A stretch of 64,000 nt of DNA from Macrostomum hystrix (lineage: Eukaryota; Animalia; Platyhelminthes): NCBI GenBank assembly GCA_950097015.1, contig CATNEN010000041.1, forward strand, positions 1,550,001 to 1,614,000. Reading direction: 5' to 3'. The notes beneath the pieces were generated by a model. The model saw only the letters and a program-made list of their open reading frames with translations. It made no database searches and was not told the DNA's origin. This document shows positions 1-64,000 of the stretch, in pieces. The translations under genes and the position numbers were made by a program. Position 1 is the stretch's first letter. Each line of letters starts with the position of its first letter.

Positions 1-81
1 TGGTTCTACTGTTAATACCCCCGTGTCTTTATACCGTTAAGGGAGGCTTCGCTATACCTAGCGACAGCAGAAGAGATAAAT

Positions 82-804
82 ATGAGCGCATCCGCTTGGA
101 TACCAGAAGTGAAATCGGCTCAGCCATGTCGGCCCTCCAGTTTCTTCTGCGCGTCTTCGCCATCCGCTGCAGCTGAGTTCGGGCCACTCGGCTGCTTCCT
201 TGGCAACGAGGGTGGCTTGAGGAACCTCAACGGTCTGGTAGGCTGGACGAAGATCGGCCCGTACACGGTGGATACGCGTCCCACGGCTAGCTGTGTTCTG
301 CTGAGAAACATGACAGCAGGACTGTGCGGCACCATCTGCTCTATTGGCAACTTTGCTTACTTTGGAGTGCAGTACTCACATGAGTGCTACTGCGGCAACA
401 CCTGCTGCAGACAGGGAGCTGGCGATCCCAGGACCTGCAACATCGGCTGCAAAGGCAAATCTGCAGAGATCTGCGGAGGAGCCAACCGGAACTCCGTGTA
501 CCGCCTTCTCTACCTGCGTCCAAGTGCTAAAAATACCATTTGAGACTGACTTACATTTTTAGTTGGCAATGAGTTCACCATCTCTGACCTTCTCTACTTG
601 AACGTGACGTCATCGGCCGGGCCACTCTACCGCAGCCAGCTAGCCCTGTACGCCATTGATTGCATCAGCCGCTGCGACGCCGAATGCCAAGCCGTCCTGC
701 TCAGCCGAGTTGTGTGCTACCTGCTGAAGTTCCCGGCTCTGCCGAACCAGCTTGCCAACATTGGCGGAGAATTTTTCGTCCGTCGCTTAGGGACTCGAGG
801 ATAA
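82..804 (+). CDS. WSC-domain protein with C-terminal PAN/apple-like module (2 exons; 5' end uncertain)
   Basis: WSC motifs PLGCF...YFGVQYSHECYCGN...CNIGCKGKSAEICGGANRNSVY. A 39-nt GT-AG intron at 524..562 (phase 1) joins in frame to 563..804 (AIDCISRCDAECQAV...VVCYLL). AATAAA at 923. A signal-peptide-like ATG at 126 is one base out of frame. Confidence 0.75.
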
Positions 805-1202
805 GACGCAAACTCTGGCCTACAAGGCCTAATATCGCTTTTTTGAACTTTTTAGAGTTTCCGGCGCTTAGCCCGGATGAAATCCTGAGTTGATGAGACA
901 GTTCAGATGTGCTCGAATTCAGAATAAACTTTATATTATAGCAATTTCACCTGCAAGCTCGCAGCTTTTTTGACGACGCCCTAACGCACTACTTGTACAA
1001 CACTCCATTGTACCCTTTTGTCTATGGTTTCCGGCATTCATACTTGCGGTAACAATTTAATTGTTTGCCGGCTTTTTTCGATTGTTGCCCGATTTCAGAC
1101 GAATGTATTTGGCTATCAAAACAAGGAACAACAATAGCAACACGGCGAAAGTGTTTCATAGTCACAAAAGTTCGTAAGAACAAACCGATCAAATCACTTG
1201 TT

Positions 1203-2494
1203 TTACGTTCCGTAAAAGTTGAACGTGCAGTTGTGGAACTGACCATCACAGAGGCTTCTCGGCAGGTCCACTTGGCCGCCCTCGGGTGCTTTCATCAGCT
1301 CGCCTCTATCAGACCCAGTCGTCACACTTTCGATGGTGGACTCCGCATCGTCGTCAATCTTGGTGACTTTGGACCCATAGGCAGCCAGACAAGCGCTCAT
1401 TCGGGCCACACAGTCTATGTCTCGCCGCTTGTATGTACATCCACTGAGCTCGAATTCTTGTGTCCCGTCATTTGTGTAATCGCTTGATTATCGAAACCGG
1501 CCTTGGCCAAACAGTTCACCTAAGTTTCAGCAGTTGGATAAGACAGTATTCTTACAGTTTTACTGAAGTGAGTAGGCCATGCAATCTTTACTCACCGTGG
1601 TTACTCGTACACAATGGTTGATGTACTTCCGCTGCAGAGCCAGACACGCACTCAGATTCTTCATGAAATCTTTTCCGAGTCGTTGGCAGGCTGAGAAGCC
1701 AGACTTATTGAGCCTTGGGAACAACACTTCACATCCATTCGGTAGTTCAGAGACGTACATTTTAAAGGCTTCGACGGGACAAACAGCTTTGTCTTGCACG
1801 CTGAACATCCGAGCTAACTTGAGATCCTTGAATGCCTTCTCGTTCAACGACGCTTTAACATTTTTAGACAGCATGGCGACAGCGACGCGTACAAACTCCT
1901 TACCTCCTTCTGACACTATCTCAAAACATCCAGATTTTCTCGGCCTCGCAGTGCGAAATGGAGCAGGACGTTGAAAATGTTTTCGTCCTGCAGTTTACAA
2001 AGGGACGTTCGGTCAAAGTATGCGCGAATTGTTTGCATGTCGTCCTCGGAAATAGCTTCGTATTTGTCTACCTTCTCGACGTGTCCTCCCATGTACATTT
2101 TCACCATGGCGACAAGAACGCCATTGCAACGCTTGAAGGCTTCTCCGGTAATGATGTTCACCTGGCGATTAACGGACGGGGATTGCAGGTGGCGTTGAAT
2201 AGCCGCACGAAAACAGATGAGAGACTTTGGCGAATAGTAAGTTCCATCCTGCTTTCGAAGGGATGAATAGAAAAGCCTCAGATAGTCGTTCAAAAATCGA
2301 TCCGGAACACGCTCAAACTCCTGGCAGAGCCCCTTCTCGTTGAGGAACTATCGGAACATTGCCACGTGAAGCTTCCGTTGCGTCTCGGTCGATTTCGGCA
2401 CTGATTCACTCTCAAGTCGGTCCAACATTTCCAGATCTTCGCTACTTAGCTCAGGTAGCCCGTTGGAACTGGACGACGCATCCAGGTTGTCCAT
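1203..2494 (-). mobile_element. Decayed Crypton (tyrosine-recombinase / DUF3504-type) transposon
   Basis: Fragments LRLFYSSLRKQDGTYYSPKSL..RAAIQRHL, ALRGRE (catalytic R), CPVEAFKMY, NHCVRVT (HxxR), then an intron at 1520..1595, LAKAGFDNQAITQMTGHKNSSSV and YKRR (catalytic Y near 1431), ending FHNCTFNF. In-frame TAG at about 2348, frameshifts near 1916 and 1435. Confidence 0.85.
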
Positions 2495-3227
2495 CTCCAG
2501 AACGTAGCGCGTGCTCGACTCTCGGGTGACAAAAGCCAACTCGTCCGTGGAGAGTCCACATATTTCTTCGCCAGGAATGTGTGAGTGAGTACACTGCTTA
2601 GCAACAGAAACTCATTTCACATGCTCAGCTCTGTGTGTGAATGAGTACACTGCTTAGCAACAGAAACTCATGTGTTGTAGTTAGCCTACGCGTGTTGACA
2701 TACTAATTAAAGAACTGAGCTTTGGTTAGGTGAAGCAATGCCAGTCTGGTAAATGATGGCGAATATTTCGTCACTCCTGCTATCGTTAGCGATCTGTCTG
2801 GCCGGCTTTGGTGAGATTTCCGTTCAATTTTTTTCGTCCTTACTTTCAATCAAGTGACACTAACAATGATGCAAACTATCGCTCCGCCACAGGGGACCCC
2901 ATGGAAGGGCAAAAGACACACTTGGACAGCCCGGTTTACTGCGCACCTCTCGGTACCTCCTGTGACGACTTCTTCGTCCAATGCTGTTTAGGGAGCTGCA
3001 AATACGCGTTCAAATTTTCTGGCCAGCCCATTTACATTTGCTCCTGATAGCGCTGTCATAGATGCTGGCAAGATGTACTGGTTAGTAATAGTTAATCAAT
3101 ACTCACAGTTTTGTGTCCGTTCCCATTTTCTGATATAAATATACTTCAATACTAATACTAAAATACCAAATAATTCAATACTAAAAATGTTACTAAATAG
3201 CAAGAATTAAAAAATGCTTTAAGTCTG

Positions 3228-3497
3228 CTGAGCCAATGAGAGTTCGCTGTGCCTATACTGAGCCAATTAGAATTCAGTGTGCCTATATACTGAGCCAATC
3301 AGAATTCAGTGTGCCTATATACTGAGCCAATCAGAATTCAGTGTGCCTATATACTGAGCCAATCAGAATTCAGTGTGCCTATATACTGAGCCAATCAGAA
3401 TTCAGTGTGCCTATATACTGAGCCAATCAGAATTCAGTGTGCCTATATACTTCGTACCGAGACAATGAGATTTCGCTGTGCCTACTGAGCCAATCGC
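3228..3497 (+). repeat. 32-bp minisatellite, each unit with a CCAAT box and TATATA
   Basis: Unit actgagccaatcagaattcagtgtgcctatat; AGCCAAT at 3231, 3261, 3293, 3325, 3357, 3389, 3421 and 3488. Confidence 0.9.
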
Positions 3498-3765
3498 AGG
3501 ACACCTAGGACTGGGGATTGAAGAATTGAGTCCAGCCCCGGCGGTAAGCGATCCAATCAGCGCGAGGGGTGATAAGGCCCCTGACTCTGGCTATGCCTGG
3601 TTACGCCAAACAACGAATCAAAAGCAACAACAACAAAGCGCTGTTTGATTTTTATTGAGGCCGATAAGAAGTGGAATGCAATGAACTTTTGTAATGCAAT
3701 GCAAATACGGGTAATCATGTTATTGTTTAGCATGTAACAGGTTAGTCATACAATCCCATAGACAC

Positions 3766-4809
3766 TCATGTAGTTTGAGACGACTCAGCGGATGGTGCCG
3801 ATGCGGCGGGCCGGCCCATCGACTGTCCATCGTCACAGCATCGCCGCCGCCATTTCGCTCTGAGATGGGCGCAGGCAACGAAGCTGCGGAACTTCGGCAT
3901 GAAGACCAGGTAGAGCACGGGGTTCACCGCGCTGTTCAGGCTGAGCAGGAACGAGTCCACGCTGTCCAAGGCTCCGCGCTTCTCCATAGGCACGCCGACG
4001 CAGTACATGAGGTAGGTGATGGAGTCCATGGCAAACAGTAGCACGAATGCACCGCTTGTTACGCAGGTCATCAAGGTCAGCCGCTTGGTGGCGCCCGTCA
4101 TTCTTTTCCCGCTGGCGCGTGCATGCTCGTGTAGCTTTTTAGAGCGTCGAAATGTACGCAGTATAATGAGGTACATGACAATGGACACTGCAGAGGGCAG
4201 AATCCAAAACAGTAAAAAATAGCTGACACCAAAGCCCATCAAGACTTGCTTGTCATTGTCACTAAACTCGCAGCGCTTTAGCTCGACTGCTCCCGACGAA
4301 TTCGTTGAGGTTTCATTCTCCGCAACGAACAAGTGCTGGGGCGACTTGACCAGCACCGTGACAAGGAAGCAGTAGGGCACCTGAGTCAGGAATGGCGCCC
4401 CCAGCACGAACCCGATGAAGCAGCCCGCCAGCAGTGCTTGGTTCTTTCTGTACCAACCCTGAGCAGAGATGCAGCAGCAGCGCTCGACTGCCAGGCAAGC
4501 CAGATTGTAGACACTCATGCAGACCAGACACCAGTGGAAGATCTCGCTGTAGACCAGCTTGCAGTAGGCCAGCCAGACGGATTCGGAAATCGACTGCGAC
4601 GGCTTAGGTAAGAACTCGAAGTACTGGAAGTTAATGAGGTTGACCAGCATCTGCAGGGTGTCGATCGCTGTCTGGCTGCGTAGCAGGTAGGAGCAGAGCC
4701 GAGTTCCGATCTTGTGTCGGATACCGAATGCCATGAAGGTGATGTTCAGGGCAATGGCCAGTAGCAGCAGAACGCTCAGGATGACGCGAAGAACAGAAGT
4801 TGGATCCAT
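3766..4809 (-). CDS. Intronless class A (rhodopsin-like) GPCR, 347 aa, orphan/peptide-receptor-like
   Basis: Seven hydrophobic segments; LAVERC (DRY variant), FWILPS..Y (TM5), SAVNPVLY (NPxxY). ATG at 4809; minus-strand AATAAA at 3651..3656. Confidence 0.92.
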   Translation of the reverse strand: MDPTSVLRVILSVLLLLAIALNITFMAFGIRHKIGTRLCSYLLRSQTAIDTLQMLVNLINFQYFEFLPKPSQSISESVWLAYCKLVYSEIFHWCLVCMSVYNLACLAVERCCCISAQGWYRKNQALLAGCFIGFVLGAPFLTQVPYCFLVTVLVKSPQHLFVAENETSTNSSGAVELKRCEFSDNDKQVLMGFGVSYFLLFWILPSAVSIVMYLIILRTFRRSKKLHEHARASGKRMTGATKRLTLMTCVTSGAFVLLFAMDSITYLMYCVGVPMEKRGALDSVDSFLLSLNSAVNPVLYLVFMPKFRSFVACAHLRAKWRRRCCDDGQSMGRPAASAPSAESSQTT

Positions 4810-4821
4810 GATTCTGCCCAA

Positions 4822-5150
4822 GATCCTGCAGGTAGATTCTGCAGTATAAAGTTTCTATTGCTGGATCCTACAGGTAGATTCTGTTGGAGGATCCCTGTCG
4901 GTAGATCCTGTACGTAGATTCCGTTGGTGGATCCTGTAGGTAGATTCTTTCGGTGGATCTCCTTCTGGTAGATCCTGTATGTTTTTGGATCCTGTAGGTA
5001 GATTCTTTCGGTGGATCTCCTTCTGGTAGATCCTGTATGTTTTTGGATCCTGTAGGTAGATTCTTTCGGTGGATCTCCTTCTGGTAGATCCTGTATGTTT
5101 TTGGATCCTGTTGGTAGATTATGCAGGTAGATTCTTTTCGTGGATCCAGT
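4822..5150. repeat. 58-bp minisatellite with GGATCC/GTAGAT subunits next to the GPCR start
   Basis: ggatcctgtaggtagattctttcggtggatctccttctggtagatcctgtatgttttt repeats with period 58 (4987 to 5045) and has degenerate flanks. Confidence 0.85.
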
Positions 5151-5959
5151 GTGCAAGTGTCACCACGTAGAAGTTTTTACGATTTTCTAAGGATTTTTGG
5201 TTGGCCACGTAGCTTTGTTTATTCTATTTTGCTTTGCTTATCGCTTTAGATTTTCTGTGGTACCACATTACAGTAAGCACATACTTAGGGTACGTGTTTC
5301 GCTAAAAAGCAATACCTGCACCTAGCTAAGATAAAGCTAAATTAGTTAAAACAAGTCCACAAATTTGAAATTTCACATGTTAATCTTACCTTGGTTTGAT
5401 TAGATTCAGCGTCCTGTATTGTGTTGTGCAAAGTTTTAGGCCCAATAACATGGAACAATATGCATCAATGAAGCATAATATATTAAAAGCAAATGTGTGC
5501 ATCGGACAAATCTGTCTAGATACTTTCTTGTCACTCCGAGGATGCATGAGCGTGAGCGAGTCTGCATGACGTACATTGCGCACAGTGCACAGAATGATGC
5601 GTTAAAGCAGCACCGTACAATACATTTCCGCACCAGTTCTCAGTTAATTAGACTCGCTCATCCTCGAATACACAAAAAATAATTTGCTGAGCCTCTATTT
5701 GCTCGGCCATTGGTTGCCTGCCTTTAAATGTGCAAAGTATATCTGCAAGCGACAGAATGATATCCAGCGAAAGCTTTAGTTGCTCTGTGCAATTGGTGTG
5801 AAAATTCATACAAAGGCCGGGCGGACTGGGTATGTTGGCTAAAAAGAGAAATTCGGCCAACCGGTTTAAAATCTCTTCTGTTCTATTTCTGACCCTGAAT
5901 CTCTTTGCTTAAGTGATAGAGGGATGAATGGAAGGGATGAATTCACCAAAATCCTTGAC

Positions 5960-8900
5960 TCCCCCAGCTCAGTTGTGACACTGCCAATTTGAATATAATA
6001 ATGCCTGAATATTGAAATGTGCTGCAGCTCTGATTTACTTGAAATTTACCAGGACTCATTATATATATGTAGAGCTCGTGTCCTCAATTCATTTTTATAC
6101 CAACAGTCATATTCCACATTGGAAATAGGAATTTATATTTACTAAAATAATTTAATAAAATAGTAGAATTACCAGTGGCCCTTATCGGCTTATAGAAATT
6201 AAAGCTTCTATCGCTTTAGGATAAGTCGAGGAACAAAGTTTCACAAGTTACTTATTTTTGGCTTATCCCACGCATTGAACAAACAAATTTAATATATATA
6301 TACCAAAGTGTTTCAGATAATGTAAAAAAGGTAATAATTATTAAAATATAAAATACTTGATCATAATATTTTTAACCTTATGCAAATAAATAACTAGCAA
6401 TAATGGTGCGATTTTTTAATTGCTATTTTTTCGAATTCCCAGTTTACGCCACAAATACATCGAGAGGAACGAACACATATACTTGGTTTGCTCCCTTAAA
6501 GTAAAAACTGTGTAAAAGCAGCACTTATTTTAGATAGAAAATATCCTCTCTAAAGTTTATCTTAAAAATAATTTAATCAACATTAAATATGCCATTCAAT
6601 TCAAATGGGCTAAAACGAAATAAATTATGATTTAGCTTATACAGAGTAAGCTTTTGTACAGAAATAACACTAACAGAACAAATAACTTAGTGAAAAATGT
6701 ACAATAAAGGCCAAGGACTATATCAAACAACACAGCACGCTCAACTCAATCTTGGTACAAAATTTTCAAAAGGCTGGCTTAAGCATGCAGCTCTACAGCT
6801 AGCCAATCGTTTCATTGCTATAATTATTTTATACAGCAAAAAAGTTTATCTGACAATGGGGATAGCTAACACTTGAAGGTTATTGAAGTTGCTGTTACTT
6901 GGTCTTCATGTTTGATAGATAAGAAGAGAAGTAATTATGAGTAGGCCTATATAACTTGTGGAAACAAAGTTAATTGTTTCTGGGTAATAGGAGCATTATG
7001 AGTCCCAACAATTGAGATAAATACACAGTGTATATCTATATTATTGTCCAGAGAACAACTAAGACTTACTTAGGCCTATTCACCAGAATGGCTAATAAAA
7101 ATTGCTTGCTTCTGTTACGATATATGTACCTCTTGAAATACAAATCATATTTTATCAAATAATCTATTTGGATTTTTATGTATCTTTAAATTGTTCCTTT
7201 ATATGTATTGTGTAATGCACAACTGAAACACACTGAGCCACTTAACAGGCTCAAGCAGTAAAAAACTTTGTAAGCTATATTCAACAAAGCTAATGTAACT
7301 TAACCATTGTACTTATACCTGTTGATAAAGTTATAGGCCTATCCTGTACCTGGTCCCAATTCTGGTACCTTGTATTTACACATGTTCTTTGATCCATATC
7401 CATATTCAAATGTGGCTTAAGCATGCATCCAAGAAATAGATATGGTTAAAGGATAGCTGCTTAAGCCACCCTTTAAAACAATACACAAAGTTTGAGCATG
7501 TGTGAAGTTGAGCTTGAGTTGATCATATTTTGTTAAAGTCCTTGATTAGCAGATTGACATTATGGGTAGCTCAACTTAATGAATGCCTCTACATGTGTGA
7601 AAAAACTAGTTCTATAGGTGCAAGTGGGTCCCATAAAACATTCTCTGTTCTATGCATATATATTATCTATGGGGCCCTATAGCTACTCCATAGGCCTAAC
7701 TACAGGTATAACAGTTTTTTGTTTAATTAGGACCTACTAATTGAACAACTTAAAAAATATTTTTCTAAGAAAACATCTTTGATTTTTGATGAGTCAATAC
7801 TGTAAATTGTATACAACTTCATTTTCACACTCTTTCCATGGTGTTGGTATAGACTATAGGATCATCACATGCTGGAAATTTTGTGGTTCACTATATCATG
7901 ATAATTATGGTTAGGCAGCACATTAGAGTCCTGCCAGCATATTGGTACATATAATGTTGTTGCTGGAAGCTTATTTGCCAAAGTTTTTCGCACTTATACA
8001 TTATGCATTATCTTGGCCATATTTTATCATGTTATAACCATACCCTACAGTATTTTCTTTATACCTAGATATCAGCTATCTCCTACTGAAACTAATTTCG
8101 GCCATATGCACATCTTTTGTAGCTTACATCAGAACTGAAGCCTGAACTTGAAAAAATATGCTATGTATCTTGTTACTAACATTTCATTACAGCATTACAA
8201 AATATTTGTCCAATTAAACAAAAACTTAAACATTAAATTTGAAACTAGAGTATAATGAGTATGTGATAAGAAAAGGCATTCTAGAGTATAATGAGTATGT
8301 GAAAAGAAAAGGCATTCTAGAGTATAATGAGTATGTGATAAGAAAAGGCATTCTAGAGTATAATGAGTATGTGATAAGAAAAGGCATTCTAGAGTATAAT
8401 GAGTATGTGACAAGAAAATGCATTCTAGAGTATAATGAGTATGTGATAAGAAAAGGCATTCTAGAGTATAATGAGTATGTGACAAGAAAATGCATTCTAG
8501 AGTATAATGAGTATGTGACAAGAAAATGCATTCTAGAGTATAATGAGTATGTGACAAGAAAAGGCATTCACTTTTTGCAAACTTCACCAACTTGTAGGCA
8601 TTGGGGGTACAGATGCTTGCTCTTGTATAGAAAGAAAAGACTTTTCATGTAAATATATATGTATTATGTGTATATGTATGTATATCAGTCAATCATATAT
8701 ATATATATATATTTATTTATTTAGTCATTAAATTATTAGGTCTATATTTTTGACTAAAAGCAAAAACCTAGAAATAAGGGAAAAAAAGTTTTTGCTATTT
8801 TCTGTGGGCAAAAAATTAATTTTAGATGTTTATTCTAGAGTCATGTAGACCTAATTAGCTGATGGAAGATGTATTTTTACATATTTTGATTGAACCATTC

Positions 8901-9283
8901 TGTAGTCCTAGTAAATGCAATCATTCAATATTAGTAACTCAAAACAAATGATCTCATGAGGTAATGAATCTAACTGATATAAAAATTGATGGCTAAGCCT
9001 ATGCCCACCTAGCCAAAGACTAGCTTTTGAATTTCATGTATTTGTTAATTATATTTGCTTCTTGATATCATCCTAGTTTTAAATTATTAATTTAAATTAG
9101 CACAAAATGCAAATCAGGGCATTAAAAATTTGTGTTGAAAATATTTCAAGAAACAAATTGACATTTTTTACTTTCATCATTCATCTATATTCTGTGTTCA
9201 GGTTCTAGATTTACTTTCATCATTCATCTATATTCTGTGTTCAGGTTCTAGATTTACTTTCATCATTCATCTATATTCTGTGT
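5960..9283. other. AT-rich, strongly CpG-depleted island with no intact ORF
   Basis: About five CG dinucleotides by eye between 6720 and 9240, against CpG-rich exons on either side; no non-repeat ORF over 60 aa in the ORF track. Confidence 0.75.
8245..8568. repeat. 36-bp minisatellite, 9 copies
   Basis: Unit ctagagtataatgagtatgtgataagaaaaggcatt. Confidence 0.95.
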
Positions 9284-9368
9284 CATACATGCGCAACCTC
9301 CCAAATTTACACCGGCCGTGCGTTTTTAAAAAAAAATGCGACATACCTATGCCCAAATTTTTTTATCT

Positions 9369-9432
9369 GGGTAAACGGCAGGGGTAACTATGACTGTGTT
9401 GCAATAGTAAAATGCCTCGTCATCTAATTAGT
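9369..9432 (+). pseudogene. 64-bp 28S rRNA fragment (helix 69-71 region) inside the transposon
   Basis: GGGTAAACGGCAGGGGTAACTATGACTGTGTTGCAATAGTAAAATGCCTCGTCATCTAATTAGT versus the conserved eukaryotic 28S GGGTAAACGGCGGGAGTAACTATGACTCTCTTAAGGTAGCCAAATGCCTCGTCATCTAATTAGT (recalled from memory): 54/64 identical, ungapped. Confidence 0.9.
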
Positions 9433-10669
9433 CTTCCGCTGGCAGCAGAGTGCACTCTGGCGACTCGATCGTCGGCGTGAATGAAATTGGTGAGGTCAGC
9501 TGCGTGGCGTCGCCCGTCAAGCTGCTTCCCTGCTTGTCCAATCGGATCTTCCAGGTGGTGCCGGAGACCATAATGCTCAACATCACCATCACCATACTCA
9601 CGAATGTGTCATACTGTACGCCAGAAAAATGGTCTTGTGTGCCAGAAATTCAAATTTCAAATGTACGCCGGGAAGCAAACTGTAGCCCATAAAATGTTTA
9701 TGCACTGTAATAAATCTGATTGCGACTTACCTCCCCCTGAATGTGACTTACTTCCCTCTGAATGCGACTTACTTCCCTCTGATTGCGACTTACTTACCTT
9801 GGAATGCGACTTACTTCCCTCTGATTGCGACTTACTTCCCTCTGAATGCGACTTACTTCCCTCTGATTGCGACTTACTTCCCTCTGATTGCGACTTACTT
9901 ACCTTGGAATGCGACTTACTTCCCTCTGATTGCGACTTACTTCCCTCTGAATGCGACTTACTTCCCTCTGATTGCGACTTACTTCCCTCTGAATGCGACT
10001 TACTTCCCTCTGATTGCGACTTACTTCCCTCTGAATGCGACTTACTTCCCTCTGATTGCGACTTACTTCCCTCTGAATGCGACTTACTTCCCTCTGAATG
10101 CGACTTACTTCCCTCTGATTGCGACTTACTTCCCTCTGAATGCAACTTACTTCCCTCTGATTGCGACTTACTTCCCTCTGAATGCGACTTACTTCCCTCT
10201 GATTGCGACTTACTTCCCTCTGAATGCGACTTACTTCCCTCTGATTGCGACTTACTTCCCTCTGAATGCGACTTACTTCCCTCTGAATGCGACTTACTTC
10301 CCTCTGAATGCGACTTACTTCCCTCTGATTGCGACTTACTTCCCTCTGAATGCGACTTACTTCCCTCTGAATGCGACTTACTTCCCTCTGAATGCGACTT
10401 ACTTCCCTCTGATTGCGACTTACTTCCCTCTGAATGCAACTAAGTTGCCTCTGATTGCAGATTTTGTCACGTTTTTGCTTCTTTCCCCATTTGCTTTCCT
10501 TCCTTTCTTCTTTCCTTTCTCTGCTTTCCTCCTTTTCCTGCCTTCTTTTCTTTTTTTCCGCTCGTTTTTTTCTGTCCGATTTTTTTCTCGGGTGGCCATT
10601 TTTGCGACTTACCTTGCTCGGCCGCTCGTCACCCGGCCGGATCGGCCGGGTCGGCCGGGTGTTGCGCAT
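9428..10669 (-). CDS. Putative spliced 80-aa single-TM peptide encoded inside the transposon
   Basis: Exon 1 10669..10613 (ATG in the TIR, MRNTRPTRPIRPGDERPSK) ends at AAG|GTAAGT. Exon 2 9613..9428 follows tttttctggcgtacag| and reads YDTFVSMVMVMLSIMVSGTTWKIRLD...PAED*. Both junctions are phase 0, and exon 2 has host-like codon usage. Confidence 0.4.
9715..10455. repeat. 21-bp minisatellite (about 35 copies) inside the transposon; carries GTAAGT on the minus strand
   Basis: Unit tgcgacttacttccctctga(a/t). Confidence 0.95.
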
Positions 10670-11838
10670 GTATGTTCTGTGTTCAGGTTCTAGATTTACT
10701 TTCATCATTCATCTATATTCTGTGCTCAGGTTCTAGATTTACTTTCATCATTCATCTATATTCTGTGTTCAGGTTCTAGATTTACTTTCATCATTCATCT
10801 ATATTCTGTGTTCAGGTTCTAGATTTACTTTCATCATTCATCTATATTCTGTGCTCAGGTTCTAGATTTACTTTCATCATTCATCTATATTCTGTGTTCA
10901 GGTTCTAGATTTACTTTCATCATTCATCTATATTCTGTGCTCAGGTTCTAGATTTACTTTCATCATTCATCTATATTCTGTGTTCAGGTTCTTGATTTAC
11001 TTTCATCATTCATCTATATTCTGTGTTCAGGTTCTAGATTTACTTTCATCATTCATCTATATTCTGTGTTCAGGTTCTAGATTTACTTTCATCATTCATC
11101 TATATTCTGTGCTCAGGTTCTAGATTTACTTTCATCATTCATCTATATTCTGTGCTCAGGTTCTAGATTTACTTTCATCATTCATCTATATTCTGTGTTC
11201 AGGTTCTAGATTTACTTTCATCATTCATCTATATTCTGTGTTCAGGTTCTAGATTTACTTTCATCATTCATCTATATTCTGTGTTCAGGTTCTAGATTTA
11301 CTTTCATCATTCATCTATATTCTGTGCTCAGGTTCTAGATTTACTTTCATCATTCATCTATATTCTGTGTTCAGGTTCTAGATTTACTTTCATCATTCAT
11401 CTATATTCTGTGTTCAGGTTCTAGATTTACTTTCATCATTCATCTATATTCTGTGTTCAGGTTCTAGATTTACTTTCATCATTCATCTATATTCTGTGCT
11501 CAGGTTCTAGATTTACTTTCATCATTCATCTATATTCTGTGTTCAGGTTCTAGATTTACTTTCATCATTCATCTATATTCTGTGTTCAGGTTCTAGATTT
11601 ACTTTCATCATTCATCTATATTCTGTGTTCAGGTTCTAGATTTACTTTCATCATTCATCTATATTCTGTGTTCAGGTTCTAGATTTTCTGCGAAAAAATG
11701 TCAAAGTATAAAATCAAAAGAGCCAATTAGATTGCCATAAAATTGTTTTTTACATATTCAGTTTTCCAATGCCATTATTTTTATGTAAACTCCTGTAAGA
11801 GAATAAGAGTTCCCTACCTGCTCCAGGCCTCCCAGTCG

Positions 11839-14800
11839 ATGTTTGTGGTGCTCGTGCACCCCAACCTGAAGCTGTTTGTCCGAGCCCTGAACTCGCTGGC
11901 TCGCCTAGGTGAGGAGCTCTACCTGGAGTTCGACCCGGCGTCTGTGCTGGCGAAGACTGTGAACTCAGGCCGGTCCGCCTACGCCGAGTTCACTTTTAGG
12001 CCAGAGTTCTTCCACCGCCACAGCCTGGCCGAGGCGGCCGACCGGCCTGAGGAGTCGCTGCGTTGCAAGATCCCCGTCAAGGCCTACAGGCAGACCTTCC
12101 GCTCCCTGGGCCACATCGACCGCTCTGTGGAGCGTTGCCGCATCGAGCTGGACGGGCCTGCCAGGCGGCTAACGGTGAGGCCAGCTGATTATCTGTGTCG
12201 CTCAAACTCTTTGGCTTCACATTCTCCACTCCGAAAAGCTTTATGGGCTGACCCCTGAAGCTACCAACCCGAACCCTGAAGCTACCAACCCGAACCCTAA
12301 AGCTACCAACCCGAACCCTAAAGCTACCAACATGAATCCTGAAGAACCCAAACCGAACCCTGAAGCTGCCAACCCGAACCCTGAAGCTACCAACCCGAAA
12401 CCTGAAGCTACCAACATGAATCCTGAAGCTAACAACCCGAACCCTGAAGCTACCAACCCGAACCCTGAAGCTAACAACCCGAAACCTGAAGCTACCAACA
12501 TGAATCCTGAAGCACCCAAACCGAACCCTGAAGCTGCCAACCCGAACCCTGAAGCTACCAACATGAATCCTGAAGCTAACAACCCAAACCCTGAAGCTAC
12601 CAACCCGAACCCTGAAGCTAACAACCCGAACCCTGAAGCTACCAACATGAATCCTGAAGCACCCAAACCGAACCCTGAAGCTAACAACCCGAACCCTGAA
12701 GCTAACAACCCGAACCCTGAAGCTAACAACCCGAACCCTGAAGCTACCAACATGAATCCTGAAGCACCCAAACCGAACCCTGAAGCTGCCAACCCGAACC
12801 CTGAAGCTACCAACCCGAAACCTGAAGCTACCAACATGAATCCTGAAGCTAACAACCCGAACCCTGAAGCTACCAACCCGAACCCTGAAGCTAACAACCC
12901 GAAACCTGAAGCTACCAACATGAATCCTGAAGCACCCAAACCGAACCCTGAAGCTGCCAACCCGAACCCTGAAGCTACCAACCCGAAACCTGAAGCTACC
13001 AACATGAATCCTGAAGCTAACAACCCGAACCCTGAAGCTACCAACCCGAACCCTGAAGCTAACAACCCGAACCCTGAAGCTACCAACCCGAACCCTGAAG
13101 CTACCAACCCGAACCCTGAAGCTACCAACCCGAACCCTGAAGCTACCAACATGAATCCTGAAGCACCCAAACCGAACCCTGAAGCTGCCAACCCGAACCC
13201 TGAAGCTACCAACCCGAAACCTGAAGCTACCAACATGAATCCTGAAGCTAACAACCCGAACCCTGAAGCTACCAACCCGAACCCTGAAGCTACCAACTTG
13301 AATCCTGAAGCACCCAAACCTGAATTCTGATGCTGCCCACCTGATCTTAAAACTATCAATCCAGATCCTAAAGCTATCAATAAATGTTCAGAAGCTATCA
13401 ATCCATGTTCAGAAGCTATCAATAAATGTTCAGAAGCTATCAATCCATGTTCAGAAGCTATCAATCCATGTTCAGAAGCTATCAATCCATGTTCAGAAGC
13501 TATCAATCCATGTTCAGAAGCTATCCATTCATGTTCAGTAGCTATCAATCCATGTTCAGAAGCTATCAATCCATGTTCAGTAGCTATCAATCCATGTTCA
13601 GAAGCTATCCATCCATGTTCAGTAGCCATCAATCCATGTTCAGTAGCTATCAATCCATGTTCAGAAGCTATCTATCCATGTTGGTAGGCAGGTTTTGAAT
13701 TGAATTTGTATATAATTTGAAAACTTGAAGCGGATTTGAAACTGCAGGTGCAGTTCCAGTGCCGCATGGGTATCAGCAAGCTGCATCAGCTGTACGTGCT
13801 GGAGTGCGAGTGCCTGCAGGCCGTAGTCAGCCGTCCTGCTGGCCGCTTCACCCGCCTGTCGATTCGACCGAAACTGTTGGCCGATCTGATTACGCAGAAC
13901 TTCCAGACCTCTCAGGAGGAGCTGACGGTGACCTGCCAGCCTCGCAGCTGCGTCATCTGCAGCTACTGCGACAACGGCGTCCCGGCCGCGGGCTCCGTGC
14001 AGACGACGCTGAGCCTCCGGCCTGAGGAGTTTCACGAGTACCGGCCGGCAGGCTCTCGCGGCGTCACCTTCTGCCAGCGCGAGCTGCGCTGTCTGCTAAT
14101 GTTTGGCGACTGGCAGGTAGGGTCCGGGTGGACTTACGCGCGTTGGAGACACTTTTTATTCAGGAGGGACACATGTTATTCTAGGTCACAGGTCATTCTG
14201 GAGAGACATGGGTCATTTAGGAAGCATACAGGACATTTAAGAGTGACACAGGTCATTCAGGAGGGACACTGGTCATTCAGGAGGGACACAGGTCATTCAG
14301 GAGGGACACAGGTCATTCAGGAGGGACACAGGTCATTCAGGAGGGACACAGGTCATTCAGGAGGGACACTGGTCATTCAGGAGAGACATGGGTCATTTAG
14401 GAAGCATACAGGACATTTAAGAGCCTCCGGCCTGAGGAGTTTCACGAGTACCGGCCGGCAGGCTCTCGCGGCGTCACCTTCTGCCAGCGCGAGCTGCGCT
14501 GTCTGCTAATGTTTGGCGACTGGCAGGTAGGGTCCGGGTGGACTTACGCGCGTTGGAGACACTTTTTATTCAGGAGGGACACATGTTATTCTAGGTCACA
14601 GGTCATTCTGGAGAGACATGGGTCATTTAGGAAGCATACAGGACATTTAAGAGTGACACAGGTCATTCAGGAGGGACACTGGTCATTCAGGAGGGACACA
14701 GGTCATTCAGGAGGGACACAGGTCATTCAGGAGGGACACAGGTCATTCAGGAGGGACACAGGTCATTCAGGAGGGACACTGGTCATTCAGGAGAGACATG

Positions 14801-16384
14801 GGTCATTTAGGAAGCATACAGGACATTTAAGAGTGACACAGGTCATTCAGGAGGGACACTGGTCATTCAGGAGGGACACTGGTCATTCAGGAGGGACACA
14901 GGTCATTCAGGAGGGACACAGGTCATTCAGGAGGGACACTGGTCATTCAGGAGGGACACAGGTCATTCAGGAGGGACACTGGTCATTCAGGAGAGACATG
15001 GGTCATTTAGGAAGCATACAGGACATTTAAGAGTGACACAGGTCATTCAGGAGGGACACTGGTCATTCAGGAGGGACACAGGTCATTCAGGAGGGACACA
15101 GGTCATTCAGGAGGGACACTGGTCATTCAGGAGGGACACTGGTCATTCAGGAGGGACACAGGTCATTCAGGAGGGACACTGGTCATTCAGGAGAGACATG
15201 GGTCATTTAGGAAGCATACAGGACATTTAAGAGTGACACAGGTCATTCAGGAGGGACACTGGTCATTCAGGAGGGACACAGGTCATTCAGGAGGGACACA
15301 GGTCATTCAGGAGGGACACTGGTCATTCAGGAGGGACACAGGTCATTCAGGAGGGACACTGGTCATTCAGGAGGGACACTGGTCATTCAGGAGGGACACT
15401 GGTCATTCAGGAGGGACACTGGTCATTCAGGAGGGACACTGGTCATTTAGGAATCATACAGGTCATTCAGGAGTCATAAAAAAGAGTCTTAATTATATGA
15501 TCATAAATTTTAGTGCCTAAAGCAGTCTGCCTTTTACTATTCCTAAAAGCGGTTCCCTGTTCCCATCTTCCGCCTAGGCCCCGGCCTCTTTTCCCCTCGA
15601 AATTGAGTTCGAACGGCCGGGCCGGCCCGTGCTGTTCTATTACCGCTGCCCGGAGATGGCCTTCGAAGGCCGCTACGTTCTGTCCACTCTGGCCGAGCCC
15701 TCCGTCACCAGCGCCTTGGCCAGCGAGGCTGCCGACACTGAGTCCGAGCTCTCCACTGGCTCCCAGCTCACTGTCACCACATCCTCGCTAGCTGACGGCC
15801 ATTCCGGTGTTCGCCGACCTCAACAGCGGCAGCGGCAGCAGCAGCAGAAAAAGCGTCCGGCACCGCCATCGCTCTCGCCATCGCCGTCGGCTTCGCCAAC
15901 CTCGCCGTTGGCGTCTCAGGCTAGCAGCGTCGGCCACCGGTCCGCGGTGCTCGAGAACGTACCCCCGCCGCCGCCGCCGACGTCGACTCGCCACGGAGTT
16001 GTCGATTTTGACGAGGATGGCGATGATGATGAAGGTGACGAGACCATCGGGCCCTCACCATCGTCGGCTACTCCGCTGAGATCTGAAGAAGCTCGCGGTG
16101 GTGGTGACGGCCGACGGGGCGGTCGCTTGCCGCTGCTGTCGATGCTGCAGGCGGAGTCGCCGGAGCTGGACGCGGAATTTGACGAAGTCGGTCGGTCCGG
16201 CCCGCCGCAGCAGGTGTCGCAGTGGTCGCCGCATTCGCCAGTGTTCAGCGGCCCGCCGGCCGGTCGATTCGGCAGCAAACCCGGTGTCGGTCGAGCGAAT
16301 GCGCTGTCGAAGCAGCAGCAGCAACTGGCGCCGCTGTCTTCATCGCGAATTCTCGTGCCGGACTCTGATGGTGAAGACTATTGA
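11839..16384 (+). CDS. RAD9: Cell-cycle checkpoint protein RAD9 (9-1-1 clamp), 503 aa, 3 coding exons
   Basis: join(11839..12174,13748..14116,15578..16384), all phase 0 with GT-AG. Motifs LARLGEELYLE, TVNSGRSAYAEF, LRCKI, VTFCQRELR, FERPGRP, RYVLSTL; low-complexity tail ending PDSDGEDY, resembling the human EDSEGE phosphosite. Confidence 0.95.
12250..13325. repeat. 21-bp minisatellite with higher-order variants (RAD9 intron 1)
   Basis: Unit ccctgaagctaccaacccgaa and recurring variants. Confidence 0.95.
13370..13680. repeat. 21-bp minisatellite (RAD9 intron 1)
   Basis: Unit atccatgttcagaagctatca. Confidence 0.93.
14011..14830 (+). repeat. 410-bp tandem duplication of the 3' part of RAD9 exon 2 plus the start of intron 2
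   Basis: gagcctccggcctgagg at 14011 and 14421; ATG of MFGDWQ at 14099 and 14509. Confidence 0.9.
14156..15470 (+). repeat. 20-bp minisatellite (RAD9 intron 2)
   Basis: Unit ggtcattcaggagggacaca with periodic longer spacer units. Confidence 0.95.
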
Positions 16385-16964
16385 GTCAGTGTGCTATGCA
16401 TTGAGTTGTTTCTGATATTCACCTTCCTGTCACGTGATTTGTGCAGTTTTTCTTTGTTATTAAAAATATTTTTTGCGCATTTTTGTTGCAAATGTTTAGT
16501 GTAAACAATTTTTTAGTAAATTCTTTACCATCTTTACTTGTATTTTTGCCCAGTTTCTCAAATGTTCAAAAGTTGCATTTGGAGTCAGTCTGTTGTGCTC
16601 AAGTTTATTTTCCTTTTTGAAAGTAATGCATATTCCAGTTATGTTACTTACAGTGGTAATTCTAGTTTTTTGTTCGCAAACTTTTTCCCTAAACTTTTTA
16701 TGCATAAAATGGCAGCGCGCTTCCTGCACGGTTTATAGCAATTAGAATGCAGCAACGAGCATCTCCTTTATTTATTTGGCATCAGCTGCAGCTGTAAGGG
16801 AGCTTGCAGTCCATTTATTAAAGCCACTGTGACGAGCGTTTAGTTTTCCAATGACTAATTATTAGTCACTTCAAATCAATTACAATCTTATTGCAGCAAT
16901 TGACACCTGAGTTGACACCAGGCCATTGCTAGGGACAGAAGCAATCTATTTGAGCACAACACAG

Positions 16965-19900
16965 ATGAGCTGCGATCAACTGTCCGCGTCGCCCCTGCGG
17001 CTCCCCCTGTCCGATCCGCCGCAGTCGGGCGCCGACGAAGCCGCGGTTGCCGCCGCCTTCGGCGCTGCCGAACGGCAACTCGCCGAATTCTGCGCCCAGC
17101 AGTCCAGCAACTTCCGCCCCGCCCTGGCCCAGCCCGAGTTGGACATTGGCCGCCTCCTGGCGCACCTCACCCGACCTGACCTGCCCTCCGGCCTGGCTGT
17201 GCTTTGCCTCCGCTGCCTGCGCCTGCTGTGCCGCCACCGCCCCAACCTGGAGGCCTGCGACCCGAGCCGCTTCCTTGACGCCGGCCTGGACTGCCTGCTC
17301 TCTCGAAGCGGTCTCGCCGACATCATCGCCGGCTTTAAAGGCAAGCCGCCGCCAGCCGAACAGCTGACGGAGAGCCTGATGTGCCTGTGCAATCTGGGCA
17401 TCCAGCTGGACGGCCTTGTACAGCGCCTGGTTGACCTTCGCTGCCCGCCTGCCCTGCTGACTCGAGCCCGCAACCTCAAAGCAGACAGCCTGGAGCTGGA
17501 CTGGCCAGGATTCGACCTGCGCCTGCTGTTCCTGCTGACCGCCAAGTGCCCGGCTGCCAGGCGTGAGCTGCGCTACCTCAACAGTGGCATCGCACACCTC
17601 ACCGACCTGCTGCAGCTGGCCAGCGAGCCACAGCTGCTCACCGACAAGAGATGCGACCTACTCAGTGAACTGCTCAAAATCATCTACACTCTGGCTGCCG
17701 GATCTGCACCAACAGACGATGCTAGTCAGGATGAGACTCAGGTGAGGATTGTAATTAGCTATCGCTTTGAATCTGCTTCTCTGAAAGCCTTTTTTCCTTT
17801 ATAAATGACCTGTGTCCCTCCTGAATGACCTGTGTCCCTCCTGAATGACCCGTGTCCCTCCTGAATGACCGGTGTCCCTCCTGAATGACCCGTGTCCCTC
17901 CTGAATGACCGGTGTCCCTCCTGAATGACCTGTGTCCCTCCTGAATAACCCGTGTCCTTCCTGAATAGCCTGTGTCCTTCCTGAATGGCCTGTGTTCTTC
18001 CTGAATGGCCTGTGTCCTTCCTGAATGGCCTGTGTCCTTCCTGAATGACCTGTGTCCTTCCTGAATGGCCTGTGTCCTTCCTGAATGACCTGTGTCCTTC
18101 CTGAATGGCCTGTGTCCTTCCTGAATGACCTGTGTCCTTCCTGAATGGCCTGTGTCCTTCCTGAATGACCTGTGTCCTTCTTGAATGACCTGTGTCCTTC
18201 TTGAATGACCTGTGTCCTTCCTAAATGACCTTTGTCCTTCTTGAATGACCTGTGTCCTTCTTGAATGACCTGTGTCCTTCCTAAATGACCTTTGTCCTTC
18301 TTGAATGACCTTTGTCCTTCCTCAATGACCCATGTCCGTCTTGTGTGGCCTGTATCTATTAAGTGAGCATCTAAAACGTGCAATGTCCCGCAGGTGGAGG
18401 GCGAGCAGGCGGCCTTTCAGCAGCTGGCTGGTCTGCTGCGCCGCCTGCTGCTGGCCGCATGCCACAGCCCGGACCGGCGGGACCGGCTGACCCAGCACTG
18501 CGTGAGCATCATGCTGTGCCTGCCGCAGTCCAGCTTCAACTGTTTGCTGACTGGCGAGGGGGCGGCCGCGCCAGAGGACAGCCCGGCTGTCCCGCTAACT
18601 GGCGGCGACGCTAACTTTGAAGGCAAAGGTGTTGAGGCCATAGATGTTGTGCTGGCCTACCTGGACATTCGGCTGGCCCTCTTTTCATCGTCTTGCAGCG
18701 CCGATTCCAAGGCCTTATCTGCCCTACCGCCCGGCGTGTCAGTGACCGGCGGCGCCCTGGAGAACCTGGTGCCCGTGCTCTCAGCACTGTTCGAGGCCTG
18801 CCGCTCCTCCAGGAGGATCCGGCGATACTGCAAGCACCGCCTGCTGCCAAAGCGAAGCCGCGACCAGCTTAACAAGCTCCCGGAGGAAGGTGAGGTCCTG
18901 ATGCTTCTTCATCTAATCCCAAATCCAAAATTTTATCTGAACCTACGGCTGACCAGTTTCTGTATTGACCTACAGCTGACCAGTTTCTGTATTGACCTAC
19001 AGCTGACCAGTTTCTGTATTGACCTACAGCTGACCAGTTTCTGTATTGACCTACAGCTGACCAGTTTCTGTATTGACCTACAGTTGACCAGTTTCTGTAT
19101 TGTCCTACAGCTGACCAGTTTCTGTATTGTCCTACAGCTGACCAGTTTCTGTATTGTCCTACAGATGACCAGTTTCTGTATTGACCTACAGCTGACCAGT
19201 TTCTGTATTGTCCTACAGATGACCAGTTTCTGTATTGTCCTACAGCTGACCAGTTTCTGTATTGTCCTACAGCTGACCAGTTTCTGTATTGTCCTACAGC
19301 TGACCAGTTTCTGTATTGTCCTACAGCTGACCAGTTTCTGTATTGACCTACAGCTGACCAGTTTCTGTATTGTCCTACAGCTGACCAGTTTCTGTATTGT
19401 CCTACAGCTGACCAGTTTCTGTATTGACCTACAGCTGACCAGTTTCTGTATTGACCTACAGCTGACCAGTTTCTGTATTGTCCTACAGCTGACCAGTTTC
19501 TGTATTGATCTACAGCTGACCAGTTTCTGTATTGACCTACAGCTGACCAGTTTCTGTATTGACCTACAGCTGACCAGTTTCTGTATTGTCCTACAGCTGA
19601 CCAGTTTCTGTATTGTCCTACAGCTGACCAGTTTCTGTATTGACCTACAGCTGACCAGTTTCTGTATTGTCCTACAGCTGACCAGTTTCTGTATTGACCT
19701 ACAGCTGACCAGTTTCTGTATTGTCCTACAGCTGACCAGTTTCTGTATTGACCTACAGCTGACCAGTTTCTGTATTGTCCTACAGCTGACCAGTTTCTGT
19801 ATTGTCCTACAGCTGACCAGTTTCTGTATTGACCTACAGCTGACCAGTTTCTGTATTGTCCTACAGCTGACCAGTTTCTGTATTGTCCTACAGCTGACCA

Positions 19901-22900
19901 GTTTCTGTATTGACCTACAGCTGACCAGTTTCTGTATTGACCTGTCACTCACTTGCAGCTGTTCCGTATTCTCTTTGACCCCTTGCTGACTGACTATTTC
20001 GCATCTGCCCGGCCCGCAGGCTCGTCGATGTGTAGCCGGCTGTGCCGCACCCTGACCCACCCGTGCACCCAGGCGGCCGACATGTCCGCCAGTCTGGTGC
20101 ATACCCTGTGCAAGGGCAGCATCGCCAGGGCTGTGCGTCACACCGGCTACGGCAACTTCGCCGGCTTCCTCGCTCGCCGCGGCCTCATGGGCGGCCCAAT
20201 GCCCGCAGCGACCTCGGCGTACAGCTCCGACTCCTCCCAGGACGACGATGAGGATGTGGAGGACGACATCGAGCAGGAAGGCGAAGAGGGTCAAGGCGAA
20301 GTCAATGGCAGTAAGTATTCAGCTGATATTTTTCTAACTTAACTCACTCGTAGTTTACACTAGCTGCGTGAGCTCAACCACCTAAGCATTCACTCACACC
20401 ATCCGCCACATTCACTCACATTTGCATCCACTCCATTCTAGCTGCGTGAGCAGTTAGACTCAAACACGCTCATAGATTTCACCTGCTTTGGAGCAGATGA
20501 AATCAAGGCAAGGGGAGTCAACAAAGGTAGATTATCAAACGGCATGGTTTACCTCGTAAAAAATAATATTGCAAAGAGAAGCACATTGGTGCACAAATCT
20601 GACTTCGCTCTGGTACTAAAAATAAAGCAAAAGCAGTCTGAAGAACCTCTGTATATCTTAGGGTGTTACATCCCACCGGAAAATTCTAAATACTACAAGG
20701 AAGATATATGGTGACTCCGTATTAACAGTAGGTGACTTCAATGCACGAACTGGCACATTACAGTCCAGCACTAGGGATAAGTTTCCCAGACTAAGACTGA
20801 TGGAAATGTGCTCCGAGACCAAGAGCACGATTCTGAACGGAATGACTCAGGGTGACATTATGGGAAATTACAAGTTTAGTAGCACACTAGGCCGAAGTAC
20901 CATAGACTACGCCATTGCATCAATGGATAAAGTGGATATTATAAAATACTTCTTTATTCATCCTCAAAGCTTTCTGTCCAGACATTGCCCGCTAACAGTC
21001 ACTCTGATTTTTCCTGATCATGTCCAACCAGAACACGCAAACCAGGAAAAACATCAATCCTTCCCAATGCCTCCAAGATGGGACACTGAAACGCAGGGAA
21101 GTTACATTGAGGCATTGAATAACAAACAAAGCGAAGAAATAATTAGGGGGCGAGTGGGTCAGCGGCTAACGTCGCTGCCTCGCACTCCAAAGGACGCTAG
21201 TTCGATTCACCCTAGCCTTTAAGTCACGATTAATTTCGGGGCTTGTTGGGAGGTTTGGACAGTAGCGACCGGCGGAGGTACACCATATTTCGTGCAATCA
21301 AAGCTTGAAATAATAGCTTCGCTCCTACCTTCTGTGTGCCTGTTCTGCGTTGTGTGAGTTGTGTGCGTTGGCGCTGGGGCGTGAGACCTTGCGGGGGGTG
21401 GCTGGAGGGCGGGTGTACACCGCCGCGCGCTTTCTGGACTTCCGTCAGCGCGATTGGATAAGTGTACACTCATCACCCGGCCCCCCCTGAGGACTGATTT
21501 CTTATCAGCCTTCCGCCCCGGCTTGGTCTGCCATGTGCGTGTGGGGCTGGGGTGGGGGACACTGCTGCCTATTCTGGGTGCCTCCTGCCCTCCCCGGCTG
21601 GTCTGTGCTGCTGTGTGTGGTGCCTGCTCAGGGGAGGCGGCGCGATGGGCGCAAAAGCGCCTAGTTCGCCGGTCTGGGGGCGTGCCGCTCCGTCGCTTGT
21701 GCGACAAGTGCCCCGGGCCCCCCTGCAAATATATAGAGAGATAGAAGAAATAATTAGAAAGTTGCAATCTATTGACGCACACGATGGAGAATCCCTGGAA
21801 AATTTGTTCTCGAGCTTGACCAACCTGCTTAGAGACTCAGCGGCAGAAAGCTGCGCAAAGACTATCATTCCGAATTAGTTCTGGACAAATCGAGACGAGA
21901 CACTAAGAAACTTGAGCAAATCATTAAGGTACGTGGCCAGGAAAAAAAGACGTAGACCAACTGACAGTGCGCTGGCATCTGAATATAATGGGCTAGCAAA
22001 AAATACAAACAACAGCTCAAGAAAATGAAGCAGATGGACATAAATGACTGCATTCAGAAAATGGCGGCTAACGGAACCTCAAAGGGATTCTGGCCCGGTC
22101 TTAGAAGAGCAGAAGAGTTGCTGTTCCCCAGCAAGAGACTAGCAGATCTCAAGCCCCAATCGCTGACATCGCGGACAACCTAACCAAAGTATTTAACGCA
22201 CACCCTTCTTCGGGAACCCAGCCGCATTGCACAGATGAAGCAGTTAGTCCCGAAGATTTAATTAGCTGCGTAGATCTCGATAGAGCAGTTAAAAAGCTAA
22301 AGAGAAGAAAGGCTGCAGGAATAGATGGTATAACAAATGAGCACATTATCTGCGGACAAGAGAAGCTAAAACCCGTACTTATGAAGCTATTTAACGCAAG
22401 CGTAAGACTCGGCCAGACTCCTGCACAGTGGTCAAATGCCCTAATCACACCGATTTATAAAAAGGGTTCCCGTAGTGACCCCAAAAACTACAGACCCATG
22501 AGCGTGCTGCCTGCCCTGGCTCGCCTGTTTGCCTCACTTATCTATGAAAAGCTAGAAACTCATATTCGCACCCTCGACTTGCTTTCAGCTATTTAACGCT
22601 ATTTAACGCAACTTGCTATACTGCGATGATCTAGTGATCTTTGGAGAGAATCCTCGAGAGCTGCAGAAGGGCCTCGATAAAGTGTCTGAATTTAGTCAGA
22701 GCCACAAGCTAGAAATCAATATGCAAAAAACTAAGGTTATTAGCTGCTGCCCTGACCCATCAAAGACGGCTAACAAACTATTTCTGCAGGGACAACTGTT
22801 AGATGGCGTCAAAGAATGGAAATATCTTGGCTTTCACATCAATGCTAACGGAACCGTGGATTCCCATGCCACAGAGATTAACAAAAAATGTGGATACCCT

Positions 22901-24552
22901 ATTCTTCTCTTAAGGAAATTAGCTAGCCATGGGGCGGTCAGATACAATCAGCTCATGCTGTACTGCACAGCAATGATAGAAAGCATAGCTCTGTATGCCT
23001 CCGAGGCCTGGGGGGCTTTTGTCTCGTGGAACCTGGGTCCTTGGGACCTCTGTCTTTTTGAAAGGGTAAACATCAGGTGCTGTAAAGCCATACTACAAGT
23101 CAGCCAAAATACAGATGGCAACGGTGCCCGCTCGGAGTTAGGCAGATTGCCTTTATTATACAACATCCAGAAAAGAAGCATTTCATACTGGGCCTCCATA
23201 ACAAGCCGGCCGGACTCCATAATTTTCAAGTTATTAGCGGACCCAACATACAGTGATGTTGGAATCAAAGCAAAGACCAACAATGAGGTTATGCTCAACT
23301 GCAGAGGCATTAGTCCTGCAAATGCAATTAGAAACCACAGAAAAAATTTTGTTTCTCAGTTCGATACCAATTGGAGACAAAGGACACAGAACTCAAGCAA
23401 GCTAAGTCACTTCTATTACTCCTTTAAGCAATAATATTCAGCCGAAAAATATTTACAACAAATATAAAACCCAGAGTTGAGACGTACCATATCCTCGTTT
23501 AGACAAGGAAACCATAAGCTAGCTTGCGAAACATTGCGAACTGCGAGACCGAAAATTCCGTATGTGAATAGATTATGTAGTAAGTGCAAAACAGAAGTTG
23601 AAAACGAGGTCCACTTCCTTTTTAAGTGCAGTTGGAATATGTATAGCGCAGCACGTTCGAATTTTGAGAAGAGAATTTCTGGGAAAACTCCCAATTTCGC
23701 ATCCTTAACAGCAGAAGAGAAATCTAACTACATAATGGCTCAAGACGATAGGGAAACCACTGAAGCTTTAGCAAAGTACATCATAGACATCTCTAAAATA
23801 AGAGAACAGCTGCCCTGAGACTACGAGCTCGTACTAACATTTAACAATATATTTTTCATATTTTTTTATTTCTGGCGCCCCTTGTGTTTTTACTGGTCTT
23901 ATTTTTAATACCTTTGCTTTTCCCTTCCCAGCTCAATAGTTGAATCCTACAAAACTTCGCTTTTTATCTTTTTCGTTGTCCATTAAAATATTTGTTGTCA
24001 AAAATATACAAAGGAAAAAAATCAGCACCCATAGATGGCGTGCGCGTTTTAATAATAATTCACGCACATCATCCGCCCCATTCACTCACATCATCCGCCC
24101 CATTCACTCACATCATCCGCCCCATTCACTCACATCATCCGCCCCATTCACTCACATCATCCGCCCCATTCACTCACATCATCCGCCCCATTCACTCACA
24201 TCATCCGCCCCATTCACTCACATCATCCGCCCCATTCACTCACATCATCCGCTCCTTTCACCCACCCGCAGCCTCGAGCTGGTCCTACAACCCCATAACC
24301 GGGCGCCGGGAGCCGCCTAGGCCGGATCCCACAGCCGGCATGACGGAAGAGCAGAAAGAGTTCGAGGTGCACCGGGTGATGCAGGCCATTGACAGGCTGC
24401 AGGCCACCGGGGTCATCAGCCCGGCTGTGATTGGCCAGGACGGCCGGCCCTGCCCTGTGAGCCACCCGCTGGAGCTAGTGGACCGGCTGGCCGAGCAGGC
24501 GGCGAAGCGGCAGGGCCGACAACGGGGCGACGGAAGCGACAGTGACGATTAG
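16965..24552 (+). CDS. RIC8: Synembryn / RIC8 G-alpha GEF and chaperone, 614 aa, 4 coding exons
   Basis: join(16965..17741,18394..18889,20020..20310,24272..24552), phases 0, 1, 1. Motifs ESLMCLCNL, FDLRLLFLLTA, HTGYGNFAGFLARRGLM, YNPITG...GMTEEQKEFE, acidic C-terminal SDSDD. Confidence 0.95.
17803..18335 (-). repeat. 20-bp minisatellite (RIC8 intron 1), reverse complement of the RAD9 intron 2 unit
   Basis: tgacctgtgtccctcctgaa is the reverse complement of ttcaggagggacacaggtca. Confidence 0.93.
18946..19942. repeat. 24-bp minisatellite, about 41 copies (RIC8 intron 2)
   Basis: Unit ctgaccagtttctgtattg(a/t)cctacag-type, period 24. Confidence 0.95.
20450..24060 (+). mobile_element. 5'-truncated, decayed APE-type non-LTR retrotransposon (ORF2 only) in RIC8 intron 3
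   Basis: Endonuclease GRLSNG, CYIPPENSKY, GDFNARTG, STIDY; RT KAAGIDG, WSNALITPIYKKGSRSDPKNYRP, YCDD, KYLGF; C-terminal RLCSKC...NEVHFLFKC. RT core deleted near 22595; stop codons near 23434; taataataat tail near 24050. Confidence 0.9.
21147..21743 (+). mobile_element. tRNA-derived SINE inserted in the LINE, 597 bp
   Basis: 14-bp TSD GAAGAAATAATTAG (21133..21146 and 21744..21757); A-box-like tgggtcagcgg and B-box-like agttcgattc in the 5' head. Confidence 0.85.
24062..24258. repeat. 22-bp minisatellite immediately before RIC8 exon 4
   Basis: Unit cattcactcacatcatccgccc. Confidence 0.93.
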
Positions 24553-24963
24553 CGGCATAGAGGATCGGAGTTCGCCCACGTGCTCCCAAACCAATGGACC
24601 CATCATGGACTTCAAATTATGCTAGCTGTTGTGTCGTCTGCTTTTAGTACATTTTTATCCAGATTGCGCAGCCAATCCTCTGTCTTCTACTCAATCAGAG
24701 GTGCGCCGCCTATCGTTAAGAGTATAATTATTACAAGTCGAAGTTATGCAGCAGTATAACTGTTTTCTAGCATTGTTGTAAATGTTTTATATATTTATAT
24801 TGCTGAGATCTAGAATTTCAGAGTTAATGAATGGACTGCCGCTATTTAGACATACTGAAAGCACTCTATCGAAATTTGAAATATACTAAACCAGTGTTTT
24901 ACATCTACTTTTGTTGTGGCATCCACCCCAATGCTGTCGCTTGTTTTGTTTGACCAGCCTTGC

Positions 24964-25625
24964 CTGTCAGCAGTATGACCCATGTTCTCAGCCATGACTG
25001 TCAGCAGTATGACCCCTGTTCTCAGCCATGGCTGTCAGCAGTATGACCCCTGTTCTCAGCCATGACTGTCAGCAGTATGACCCCTGTTCTCAGCCATGAC
25101 TGTCAGCAGTATGACCCCTGTTCTCAGCCATGACTGTCAGCAGTATGACCCCTGTTCTCAGCCATGACTGTCAGTAATGGGGTCCCTGTTCTTAGCCATG
25201 TCTGTCAGCAGTATGACCCCTATTCTCAGCCATGACTGTCAGCAGTATGACCCCTGTTCTCAGCCATGACTGTCTGCAGTATGACCCCTATTCTCAGCCA
25301 TGACTGTCAGCAGTATGACCCCTGTTCTCAGCCTTGACTGTCAGCAGTATGACCCATGTTCTCAGCCTTGACTGTCAGCAGTATGACCCATGTTCTCAGC
25401 CTTGACTGTCAGCAGTATGACCCCTGTTCTCAGCCTTGACTGTCAGCAGTATGACCCCTGACAGGGTCAGCCTTGACTGTCAGCAGTATGACCCATGTTC
25501 TCAGCCATGACTGTCAGTAATGGGGTCCCTGTTCTTAGCCATGACTGTCAGCTGTATGACCTCTGTTCTCACGTGACTGTTCAGCAGTATGAGTCCTGTT
25601 CTGAGCTATGACTGTCAGCAGCATG
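24964..25625. repeat. 34-bp minisatellite
   Basis: Unit ctgtcagcagtatgacccctgttctcagccatga. Confidence 0.93.
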
Positions 25626-25663
25626 ACCACTGAGAATGATCCTGACGCTCCATTGCATTCCAG

Positions 25664-25974
25664 CCGGAGCAACCGGCAGCATGGAGGCAGCGGCAGTGAT
25701 CAGGACAGAGACAGGAGGCGGCAGTCTGTGGCGCAGTCTGCCGAGAATCTTCAGTGGTCAGCGGAAGGAGCCGGCCGAGCAGCCGAGTCCAGCGAAGCGA
25801 CCCGTGTTGAATGGCGTCAGCTCGCTGCGTCAGCTGCTGGATCGGGGGCTGCTGCGAGCCGCCAGTTCGACATCTGCCGAGGCCACATCCGGCGGCGCCG
25901 GCAGCGGTGGACGGCAGCGGAAGTGGTCGGCCGTCTATCGTGATCTGAATGCCGTGTCGCCTTCGAGCTTTTAA
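25664..25974 (+). CDS. Orphan coding exon: either a 97-aa ORF from ATG 25681 or an alternative RIC8 terminal exon
   Basis: Acceptor cattgcattccag| at 25663; GC-rich exon-like codon usage; open to TAA at 25974; phase 1 matches the RIC8 exon 3 donor. Confidence 0.5.
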
Positions 25975-26025
25975 TTGACTTCATTGGCTTCAGGGGCCAA
26001 TGTTGGCTTTTTGGTTGGACTATAG

Positions 26026-26322
26026 CTGGGATTCTGCCTGTGGATTGCTAGCCTAGCCCGCATCCCCAGCTGTGAGTCTGACAGTGGGAGATGGGATTCT
26101 GCCTGTGGATTGCTAGCCTAGCCCGCATCCCCAGCTGTGAGTCAGACAGTGGGAGATGGGATTCTGCCTGTGGATTGCTAGCCTAGCCCGCATCCCCAGC
26201 TGTGAGTCTGACAGTGGGAGATGGGATTCTGCCTGTGGATTGCTAGCCTAGCCCGCATCCCCAGCTGTAAGTCTGACAGTGGGAGATGTGATTCTGCCTG
26301 TGGATTGCTAGCCTAGCCCGCA
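26026..26322. repeat. 65-bp minisatellite, about 4.5 copies
   Basis: gggattctgcctgtggattgctagcctagccc... period 65 (26028 to 26093). Confidence 0.93.
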
Positions 26323-26794
26323 ACTTCGTTTGAAAAAGCGTTAACTTATTTAACCTTAATCATACTGTTCTTGTTTCCCATTGATAAGAGTTTATTTGCA
26401 TAAGTAGTGCACAGTTTTCTACACATATCGGATTATATAATAGTATTCTGAGTTGTCAACTGCGAGCACAGATTAATATATGCTGTTTACCCTGTGACTG
26501 TCAATAATCTCAGACCTACTGGTTGCTTCTAAATTGCATGTTCACAATGGTCTCTAAATATTCGAGTGAGTTCTAATATTGTGCTCAAATATTCATGAAG
26601 CTACCCCTGCTTGGGCGTAAATTCCTGTATTTTTGTTCATTGATTGTTCACTCTCTTCTTCAATTAAGCAATTTACAAGAATATCAAAATATCATTCAGT
26701 TGAACTGCACTTGTTTATTTCCAGTTAAAGATAATTGTTTTCTTCACTTTCTTCATTGTTGTCATTTAAGTCAATCCCAGAGTTTCCACTGGCA

Positions 26795-27150
26795 CCAGTC
26801 AAACCCCCACTGACAGCAGTCAAACCCCCACTGACAGCAGTCAAATCCCCACTGACAGCAGTCAAATACCCACTACAACAGTCAAGTCCCCACTGACAGC
26901 AGTCAAGTCCTCACTGACAGCAGTCAAGTCCCCACTGACAGCAGTCAAATCCTCACTGACAGCAGTCAAATCCCACTGACCACAGTCAAATCCCCACTGA
27001 CAGCAGTCAAGTCCCCACTGACAGCAGTCAAGTCCTCACTGACAGCAGTCAAGTCCCCACTGACAGCAGTCAAGTCCCCACTGACAGCAGTCAAATCCTC
27101 ACTGACAGCAGTCAAATCCCACTGACCACAGTCAAATCCCCACTGACAGC
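26795..27150. repeat. About 21-bp minisatellite
   Basis: Unit agtcaaatccccactgacagc. Confidence 0.9.
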
Positions 27151-27277
27151 ATCTCTTGCATCACAGCGAATAAAAAAGTTTTAATTTAAAAAAGCCACAC
27201 AATGGCTGTTTTACGAGCTATAGCATATGGTATCCTGCTGATCGATTTATCGATAATCTCTAACTTCCCATCGGCAG

Positions 27278-28585
27278 CCGCCATTGGCCGATTTGCAGCT
27301 GGCGGCGGCAGTTGCCATGGCAACCTGCTTCTGCTGCATGATGGCGGCCCCCGGCCCTACGCGCGACAGCGCTGCCGCCGTGGACGTCGGAGCCTCCGCC
27401 AACGCCACCCGCCGGCTGCTGTCCCTGCCGCAGGAGGCCCGGTCCGCCACCGCCGCCCTGGACGCCTGCCTGCTGACGGAGGCCTCGGGCCCGCGCTGCG
27501 CCTGGACTCTGCTGGAGGTCGGCATAGACGCCGACAGTCCATCGATGGTTCGCTCAGTCAGTTGCCACAGCGACGCCGCGCTGACGACCTGTCAGCCAGA
27601 AGCGGGTGCAGCTGGGTGAGTAATGTATCATCTGTTGGCTTTCATTCCTCTTCTGAATTCATCGAATTCAAAACCTTAGAATCCCAATTCCCAGCCTTGC
27701 TAGAATCCCAATTCCCAGCCTTGCTAGAATCCCAATTCCCAGCCTTGCTAGAATCCCAATTCCCAGCCAAGCTAGAATCCCAATTCCCAGCCTTGCTAGA
27801 ATCCCAATTCCCAGCCTTCCTAGAATCCCAATTCCCAGCCTTGCTAGAATACCAATTCCCAGCCTTGCTAGAATCCCAATTCCCAGCCTTGCTAGAATAC
27901 CAATTCCCAGCCAAGCTAGAATCCCAATTCCCAGCCTTGCTAGAATCCCAATTCCCAGCCTTGCTAGAATCCCAATTCCCAGCCTTGCTAGAAACACACC
28001 ATCCCATTGAATCCCAGACCAGCTTCGAGTGCAGCGTGCGGCGGCTGCCCAGCGTGTCTGCGGTTGTTCGGCGATGTCCGCGGCAGCGGCGGAGGCGCGG
28101 ACTTGAAAGTCGGCTGTCTCTGCTCCTGCCGATTCACCCACGATGCGGCTGAATCAATCTCGGCCAACCGCTCCTATCCATGCGGCTCAGCTGACGCCGC
28201 TGCTGCCTGCGGCACCTTCGCCGAGAGCCGGACCGAGGAACCAGCAGCCGCGGCAGGCCAGAAGACCTACCTGTACGTCGGCCCGCTGGCCGGCCTGGCG
28301 GTGATGGCGGCCATCGGCTGCGCCGTGCTGCGCCGCAACCACATCTGCCGCAGCACTGACACTCCCCGCATCACTGGCCAGATTGAGTTCGCCTTCTCAG
28401 ACCCGCAGCAGCAGCAGCAACAGCCGCTGCAGCCCGTCTCCGGCCGCCGGGAGAGCTGCTCCAGGTGCGGCGCCGTGCGGGTTGAAGTCACAGCGCCCGA
28501 TGGCGAGGCTGAGCCGCTCGCGTCGACTTCGGCTGATGCCACTGCTGCTGCTGCTGATGCTGCTGCATCTAAAGAACCGCTTTGA
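27278..28585 (+). CDS. Orphan Cys-rich type I membrane protein (2 exons; start uncertain)
   Basis: join(<27278..27615,28018..28585) with a phase 2 GTGAGT/CAG intron. Hydrophobic N-terminus, Cys-rich ectodomain, TM YLYVGPLAGLAVMAAIGCAVL followed by RR, and a low-complexity tail. First ATG at 27317. Confidence 0.7.
27677..27992. repeat. 24-bp intronic minisatellite
   Basis: Unit tagaatcccaattcccagccttgc. Confidence 0.95.
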
Positions 28586-28599
28586 TGGCTGGGGGCCAG

Positions 28600-29070
28600 T
28601 GTGATCCCTATAGGATTATTCAGTGTGATCCCTATTGGATAATTCAGTGTGATCCCTATAGGATTATTCAGTGTGATCCCTATAGGATAATTCAGTGTGA
28701 TCCCTATAGGATTATTCAGTGTGATCCCTATTGGATAATTCAATGTAATCCCTATAGGATAATTCAGTGTGATCCCTATAGGATTATTCAGTGTGATCCC
28801 TATTGGATAATTCAATGTAATCCCTATAGGATAATTCAGTGTGATCCCTATAGGATTATTCAGTGTGATCCCTATTGGATAATTCAATGTAATCCCTATA
28901 GGATTATTCAGTGTGATCCCTATAGGATAATTCAGTGTGATCCCTCTAGGATAATTCAGTGTGATCCCTCTAGGATAATTCAGTGTAATCCCTATAGGAT
29001 AATTCAGTGTGATCCCTATAGGATAATTCAGTGTAATCCCTATAGGATAATTCAGTGTGATCTCTGATCC
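28600..29070. repeat. 24-bp minisatellite
   Basis: Unit tcagtgtgatccctataggataat. Confidence 0.93.
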
Positions 29071-29989
29071 CTTGGGGATAATTTAGTAATCCCCTGTTGA
29101 TATTCAGTGTCCTTGATCCCTATGGGATAATTCAGTGTGAGTCATTCACGATAATTCATTCTCGGGAGGAAAATTCATGTGACCTCATCTGATAGTTCAA
29201 CATCATATTTCGTGATCCCTTGTTTCCTAAGTGGATCCTAATGTGTTTTAGCGCGCGTGTCACTTCTGTAAGTTTTCAAAATTGCAATTTAATCTGTATA
29301 TTTTTATCTGGTTAATCAGGTTCATCAGGTAATTGATCCAGCCTCATAATTGTGACTCATCCGCACCTGAGCATAGGTGAGTATAGCTGAGCACACATGC
29401 GTACTCAAACTAGCCGTCTATTCCCATAAGTTATTCGCAGTCACAAGCTCACCAGTCAGGCCGCATGCTTTATCGTCAGCCGTGTGTGGCCTCGATTCCG
29501 TATTATTTCAGCACGCGTTTGTTGGATGCATTTTTAACCATTGCCGACGCACAAACCGGATGCGATGCCACAATAATTGCTTTTGTAATTATAATCGGCT
29601 ATATTCCTCATGGCTCTACTCTTTTGTCTAAACTCATTCTAGTCAGTCGGATGTGACTCAAGTTTTTTAGTCACGAAATTTTATTGCATCTTATTTTTTT
29701 GAGTATATCATTTGATCATTTGAGTATATCGCTTTGTCCTTTAAAATGTTTTCACTTTTTCGGAATGGCTTTATGAAGCCTTCTTACTTTGTTTAAGCCA
29801 GCTCGATTTATTATCAACGACTAACCACATTACGCTTGCTACGCATTGTACACCACATAATTCACAATATCCACATTAAATATCAGGCCAATATACGGCA
29901 ATATAAACTTTTTCTTTTTGTTCAACTCTTGTTGCTAAACTGCAACAACTAGCAGGCGATTTTCTGATTTCAAAAATATATAAGTAACC

Positions 29990-30765
29990 GTGTGAGAATC
30001 GTCAGGTTCTGTGGTGTGAGAATCATCAGGTTCTGTGGTGTGAGAATCGTCAGGTTCTGGGGTGTGAGAATCGTCAGGTTCTGGGGTGTGAGAATCATCA
30101 GGTTCAGTGGTGTGAGAATCGTCAGGTTCTGGGGTGTGAGAATCATCAGGTTCTGGGGTGTGAGAATCATCAGGTTCAGTGGTGTGAGAATCGTCAGGTT
30201 CTGTGGTGTGAGAATCGTCAGGTTCTGGGTGTGAGAATCGTCAGGTTCTGGGGTGTGAGAATCATCAGGTTCTGGGGTGTAAGAATCATCAGGTTCTGGG
30301 GTGTGAGAATCATCAGGTTCTGGGGTGTGAGAATCATCAGGTTCTGGGGTGTGAGAATCATCAGGTTCAGTGGTGTGAGAATCATCAGGTTCTGTGGTGT
30401 GAGAATCGTCAGGTTCTGGGTGTGAGAATCGTCAGGTTCAGTGGTGTGAGAATCGTCAGGTTCAGTGGTGTGAGAATCGTCAGGTTCAGTGGTGTGAGAA
30501 TCGTCAGGTTCTGGGGTGTGAGAATCATCAGGTTCTGGGGTGTAAGAATCATCAGGTTCTGGGGTGTGAGAATCATCAGGTTCTGGGGTGTGAGAATCAT
30601 CAGGTTCTGGGGTGTGAGAATCATCAGGTTCAGTGGTGTGAGAATCATCAGGTTCTGTGGTGTGAGAATCGTCAGGTTCAGTGGTGTGAGAATCGTCAGG
30701 TTCAGTGGTGTGAGAATCGTCAGGTTCAGTGGTGTGAGAATCGTCATGTTCTGTGCTGTGAGAAT
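29990..30765. repeat. 24-bp minisatellite upstream of RPA3
   Basis: Unit gtgagaatcgtcaggttctggggt. Confidence 0.95.
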
Positions 30766-30816
30766 CGCCGCTGTCCCATAGTAAGCAATTGCGTCTTATG
30801 TATTTCAGTCACCGTC

Positions 30817-31520
30817 ATGGATGAATTCTACGATGACGTGGACTGGGCTGACTCGCCCGCCGCATCTGCTGCGAGCGGCACCGAAGCAGCCAGTGTTGGC
30901 AGCCGCCGTCGAGTCAACGGCCGCATTCTGACCTCTGGTGGCGGCAGTGAAGCATCTCCGGTCTGCCTCCTTGGCCGCGTGACCTCCGTAGGCGACTCGT
31001 CGTCCGGCACCGTCTGGACGGTTGCCGCTCCCGACTCCGTGCCGGTGCGCGTCAACTTCTGCCGGCGCTCTGGGGTTCCCGCCGCCACCGCCGGCCAGCT
31101 GGTGGAGCTGGTGGGGCTGGTGATGGCCGGGCAGACAGCCAGGTTGGTCTCTCATTCTTTTAGATTTGCAATGCCTGACGCATTGCTTCTACCTTATCCT
31201 TTGTGGATCCCTGATGAGGCATTACTTATTCTTATTAACTGAGCACCTACTCAAAGTAGGCTGTGGTGAATGCGACTTTGCGCCTTCGTGCTGCAAACCA
31301 CGTTGCGTTGCAGGTGTGATAATTCTCTGTATATTATCCTTCGTTTTCCTGGGACTTCTGCGATCTCACTGAAACCCACCCGCCCCGCAGTCCGGAGATG
31401 CGGGTCACGGAGTCGGTGCTGGTGTTCTCCGACTCGCAGAGCGAGGCCTTCGACATGGCGGTGTACAACTCGGCCGTGGAGATCGCTGCCAGATTCGCAC
31501 AATGCTACTACACAGGCTAG
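30817..31520 (+). CDS. RPA3: Replication protein A 14-kDa subunit, 151 aa, 2 exons
   Basis: join(30817..31142,31391..31520), phase 2. RRRVNG..PVCLLGRV..LVELVG..AFDMAVYNSAVEI parallels human RSRINAG..PVCFVGR..IVEVVG..FDLGLYNEAVKI. Confidence 0.88.
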
Positions 31521-31880
31521 GGGCGCGGCTGAGATTTATATTCATTTTGAGCTTCTCAACATTTTGAGCTTTGGCGCGGCATTTTCACAGTTTACAAATT
31601 GGCGCCATTAATGCTCCGCTGCTCTTGTTTAAGCTCTTGAACAATTCTGGCAAGTGCTGAATAAATTTACAACGCAAATAAACCAAGCATCACAGTTCAT
31701 AAAATGTGTTCATTCTAACTGCTCGGCACTGCAGTTTGCCTCGTAACTTAAAATTCTTAAAAATGAAGCTTTTTAACTCATCGCGAATTGTTGAAACAAA
31801 GTTCCGTAGACCGATTGTCTTAATTCTTTCACTCAAGTCTCCGACGCACAGTCAACACAAACAAACTCAGCCAGCTCAGC

Positions 31881-33073
31881 CTACGGGCTGAGGCACCAGC
31901 TAGCAGTCTGCTCAAACTCCTGCTTTGTGAGAACCCGATTGCTCATTGCGAAGCAGGTCATGCTTCCCAACAGGGACCAGGAGTCCTGGGCCGTGTCGGC
32001 TCCGAGAATCAGGCAGTCGAATCGCCTCAGGTCATTGGCCGTGCCGCTGTTCGATGTGAAGCTGCTGGTTGAGAAGAGGCTGCCGTTCTCGTAAGACGCA
32101 ATCGGCTTGGATCCGTTGACTGTAATGCCGATTGACAGAACCGCGACGGAGCTCCCGCTGCCAAATCCACCGTTTGAGGTATAGTACAACTGCTGGCCAG
32201 TGCTGAGCACGTACAATCCGAGAAGCGGGCCGCCTCTGTCCATGTAGAAGTTTGTGGCCCAGTCCGTAGTGTCGCAGCGTTTCAGAATAGCATAGGTCGC
32301 CCTGCAGTGGAGTGATATGTGCTAATCTACGCTTGGACTGAGAGCAGTGAACGCCAATATTGGCCAAGTCAAGCAGCTTGTTCCTTCGGTTCCTTGAAAT
32401 ATGAATACTCACTTTGCGCTCAATGGATGCCGAACCACCGCGAACATTGAGTAGGACCCGCCCTTCACTAGGGTGCTGGAGAAGGCCCCCATGCTAGCAG
32501 TCAGGCGAGATGAAACGCTGCCAGTGAAGTAAGCCCCGCTGCTATTGACGACCGCATTGCTGACCTGCAGGGTGCCGTTGCCCGGACTGGCCACGTTCAG
32601 CAGTCCGTGCGTGCCGAACCGGTACAAAAAGCTGAGGCTGAGTTGCTGGACGATCGGAGGCAGCGCGCTGCCCTTGATGCCATCTGAAGTGCCGAATTGT
32701 ACAACGACGTACGAGTTCAGCACAATATGCAAAGCTGGCTCACTAACTCACCGATCACGGCTGCCAGTCGCCCCTCCAATACGTAGGTCATGCAGGAACC
32801 CCATGTCCACAGCTCCAGACCCTGGCTGGTGGAGGGGCCCCTGACGCATCTGCGGGTCGCCGCATCGAAATGGAACAGCTCGCATGCGGCCAGGCTGCGA
32901 CAGGCAGCCGCGCAGCGGAGCTTCGAGGCCGATGGAGCGCACAGCAGCTGCTCCGCTGCGGTCGAATTTCCAGGGCACAGGTTGATCAGGTTGAACTTGG
33001 CCACATCCGAGTTGCACTGCACAGCGCTCGGTAGGCTGAGGATGCAGAGCAGAGCAGCCGCACTGCAGAGCAT
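31881..33073 (-). CDS. Secreted PAN/apple + LamG/concanavalin-like protein, about 354 aa
   Basis: complement(join(31881..32301,32413..32734,32752..33073)). Signal peptide MLCSAAALLCILSLPSAVQC; PAN-like SKLRCAAACRSLAACELFHFD..C; LamG-like end GSMTCFAMSNRVLTKQEF. The first junction needs a 17-nt intron or a frameshift. Confidence 0.7.
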
Positions 33074-33289
33074 GCTGTGGACGAGTGGAACAGGTCGCTT
33101 TCTGCCTCAATTCTATCGCTGAGGTACATCGTCTGATGCGATAGACAGCAGCCTCTCCAATCCTGCTGTGTACAGCAGCATCCTCCCCAATTGTACAACG
33201 ACGTACGAGTTCAGCACAATATGCAAAGCTGGCTCACTAACTCACTCATCTCATGCATTGTTGGACAGCAGCTTCTCCAGTCCTACTGT

Positions 33290-36200
33290 GGACAGCAGCC
33301 TCCCCAGTCCTATTGTTAGACAGCAGCCTCCTAAAAAGCGGTCCCAGTTACTCAGCTATTTCTAGTGAAACCGCGTGCATCATTGAACGTTTTACGGCTT
33401 CTTCGAATTTGATTGACAGCTGTCAGATTTTTTCGAGTGAAAATCTTAGCCATGATCTCTGGTCACTCAGTTCTTTGACTGGCCCTCTTACTCTGCTGAG
33501 TTGAATCCACTCTTTTCGAAGAAATGTCTTAGAAAATAATCTTGCCTTCGCCTAACATGCTTGCAGTCTGTTGGAACGAACAATAAAAAACACGTGGCCC
33601 ATTGGAATGGATGTTGAGCTATTAACAAGCTTGAAGGACTCTGCTATGAAATTGCATTGTTTTTGTTCGATAACAAAATACAATCAGTTTCAACAAATGA
33701 CTCACGTAGATCTCATACATCATTCCAGTCTAACGCAGCTAGGAACTCACAGATGTCATGCACAGCTAGGAGCTCACAGATGTCATGCACAGCTAGGAGC
33801 TCACAGATGTCATGCACAGCTAGGAACTCACAGATGTCATGCACAGCTAGGAGCTCACAGATGTCATGCACAGCTAGGAACTCACAGATGTCATGCACAG
33901 CTAGGAGCTCACAGATGTCATGCACAGCTAGGAACTCACAGATGTCATGCACAGCTAGGAGCTCACAGATGTCATGCACAGCTAGGAGCTCACAGATGTC
34001 ATGCACAGCTAGGAACTCACAGATGTCATGCACAGCTAGGAACTCACATGTCATGCACAGCTAGGAACTCACAGATGTCATGCACAGCTAGGAACTCACA
34101 GATGTCATGCACAGCTAGGAACTCACAGATGTCATGCACAGCTAGGAACTCACAGATGTCATGCACAGCTAGGAACTCACAGATGTCATGCACAGCTAGG
34201 AACTCACAGATGTCATGCACAGCTAGGAACTCACAGATGTCATGCACAGCTAGGAGCTCACAGATGTCATGCACAGCTCATAGGTCAAACAGTTTGTAGC
34301 TGTTGTGAGTTCTCACCTTTCTCAGGAATCCAGATTTCAATTATCAAAGCGAAGCGCGGGCTCCAGTGTTAGCTATCAGTTATTGCAAGAAAATCCGGAG
34401 TGTGTGGCAGGCAGATATAGTATTTTAGTATATAGCAGATCTTTTCTATCGGTGCCATTGTGTCCCGAGGTTCTGCTTCACTGAGAAATCTTTTCTCGCG
34501 TCGAATCGCGCGTCGAATCTCGCGTCGAGCTATTATCAAGCTTGAAGGACTCTGCTATGAAATTGCATTGTTTTTTCATTGTTTTTTTATAGACAGCAGC
34601 CTCCCCAGTCCTATTGTTAGACAGCAGCCTCCTAAAAAGCGGTCCCAGTTACTCAGCTATTTCTAGTGAAACCGCGTGCATCATTGAACGTTTTACGGCT
34701 TCTTCGAATTTGATTGACAGCTGTCAGATTTTTTCGAGTGAAAATCTTAGCCATGATCTCTGGTCACTCAGTTCTTTGACTGGCCCTCTTACTCTGCTGA
34801 GTTGAATCCACTCTTTTCGAAGAAATGTCTTAGAAAATAATCTTGCCTTCGCCTAACATGCTTGCAGTCTGTTGGAACGAACAATAAAAAACACGTGGCC
34901 CATTGGAATGGATGTTGAGCTATTAACAAGCTTGAAGGACTCTGCTATGAAATTGCATTGTTTTTGTTCGATAACAAAATACAATCAGTTTCAACAAATG
35001 ACTCACGTAGATCTCATACATCATTCCAGTCTAACGCAGCTAGGAACTCACAGATGTCATGCACAGCTAGGAGCTCACAGATGTCATGCACAGCTAGGAG
35101 CTCACAGATGTCATGCACAGCTAGGAACTCACAGATGTCATGCACAGCTAGGAGCTCACAGATGTCATGCACAGCTAGGAACTCACAGATGTCATGCACA
35201 GCTAGGAGCTCACAGATGTCATGCACAGCTAGGAACTCACAGATGTCATGCACAGCTAGGAACTCACAGATGTCATGCACAGCTAGGAACTCACAGATGT
35301 CATGCACAGCTAGGAACTCACATGTCATGCACAGCTAGGAACTCACAGATGTCATGCACAGCTAGGAACTCACAGATGTCATGCACAGCTAGGAACTCAC
35401 AGATGTCATGCACAGCTAGGAACTCACAGATGTCATGCACAGCTAGGAACTCACAGATGTCATGCACAGCTAGGAACTCACAGATGTCATGCACAGCTAG
35501 GAACTCACAGATGTCATGCACAGCTAGGAACTCACAGATGTCATGCACAGCTAGGAACTCACAGATGTCATGCACAGCTAGGAACTCACAGATGTCATGC
35601 ACAGCTAGGAGCTCACAGATGTCATGCACAGCTCATAGGTCAAACAGTTTGTAGCTGTTGTGAGTTCTCACCTTTCTCAGGAATCCAGATTTCAATTATC
35701 AAAGCGAAGCGCGGGCTCCAGTGTTAGCTATCAGTTATTGCAAGAAAATCCGGAGTGTGTGGCAGGCAGATATAGTATTTTAGTATATAGCAGATCTTTT
35801 CTATCGGTGCCATTGTGTCCCGAGGTTCTGCTTCACTGAGAAATCTTTTCTCGCGTCGAATCGCGCGTCGAATCTCGCGTCGAGCTATTATCAAGCTTGA
35901 AGGACTCTGCTATGAAATTGCATTGTTTTTTCATTGTTTTTTTATAGACAGCAGCCTCCCCAGTCCTATTGTTAGACAGCAGCCTCCTAAAAAGCGGTCC
36001 CAGTTACTCAGCTATTTCTAGTGAAACCGCGTGCATCATTGAACGTTTTACGGCTTCTTCGAATTTGATTGACAGCTGTCAGATTTTTTCGAGTGAAAAT
36101 CTTAGCCATGATCTCTGGTCACTCAGTTCTTTGACTGGTCCTCTTACTCTGCTGAGTTGAATCCACTCTTTTCGAAGAAATGTCTTAGAAAATAATCTTG

Positions 36201-37752
36201 ACTTCGCGAAACATGCTTGCAGTCAGTTGGAACGAACAATAAAAAACACGTGGCCCATTGGAATGGATGTTGAGCTATTAACAAGCTTGAAGGACTCTGC
36301 TATGAAATTGCATTGTTCTTGTTCGATAACAAAATACAATCAGTTTCAACAAAGGACTCACGTAGATCTCATACATCATTCCAGTCTAACGCAGCTAGGA
36401 ACTCACAGATGTCATGCACAGCTAGGAGCTCACAGATGTCATGCACAGCTAGGAGCTCACAGATGTCATGCACAGCTAGGAACTCACAGATGTCATGCAC
36501 AGCTAGGAACTCACAGATGTCATGCACAGCTAGGAACTCACAGATGTCATGCACAGCTAGGAGCTCACAAATGTCATGCACAGCTAGGAACTCACAGATG
36601 TCATGCACAGCTAGGAGCTCACAGATGTCATGCACAGCTAGGAACTCACAGATGTCATGCACAGCTAGGAGCTCACAGATGTCATGCACAGCTAGGAACT
36701 CACAGATGTCATGCACAGCTTGGAGCTCACAGATGTCATGCACAGCTAGGAACTCACAGATGTCATGCACAGCTAGGAGCTCACAGATGTCATGCACAGC
36801 TAGGAACTCACAGATGTCATGCACAGCTAGGAGCTCACAGATGTCATGCACAGCTAGGAGCTCACAGATGTCATGCACAGCTAGGAACACACAGATGCCA
36901 TGCACAGCTAGGAGCTCACAGATGTCATGCACAGCTAGGAACTCACAGATGTCATGCACAGCTAGTAACTCACAGATGTCATGCACAGCTAGGAGCTCAC
37001 AGATGTCATGCACAGCTAGGAGCTCACAGATGTCATGCACAGCTAGGAACTCACAGATGTCATGCACAGCTAGGAGCTCACAGATGTCATGCACAGCTAG
37101 TAACTCACAGATGTCATGCACAGCTAGGAACTCACAGATGTCATGCACAGCTAGGAACTCACAGATGTCATGCACAGCTAGGAGCTCACAGATGTCATGC
37201 ACAGCTAGGAACTCACAGATGTCATGCACAGCTAGGAGCTCACAGATGTCATGCACAGCTAGGAACTCACAGATGTCATGCACAGCTAGGAGCTCACAGA
37301 TGTCATGCACAGCTAGGAGCTCACAGATGTCATGCACAGCTAGGAGCTCACAGATGTCATGCACAGCTAGGAACTCACAGATGTCATGCACAGCTAGGAG
37401 CTCACAGATGTCATGCACAGCTAGTAACTCACAGATGTCATGCACAGCTAGGAACTCACAGATGTCATGCACAGCTAGGAACTCACAGACGTCATGCACA
37501 GCTAGGAACTCACAGATGTCATGCACAGCTCATAGGTCAAACAGTTTGTAGCTGTTGTGAGTTCTCACCTTTCTCAGGAATCCAGATTTCAATTAACAAA
37601 AAGAAGTTCCAGTGTTAGCTATCAGTTATCGCAAGAAAATCTGGAGTTTCTGGCAGGCAGATATAGTATTTCAGTATATAGCAGATCTTTTCTATCGGTG
37701 CCATTGTGTCCCGAGGTTCTGCTTCACTGAAAAATCTTTTCTCGCGTCGAAT
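33290..37752. repeat. Three tandem copies of a segment, each containing a 27-bp minisatellite of different copy number
   Basis: Periods 1301 and 1355 bp (ttagacagc at 33316, 34617, 35972); inner unit cacagctagga(a/g)ctcacagatgtcatg; copy 3 is more diverged. Confidence 0.92.
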
Positions 37753-38726
37753 CGAAGGAAAAGCATCTGAAGCCGGGTATCTTGAGGGTTTTTCCATCGC
37801 ATCAGTCCCCAGCCAGCTGGGGTACTGTCGGTCTGTACTTGCTACTCATAATTAGTAAGGATCGGGCGCGTGTTAATCTCGTTTATCTTAATCAAACTTC
37901 TAAGGGAAGGTCCAAGTTTAACAGCGCTCTTATTTTAACAGTTCACCTGGATAGTGCAGACAAGATGCTCAGTGCTCAGGGACGGCTCAGGTAGGAGAAA
38001 ATTCGGCACGCTCTGCTTGTGACAGCTCCTCCGATCATTGGTCTGAAACTGATGCGAGCCTGAAGCCTCCGATGTGGGGGGGCTGATGAATAAGCCATGA
38101 GAATGCGACAGTCTCTGCTCAGCGCTGAGCAGCTAATTTACACGGCTATAAGAAAGGCGTAACAGAAAATTAGCAAACTGTGTTGATGCACCGGCGAGCG
38201 AACCGGGCACTCTTTAGTACTTTCTTGCTGCCCCAATTGCCATTAGCCTTGAAGATGAGTCGAAAGGTACATTTGCGGACATCCTGAGCTATGAGCCCCA
38301 CTTGCTTAGTTTTGAGAACAAGAGTAGCAGAGGCGGGTGAGGAGCCGCTAACTGTGGGAGCGAACACGCGGCCCAGGCTGGGGACAACGCCCAGGCCGGA
38401 GAGGGGCGCGGACGGAACTGAGCAGAGGAATTGAATGTCGCGATGTTTCCCGAGTTCCCTGCCCGGCCCCCGCAATCTCCAAAATTCCCCATTAAAGGGA
38501 TTTTAGCTTTCAGCCTTGCGCCAATCTCGCCCTGGCTTTGATCTGCAGCGCGCGCTTCCCCGGTGCACTTTTGCCCTGCCCTGCGACATCCAAGCGATTT
38601 TATGATGGAGGCTGGTTTGAGTAGAATGAGCAGTGGGCGCGGAAAAAAACTCGCATGCAGTCAAACTTGCAAAGCCGGGGTCGGGTTTCTCTTAGGCGCC
38701 AGTCGTCGATGCCGTCTGGGCCACGC

Positions 38727-39657
38727 TGAGATAGCTGCAGTGAGCCTGAGCTCACCTGAGATAGCTGCAGTGAGCCTGAGCCCACCTGAGATAGCTGCAG
38801 TGAGCCTGAGCCCACCTGAGATAGCTGCAGTGAGCCTGAGCTCACCTGAGATAGCTGCAGTGAGCCTGAGCCCACCTGAGATAGCTGCAGTGAGCCTGAG
38901 CTCACCTGAGAGCTGCAGTGAGCCTGAGCCCACCTGAGATAGCTGCAGTGAGCCTGAGCCCACCTGAGAGCTGCAGTGAGCCTGAGCCCACCTGAGATAG
39001 CTGCAGTGAGCCTGAGCCCACCTGAGATAGCTGCAGTGAGCCTGAGCCCACCTGAGAGCTGCAGTGAGCCTGAGCCCACCTGAGATAGCTGCAGTGAGCC
39101 TGAGCCCACCTGAGAGCTGCAGTGAGCCTGAGCCCACCTGAGATAGCTGCAGTGAGCCTGAGCTCACCTGAGATAGCTGCAGTGAGCCTGAGCCCACCTG
39201 AGATAGCTGCAGTGAGCCTGAGCTCACCTGAGATAGCTGCAGTGAGCCTGAGCTCACCTGAGATAGCTGCAGTGAGCCTGAGCCCACCTGTGAGCTGCAG
39301 TGAGCCTGAGCCCACCTGAGATAGCTGCAGTGAGCCTGAGCCCACCTGTGAGCTGCAGTGAGCCTGAGCCCACCTGAGATAGCTGCAGTGAGCCTGAGCC
39401 CACCTGAGATAGCTGCAGTGAGCCTGAGCCCACCTGAGATAGCTGCAGTGAGCCTGAGCTCACCTGAGATAGCTGCAGTGAGCCTGAGCTCACCTGAGAT
39501 AGCTGCAGTGAGCCTGAGCCCACCTGTGATAGCTGCAGTGAGCCTGAGCCCACCTGAGATAGCTGCAGTGAGCCTGAGCTCACCTGAGATAGCTGCAGTG
39601 AGCCTGAGCTCACCTGAGATAGCTGCAGTGAGCCTGAGCCCACCTGAGATAGCTGCA
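38727..39657. repeat. 30/28-bp minisatellite
   Basis: Unit gagatagctgcagtgagcctgagcccacct. Confidence 0.95.
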
Positions 39658-41984
39658 CAGATACACAGACAGATACACAGACAGATACACAGACATTTGA
39701 CACAGAGACAGACAGCTGAAGATGGGACAGAGAATCAGGAAGGAAAGTTCATTGTGCGTTGAAAATTAATTCGCATCTGCTAGCAGAGTTGCAGGCCTAG
39801 AGCTGTGAGTAGCTGGCTGAGATTTAGTGTGGGCTGCGGACACTCGATAACACACGGGGCAAAGTAGCAGCTTGTTTACTGGCTGGCCTGGCAACTAGGG
39901 ATTTCAGATCCAGGCAGGATTAATAGATAATGAGGCCGAGCTGACTGGCCGGTACAAAAACCAAGTAAAACACTTAACGCTGCCATGAAATATTCACGGG
40001 GCAGTGATAAATCAGGGAGTCTATAGACGGCTAGTGCGGAAGAGAACCAGTTCTGTTGAATGCTGAAGTGGCTTTCCCAGTGTATGAGCTGATTGTGATG
40101 TGAGTTCACTGTTATGCACTGGGTCTGTGAGCTGATTGTGATCTGAGTTCACTGTCATTCACTGGGTCTGTGATGAGCCGCCCGTTTTAAAAAAGCAGCC
40201 AAACGGATCCCGATCAGGGATTATTCTGATGGGATAATGGAACGAATCGGCAATAGCACCTCTGCTGCATTCTGGTGCAGCCGGCCTGACAGCCACCCCA
40301 TCCTGAATCTAATTTCATTTGGCTGCCAGCGGCCGATCCCAGCTGGCTGATTTGGGACCATTTTGGAAACAAAAACTGCCGTTCACAAACAATCAGACAG
40401 ACTGGAGGCCGCGCTGTGAAGCGGAAGCTGGGCCGGTCCGGCCCCAGTTTGGTTGGGATGCAACACCTGCCGCTCACACCAGCCTCCTAGCAGCTGCCCC
40501 CATCTCCCAGATGTGGAATCCCCAGCCCGCTCACCAGCCGTTCCCGTCCTCACCCTGCCCGCCAGGACCAATGGCGGTGAGCTGCAGCTGGCTGGCCGCC
40601 CGGGCCGCCAGTGTATAGCCCGGGCCGCCAGCGGCAGTCACACCCAGCTCTCTCTCTCTGCTCATCTTCACCGGAGCTCTCGGGACTCGGGGACTCTAAG
40701 CCAGCCCCGGCGGACGGCGAAAATCCTCAGCAACCGGCTGCACAGTCGCCAACGGACGCAGAGTGCTTTCAGCGGAGCCGGAGGTCAAGAACACAGGCAC
40801 ACTCAGCTCCTGGCGAGAAGCTCAGTGAGTTCTTTATCCGCCAACTGATTCGCTGCGGAATCGCTTATCCTCTGTGCTACAACTGTCTCTCTCTCTGAGC
40901 TGTGCTCAGCGCCGACTCCCACAAATGTCGGGGCCGCCTCTTCCGGGGCTTTAGCAGTGATCCCCAACTCCACAGCCAGAATGGAAATTGCTGGAGCTGC
41001 CCGCCTGACAAATCCCCCCTATGGGCGCATCTCTGTCTTCCCTCTCTCCTCTCCCGCTGGCCGGCCAGGGCATGGGATAATTGCTCCTAAAATTCTCCCA
41101 ATTCAGAGCAGGAGCCCGAGCTGAACCGTGTCGCCAACGCGCCAGTGCTAAATGTACTTTAGGCCTCACCTATTTGAAATCCCTCTTCGGGAGGATAGGA
41201 GGGTGTAGTTTGCGACCCGAGTCGAACTGCCTGCTAGTAAGGCGCCCACAGCTGCAGCAGTGTTTATTGACTCAACTTGCTGCTGCTGCTGCTGCTTCTC
41301 CTTTCTCCCGTAGCTCTGTCTGTCCCTTTGTTCTCGGCATGTGCTGAGTCGACAGCGGGACAAACAGGCTGCGGCGCCGCCTGCTCCGCCCCAGAGCCAG
41401 CCCAGCTGCCCGCCCCTGTCTGGTCAACCCTGCGAGCGGGGGCACCAGACGGCTCCCGGACGTGGGGATCGCTGCTCTGAAGCTTTTTCAGCTGCTCGCC
41501 GGGATTGCAGCAGCGGAATTGAGCTCTGGGGAGCCCGGGCCAGCCCCTCAAGCCTGTTCTTCTTATCTCTGCATCCCTAGGGATAAATCGGATTATAAAG
41601 CCTTGGTCCGTCTTTTATCACCTCTTCTTCTCTACCCTCGTCTCCTCGGACCTCCCCGACCGGACTCCCGCGCCGGCTGAACGGTCAGCTGTGAGGCTGC
41701 TCCCATCCGCCCGCCTCGCGGCGGCCCCCGCCGGGCAGGGCTGATGAGAAGTCGGAAAATTTCCCAAATCTTGCCTTCTCCCTCCTGTGCCCCCCAGCGA
41801 GGCGATGCGAGCCCGCAGGCTGAAGTGCCTCTCCATTCAGCGCCCGGATGCTTGGAGAGGATCTGTGGGGAGGTGAGTGATTGGGCCTACTGGGAAGAAT
41901 ACGGGCCCGAAATTGTATTGGTGAAGTTCCGAAATTATGCCAAGCTCTACTGTACCGGTTTCACAGCCGCCTGCGAGGATGCCC

Positions 41985-42110
41985 GCCTAGGACACCCGCC
42001 TAGGACACCCGCCTAGGATACCCGCCTAGGACACCCGCCTAGGATATCCGCCTAGGACACCTGCCTGGGACACCCACCGAGAACACCCGCCTTTGATACC
42101 CGCCTAGCAG
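41985..42110. repeat. 13-bp minisatellite
   Basis: Unit cgcctaggacacc. Confidence 0.85.
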
Positions 42111-42376
42111 ACCCGCATTGATGAGGGAAAGAAGAAATATCCGCTTTTACGAAGCCTTTCGAAGCGCATTGTAAAGTTGTTAGCCGAGAGCTTTCACTTT
42201 CCGAGGATCCTCTGCTCCCAAATCCCTTCCCTCTCTTCCCCTTTCACCGCAGTCGGCTCTTTAGCGCAAAAATTGAGTTTCATAGAAATACAAAGAAGAA
42301 CAGTTCCGCCTGAAATCTGCTGCTAGCACACCTGGGCTGGGGGAGCGGAGCGATGGCAGGTGAAATCCTGCCGGCG

Positions 42377-42418
<42 letters not shown>

Positions 42419-42865
42419 TTGTTTGCTGCAGTACAGAGAGAAGGCAAAGATGCAGTGAGCAACAATTTTTTATTGATTCGCAGACTCTGAATTCCTGCCC
42501 ACCTTTAGCAAAAAAAATTGAGAACACAGGTAAGAAGCCTTTAGCCCCGGCCTCACTGTGAGCTGTACCAAATGGCTCTGTCCCTCCTTCCCTTCCTTGC
42601 TCATTGCTTCAAGCCTTGCTCAAGTCCGCACAGCCCTAGAAAACTTGTCGCGATGGGGCAGGGCATGCTTTTGTGTCGGCCAGGAAAATCAATAAGTTTT
42701 CTTTTCAAAAAACATTCTTTCTTTCATTTGAAACTGCCCCGCTCCTGCGTGAATGATAGCCCTGCGTTCTCTCTTTCTAGGAAACGCTAATTATCTGCTT
42801 AATTATTTATGATTTGGTTCCCATCGTGCCTGCATGCTTAAATAACACTCCTGTTTCCATGCCGA

Positions 42866-43310
42866 CTACTTCTCTATCTACCCTGTAGCCCTCATGTTGT
42901 CTACTTCTCTATCTACCCTGTAGCCCTCATGTTGTCTACTTCTCTATCTACCCTGTAGCCCTCATTTTGTCTACTTCTCTATCTACCCTGTAGCCCTCAT
43001 GTTGTCTACTTCTCTATCTACCCTGTAGCCCTCATGTTGTCTACTTCTCTATCTACCCTGTAGCCCTCATGTTGTCTACTTCTCTATCTACCCTGTAGCC
43101 CTCATGTTGTCTACTTCTCTATCTACCCTGTAGCCCTCATGTTGTCTACTTCTCTATCTACCCTGTAGCCCTCATGTTGTCTACTTCTCTATCTACCCTG
43201 TAGCCCTCATGTTGTCTACTTCTCTATCTACCCTGTAGCCCTCATGTTGTCTACTTCTCTATCTACCCTGTAGCCCTCATGTTGTCTACTTCTCTATCTA
43301 CCCTGTAGCC
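42866..43310. repeat. 35-bp minisatellite
   Basis: Unit ctacttctctatctaccctgtagccctcatgttgt. Confidence 0.95.
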
Positions 43311-43689
43311 GATCATCCCGCCTCAGTAGCGAGAACCCATCGATAAGCGCAGAGCGCAGTACAAAGGGGTGTGCGGGCAGCTGTCCGTTAACTGGCGCTC
43401 AATTAGGGGATTCGTCAGTCGGCAGCAGCGGGTGCTGAGTGGCAGGCTACGACCCTTCAGGTGCGGAGCTGCGAAAGCTCTCTCGGCAGCCCAGCTCCTT
43501 CCTGCAGCCTTTGTGTGGCTAATGAGACTGGCACTGGATCACGGAGGAGGGTGGGTACATGGGCTGTGTGAGTGTGAGGCCAAGAAATAATTGGCTTCGG
43601 TTCGCGGGGGAGCGTCCAAATTGTCAGGTGTTCCCACCATGGGATGCGTTGTGCTGACACAGAATGCAACATGATACCAGACTTAGATT

Positions 43690-44225
43690 TGGAGAGATCA
43701 GGCTGAGAGTTGTAGAGATCAGGGTGAGAGTTAAAGAGATCAGGGTGAGAGTTGTAGAGATCAGGGTGAGAGTTAAAGAGATAAGGGTGAGAGTTGGAGA
43801 GATCAGGTTGAGAGTTAAAGAGATCAGGGTGAGAGTTGGAGAGATCAGGGTGAGAGTTAAAGAGATCAGGGCGAGAGTTGAAGAGATCAGGGTGAGAGTT
43901 AAAGAGATCAGGGTGAGAGTTAAAGAGATCAGGGTGAGAGTTGGAGAGATCAGGGTGAGAGTTAAAGAGATCAGGGTGAGAGTTAAAGAGATCAGGGTGA
44001 GAGTTAAAGAGATCAGGGTGAGAGTTAAAGAGATCAGGGTGAGAGTTAAAGAGATCAGGGTGAGAGTTAAAGAGATCAGGGTGAGAGTTAAAGAGGTCAG
44101 GGTGAGAGTTGGAGAGATCAGGGTGAGAGTTGGAGAGATCAGGGTGAGAGTTGGAGAGATCAGGGTGAGAGTTGGAGAGATCAGGGTGAGAGTTGGAGAG
44201 ATCAGGGTGAGAGTTGGAGAGATCG
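43690..44225. repeat. 21-bp minisatellite
   Basis: Unit gagatcagggtgagagttaaa. Confidence 0.95.
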
Positions 44226-45681
44226 ACTCAGAGTTGACCAGATGTAGCGGAAGGTGATGAGGCAGGTGAGGCGGGGCAGTCGAGCTGAAGTGACTCAGAA
44301 GCACTCAGCCAAATGGATTTTGAGCTGAACAAATGAAATGCCTGATACAATGGCAGCTCGGAGGGCACTGGCGAGGGCAAACAGGACTGACCCGGGCGAG
44401 TTGCCTGAGGAGGCCCAGAGAGGGTTCCACGGGGGGATTTGTCTAGGCCGATTCTCATCCCTGTCCCGTTCTCGTCGTGGCTGAGTAGCACTACTCACTG
44501 AAGTACCTGGCAGCAATTAATAAGCAGAACTGCTGCGCGGCCCCCTGCTTCCATGGACGGATGAGAGACGGTCCCGGTGGGAAAGTTCGGTCCGAGACTA
44601 CAGCTAGGGGTGGACCAGAGAGCTGATAAATTAGGCCAGGTGACAGGTGCAGCGTGATCAATCTGTCCGTACTGAGGTGGGTCAGACAGACAGACAGAAG
44701 TTTTGACACTGTTTCTAGGAAGCACTGTTTTTGTGGGGTGGGAGCCAATAGTGCAGCTCAGCCGGCTAACGAGAGAGGAGAAGAAGCTGCCTCCAACGCG
44801 GATCTCCCGCGTGCCTGATTTCTCCTCTTATCGGGTCTCGCTAATTAAATAATCATCCATCATGCCCCCGGCTCAAATTGCGCGCGCATCCCGCGTTTAA
44901 TTATTGATGAAGCTGGCGAGGGTCCTCCAGCCTCCTCTGCTGGGCCGGTAATCTGTGTGCGTGGGTGTGTGTGTGTGTAGTGTACTTGCTGGCTGGTACA
45001 GGGTGCAGCTCATCCATCTCCTCATCTGCAGCGCAGTGCCCACACTCGAATAGGTTTAGTCGGGCACTGCAGAAGCAAAAACTGCATCCAATAATTTGAT
45101 AACTGGCCGCACTGACTACAGCAAGTTGTCTGCTGGTCAGGTGGTTGCTTTCTAGGTTGTCCAGGGGCCTCTGACTGTGACAGCTGTCCACTCGCCTAAA
45201 TATTTGTGCAGGAAGTAGCTCTAGATAATTCCACTGCTTCCTCTGCATGTTTGGGGACTGCACAGAGTTATCATTGTGCTGCACCTGATGCCAGGCCCTA
45301 CTATCTCTGCTCCTATAGCTGCCCTTCACTGAACAGTTAAGGACTGAACTGAACTGAAATGAACTGAACTGAACTGAAATGAACTGAACTGAACTGATGA
45401 ACTGAACTGAACTGAACCGAACTGACGGTTTCCCTCTAACTTTATTCCAGTTTTTTCCTATTTCGGTGTCAATTACTATTAGTAGTGTGGCAGTTAACAA
45501 ACTGTCAGAGTCTGGGCCCCAATTTACATGGTGAGCCAATGAGAGGCCAGGCACCGCTGGACCAGTCGGCTGTTTGTCTATCTTTCTAGAAACTGTTTGG
45601 TAGCTGCAAAATATGCTTTCACAACTCCCCATTGCTTGCTTGGCAGTCATCAAGACCCACGGAGATGCCAAACTCGACTTG

Positions 45682-48600
45682 ATGACTCTGTCAGACAGCG
45701 GCAATGAGCAGCCGCAGCTGCTGCAGCAGCACCCTCAGCAGCAGCAGCAGCAGCAGCCACAGGTACAGAGCAAACTCGGTTTTCACCGTCTGGTGCACTC
45801 GGAGCATCAGCCGGCAGTGGAAGAGCAGATCAACTCCACCCTCCTGCTGGTGAAGCTGGGTGAGTGAAATCCCCAGATCATTCTTATATTGACAGAATAA
45901 AGAAGCCAGTCACAATTTGAGCACACGAACCCCCGATGAACTGCGCAGTCGCAGACTTCACGGACAGCATGGCACAGCTGTACTGCGGCCTCGGTCTTCA
46001 GCTAGAGGAGATTCTCGACGACTTTCAGGAAAAATGCGAGCAGCTGAGCAGCAAGCAGAGGTGATGAGGCAATCAAATTTTGGTTTTCGGTGTCTGTTTT
46101 GAGCACAATCTTATCTGCTAATTCTCTACTCAGCAGTGCTCACGTACAATTGTAGTGCCCAGTCGTGCTCAGGCTCGGCGCTGGACGCCTGGTTCTCACT
46201 GCTCAAGGAAATGCACGAGGAGGCCCGGGTAATGCTTTGCTCAGCTTGTCTGCATTGCTGCCTGTATGAGCTACCTGTATGAGCTACCTGTATGAGCTGC
46301 CTGTATGAGCTACCTGTATGAGCTACCTGTATGAGCTACCTGTATGAGCTGCCTGTGTGAGCTACCTGTATGAGCTGCCTGTATGAGCTACCTGTATGAG
46401 CTACCTGTATGAGCTGCCTGTATGAGCTACCTGTATGAGCTACCTGTATGAGCTGCCTGTATGAGCTACCTGTATGAGCTACCTTTATGAGCTACCTGCT
46501 TGAGCTACCTGTATGAGCTACCTGCTTGAGCTACCTGTATGAGCTACCTGTATGAGCTACCTGCTTGAGCTACCTGTATGAGCTACCTGCTTGAGCTACC
46601 TGTATGAGCTACCTGCTTGAGCTACCTGTATGAGCTACCTGTATGAGCTACCTTTATGAGCTACCTGTATGAACTGCATGTTTGAGCTGCCTATTTGAGC
46701 TACCTGTATGAGCTGCCTGTATGACCTTTCTGTATGAGCTACTTGTATGAGCTTCCAGAATGATTCTCATTTGTTCCCCGCGCGTGCAGTCCTACTCGCT
46801 GCTGTCCGGAGCCCTCATGAAGAATGTGCACTCGCAGCTGTCCGACCTGGCCGGGCACAAGGCGGCCCAGGCGGCGCGAATTCTGGCCCTCCGCGGCCGG
46901 GTCGACCATATGATCGCTGCGGCAGACCAGACCTGCGACCAGCGGCTGGCAGAGTTCAACGACATGTACAGCAGCTACGCCTGCGACAGCCGCAACGCGT
47001 CCCGCCTGGTGTCCTCGCTGCTGGGCGCCCACAACCAGTACGTGCTCAGCCTGCACTCCGCCAACCGCACCAAGGAGGAGTTCTACGGTCTGCACCTGCC
47101 CGGCATGCTTCAGGTGAGCCTCTGAGCTCGGCGTTTGACCAAGGTCCCTGAGTTCGATTCCGCGGCAAGGCCATATATATTTGGGTTACCTGTGTTAGTA
47201 GATGCACACGCCTGTGTTAGTAGATGTACACACCTGTGTTAGTAGATGTGCACACCTTTCTGACAACTCCTCTAGAACGCCTGTTGTGCTCTTCATTTTA
47301 ATTTAAACTAAAAAAATCACTATTGAAACTTTTTTATCAGGAACTGGAAGAAATTCAACTCGACGCAGCAAATGCACTCACGGGAGCTCTGGAGTCACAC
47401 TGCTACCTCAGGATGTCCAGCGTAAGTGCATCACAGCCATTGTCTAACAATCCGTCTAACACAAGTGTCTAACACGTCTGTCTAACAATCCGTGTCGAAA
47501 ATGTCTGTCTAACAAGCAGTGTCTAACATGTGTGTATAACATAAGTGTCTAACATGTCTGTCTAACACAAGTGTCTAACGTGTCTGTCTAACAATCTGTG
47601 TCTAACAGTCTGTCTAACATGTCTGTGTAACAATCTGTGTCTAACATATCTGTCTGACATGCTGCGTCTAGCATTCTAACGTGTCTAAAACGATGTCTAA
47701 CGCCGTCCTTTAAATTCTGTCTAACAATCCGTGACAACCCGTATACTTTTAACTACCTCAATCATAATCAGCTGAAAAAATGAAAACTTGCAACTCTTCC
47801 TACGGCTTCCTCAGTAAAAAGCGTTGAAGCTTTGCAGACTGTTTTTAAAAAGCGGAGCTGCGTTGCTAGGGAGCTGCGTTGCTAGGGAGCTGCGTTGCTA
47901 GGGAGCTGCGTTGCTAGGGAGCTGCGTCCTACTTAAAAAATGGCAGTTTTGGCTGAATTCTCCCGAAAAAATATGCCAATTTCCTGTTGAAATTCGGCAG
48001 AATTCAACGCACGCAAGTCCAGAGCTGATCTCCCAGCATCCGGTCACAATGGCTCTTGCTCCCAAAACTCTTCACTCTCATCGACTGTGAGTGCTCCCAC
48101 TATCGATCTCATGCGGAAGCTGAGCACTAGAGACATCAGGCAGCGCTCAGGGACTCAGTGCCGAGATGGGCGATGCAGATAGCTGTCTTTGAATAGGGAA
48201 GATGGCGCTGAGCACTGTCGAGTCGCTGGCAGAGATAATCTAGCGGATGCTCATGCAACTTTTATGCCTGATAATTGTAACATTTGCCCAATGCCCTCTG
48301 CACTCAGGGCTAGATGAGCCGTGGGGGGTTCAGAGCATCCCGCCTACTCGCCCAAGGCTCTGAAATTCTTAATTAAGAGACGGCAAGACAGAGGGAAGCG
48401 GGCAGGGGATCAGGGACAGTCCGGAATCCTCTCTGAGTCCGAACGGCCTATCAGACTGACTCGGGATTAAAAGATTTACCGGAGCTGCGGAGCTTGAAGA
48501 CTGAGCTGACTGAGCTACTCTTCTGTGAGGGGTGCGACTGGAGCGCCTCTGATCCCCGTTGAGACCTTCGGGCGAAGGGCTCCTCAGGGATACCTGGAAA

Positions 48601-51600
48601 ATAAATGCACCCTCGGTATTCGCTTGCAAAGCTGGGAATTGGGACTCGACTTACTTGATGCCGCATAGTGTCACCCCTTACCCAGCCTGGCACTGTCCCA
48701 GATCTGTCACTCTCACAAGACTGGTACTCTCACGAGACTGTCACTCTCTTAAATCCGTGAATCTCACGATACTGGCAATCTATTGAATCTGTCACTCTCT
48801 TGAATCTATCACTCTCTTGAATCTGTCACTTTCTTGAATCTGACACTTTCTTGAATCTGTCACTTTCTTGAATCTGTCACTTTCTTGAATCTGACACTTT
48901 CTTGAATCTGTCACTTTCTTGAATCTGTCACTTTCTTGAATCTGTCACTTTCTTGAATCTGTCACTTTCTTGAATCTGTCACTTTCTTGAATCTGTCACT
49001 TTCTTGAATCTGTCACTTTCTTGAATCTGACACTTTCTTGAATCTGTCACTTTCTTGAATCTGTCAATCTCTTGAATCTGTCACTTTCTTGAATCTGTCA
49101 CTTTCTTGAATCTGTCACTCTCTCGAATCTGTCACTTTCTTGAATCTGACACTTTCTTGAATCTGTCACTTTCTTGAATCTGACACTTTCTTGAATCTGT
49201 CACTTTCTTGAATCTGTCACTCTCTTGAATCTGTCACTCTCTCGAATCTGTCACTCTCTTGAATCTGTCACTCTCTTGAATCTGTCACTCTCTTGAATCT
49301 GTCACTCTCTTGAATCTGTCACTCTCTTGAATCTGTTACTTTCTTGAATCTGTCACTCTCTCAAACCTGTCTTTCGCTGGCGTAGTTCTGATAGGAGATA
49401 GAAGCTGCCACCGCCACGAAATCTTCAGTCTCCCAGGTGCGTCATTCGCAGTAGATGTGAAGCTGCAGGTATATTTTTGGGATCAAAAACACTTGCCTCC
49501 TCGCTCGCATTTGCTAGGTGACGCAAACCTAGCTCTCAGATGGCAGAAATCTAATTTATTCTCCAGGTTTGACTGGGCGCCCTTAACCCCCTGGGGGCCC
49601 GGACGCTAGTCGGATCTTGAGAGAGTCGAGTTCCTAATTTTCGGAAGATCTTTGGTCTAGGAATTCCTAGCCCACCTTTGCCCGGCCGTCTCCTGGCTGC
49701 TCAGGAAATTGATGCGCCGTCTACGCGGGCTCTTAGAGAATAGATTTTCATATAAAATGAGCGCATGAAAGTCGAGATCATGGAAACAAGAATGAATCCG
49801 GTTTCATCCTTGCTACTTGCAGTAGCGACGCCCGCTTTCCACAATTAGCAGTTTTTTTTATAAACAAAAATTCGGTTTCTATCACTTCTGAGAGTGAAAA
49901 GGACAGAGAAATGAAATTCTTACCATGAAATAAATTAGAATCTCCGCCCCATATGCTCTACTAAAAGTAGAGTCTATCTGTCTGAGGCTGAGCATTTGGC
50001 ACTCTAATCTAACAAAGTTACTCTCCCTAAATGTCACTCTCCCTAAATGTCACTCTCCCTAAATGTTACTCTCCCTAAATGTCACTCTCCTTAAATGTCA
50101 CTCCGGCTGCCCAACGCGTCACTCCTCCGCTGCAGCTGGACTCGATCCGGGGCCGCTACGAGGCGGCGTTGACTGCCTGCAAGAGCGCCGCCCCGCAGCG
50201 CGACATTCAGGGCTTCGTGCGCAGCCGGCTGATCGCGGTCGGCGGCCAGACAACTTCGTCGGCGGCGGCTGCTCCGGCGGCGTTGCCGTCGGCAGCATTC
50301 GAACTCGCGACCTATAATCCAGCCAGTCTTGGAGAGAGTGACGTTAGTTAAATGCTTTCTTTAAAGGATTAGTACAAGATACAGTAGGTCAAGTACAAGA
50401 TACATCAGGATGAGTACAAGATACATCAGGATGAGTACAATATACAGTAGGATGAGTACAAGATACAGCCGGATGAGTACAAGATACATCAGGATGAGTA
50501 CAATATACATCAGGATGAGCACAAGATACACAGGATGAGTACAAGATACAGAATGATACAACAGAGAAGTGAAAGTCCAAAGCATTTAGTACAAGATGCA
50601 GTAGGTGTATTTTCCTGACTAGGATTCCAAATCGCAATTTGTGATGACAGTTTGTGCTCAAAGACGAGATTGTCAACGACAGACTGACTGAGGCGCACCT
50701 GCGGGCCAGACAGCAGGAGCTGGCCAAGGAAAGCCAGGAACTGAAGTCTTTCATCCGGCAGAATGAAGAGGTGACGGAGTCCCTGAAGACCTTCTGCAAG
50801 AGGTGAGATTGATTGATGGACTCATTGATTTGGGATTTAGGAATAAAATAAATGTTGCCCACAATTAGCATCTGTCGCTAATGTCATAAAAAAGTATTGT
50901 TCAACCTGTGCCGCAGTTCCTTTCATTCAAATGAAAATTGGATTTGAAATTTCACCTGAAGTACAAGCCTGACCCAATTTTTATAGTTCACATAGAAATG
51001 GCAATTGGAAAATTGCTTCTTTAGATATTTGAGAAATGCAGGACCTTGTCATGACTCAAAGGACATAGCTGTGATTGTTTTATGAATGAATAAATGTAGA
51101 TCAAAATACTAATAAATTCATTTAAATTTCGATTGATTGATTCAAAATATTGTTGTTATCGATTGATTTGTTTATCGATTGATTTGATTATTGATTGATT
51201 TGTTTATCGATTAATTAGTTTATTGATTGCTTTGATTTGAACTTAAGAGCTGATTGTGTCAGGGACTGGTCGCTGATAGCCCAGATGTTTTGGAACTTTG
51301 ATTCTTAGGTCAGGGGTTCGTTTCTCAGCTTTGGAGGGGAGCAATTTGTGTCCGGGAGCAAGATGCGTAATTTTCCCACTGCTTCAGCTTACCCAGCTGT
51401 AAAACGGGTACCAAGCATGGCTCGGGGTTGAAAGTGTGACAGCTTCCCCAGCTTGCCTGATCCCTAAGAGGCCTGATAAGCCTTTCAATGGAACAAAAAT
51501 TGCACCATCCCGCATCACGGATCCGCTAGCTGCTGCTGCCGCTGCTGCTGCGTTTAAGCTGACAGATCGACAGAGATCGGTGATAGGAATCCAAAAATAG

Positions 51601-54600
51601 CGAACTACACTTCATCAGAGACTGCGAGCGATGAAAGGCGGATGTTGGAAAATTGGAAAATTTTCTACTTGAAAAGCGACACAGATCAGCGGGCTCGGGT
51701 CTGATCTCAGCCGGTCTGAGCACACCTGAGCAGGCCAAGGGTATCGCGTGTGCATAGAGACAGAAATAAGTGAGCTGACCGCCTGAGATCGCATTGAGTG
51801 GAGCGCACGGGTGGGCGGAATTCGGAAGCAGAAAGCTGCTTATTATTCGGCTAGGCCTGCCTACAAATCGAGGTGAAAAGTCTATTTGTGTGCGATATGC
51901 CAGGACTAGGGTGGGGAGCAGATGGGTGAGCAGTGCTCAACAAGCTCAGGTTGCTCTCGATGCTCCTCTCCAGCCGGCCGTCTGTTATTTCAACCCGCTC
52001 AGGCGGGCGTCAATGACGAACGGGCGGCACTAAGTCATGCGCGGCTGCGCGAGATCCGGGCTCCGGTCGGGCGGGGAGACCATTGTGGAGGGGAAGTCGG
52101 CAGCCTAGTGACTGTGCTTTTACATTGAGCTGCCATTGGCTGGCTAGAAGGATGAGCAGTAGGGGGATCATGGGGCCTATCCCCCCACTGTCCCTCCTAC
52201 CCTGATGCTCCGAGTATGAATTCTGATGGGCGGAGACCCGAGAGACGCATTGAGTACCTGCCAGGCTTGGAAATTCTGCATTTTAAAGCCACTCGGGGAT
52301 TCCGGTAAGTTGGTGAATGAGCTAGTTGGTGAATGAGCTAGTTGGTGAATGAGCTAGTTGGTGAATGAGCTAGTTGGTGAATGAGCTAGTTGGTGAATGA
52401 GTGAGTTGGTGAATGAGCTAGTTGGTGAATGAGCTAGTTGGTGAATGAGCTAGTTGGTGAATGAGCTAGTTGGTGAATGAGCTAGTTGGTGAATGAGCTA
52501 GTTGGTGAATGAGTGAGTTCGAGACCAGGGGACAAAGTTGAATATCTCTCATGCGTCTTATGTCTCCTGGTCCAGTCAAAGATAACCAACCCGCTAGAAA
52601 TATTCTCAAATGATGGGAAAAAATGCTTTTAAGCTGCAAGGCCTGAACCTAATCCCAGTCCACTGAGAGCACCTTCTTGGGGTGGAAGCGCGAGTCGGGG
52701 AAGTTAATGCTTGGGGATTAGGCAGGCAGGCGCAGTGCTAACGGAAATTGAGCACTCGTTGAGCATACCCTAGCAGTCATTATTTCGCAGCCACAGGGAG
52801 AGCTCGGACTAAAAAATATGCTCATTAACTTTCAATGAGTCGCTCTAATAACGAGTAGCGAATTTTTGTTTGCAGAATTTGTACTTTTGTGCAACAACTG
52901 CAAAAAAATACGGCCGACAATTGATCCCGCAGGAACCTCGGCAATCACCTGTACGACAAGGTGTACGAGACTCAGGAAGACCTGTCCAGGAAGAGGAACG
53001 AAATCCGCATGGCGAGCATCCAGCTGGCAGCTGTGCAGGCTCAGGTCAGTCAGCTAGAAGTTTGCCGATATGTAGCGAAAAAGACGAAATAAGTAAGGTT
53101 TTTCATTTTAGGAAACACTTGGGCTTCTTTGTGCTAAGAAATAGGCCAAAATTAGTTTGGTAATCTCGGAGAAATATTGATTCATCAGGCAATAAAATGA
53201 ACCAGCAATCGATGCAGTTATTCAAGATTGTCGCATAATCTTCACGCCCATTTTTCACAGGGAATGGAGTTTGACCGAAGTTCTCAAAGTATCACGCAAA
53301 AAATCCCAGATCCCAAGTCTTAGCCTCAGCGCTGTTGCGTAGCGACCTCCATATCTTGAACTCTTGGGGAGGGTTGGCTCTCAATTCAAAAGCAACAAAT
53401 ATCGATTGATTGTGTCTGCCGTGGCAGGCCTCACTGCCTTGAGGCCAGGGGCGAATGACTGCGAAGTGGCACAAAGGATGGGAGAAATGAGACACGGGAA
53501 AAATCGATCGCATCCGACGGACTCGGGTGACATTGCTGACCAGGCCACTGATCTACTTGTCTTTGTTTAACAGCTATCGAGGCCGCAGCCTTCACTGCCG
53601 CGACGATCCTCCGGACCAGGTCCTGTAACGAAGTCAGGGATGCCCGTGTCACTGAGACCTCAGTCCAGGGCCGCGGATTTGATTAGACGCTGAGCTCATT
53701 TCATAATTCACTTATGCCGATCCCACTGGCCTGCGCTGCGATGTTGACTCTGCAGATTCGATCCAGCGCCTGGGATCTTGTCCTGTGGCTGGCTAATGCT
53801 CGGCCACTCCTCCACTTCTTGGCCAGCGCTTTCTCAGCCCCCCCAGGGAGACGCCAAGCTCGTCGTCGGCAAAGTGCAGCTCGGCCTTCGACTGGCGGAA
53901 AGAAATGCATTTTTCATACTTTTTCATATCTTCGCTTTTTTTTCTCATTAGCGAGCGACCGGTGGGGGGTCAGGGAATCGCCAGGTCTCGCCAGGCCTCC
54001 TCGCTCACAATTGACTCTGAAAAATTGAAAGAGGACAATAATTATTCCGCAGCCAAGTTGTCTTCATGTGATGTCGAAAAAATGTCATCAGCTCTTCAAG
54101 CCGAATGAAAGAACAGATGAACAGCCTATTAAGTGCGCCATATTTTCGTGCGCCAAAGGTGCCTTTTCGAGTGGCTACGCAGAGAGAAAATAAGTTGGAT
54201 AAATTAGTGGCAGATAAATAGGAGCCAAAAACTGCAAAATGGCAGAATTATTGAGTTCTAAAAATAGCAACAGACCCGACACGACACGCGTTTTCTGAGC
54301 GGCTTCGATGCCTGCCCAAGCGCTCTGTTGGGATAACTTGGAGAGCTGAGGGAGAATTGCTGTGTAAGAGGCTAGTTGCTTGCCTTGGCTGTAAAGGTCA
54401 GGCGGCTGCAACCCCAGCGGCCCAGATCAATTAGCGGCCCAGCGGGGCGCCGCGGCGAGCGAGCCTCGGACCACCCGGTCTGCACCGCGATGTCCCCACA
54501 CCGCTGAGGGACTTCCTCTTGAACTCCTGCCTGCCGCCCTTCCACCAGCAGGAAGAGGACAAACGCGCAGAAATGGAAGGCGGAGGTGGCTATTCATCGC

Positions 54601-56193
54601 TTATAAACTGGCTCAGCTGGCTCTGAAGCAGGCAATGAGGAAGTGGAGAGCGAGAATTGCCGGCTGGAATAAAACAGGGAGGAGCCAGCAGCAGCAGACC
54701 CACCCAGGCGAGGCACCTGCGTGAGCCTCTCTGGTTTCTCTTTCTTCTGCCGCCGCCACAGCCGCCGCAGTCATAAATTTTGCTTGCTTGAAGAACAACC
54801 CGCCGGGCATCTTTCAGGAGCAGCGGCAAGTCCAGCGCAGATTCGCCCGCCAGAGACGGGAGGGGAGACCCGGGGAGGCCCCGCGCCCCTCGCCCTCCTC
54901 TCTCACTGGGCTGTCCAGGAATAACATTTCACTGGTGGGGGGGGCAAGTCGTGCGGTGGACCAAGAGGAGCCCGACCACCCCATCCGCCTCTGGACCCCA
55001 GCGGGGCAATAAAAAACGCAGCAATTTGCCTCGGGGGCCTTCGCACCGGTCGAGATCGGCGACCACCAGAATCATGTCCAAGGCGAGAGTGGCTGCTGAT
55101 GACGACGAGGAAGAGGAGGAAGCTCGACCGCCACCGCCGACCAGTGCCCGATGGCTGAGCCGGCACGGCAGCCTTCGGCAGGCGGCGGGTCAGCTGTCGC
55201 GTCGGCTGGCCGCCCGTCTGTCGCTGACGCGGCAGCGCTCACTCGGAGGCGCTCTTGGCAGGCGCAGTCAGGACGCTGACGCCGACGCCGAGGAAACTGA
55301 CGGCGACCCCTACGAGGACTCGAACTTCAGAGAGGCGCCGCCGCGGCAGCTCGCCTCGCCGGTTCGATTCTCCCTTCTGCCGAAGGCCACATCCAGCTAC
55401 GACGGCTTCCGAACCCGCGGCCGCCTGCTGTCCAACCAGCAGCAGCGCAGCTGCGACAGCCACGACGATTCTGTGGCGAGCCCTGCCTCGGCCGCCGGCA
55501 GTTCCAGGGGAAGCAGCGGCGACTTCGGCGCTGCCTGGGCCTGCGCAGCCGGCGCCACTAAAGTGCGCGGAGTGCTTGGGGCGGGGAGCACAAAGGCTGC
55601 CCAGTTTTCATATTGAAATTCAACCGACAAGTCGCGCAGCTCATTCTCAGGGCTGCCAGCCTAAGTATTGATGCTGGTGAATTGCTAAAGTGCACTCAAG
55701 CACAAGGGCTTTGGATTCGATGGATCGAACCGGGCTCCGACAATCGATGCCTGTCTGTCTGTCCCTGTGATCTCTGGACTTTCCGAAAAAAATGTTTAGC
55801 TGACAGGCCGTAGACTCAGTGGGGTTGTAGTGGGATCGAAAATGATTCGACTTTTCCAATCGTACTGGGGGTCGGTGGCAGAGCGTTTGCCTCTCGCACC
55901 ACGGTCCCTAAGTTCGATTCCACGGCGAGGCCACATTTATTTAGGGCGCAGCCGCGGAGAGAAGGCTTGGGGGCTTGTCGTGCAATTCATGCCCTTGAGG
56001 GCTAACCTCCATGGCACAGTGAAATGTACACCGATGAGAAAGTCAGGGCAGATGTGTGAGCGTATGGCTGCGTACAGTATCTGTGTGCGTGTGTATTAAG
56101 GAGTCAGCGAAATGGGCAGAATTGCCTCCTCGCTGGCTGCGGGTCAAGTGTCACCAAATGATGTGCCATTGCCCGCAGCCCTCCTGCAATTAA

Positions 56194-56242
<49 letters not shown>

Positions 56243-59200
56243 GTTATTATTACACACTGGAAGCCCTGGCTTTCCGGCCTTCCAGATGGACATGATGAAC
56301 TTCGGCAAGAAGCCGGACGAGCCCGACGAGGACGATAAGAAGGACGACGCGAGCATCAAGGGGCTGTGGAAGCGAGCCTTCAACACGCTGAAAATTCGCG
56401 ACAAGGAGAAGGTGAGATTCAAACGAAAAAAATTTTTATTACTCGGGAAGCAAACTCCGCAAAGTGATAATATGTTTGAAAGTCAAAAGTGCACCAACTG
56501 GACCAGAGGCGGTCAGACTTTCTTACCGACCTGGCTGACTCTGTCATTCAAAAACAACAGCGGCCGGCAACGGCTAGCAGGGATTTGCCCTCAGGATTGG
56601 CACAGCGGTGCTTGGAGTGACAGCTAATTCTGGGTTAACTTCCAGGTAGAATCCCAGTGCATTGGTGCGCTTGAGTGCGCCAGTGCGGTCGAAAAGTGCC
56701 TCCCGTCTTTCATGTTTTCCGCCGCCGGTCGCATCATCTGTCAAAAAAGACTTTGTGCGTCGAAAATTTTCAGCGAAACACGCTGCGGCTTTTCGGCGCG
56801 CATTTGGGAAAAAAGAACTTAACATTTTCTGCTTCCACCACTACGGCGGCCGCTGGTTTAAGTTTATCCATGGATGCAGGGGTGGCGCGCTCCATTTGTT
56901 TTCGCACTTTTTCTGGGTCACAATTTCTGCAGGATGCGAAGTCACGTGACCCAGTCGTAGTTTTCTGGCATCGACGCAATTAGGGCTGGTGGCAGCGGGC
57001 TAAGTGTGTGAGTGCGGCCTGTGCGTGACCGAAAAAATCGGTCATGTTTTTCGCCACCTTTATAAATACTCCGCTTGGCCCCACCTTTGTTGCAGACTCC
57101 AAAGAAGAAGAAGGGAGGCAAGGATGAGGACGATGCTGCAGGTGAGAGTCTGGGATATTCTATGGGGATATTCTTCCTTCCTGCACTTTTAGACTAGCGG
57201 TTTTATGGCGCTCCTGAAAAGGAATATTTGGGGGTAAAATTTCTGCTCGTAAAATATCAGCATGCTTTAAGTACCAACGATGGCTCGGTGCCCGCGGAGT
57301 GACATTTGGCTCGTCAACTGCCAACAATCTGCGGTGCAGCAACTGACGAACCAGCCAATTATTGCAGATGACGTGGATCCGGTGTACAGTCTTTTGAAGC
57401 GGGCCGCCGACAAGGGCGTCCAGAAGTGCACGGGCTGCACTCCGGAGGCTGGCGGCAGTCCGCAGGCAGGTGGGAAGTCCGGCGCCGAGTCGCTGCAGTC
57501 CGGTCTAGCAGCTGGTGAGTGCCGGTGGGTAGATAGGTAGACAGGTAGATAGGTAGATAGGTAGATAGGTAGATAGGTAGATAGGTAGATAGGTAGATAG
57601 GTAGACAGGTAGATAGGTAGATAGGCAGATAGGTAGACATGTAGATAGATAAATAGGTAGACATGTATATACATAGGTAGATAGGTAAATAGGTATACAG
57701 GTAGATAGATAAATAGGTAGATAGGTAGACAGGTAGACAGATAAATAGGTAAATAGGTAGACAGGTAGATAAATATATAGATAGTTAGATAGGTAGACAC
57801 GTAGATAGATGGATGGAACGGTAGATAACTAGATTGTTAGACGTGTTGGTAGGTAAATAGCTATATTAGATAGATAAGTTGACAGGTAGACAGATAAGCA
57901 GGGAGATAAGTACAGGTATATAGATTGACAGATAGATGGATGGATAGGTAGATTTATAGATAGGTGGACAGATAGATATGTATTCTGATAGATTGATAGT
58001 CAGATGGGTAAATAAACAGGTAGGTGAGTAGGTAGACTGTCAGCTCACAAGCTGCAGCCAGAGCTCGCAGGTCGCAGCTGCAACGTGTGTCAGATGAGTT
58101 ACTAACCCTGCCAGTTTATTAGTTTTAGAAAGCTTTAGTTCCGCTGCACCCAAAACTTCCGAAATCTGCCTATAAGGCGATGAGCTTCCTACTGATTTGT
58201 TCTCAATAATCCTGGACACTCATACTCATGATTAGGCTAGCCAGTTCGCTTAGCCTACTGCTTGAATTTGTTAGTTAAATTGTGCTTTTTGTTTGGCTTT
58301 TTGTTTTGGATTCAGTCGCTAATTTTGCAGTTTCTTGCAAAAGTACAAATCTGGGACTAACTGCTTGGGCAAATCATTAACGATCGTTGCGAGCAGAGGT
58401 GAAAGCCAGCTGCTGTGCCAGTCTGCACTTTCCACAAGCCAGTGACACATTCCCACGAGTCCCTGTCCTGTCCGATCAGCTTTTCTAATGACTTCATTTT
58501 TAAACGGTTCAATGGGCACTGCAGGTACCACTGGGGGGGCGGCAGCTGAGCGGCAGGCGTCAAGATTTGAATTCCCATTGTGGGATAAATCCGCTTTTGA
58601 GGTTTCCGAGGCGCGAATGTGTGAAATTAAATTGCGAAAATGCAACGAAATATATTTTTCGAATTATCGAGGCTCCAACGTTACTTCAAAGTTTGACGGA
58701 CAAAAGTTCAATTAAATTTTTGCACTATTACACCGTTAGACACCTGATTTGTACGTAGATGCTCTCGCATTGCATATTTTTAGCTAATAGAATATCAATG
58801 TACTGGACTAGCTTAGCAGAGCTCGTGCCTAGCGGTTTTGTTTTATCGCATAAGAATCGAAAAGGCCTGTGAAATGAGCATAAAACACCGCCTGCTCGTG
58901 TTACACCTGCGTAATCCTTTTTTGCGAGCTTGATTTCGTAGTTGAATGCATAATTGATCAAATTAATTTTGCTGCTCTTAGTTCTGTATCACTGCATGAG
59001 TGCAACTGGCCAGACTTTTGTACTTTGGTCAGCCAGCTTGAGAACAGCAACGGATGCCGCTGTGAGAACTGTGATTGTACTCAGCACTTAGAGCAATGTG
59101 AACCTTTTGGCCATCGCTTCGGGATCCGTTGCTAACCAGTTGCTGATGCAGTGAAACATTAGCTCTGTGTTAGCAGTTTTCACTAATCTTTTGTTCGACT

Positions 59201-62029
59201 GCCCTAGCAAGCTGACACTTCATAGCCGCTATGCTCAGCCTGTACCTGTTTGAGTTCTTTCACTAACCAACCTGCTCACTGCAGACACCTGTTGCAGCCT
59301 TGCCCGAGACTGTGAGTTCAGAGCGGGTTGCTTTGGTAGCTTTAATTGCAATTCATGCTGCTTCACTGAGAAGTTGAAGTTGTCGGGACTGGAACACCAT
59401 CGACAACCTCGAGAGCCTCCCGCCCGCCCCATCGCCCTTCGCGACTCTCCATCGTCAAACTTTGCAGCCGCCGCCTCGACTAGCCAGGAGATCCCTCTGT
59501 GCCGCGGCGAGGACTGTCCGTGCCTCTGTCACAGTCCGCTTCAGCTGCTGGTGCCGTCTATCACGCTCAACGACCTGAAGCCGCGCCCGAAGGTGCGCAA
59601 GGGCAAGTCGCGCAGCAAGTCGCTGGCCCAGGCACCGCAGTCGCCGCCGCCCCCACCGCAGCAGCCACAGTCGCCGACGCCGCCGCTACCACAGCAGCTC
59701 CAGCTAGGAGCTTCGGGGACATCAACTGATGCCACAGCCTGGGGCAGCCGCGGCAGGCTGTCTTCCCTGCGCGAGAGCGGCTCTCGCGGCCGACAGAAGC
59801 TGGAGTAGAAGTTCCACTGCCCACCTGAACTCCTTCAGCAACTGAGACTTGCAATTCGCTCTTGATCTCTGTAGAACTCTCACTAGTCTTTGTCATTCAT
59901 TCTCTGTCGCAAAAGCCGCCGCTGTTTATTTTGTTTAGCATATTTTTTACTGCTATCGTGGGACCCTGGTGCGACTCTGCACTCCAGCAAAGTCCCGGGG
60001 AGCATGTTAAAAGTACATTAGCGGACTTTTTTATTTCGGCACAACGCTTTTGCCTTCGGAGACATCTCAGTGACCATATGTACCTGTTTCTGCCATCCTG
60101 GCAATACAACAGACAAAAATGAGTCGCTAGGCGAATTTTCGCAGTAGGAATGCACTTTTAGTCTGATTAAATGTTTGTGCCGGCATCAGGATAATGAGGC
60201 TGCAGATGCCACGCCAAGCAGGGCTCTTGGATCCGACTCAGTCCGAGGTGAATCAGTGCATTAATGAGCTTCCCAGCAGACAGCCCTCACTGAGAACTTG
60301 CCGGAAAATCATCATTTCTTAAGAAGAAGTTGTCGACCACATTTTAAGATTTTTATTTCTTTCCTTACTTTTCCACTAGAAGCCTTTATTTCTCCTTTGT
60401 TTTGATACAATTCTAATGCACAGCAGTCAAAGAAGCTCAGAAACAGATTTGGAAACATGAAATCTTCTCTCCGCCTCCAAGACCTCAGCCCCGGCGGCCA
60501 GCTGCTGTGGCCGCTGCCGCAGCAGTCGCAGCCTCCGCTGTCGCCGCTCGGAGGCCGGCTTGCCGCTGTAGCCACGGCGGCGGTCGCGGCTGCGGCGGCG
60601 GCAGCTGCTGATGTCGGCAATCGGAATCGTCGCGTGCATCACCGCAGCGAGTCCGTGGCCTGCCTGCAGGCAGCTGACAGTTCGCCGGGGCGAGTTCGAA
60701 GCTCGTCCTCCGGTGGAGCCAGCGGCGGCCCCAGTGGCAGCCCTGGAGGCTCCCGCAGGCGGTGCCTTCCGAACCTTCCAGCTGGCGTCAACGAGATGAC
60801 GGAAGGTGACACAGCAGTCGTCAGCAAGCAGACGCAGTCGCACTGCCTGTCTCACGCACTGTTGATTTCACTGATGCACGCCATTCACGCCATGCGCTCA
60901 ACACCTGCGAAATTCTTAGAAATCCCCCCAGTTTGCAAGGGCTCGCCTCACAGCTGTGCTGTCACTGCGCACTCAATGTGAATTACGTTGTGCAGCTCAG
61001 ATTCTGGCTTCTGACTTTTTGCATGGCTGCTGAACTTTTGTCAGTACATAATTGTGTTCCCGGCTAGCTGGGTAGGCAAACAAACTTCACGCATGCGGAC
61101 TAGCCGCATTAGCGTCCTGTGGGATCGCTTTGTGTCCCCCCCCCCGAGTGTAGCGAGCGCTGCAGTATCAAATATCAGATGCGGTGAAGCTTGCACCGAA
61201 TCCTAGGGAAGGCGACCCCGGGCTCCTGACTGCCTCATTTTACAGCGGGGCCAGGCGGAGGGGGGTGAAGGGGATAATGATCCTCTTTGCGCACTTTTTC
61301 AAGCCATGCGCAGCGCCAGGGGGCTGGTTCGGATGCAGTGCGCGCCTCTCTTTCGGTTTTTTCTCTCTCGTGAGACTCTGAATCTGAGCTGTCTGTGGCA
61401 GGAGCTGGGTAACTCAGCTAACCGAGTTGGTCAACCGTTCACCGGGCAGAAAATTATTCTGGCAACGAATCACAGGTCTAGACGACCCGAGAACTAACCC
61501 GCATGCCCGTCTGTTGCTTCAATAGACGTCACTGCCTACTCGACACAGTAGTCTCACCGAGCTCAAGTAGAATGAGCACTCTCCTAGCCTGGAGGCTTTT
61601 GCCGCACTTTAGCAACGAAATTTTCACAGGGTCCGCGATTCGGCTGAAGTTGTTTCAGCTGATGAACAAGATATTAATAAGGATTCTATTAATAATAACG
61701 ATAATGATAATGATAACTTGGCGGTAGTCCTGAATCTGCCGAGTTTTTCATCGTCAGGTGTGTGCACAAATTTTACCGGCCCTTGAAAGTGCTTTGAAAA
61801 GAGATCGCAAGTCCTAAATTCCTGGAGTCTAGCAGTTACCGGTCTCCCCGGTGTGCACTCACCAGCTGACCGCCCATCCACAGGCGGCCGTCGCGAGTCC
61901 ACGGTGTCTGCGCTGCCCTCCAGCCCCGGCGCCAGCGCCGGCAGCTGGGCGCGGCGCAAGGCGATGATGAACGCCTTCCGCATGAAGTCCATCAGCATGG
62001 ACGAGGCCGACAGGCAGCATCCGACGGAT

Positions 62030-62060
<31 letters not shown>

Positions 62061-63988
62061 CGCCGCAGCACCGCATGGAGAAGCCGCGCGACCTTCCGCT
62101 GGCCAGCCGGGCCCAGCCGCAGCCGCCGCAGCAGCCGTCGGGCAGTCGGGCGGCTCAGTCCGGGCGCCGAATGCTGGACTCGCGGATGAAGAGCATCTCG
62201 GTGGACAATCCGGACCAGGTGTCCGACCAGGTGCAGATGCTGCGGCTGGATGATGAGGCCAGGAAGAAAAGCTCGTCCTTTACAAACACAAACTTCATCG
62301 AGAGCCAGGGTGAGGCCAGTCTTAGCTCACAAAAAAGAAGCTTCCACTGCAGCAGCATTGGCTTTGCAAGTCTGATTTGTACTTTTGCGCTTCTTCCCAG
62401 TCCCGCCCAGTCCGAAGCGCAAGAAGCAGCTGTTCGGCCGCAACAAGAGCTTCTCTGTCGAGCAGGAGAACTCCGGCATCAGGCGCGTCGAGTTCAGCGA
62501 GGAGAGCGTTGGCAGGCGCGGCCTGTCGCCGAGGCACTCGCCCCGCCACTCGCCTAGAGGTTCGCCGGGACGCGGCTCACCCGGCCGAGGCTCGCCGAAT
62601 TCGCCGAAATCGACTGCAACAGCTTCGCCGCCGCACACCTCGCCGCGAAGATCTCCGGGCTACGCGTCGGCGGCTTCGTCGTCCGGCGTGGGGCTGCCAG
62701 CGCCGGAGAAGAGCCCGCAGCGCAGCAGTCCTGGTCGGGATAAAGGTTTGTTTGGTTTTTACTTTCAACGATCTCAGCTCCGAGGATTGCTATAGTCGAG
62801 CCAAACCCGCCCTCGTGTCCCGCCCAGACATGTCGAAGCAGATCGGCAAGCGGCGGCTGCAGTGGAAGATGAAGAGCTTCTCCTTGGACACCCCGGACCC
62901 GAAGCATAACCTGGAAGTTGACGAATTCGAAGTCGCCGCTGCTGCTGCCACTGCGGCTGCCGCTGCACCGCCTTCTGGGTCCGGGATGGCCGCTGCGCAC
63001 CGCGGAGCCGTGGGCGGCGGAGGCTACGCTCCAGGCTCCGGCGCAGTCTACGGCGACAGAGGCTACAGAGCTGGAGATCGAGGCGAGGGATCGAAGGATC
63101 GCGGCTCGGCTGCCAGGATGAATTTCCAGCACGGACACGGTCGAGGTAATTTGCTAACGTTCGATTTTGTACATCCCAAACCCCAGACCGCAAACCGATT
63201 TCTGGGCATCTGAATAGCAATTCTAAAAGGTTCTGACTACAACGAAACATCACCCAGCAAGCGCCATTCCTTTTCGATCCATCTATTTCATTGCCTCATT
63301 AATCTGCCGCCACCCTCTAGTCTTTTTTATGTGCCGCCACCCTCCACCCTCTAGTCTCTTTGATGAGCCGCCACCCACTAGTCTCTTTGATGAGCCGCCA
63401 CCACTAGTCTCTTTGATGAGCCGCCACCACTAGTCTCTTTGATGAGCCGCCAACCACTAGTCTCTTTGATGTGCCGCCACCCTCTAGTCTCTTTAATGTG
63501 CCGTCACCCTCCACCCTCTAGTCTCTTTGCTGAGCCGCCACCCACTAGTCTCTTTGATGAGCCGCCACCCACTAGTCCCTTTGATAAGCCGCCACCCACT
63601 AGTCCCTTTGATAAGCCGCCACCCACTAGTCCATTTGATAAGCCGCCACCCACTAGTCCCTTTGATAAGCCGCCACCCACTAGTCCCTTTGATAAGCCGC
63701 CACCCACTAGTCTCTTTGATAAGCCGCCACCCTCTAGTCTCTTTGATAAGCCGCCACCCACTAGTCTCTTTGTTGGGCCACCACCCTCCAAGGTCTCTTT
63801 GATGTGCTACGCTAGGAAAGGTGTGCCCACAGTAAAGTAGCAATGCTTAATTCCACCGTTAATTTTCAACAGAGGAGGACGACCTGAGCCGGTACGGAGC
63901 CTCGGGCTACACTGACCAAAAGTTTGAACAGCCGACCCAGGTGCATTCTTATCTGGGCCAGATGCAGCCGCAGAGAAGTCGTAAAATG
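45682..63988 (+). CDS. F-BAR/FX-domain, STAC-like adaptor protein; 3' end beyond the window
   Basis: Phase-consistent exons 45682..45859, 45949..46060, 46156..46228, 46790..47113, 47341..47421, 50136..50342, 50651..50802, 52933..53044, 56286..56411, 57096..57141, 57368..57514, 60482..60805, 61866..62309, 62401..62745, 62828..63145, 63873..63988. FER/FES-like F-BAR motifs (DAWFSLLKEM, AHNQYVLSL..FYGLHLPGML) and STAC-type VDPVY. Confidence 0.8.
46258..46752. repeat. 13-bp intronic minisatellite
   Basis: Unit gagctacctgtat. Confidence 0.95.
47128..47185 (+). mobile_element. tRNA-SINE fragment (same family as 55867..55945)
   Basis: ggtccctgagttcgattccgcggcaaggccatatatattt is nearly identical to 55903..55942; B box present. 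Confidence 0.6.
47440..47730. repeat. Degenerate TGTCTAACA repeat
   Basis: Recurring tgtctaaca motif with variable spacers. Confidence 0.8.
48780..49365. repeat. 17-bp intronic minisatellite
   Basis: Unit ttgaatctgtcactttc. Confidence 0.95.
50370..50600. repeat. 21-bp intronic minisatellite
   Basis: Unit agtacaagatacatcaggatg. Confidence 0.88.
51265..51510 (+). mobile_element. CORE-type SINE remnant
   Basis: B-box-like ggggttcgtttc, then tgtgtccgggagcaagatgc...ccactgcttcagcttacccagctgtaaaacgggtacc resembling the CORE domain. Confidence 0.6.
52308..52515. repeat. 16-bp intronic minisatellite
   Basis: Unit gttggtgaatgagcta. Confidence 0.95.
53320..53520 (+). pseudogene. Possible DUF4806/BEN-like remnant in an intron
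   Basis: LASALLRSDLHILNSWG, then a frameshift, then RVGSQFKSNKYRLIVSAV...ANDCEVAQRMGEMRHGKNR, loosely matching the nW.G..K..F...I..av...ev...wlr.a.dR pattern. Confidence 0.3.
55074..55562 (+). CDS. Candidate alternative first exon of the STAC-like gene (F-BAR-less isoform)
   Basis: ATG at 55074 (MSKARVAADDDEEEEE...); phase 0 donor AAA|GTGCGC at 55563 matches exon 56286; GC-rich upstream region. Confidence 0.55.
55867..55945 (+). mobile_element. tRNA-derived SINE head
   Basis: A box tggcagagcg (55876) and B box agttcgattcc (55911). Confidence 0.65.
56189..56251. repeat. (ATT)n microsatellite
   Basis: Direct inspection. Confidence 0.97.
57527..58035. repeat. GATA/GGTAGATA-type microsatellite, degenerating to the right
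   Basis: Direct inspection. Confidence 0.9.
59468..59808 (+). CDS. Candidate alternative terminal exon of the STAC-like gene
   Basis: Phase 1 acceptor tttgcag| at 59467 is in frame with exon 57368..57514; coding-like to TAG at 59808; no obvious donor. Confidence 0.5.
63330..63790. repeat. About 27-bp intronic minisatellite
   Basis: Unit ccgccacccactagtccctttgataag. Confidence 0.92.
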
Positions 63989-64000
63989 GTGAGTAGCTCG

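Follow-up and report, generated by a model that had tools for sequence, protein, structure and literature searches.

A 1391-bp transposable element lies at positions 9284-10674 of the window, the 64,000-nucleotide stretch of Macrostomum hystrix DNA analysed here. Its inverted ends (14 bp) are perfect, it is flanked by a target duplication of 8 bp, and its host site is a 43-bp satellite that extends on both sides (9167-9283 and 10667-11686). The octamer TTCTGTGT is normally single in the satellite period; thus, both the duplication and the original empty site are directly evident. Both the inverted ends and the duplication had been described in the initial annotation, and they are borne out at 9284-9297/10661-10674 and 9276-9283/10675-10682, respectively. 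The element and its borders comprise the following features:

9276..9283, no strand: left target site duplication, 8 bp, TTCTGTGT, an octamer within the 43-bp satellite that is duplicated only at the insertion
9284..9297, plus strand: left terminal inverted repeat, 14 bp, CATACATGCGCAAC (motif search of the window and genome)
9284..9326, plus strand: 5' end common to a ~280-bp MITE family (BLAST of MITE copies against the element; element positions 1-39/43)
9327..9368, plus strand: A/T-run linker, including a single diverged subterminal GCGAC motif
9369..9432, plus strand: 64-nt look-alike of 28S rDNA, from -36 to +28 around the R2 insertion site (alignment to the host 28S)
9396..9409, plus strand: altered core of the look-alike, with 8/14 bases unlike 28S (comparison of copies)
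9433..9440, plus strand: 8-nt junction between the look-alike and the LINE-leader piece
9441..9582, plus strand: LINE-leader piece, ~79-81% identical to about positions 105-250 of the leader of a non-LTR retrotransposon (L061:4553-4695)
9592..9713, plus strand: terminal ~120 nt of another repeat family, the copies of which all start at CCATACTCAC
9715..10458, plus strand: 21-bp minisatellite of 35 units, with the core GCGACTTAC, which is also the core of the MITE subterminal repeat
10459..10660, plus strand: pyrimidine-rich 3' region, the last ~76 nt of which are common to the MITE (BLAST)
10661..10674, minus strand: right terminal inverted repeat, 14 bp
10675..10682, no strand: right target site duplication, 8 bp, TTCTGTGT

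Besides the two ends of the element, the 64-kb window has no match to CATACATGCGCAAC at up to two mismatches. No transposase gene is found inside the element, where the open reading frames are short or generated by the minisatellite; the long frames across 9715..10458 were considered as genes and rejected as artefacts of the repeat. Other tandem arrays lie nearby, including a 36-bp repeat of nine units (8245-8569) and two more 21-bp minisatellites of 50 units (12253-13311) and 16 units (13353-13682), and the neighbourhood of the element is a repeat-rich patch.

The 14-bp end motif has 1125 matches in the 220-Mb genome, compared to three for the reversed control. Most of these motifs are paired at a distance of ~265 bp and delimit a ~280-bp MITE of more than 500 copies, which is without the insert. 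Of 11 short MITE copies inspected, most have an 8-bp duplication, and the end motifs that appear solitary belong to MITEs with one mutated end. The sequence that the window element has in common with the MITE is restricted to the first ~43 and last ~76 nt. The same insert is carried by ~18 copies on 10 contigs, of which nine are complete (1009-1418 bp), with perfect 14-bp ends and nine different 8-bp duplications, and the remainder include forms with internal deletions. The copies diverge from their consensus by ~1.8%. The element is a long derivative of the ~280-bp MITE, in itself of an ordinary kind, and represents a young, mobile and non-autonomous subfamily of cut-and-paste transposons. 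The earlier proposal of a mobile element with cargo is upheld by the nine complete copies, each with a duplication of its own, and the presence of ~18 copies at different loci excludes an assembly artefact.

Among the element copies (L001-L011, positions 15-414), CpG sites diverge from the consensus by 6.1% versus 1.3% elsewhere, which is a strong signal of CpG decay in a flatworm genome. The length of the target duplication (8 bp) fits the hAT or P superfamily. An autonomous hAT or P partner sharing these ends had been envisaged; none was found by pairing of ends on contig C1, where no two perfect ends lie 1.5-10 kb apart, or by a search for P-type transposase domains, which occur at 17 loci, the one on C1 not being near an end motif.

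The extra internal DNA of the element is a patchwork of repeats and not a clean capture of rDNA. The LINE-leader piece (142 nt, 9441-9582) begins 8 nt after the 64-nt look-alike and is in the same orientation, and many genomic copies of this non-LTR retrotransposon share the same starting point. In the related copy L061, a downstream open reading frame matches the reverse transcriptase of LINE-1 ORF2 by PDB sequence search, another piece of open reading frame has no match in the same type of search, and a decayed frame has a weak match to an endonuclease fold only (Pfam). The CCATACTCAC-starting repeat family of which the window holds a part at 9592-9713 (other copies L020, L022, L023 and L028) carries repeated TGTAYGCCRGAAA motifs. 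The first five bases of this family are identical to the start of the MITE end; thus, the two may be related transposon families.

The look-alike at 9369-9432 aligns without gaps to the host 28S, with 54/64 identical positions in all rDNA loci fetched (E = 2.7e-11 in a search of the whole genome), and the similarity ends sharply on both sides. The fetched loci are confirmed as 28S by Rfam and lie in a normal rDNA unit of ~11.74 kb. The mismatches are unevenly spread: the first 27 nt have two, the following 14-nt core, which reads CTCTTAAGGTAGCC in 28S and GTGTTGCAATAGTA in the element, has eight, and the final 23 nt are free of them. The flanks are identical to the host 28S at 48/50 positions. 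Relative to the R2 insertion site, the mismatches fall at -25, -22, -9, -7, -4, -3, -2, -1, +4 and +5. In a post-hoc test with random placement of ten mismatches over 64 positions, a 14-nt span containing eight or more of them arose in 0.06% of trials. The native sequence at the nick (CTCTTAAGG/TAGCC) is absent from the element, and all four bases 5' of the nick are changed. This 28S stretch is also the site of I-PpoI and Pokey. The ungapped match and the cluster of mismatches agree with the initial annotation, as does the comparison with the 28S of the species itself, which has the canonical core and lacks the variant. The Rfam LSU model does not match the 64-nt piece, even at E-values up to 10, and an Rfam scan of 9000-11000 detects no rRNA, only weak snoRNA-like noise in the satellite. 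A 28S gene or pseudogene was rejected on these grounds, as the homology is limited to 64 nt with sharp ends; the piece was rightly regarded as not being functional rRNA.

The left part of the look-alike is present at 18 loci of the element family, and the core with its right neighbour at 17, all with the same variant. The altered core is identical in 14 of the 17 copies that hold it, and the other three have one change in the 24-nt span searched. Elsewhere in the genome, no intermediate between the native and altered core is detected at up to three mismatches. The same altered core in all copies thus points to a single ancestral event before amplification. The look-alike diverges less than the rest of the element copies (0.43% versus 1.95%, p = 0.002), but the difference is not significant when CpG sites are left out (0.45% versus 1.34%, p = 0.07); selective constraint on the unit within the element was therefore rejected, the lower divergence being largely a CpG effect. 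Also rejected was the altered core as the 5' junction of R2-occupied rDNA units, since the left part together with the start of the core is confined to the 18 copies of the element.

The look-alike belongs to a dispersed genomic family, which is the new finding of this analysis. Members of the family are defined by the 28S flanks from -36 to -13 and from +6 to +28 and by a middle that is not native and measures 24 ± 1 or 11-15 nt from one inner anchor to the other, the dispersed loci being known from motif matches alone rather than from their surrounding sequence. The left flank (≤3 mismatches) has 144 matches, corresponding to 18 true 28S copies, 18 element copies and ~108 loci elsewhere. The right flank (≤2 mismatches) has 110, corresponding to 22 true 28S copies, 16 element copies and ~72 loci elsewhere. 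The reversed-sequence controls for both flanks have no match in the genome. By contrast to the flanks, the next 24 nt of 28S are confined to the 22 true 28S copies, and no dispersed copy continues past +28. Upstream, the loci with a perfect left flank stop at -36, with one exception. The ends of the unit are, thus, sharp at -36 and +28, and the dispersal is specific to the R2 target region, the neighbouring 28S sequence not being dispersed. Examples of dispersed units are found at C3:887916-887976, C39:18679490-18679553, C25:1279650-1279793 and C39:8193509-8193990. Some units form small tandem arrays with a period of ~90 nt, as exemplified by six left flanks spaced ~92 nt apart on C39. A poly(A)-type retrocopy, in either orientation, was rejected as the origin of the units, as a T or A run lies beside the unit at two and one loci only.

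A search for the two inner anchors with a free gap between them recovers the native sites, the element copies and the look-alikes of the rDNA spacer (three in each), along with additional loci that have other middles. When the anchors are made stricter, both are present at 23 dispersed loci, which have 23 different middles, with a gap of 24 nt (as in 28S) in ten loci, 23 nt in four, 25 nt in one and 11-15 nt in eight. The variable middle spans about -13 to +5. One-sided flank tests, used to avoid ascertainment bias, give the same picture: none of the 24 dispersed loci found by the right flank (≤1 mismatch) keeps the adjoining TAGCC, and none of the 17 found by the left flank (≤1 mismatch) keeps -12 to -1. 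In many dispersed loci, one of the two flanks alone passes the mismatch thresholds (≤3 on the left, ≤2 on the right). In a hand tally of the ten members of native length plus the element (n = 11), no member has the native base at -9, -7 or -2, and the middles have T for C at +4 in nine cases, T for A at -4 in eight and A for G at -1 in seven.

The window copy conforms to the family in both flanks (two and zero mismatches) and in its 24-nt middle. Like most of the family, this copy has T at +4 and A at -1, and its A at -25 is also found in several members. The derived states at -25, +4 and -1 that are common to the element and the family are the reason for reading the element as having captured a family member, and judged from sequence, the captured member was most likely already altered. 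The clustered alteration stressed by the initial annotation is real, but it appears neither unique to the element nor made in it, as all copies have the one variant and units with a non-native middle are found at over 100 further loci and three times in each rDNA spacer. The shared states of the middle could also reflect descent from a single altered founder, in which case R2 attack would rest on few events.

The look-alikes of the rDNA spacer number three per spacer, belong to the class with a short middle, and have a non-native core. They resemble the element copy in their outer ends (GGGTAAA... to ...TTAGT) and inner edges (after ATGAC and before AAAT) but differ from it in having a middle that is ~12 nt shorter and in being antisense to the rRNA. 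The present spacer look-alikes were rejected as the source of the element unit, as they have shared changes of their own that are missing in the element; thus, in their present forms, neither gave rise to the other. Outside of rDNA, the spacer segment is matched at four places only, and weakly. The spacer also includes an intact U1 snRNA gene (L079:3627-3789, Rfam 151.7 bits).

Insertions at the R2 site are evident from the rDNA. The genome has 22 right halves of the R2 site versus 15 left halves, and in three rDNA units 4.9-5.2 kb of sequence separates the intact upstream 28S from +1 (C17:88447-93604, C42:30053-35238 and C1:23266364-23271281). These insertions are of R2 size and lie exactly at the R2 point, and are regarded as putative R2 elements by position and size; they are not among the best 150 RVT_1 matches listed. 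An rDNA-inserting element at this site had been anticipated by the earlier reading of the window. In the occupied units, -36 to -13 is retained whereas -12 to -1 is lost, which gives them the same left edge as the variable middle of the dispersed family. In other species, the footprint of the R2 protein extends from about 40 bp upstream to 20 bp downstream, and that of its N-terminal domains from -37 to -15 and as far as +20 (PMC11204384). These footprints roughly coincide with the conserved parts of the unit, at -36 to -14 and +6 to +28.

Two further observations concern the rDNA. The two best RVT_1 matches of the genome, C17:39440-40180 and C42:44911-45651 (minus strand), have open frames of 950 amino acids and sit in rDNA units that are ~7.2 kb too long and have an intact R2 site, which suggests a second rDNA-resident retroelement elsewhere in the unit. 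In addition, two right halves of the R2 site, at C17:72120 (-) and C17:76723 (+), are in facing orientation, separated by 4.6 kb, at the point of reversal of the rDNA array.

The element is a non-autonomous MITE derivative that probably captured an altered look-alike of the R2 target along with other repeats and was then amplified, with R2 attack favoured as a possible cause of the lost cores of the family. An ancestor would have picked up an altered family member together with adjoining junk, either by template switching during the repair of an excision gap or, alternatively, by two MITE ends that mobilised the DNA lying between them. The captured form would then have multiplied to ~18 copies, with the altered core inherited rather than made in the element. 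As for the family, R2 may recognise and cut target copies outside of 28S, such that the unoccupied survivors would be those with a deleted or rewritten core. The short class would match the loss of the segment between staggered cuts. A scar of repair or excision, as suggested in the initial annotation, would fit the variable middle from -13 to +5, the class that is ~10 nt shorter and the loss of native sequence from about -12 in the R2-occupied units. By contrast, rewriting that preserves length is unlike ordinary end joining and counts against R2 attack. A broader proposal is tentative and may well be wrong: the more than 100 dispersed copies would be uncleavable R2 targets of the size of the R2 footprint, with cores that were rewritten or deleted by R2 attack or kept as decoys, and DNA transposons would help in their spread.

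Other origins of the look-alike are less compatible with the data. It is unlikely that the element directly captured a piece of functional 28S that then underwent chance clustered mutation in a master copy, with no link to R2 or to the dispersed units. The flanks, which are nearly identical to those of the present 28S (48/50), and the one variant in all copies, for which one event suffices, agree with such a course; however, the same outer ends and inner edges recur in the spacer look-alikes and in over 100 dispersed units, derived states are shared with the dispersed units, and clustering of this degree (8/10 mismatches in 14 nt) is rare in random placements (0.06%). There is a modest chance that the look-alike and LINE piece form a chimeric retrocopy, made by a LINE reverse transcriptase that switched to a discrete 64-nt RNA, and later captured by the element, with the dispersed units arising likewise. 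The 5'-truncated LINE leader that follows the unit after 8 nt in the same orientation, the sharp unit ends at the loci tested and the lack of an adjoining A or T run, as expected with the tail at the far LINE end, are in line with this origin. We know of no source RNA for a 64-nt unit. A copy of 28S rRNA would have the native middle; such an origin would account for the dispersal but not for the altered core, and the best-scoring 5' ends of the LINE family do not adjoin the listed units. The chance of an assembly chimera or of fortuitous similarity is negligible, given ~18 copies of the same structure on 10 contigs, with the complete ones each having their own duplication, and the E-value of the 28S match (2.7e-11 against the whole genome). 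The other copies of the element family carry the fragment with the same clustered variant, the host 28S lacks this variant and a chimera is excluded, such that none of the outcomes named in the initial annotation as refuting it was observed.

The units may instead serve as bipartite sites that bind the R2 protein or some host factor, selected as uncleavable decoys and spread by elements, although this is quite improbable. The conserved parts of the unit roughly match the published R2 footprints (PMC11204384), the two classes of middle (24 ± 1 and 11-15 nt) differ by about one helical turn, and three units reside in every rDNA spacer, all of which would suit a binding function. However, the unit in the element copies shows no significant excess of conservation without CpG sites (p = 0.07), many dispersed loci retain a single flank at the thresholds used, and selection on each of ~100 scattered sites would be weak. 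The decoy function raised in the initial annotation has no direct support. Among these readings, capture of an already altered family member by the MITE derivative, with R2 attack as a possible cause of the core loss, is preferred.

The main interest lies in the dispersed family of R2 targets without a core rather than in the element. R2 serves as a model of site-specific retrotransposition, and its use for gene insertion is under development. To our knowledge, how hosts and R2 handle target copies outside of the normal site is hardly known. A genome whose extra targets, in every case tested, lack precisely the cut region and retain the parts bound by R2 proteins of other species would document, in nature, attack on off-site targets or else mimicry of the target. 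The dispersed units would also be natural variants at hand for assays of binding and cleavage.

Compared to known systems, the element resembles long derivatives of MITEs with captured DNA (e.g., Pack-MULE-like transduplication and the filler of abortive gap repair) in its short inverted ends, fixed-length duplication, lack of a transposase gene, high-copy short form and internal segments copied from elsewhere. The Pack-MULE-like elements carry fragments of host genes, whereas the cargo described here consists of repeats (the rDNA look-alike, LINE leader and transposon end). Similarly to the U6-L1 chimeric retrocopies, a sharp-ended unit of the size of a small RNA lies directly upstream of a 5'-truncated LINE piece; by contrast, the middle of the unit is unlike 28S rRNA and the LINE piece itself ends after 142 nt. 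Pokey of Daphnia is a DNA transposon that is tied to the same 28S site and carries repeats of the rDNA spacer (PMC3849761). Pokey and the M. hystrix element are both DNA transposons with rDNA-derived sequence that are found outside of rDNA. Pokey, however, is a piggyBac transposon that inserts at the TTAA of the site, whereas the element has 8-bp duplications at unrelated sites, none of which was seen in rDNA. With respect to the R2 target of 28S itself, the 64 nt of the element span -36 to +28, which is about the published R2 footprint, but the core at the cut point is replaced (8/14) and the unit resides outside of rDNA and inside a DNA transposon.
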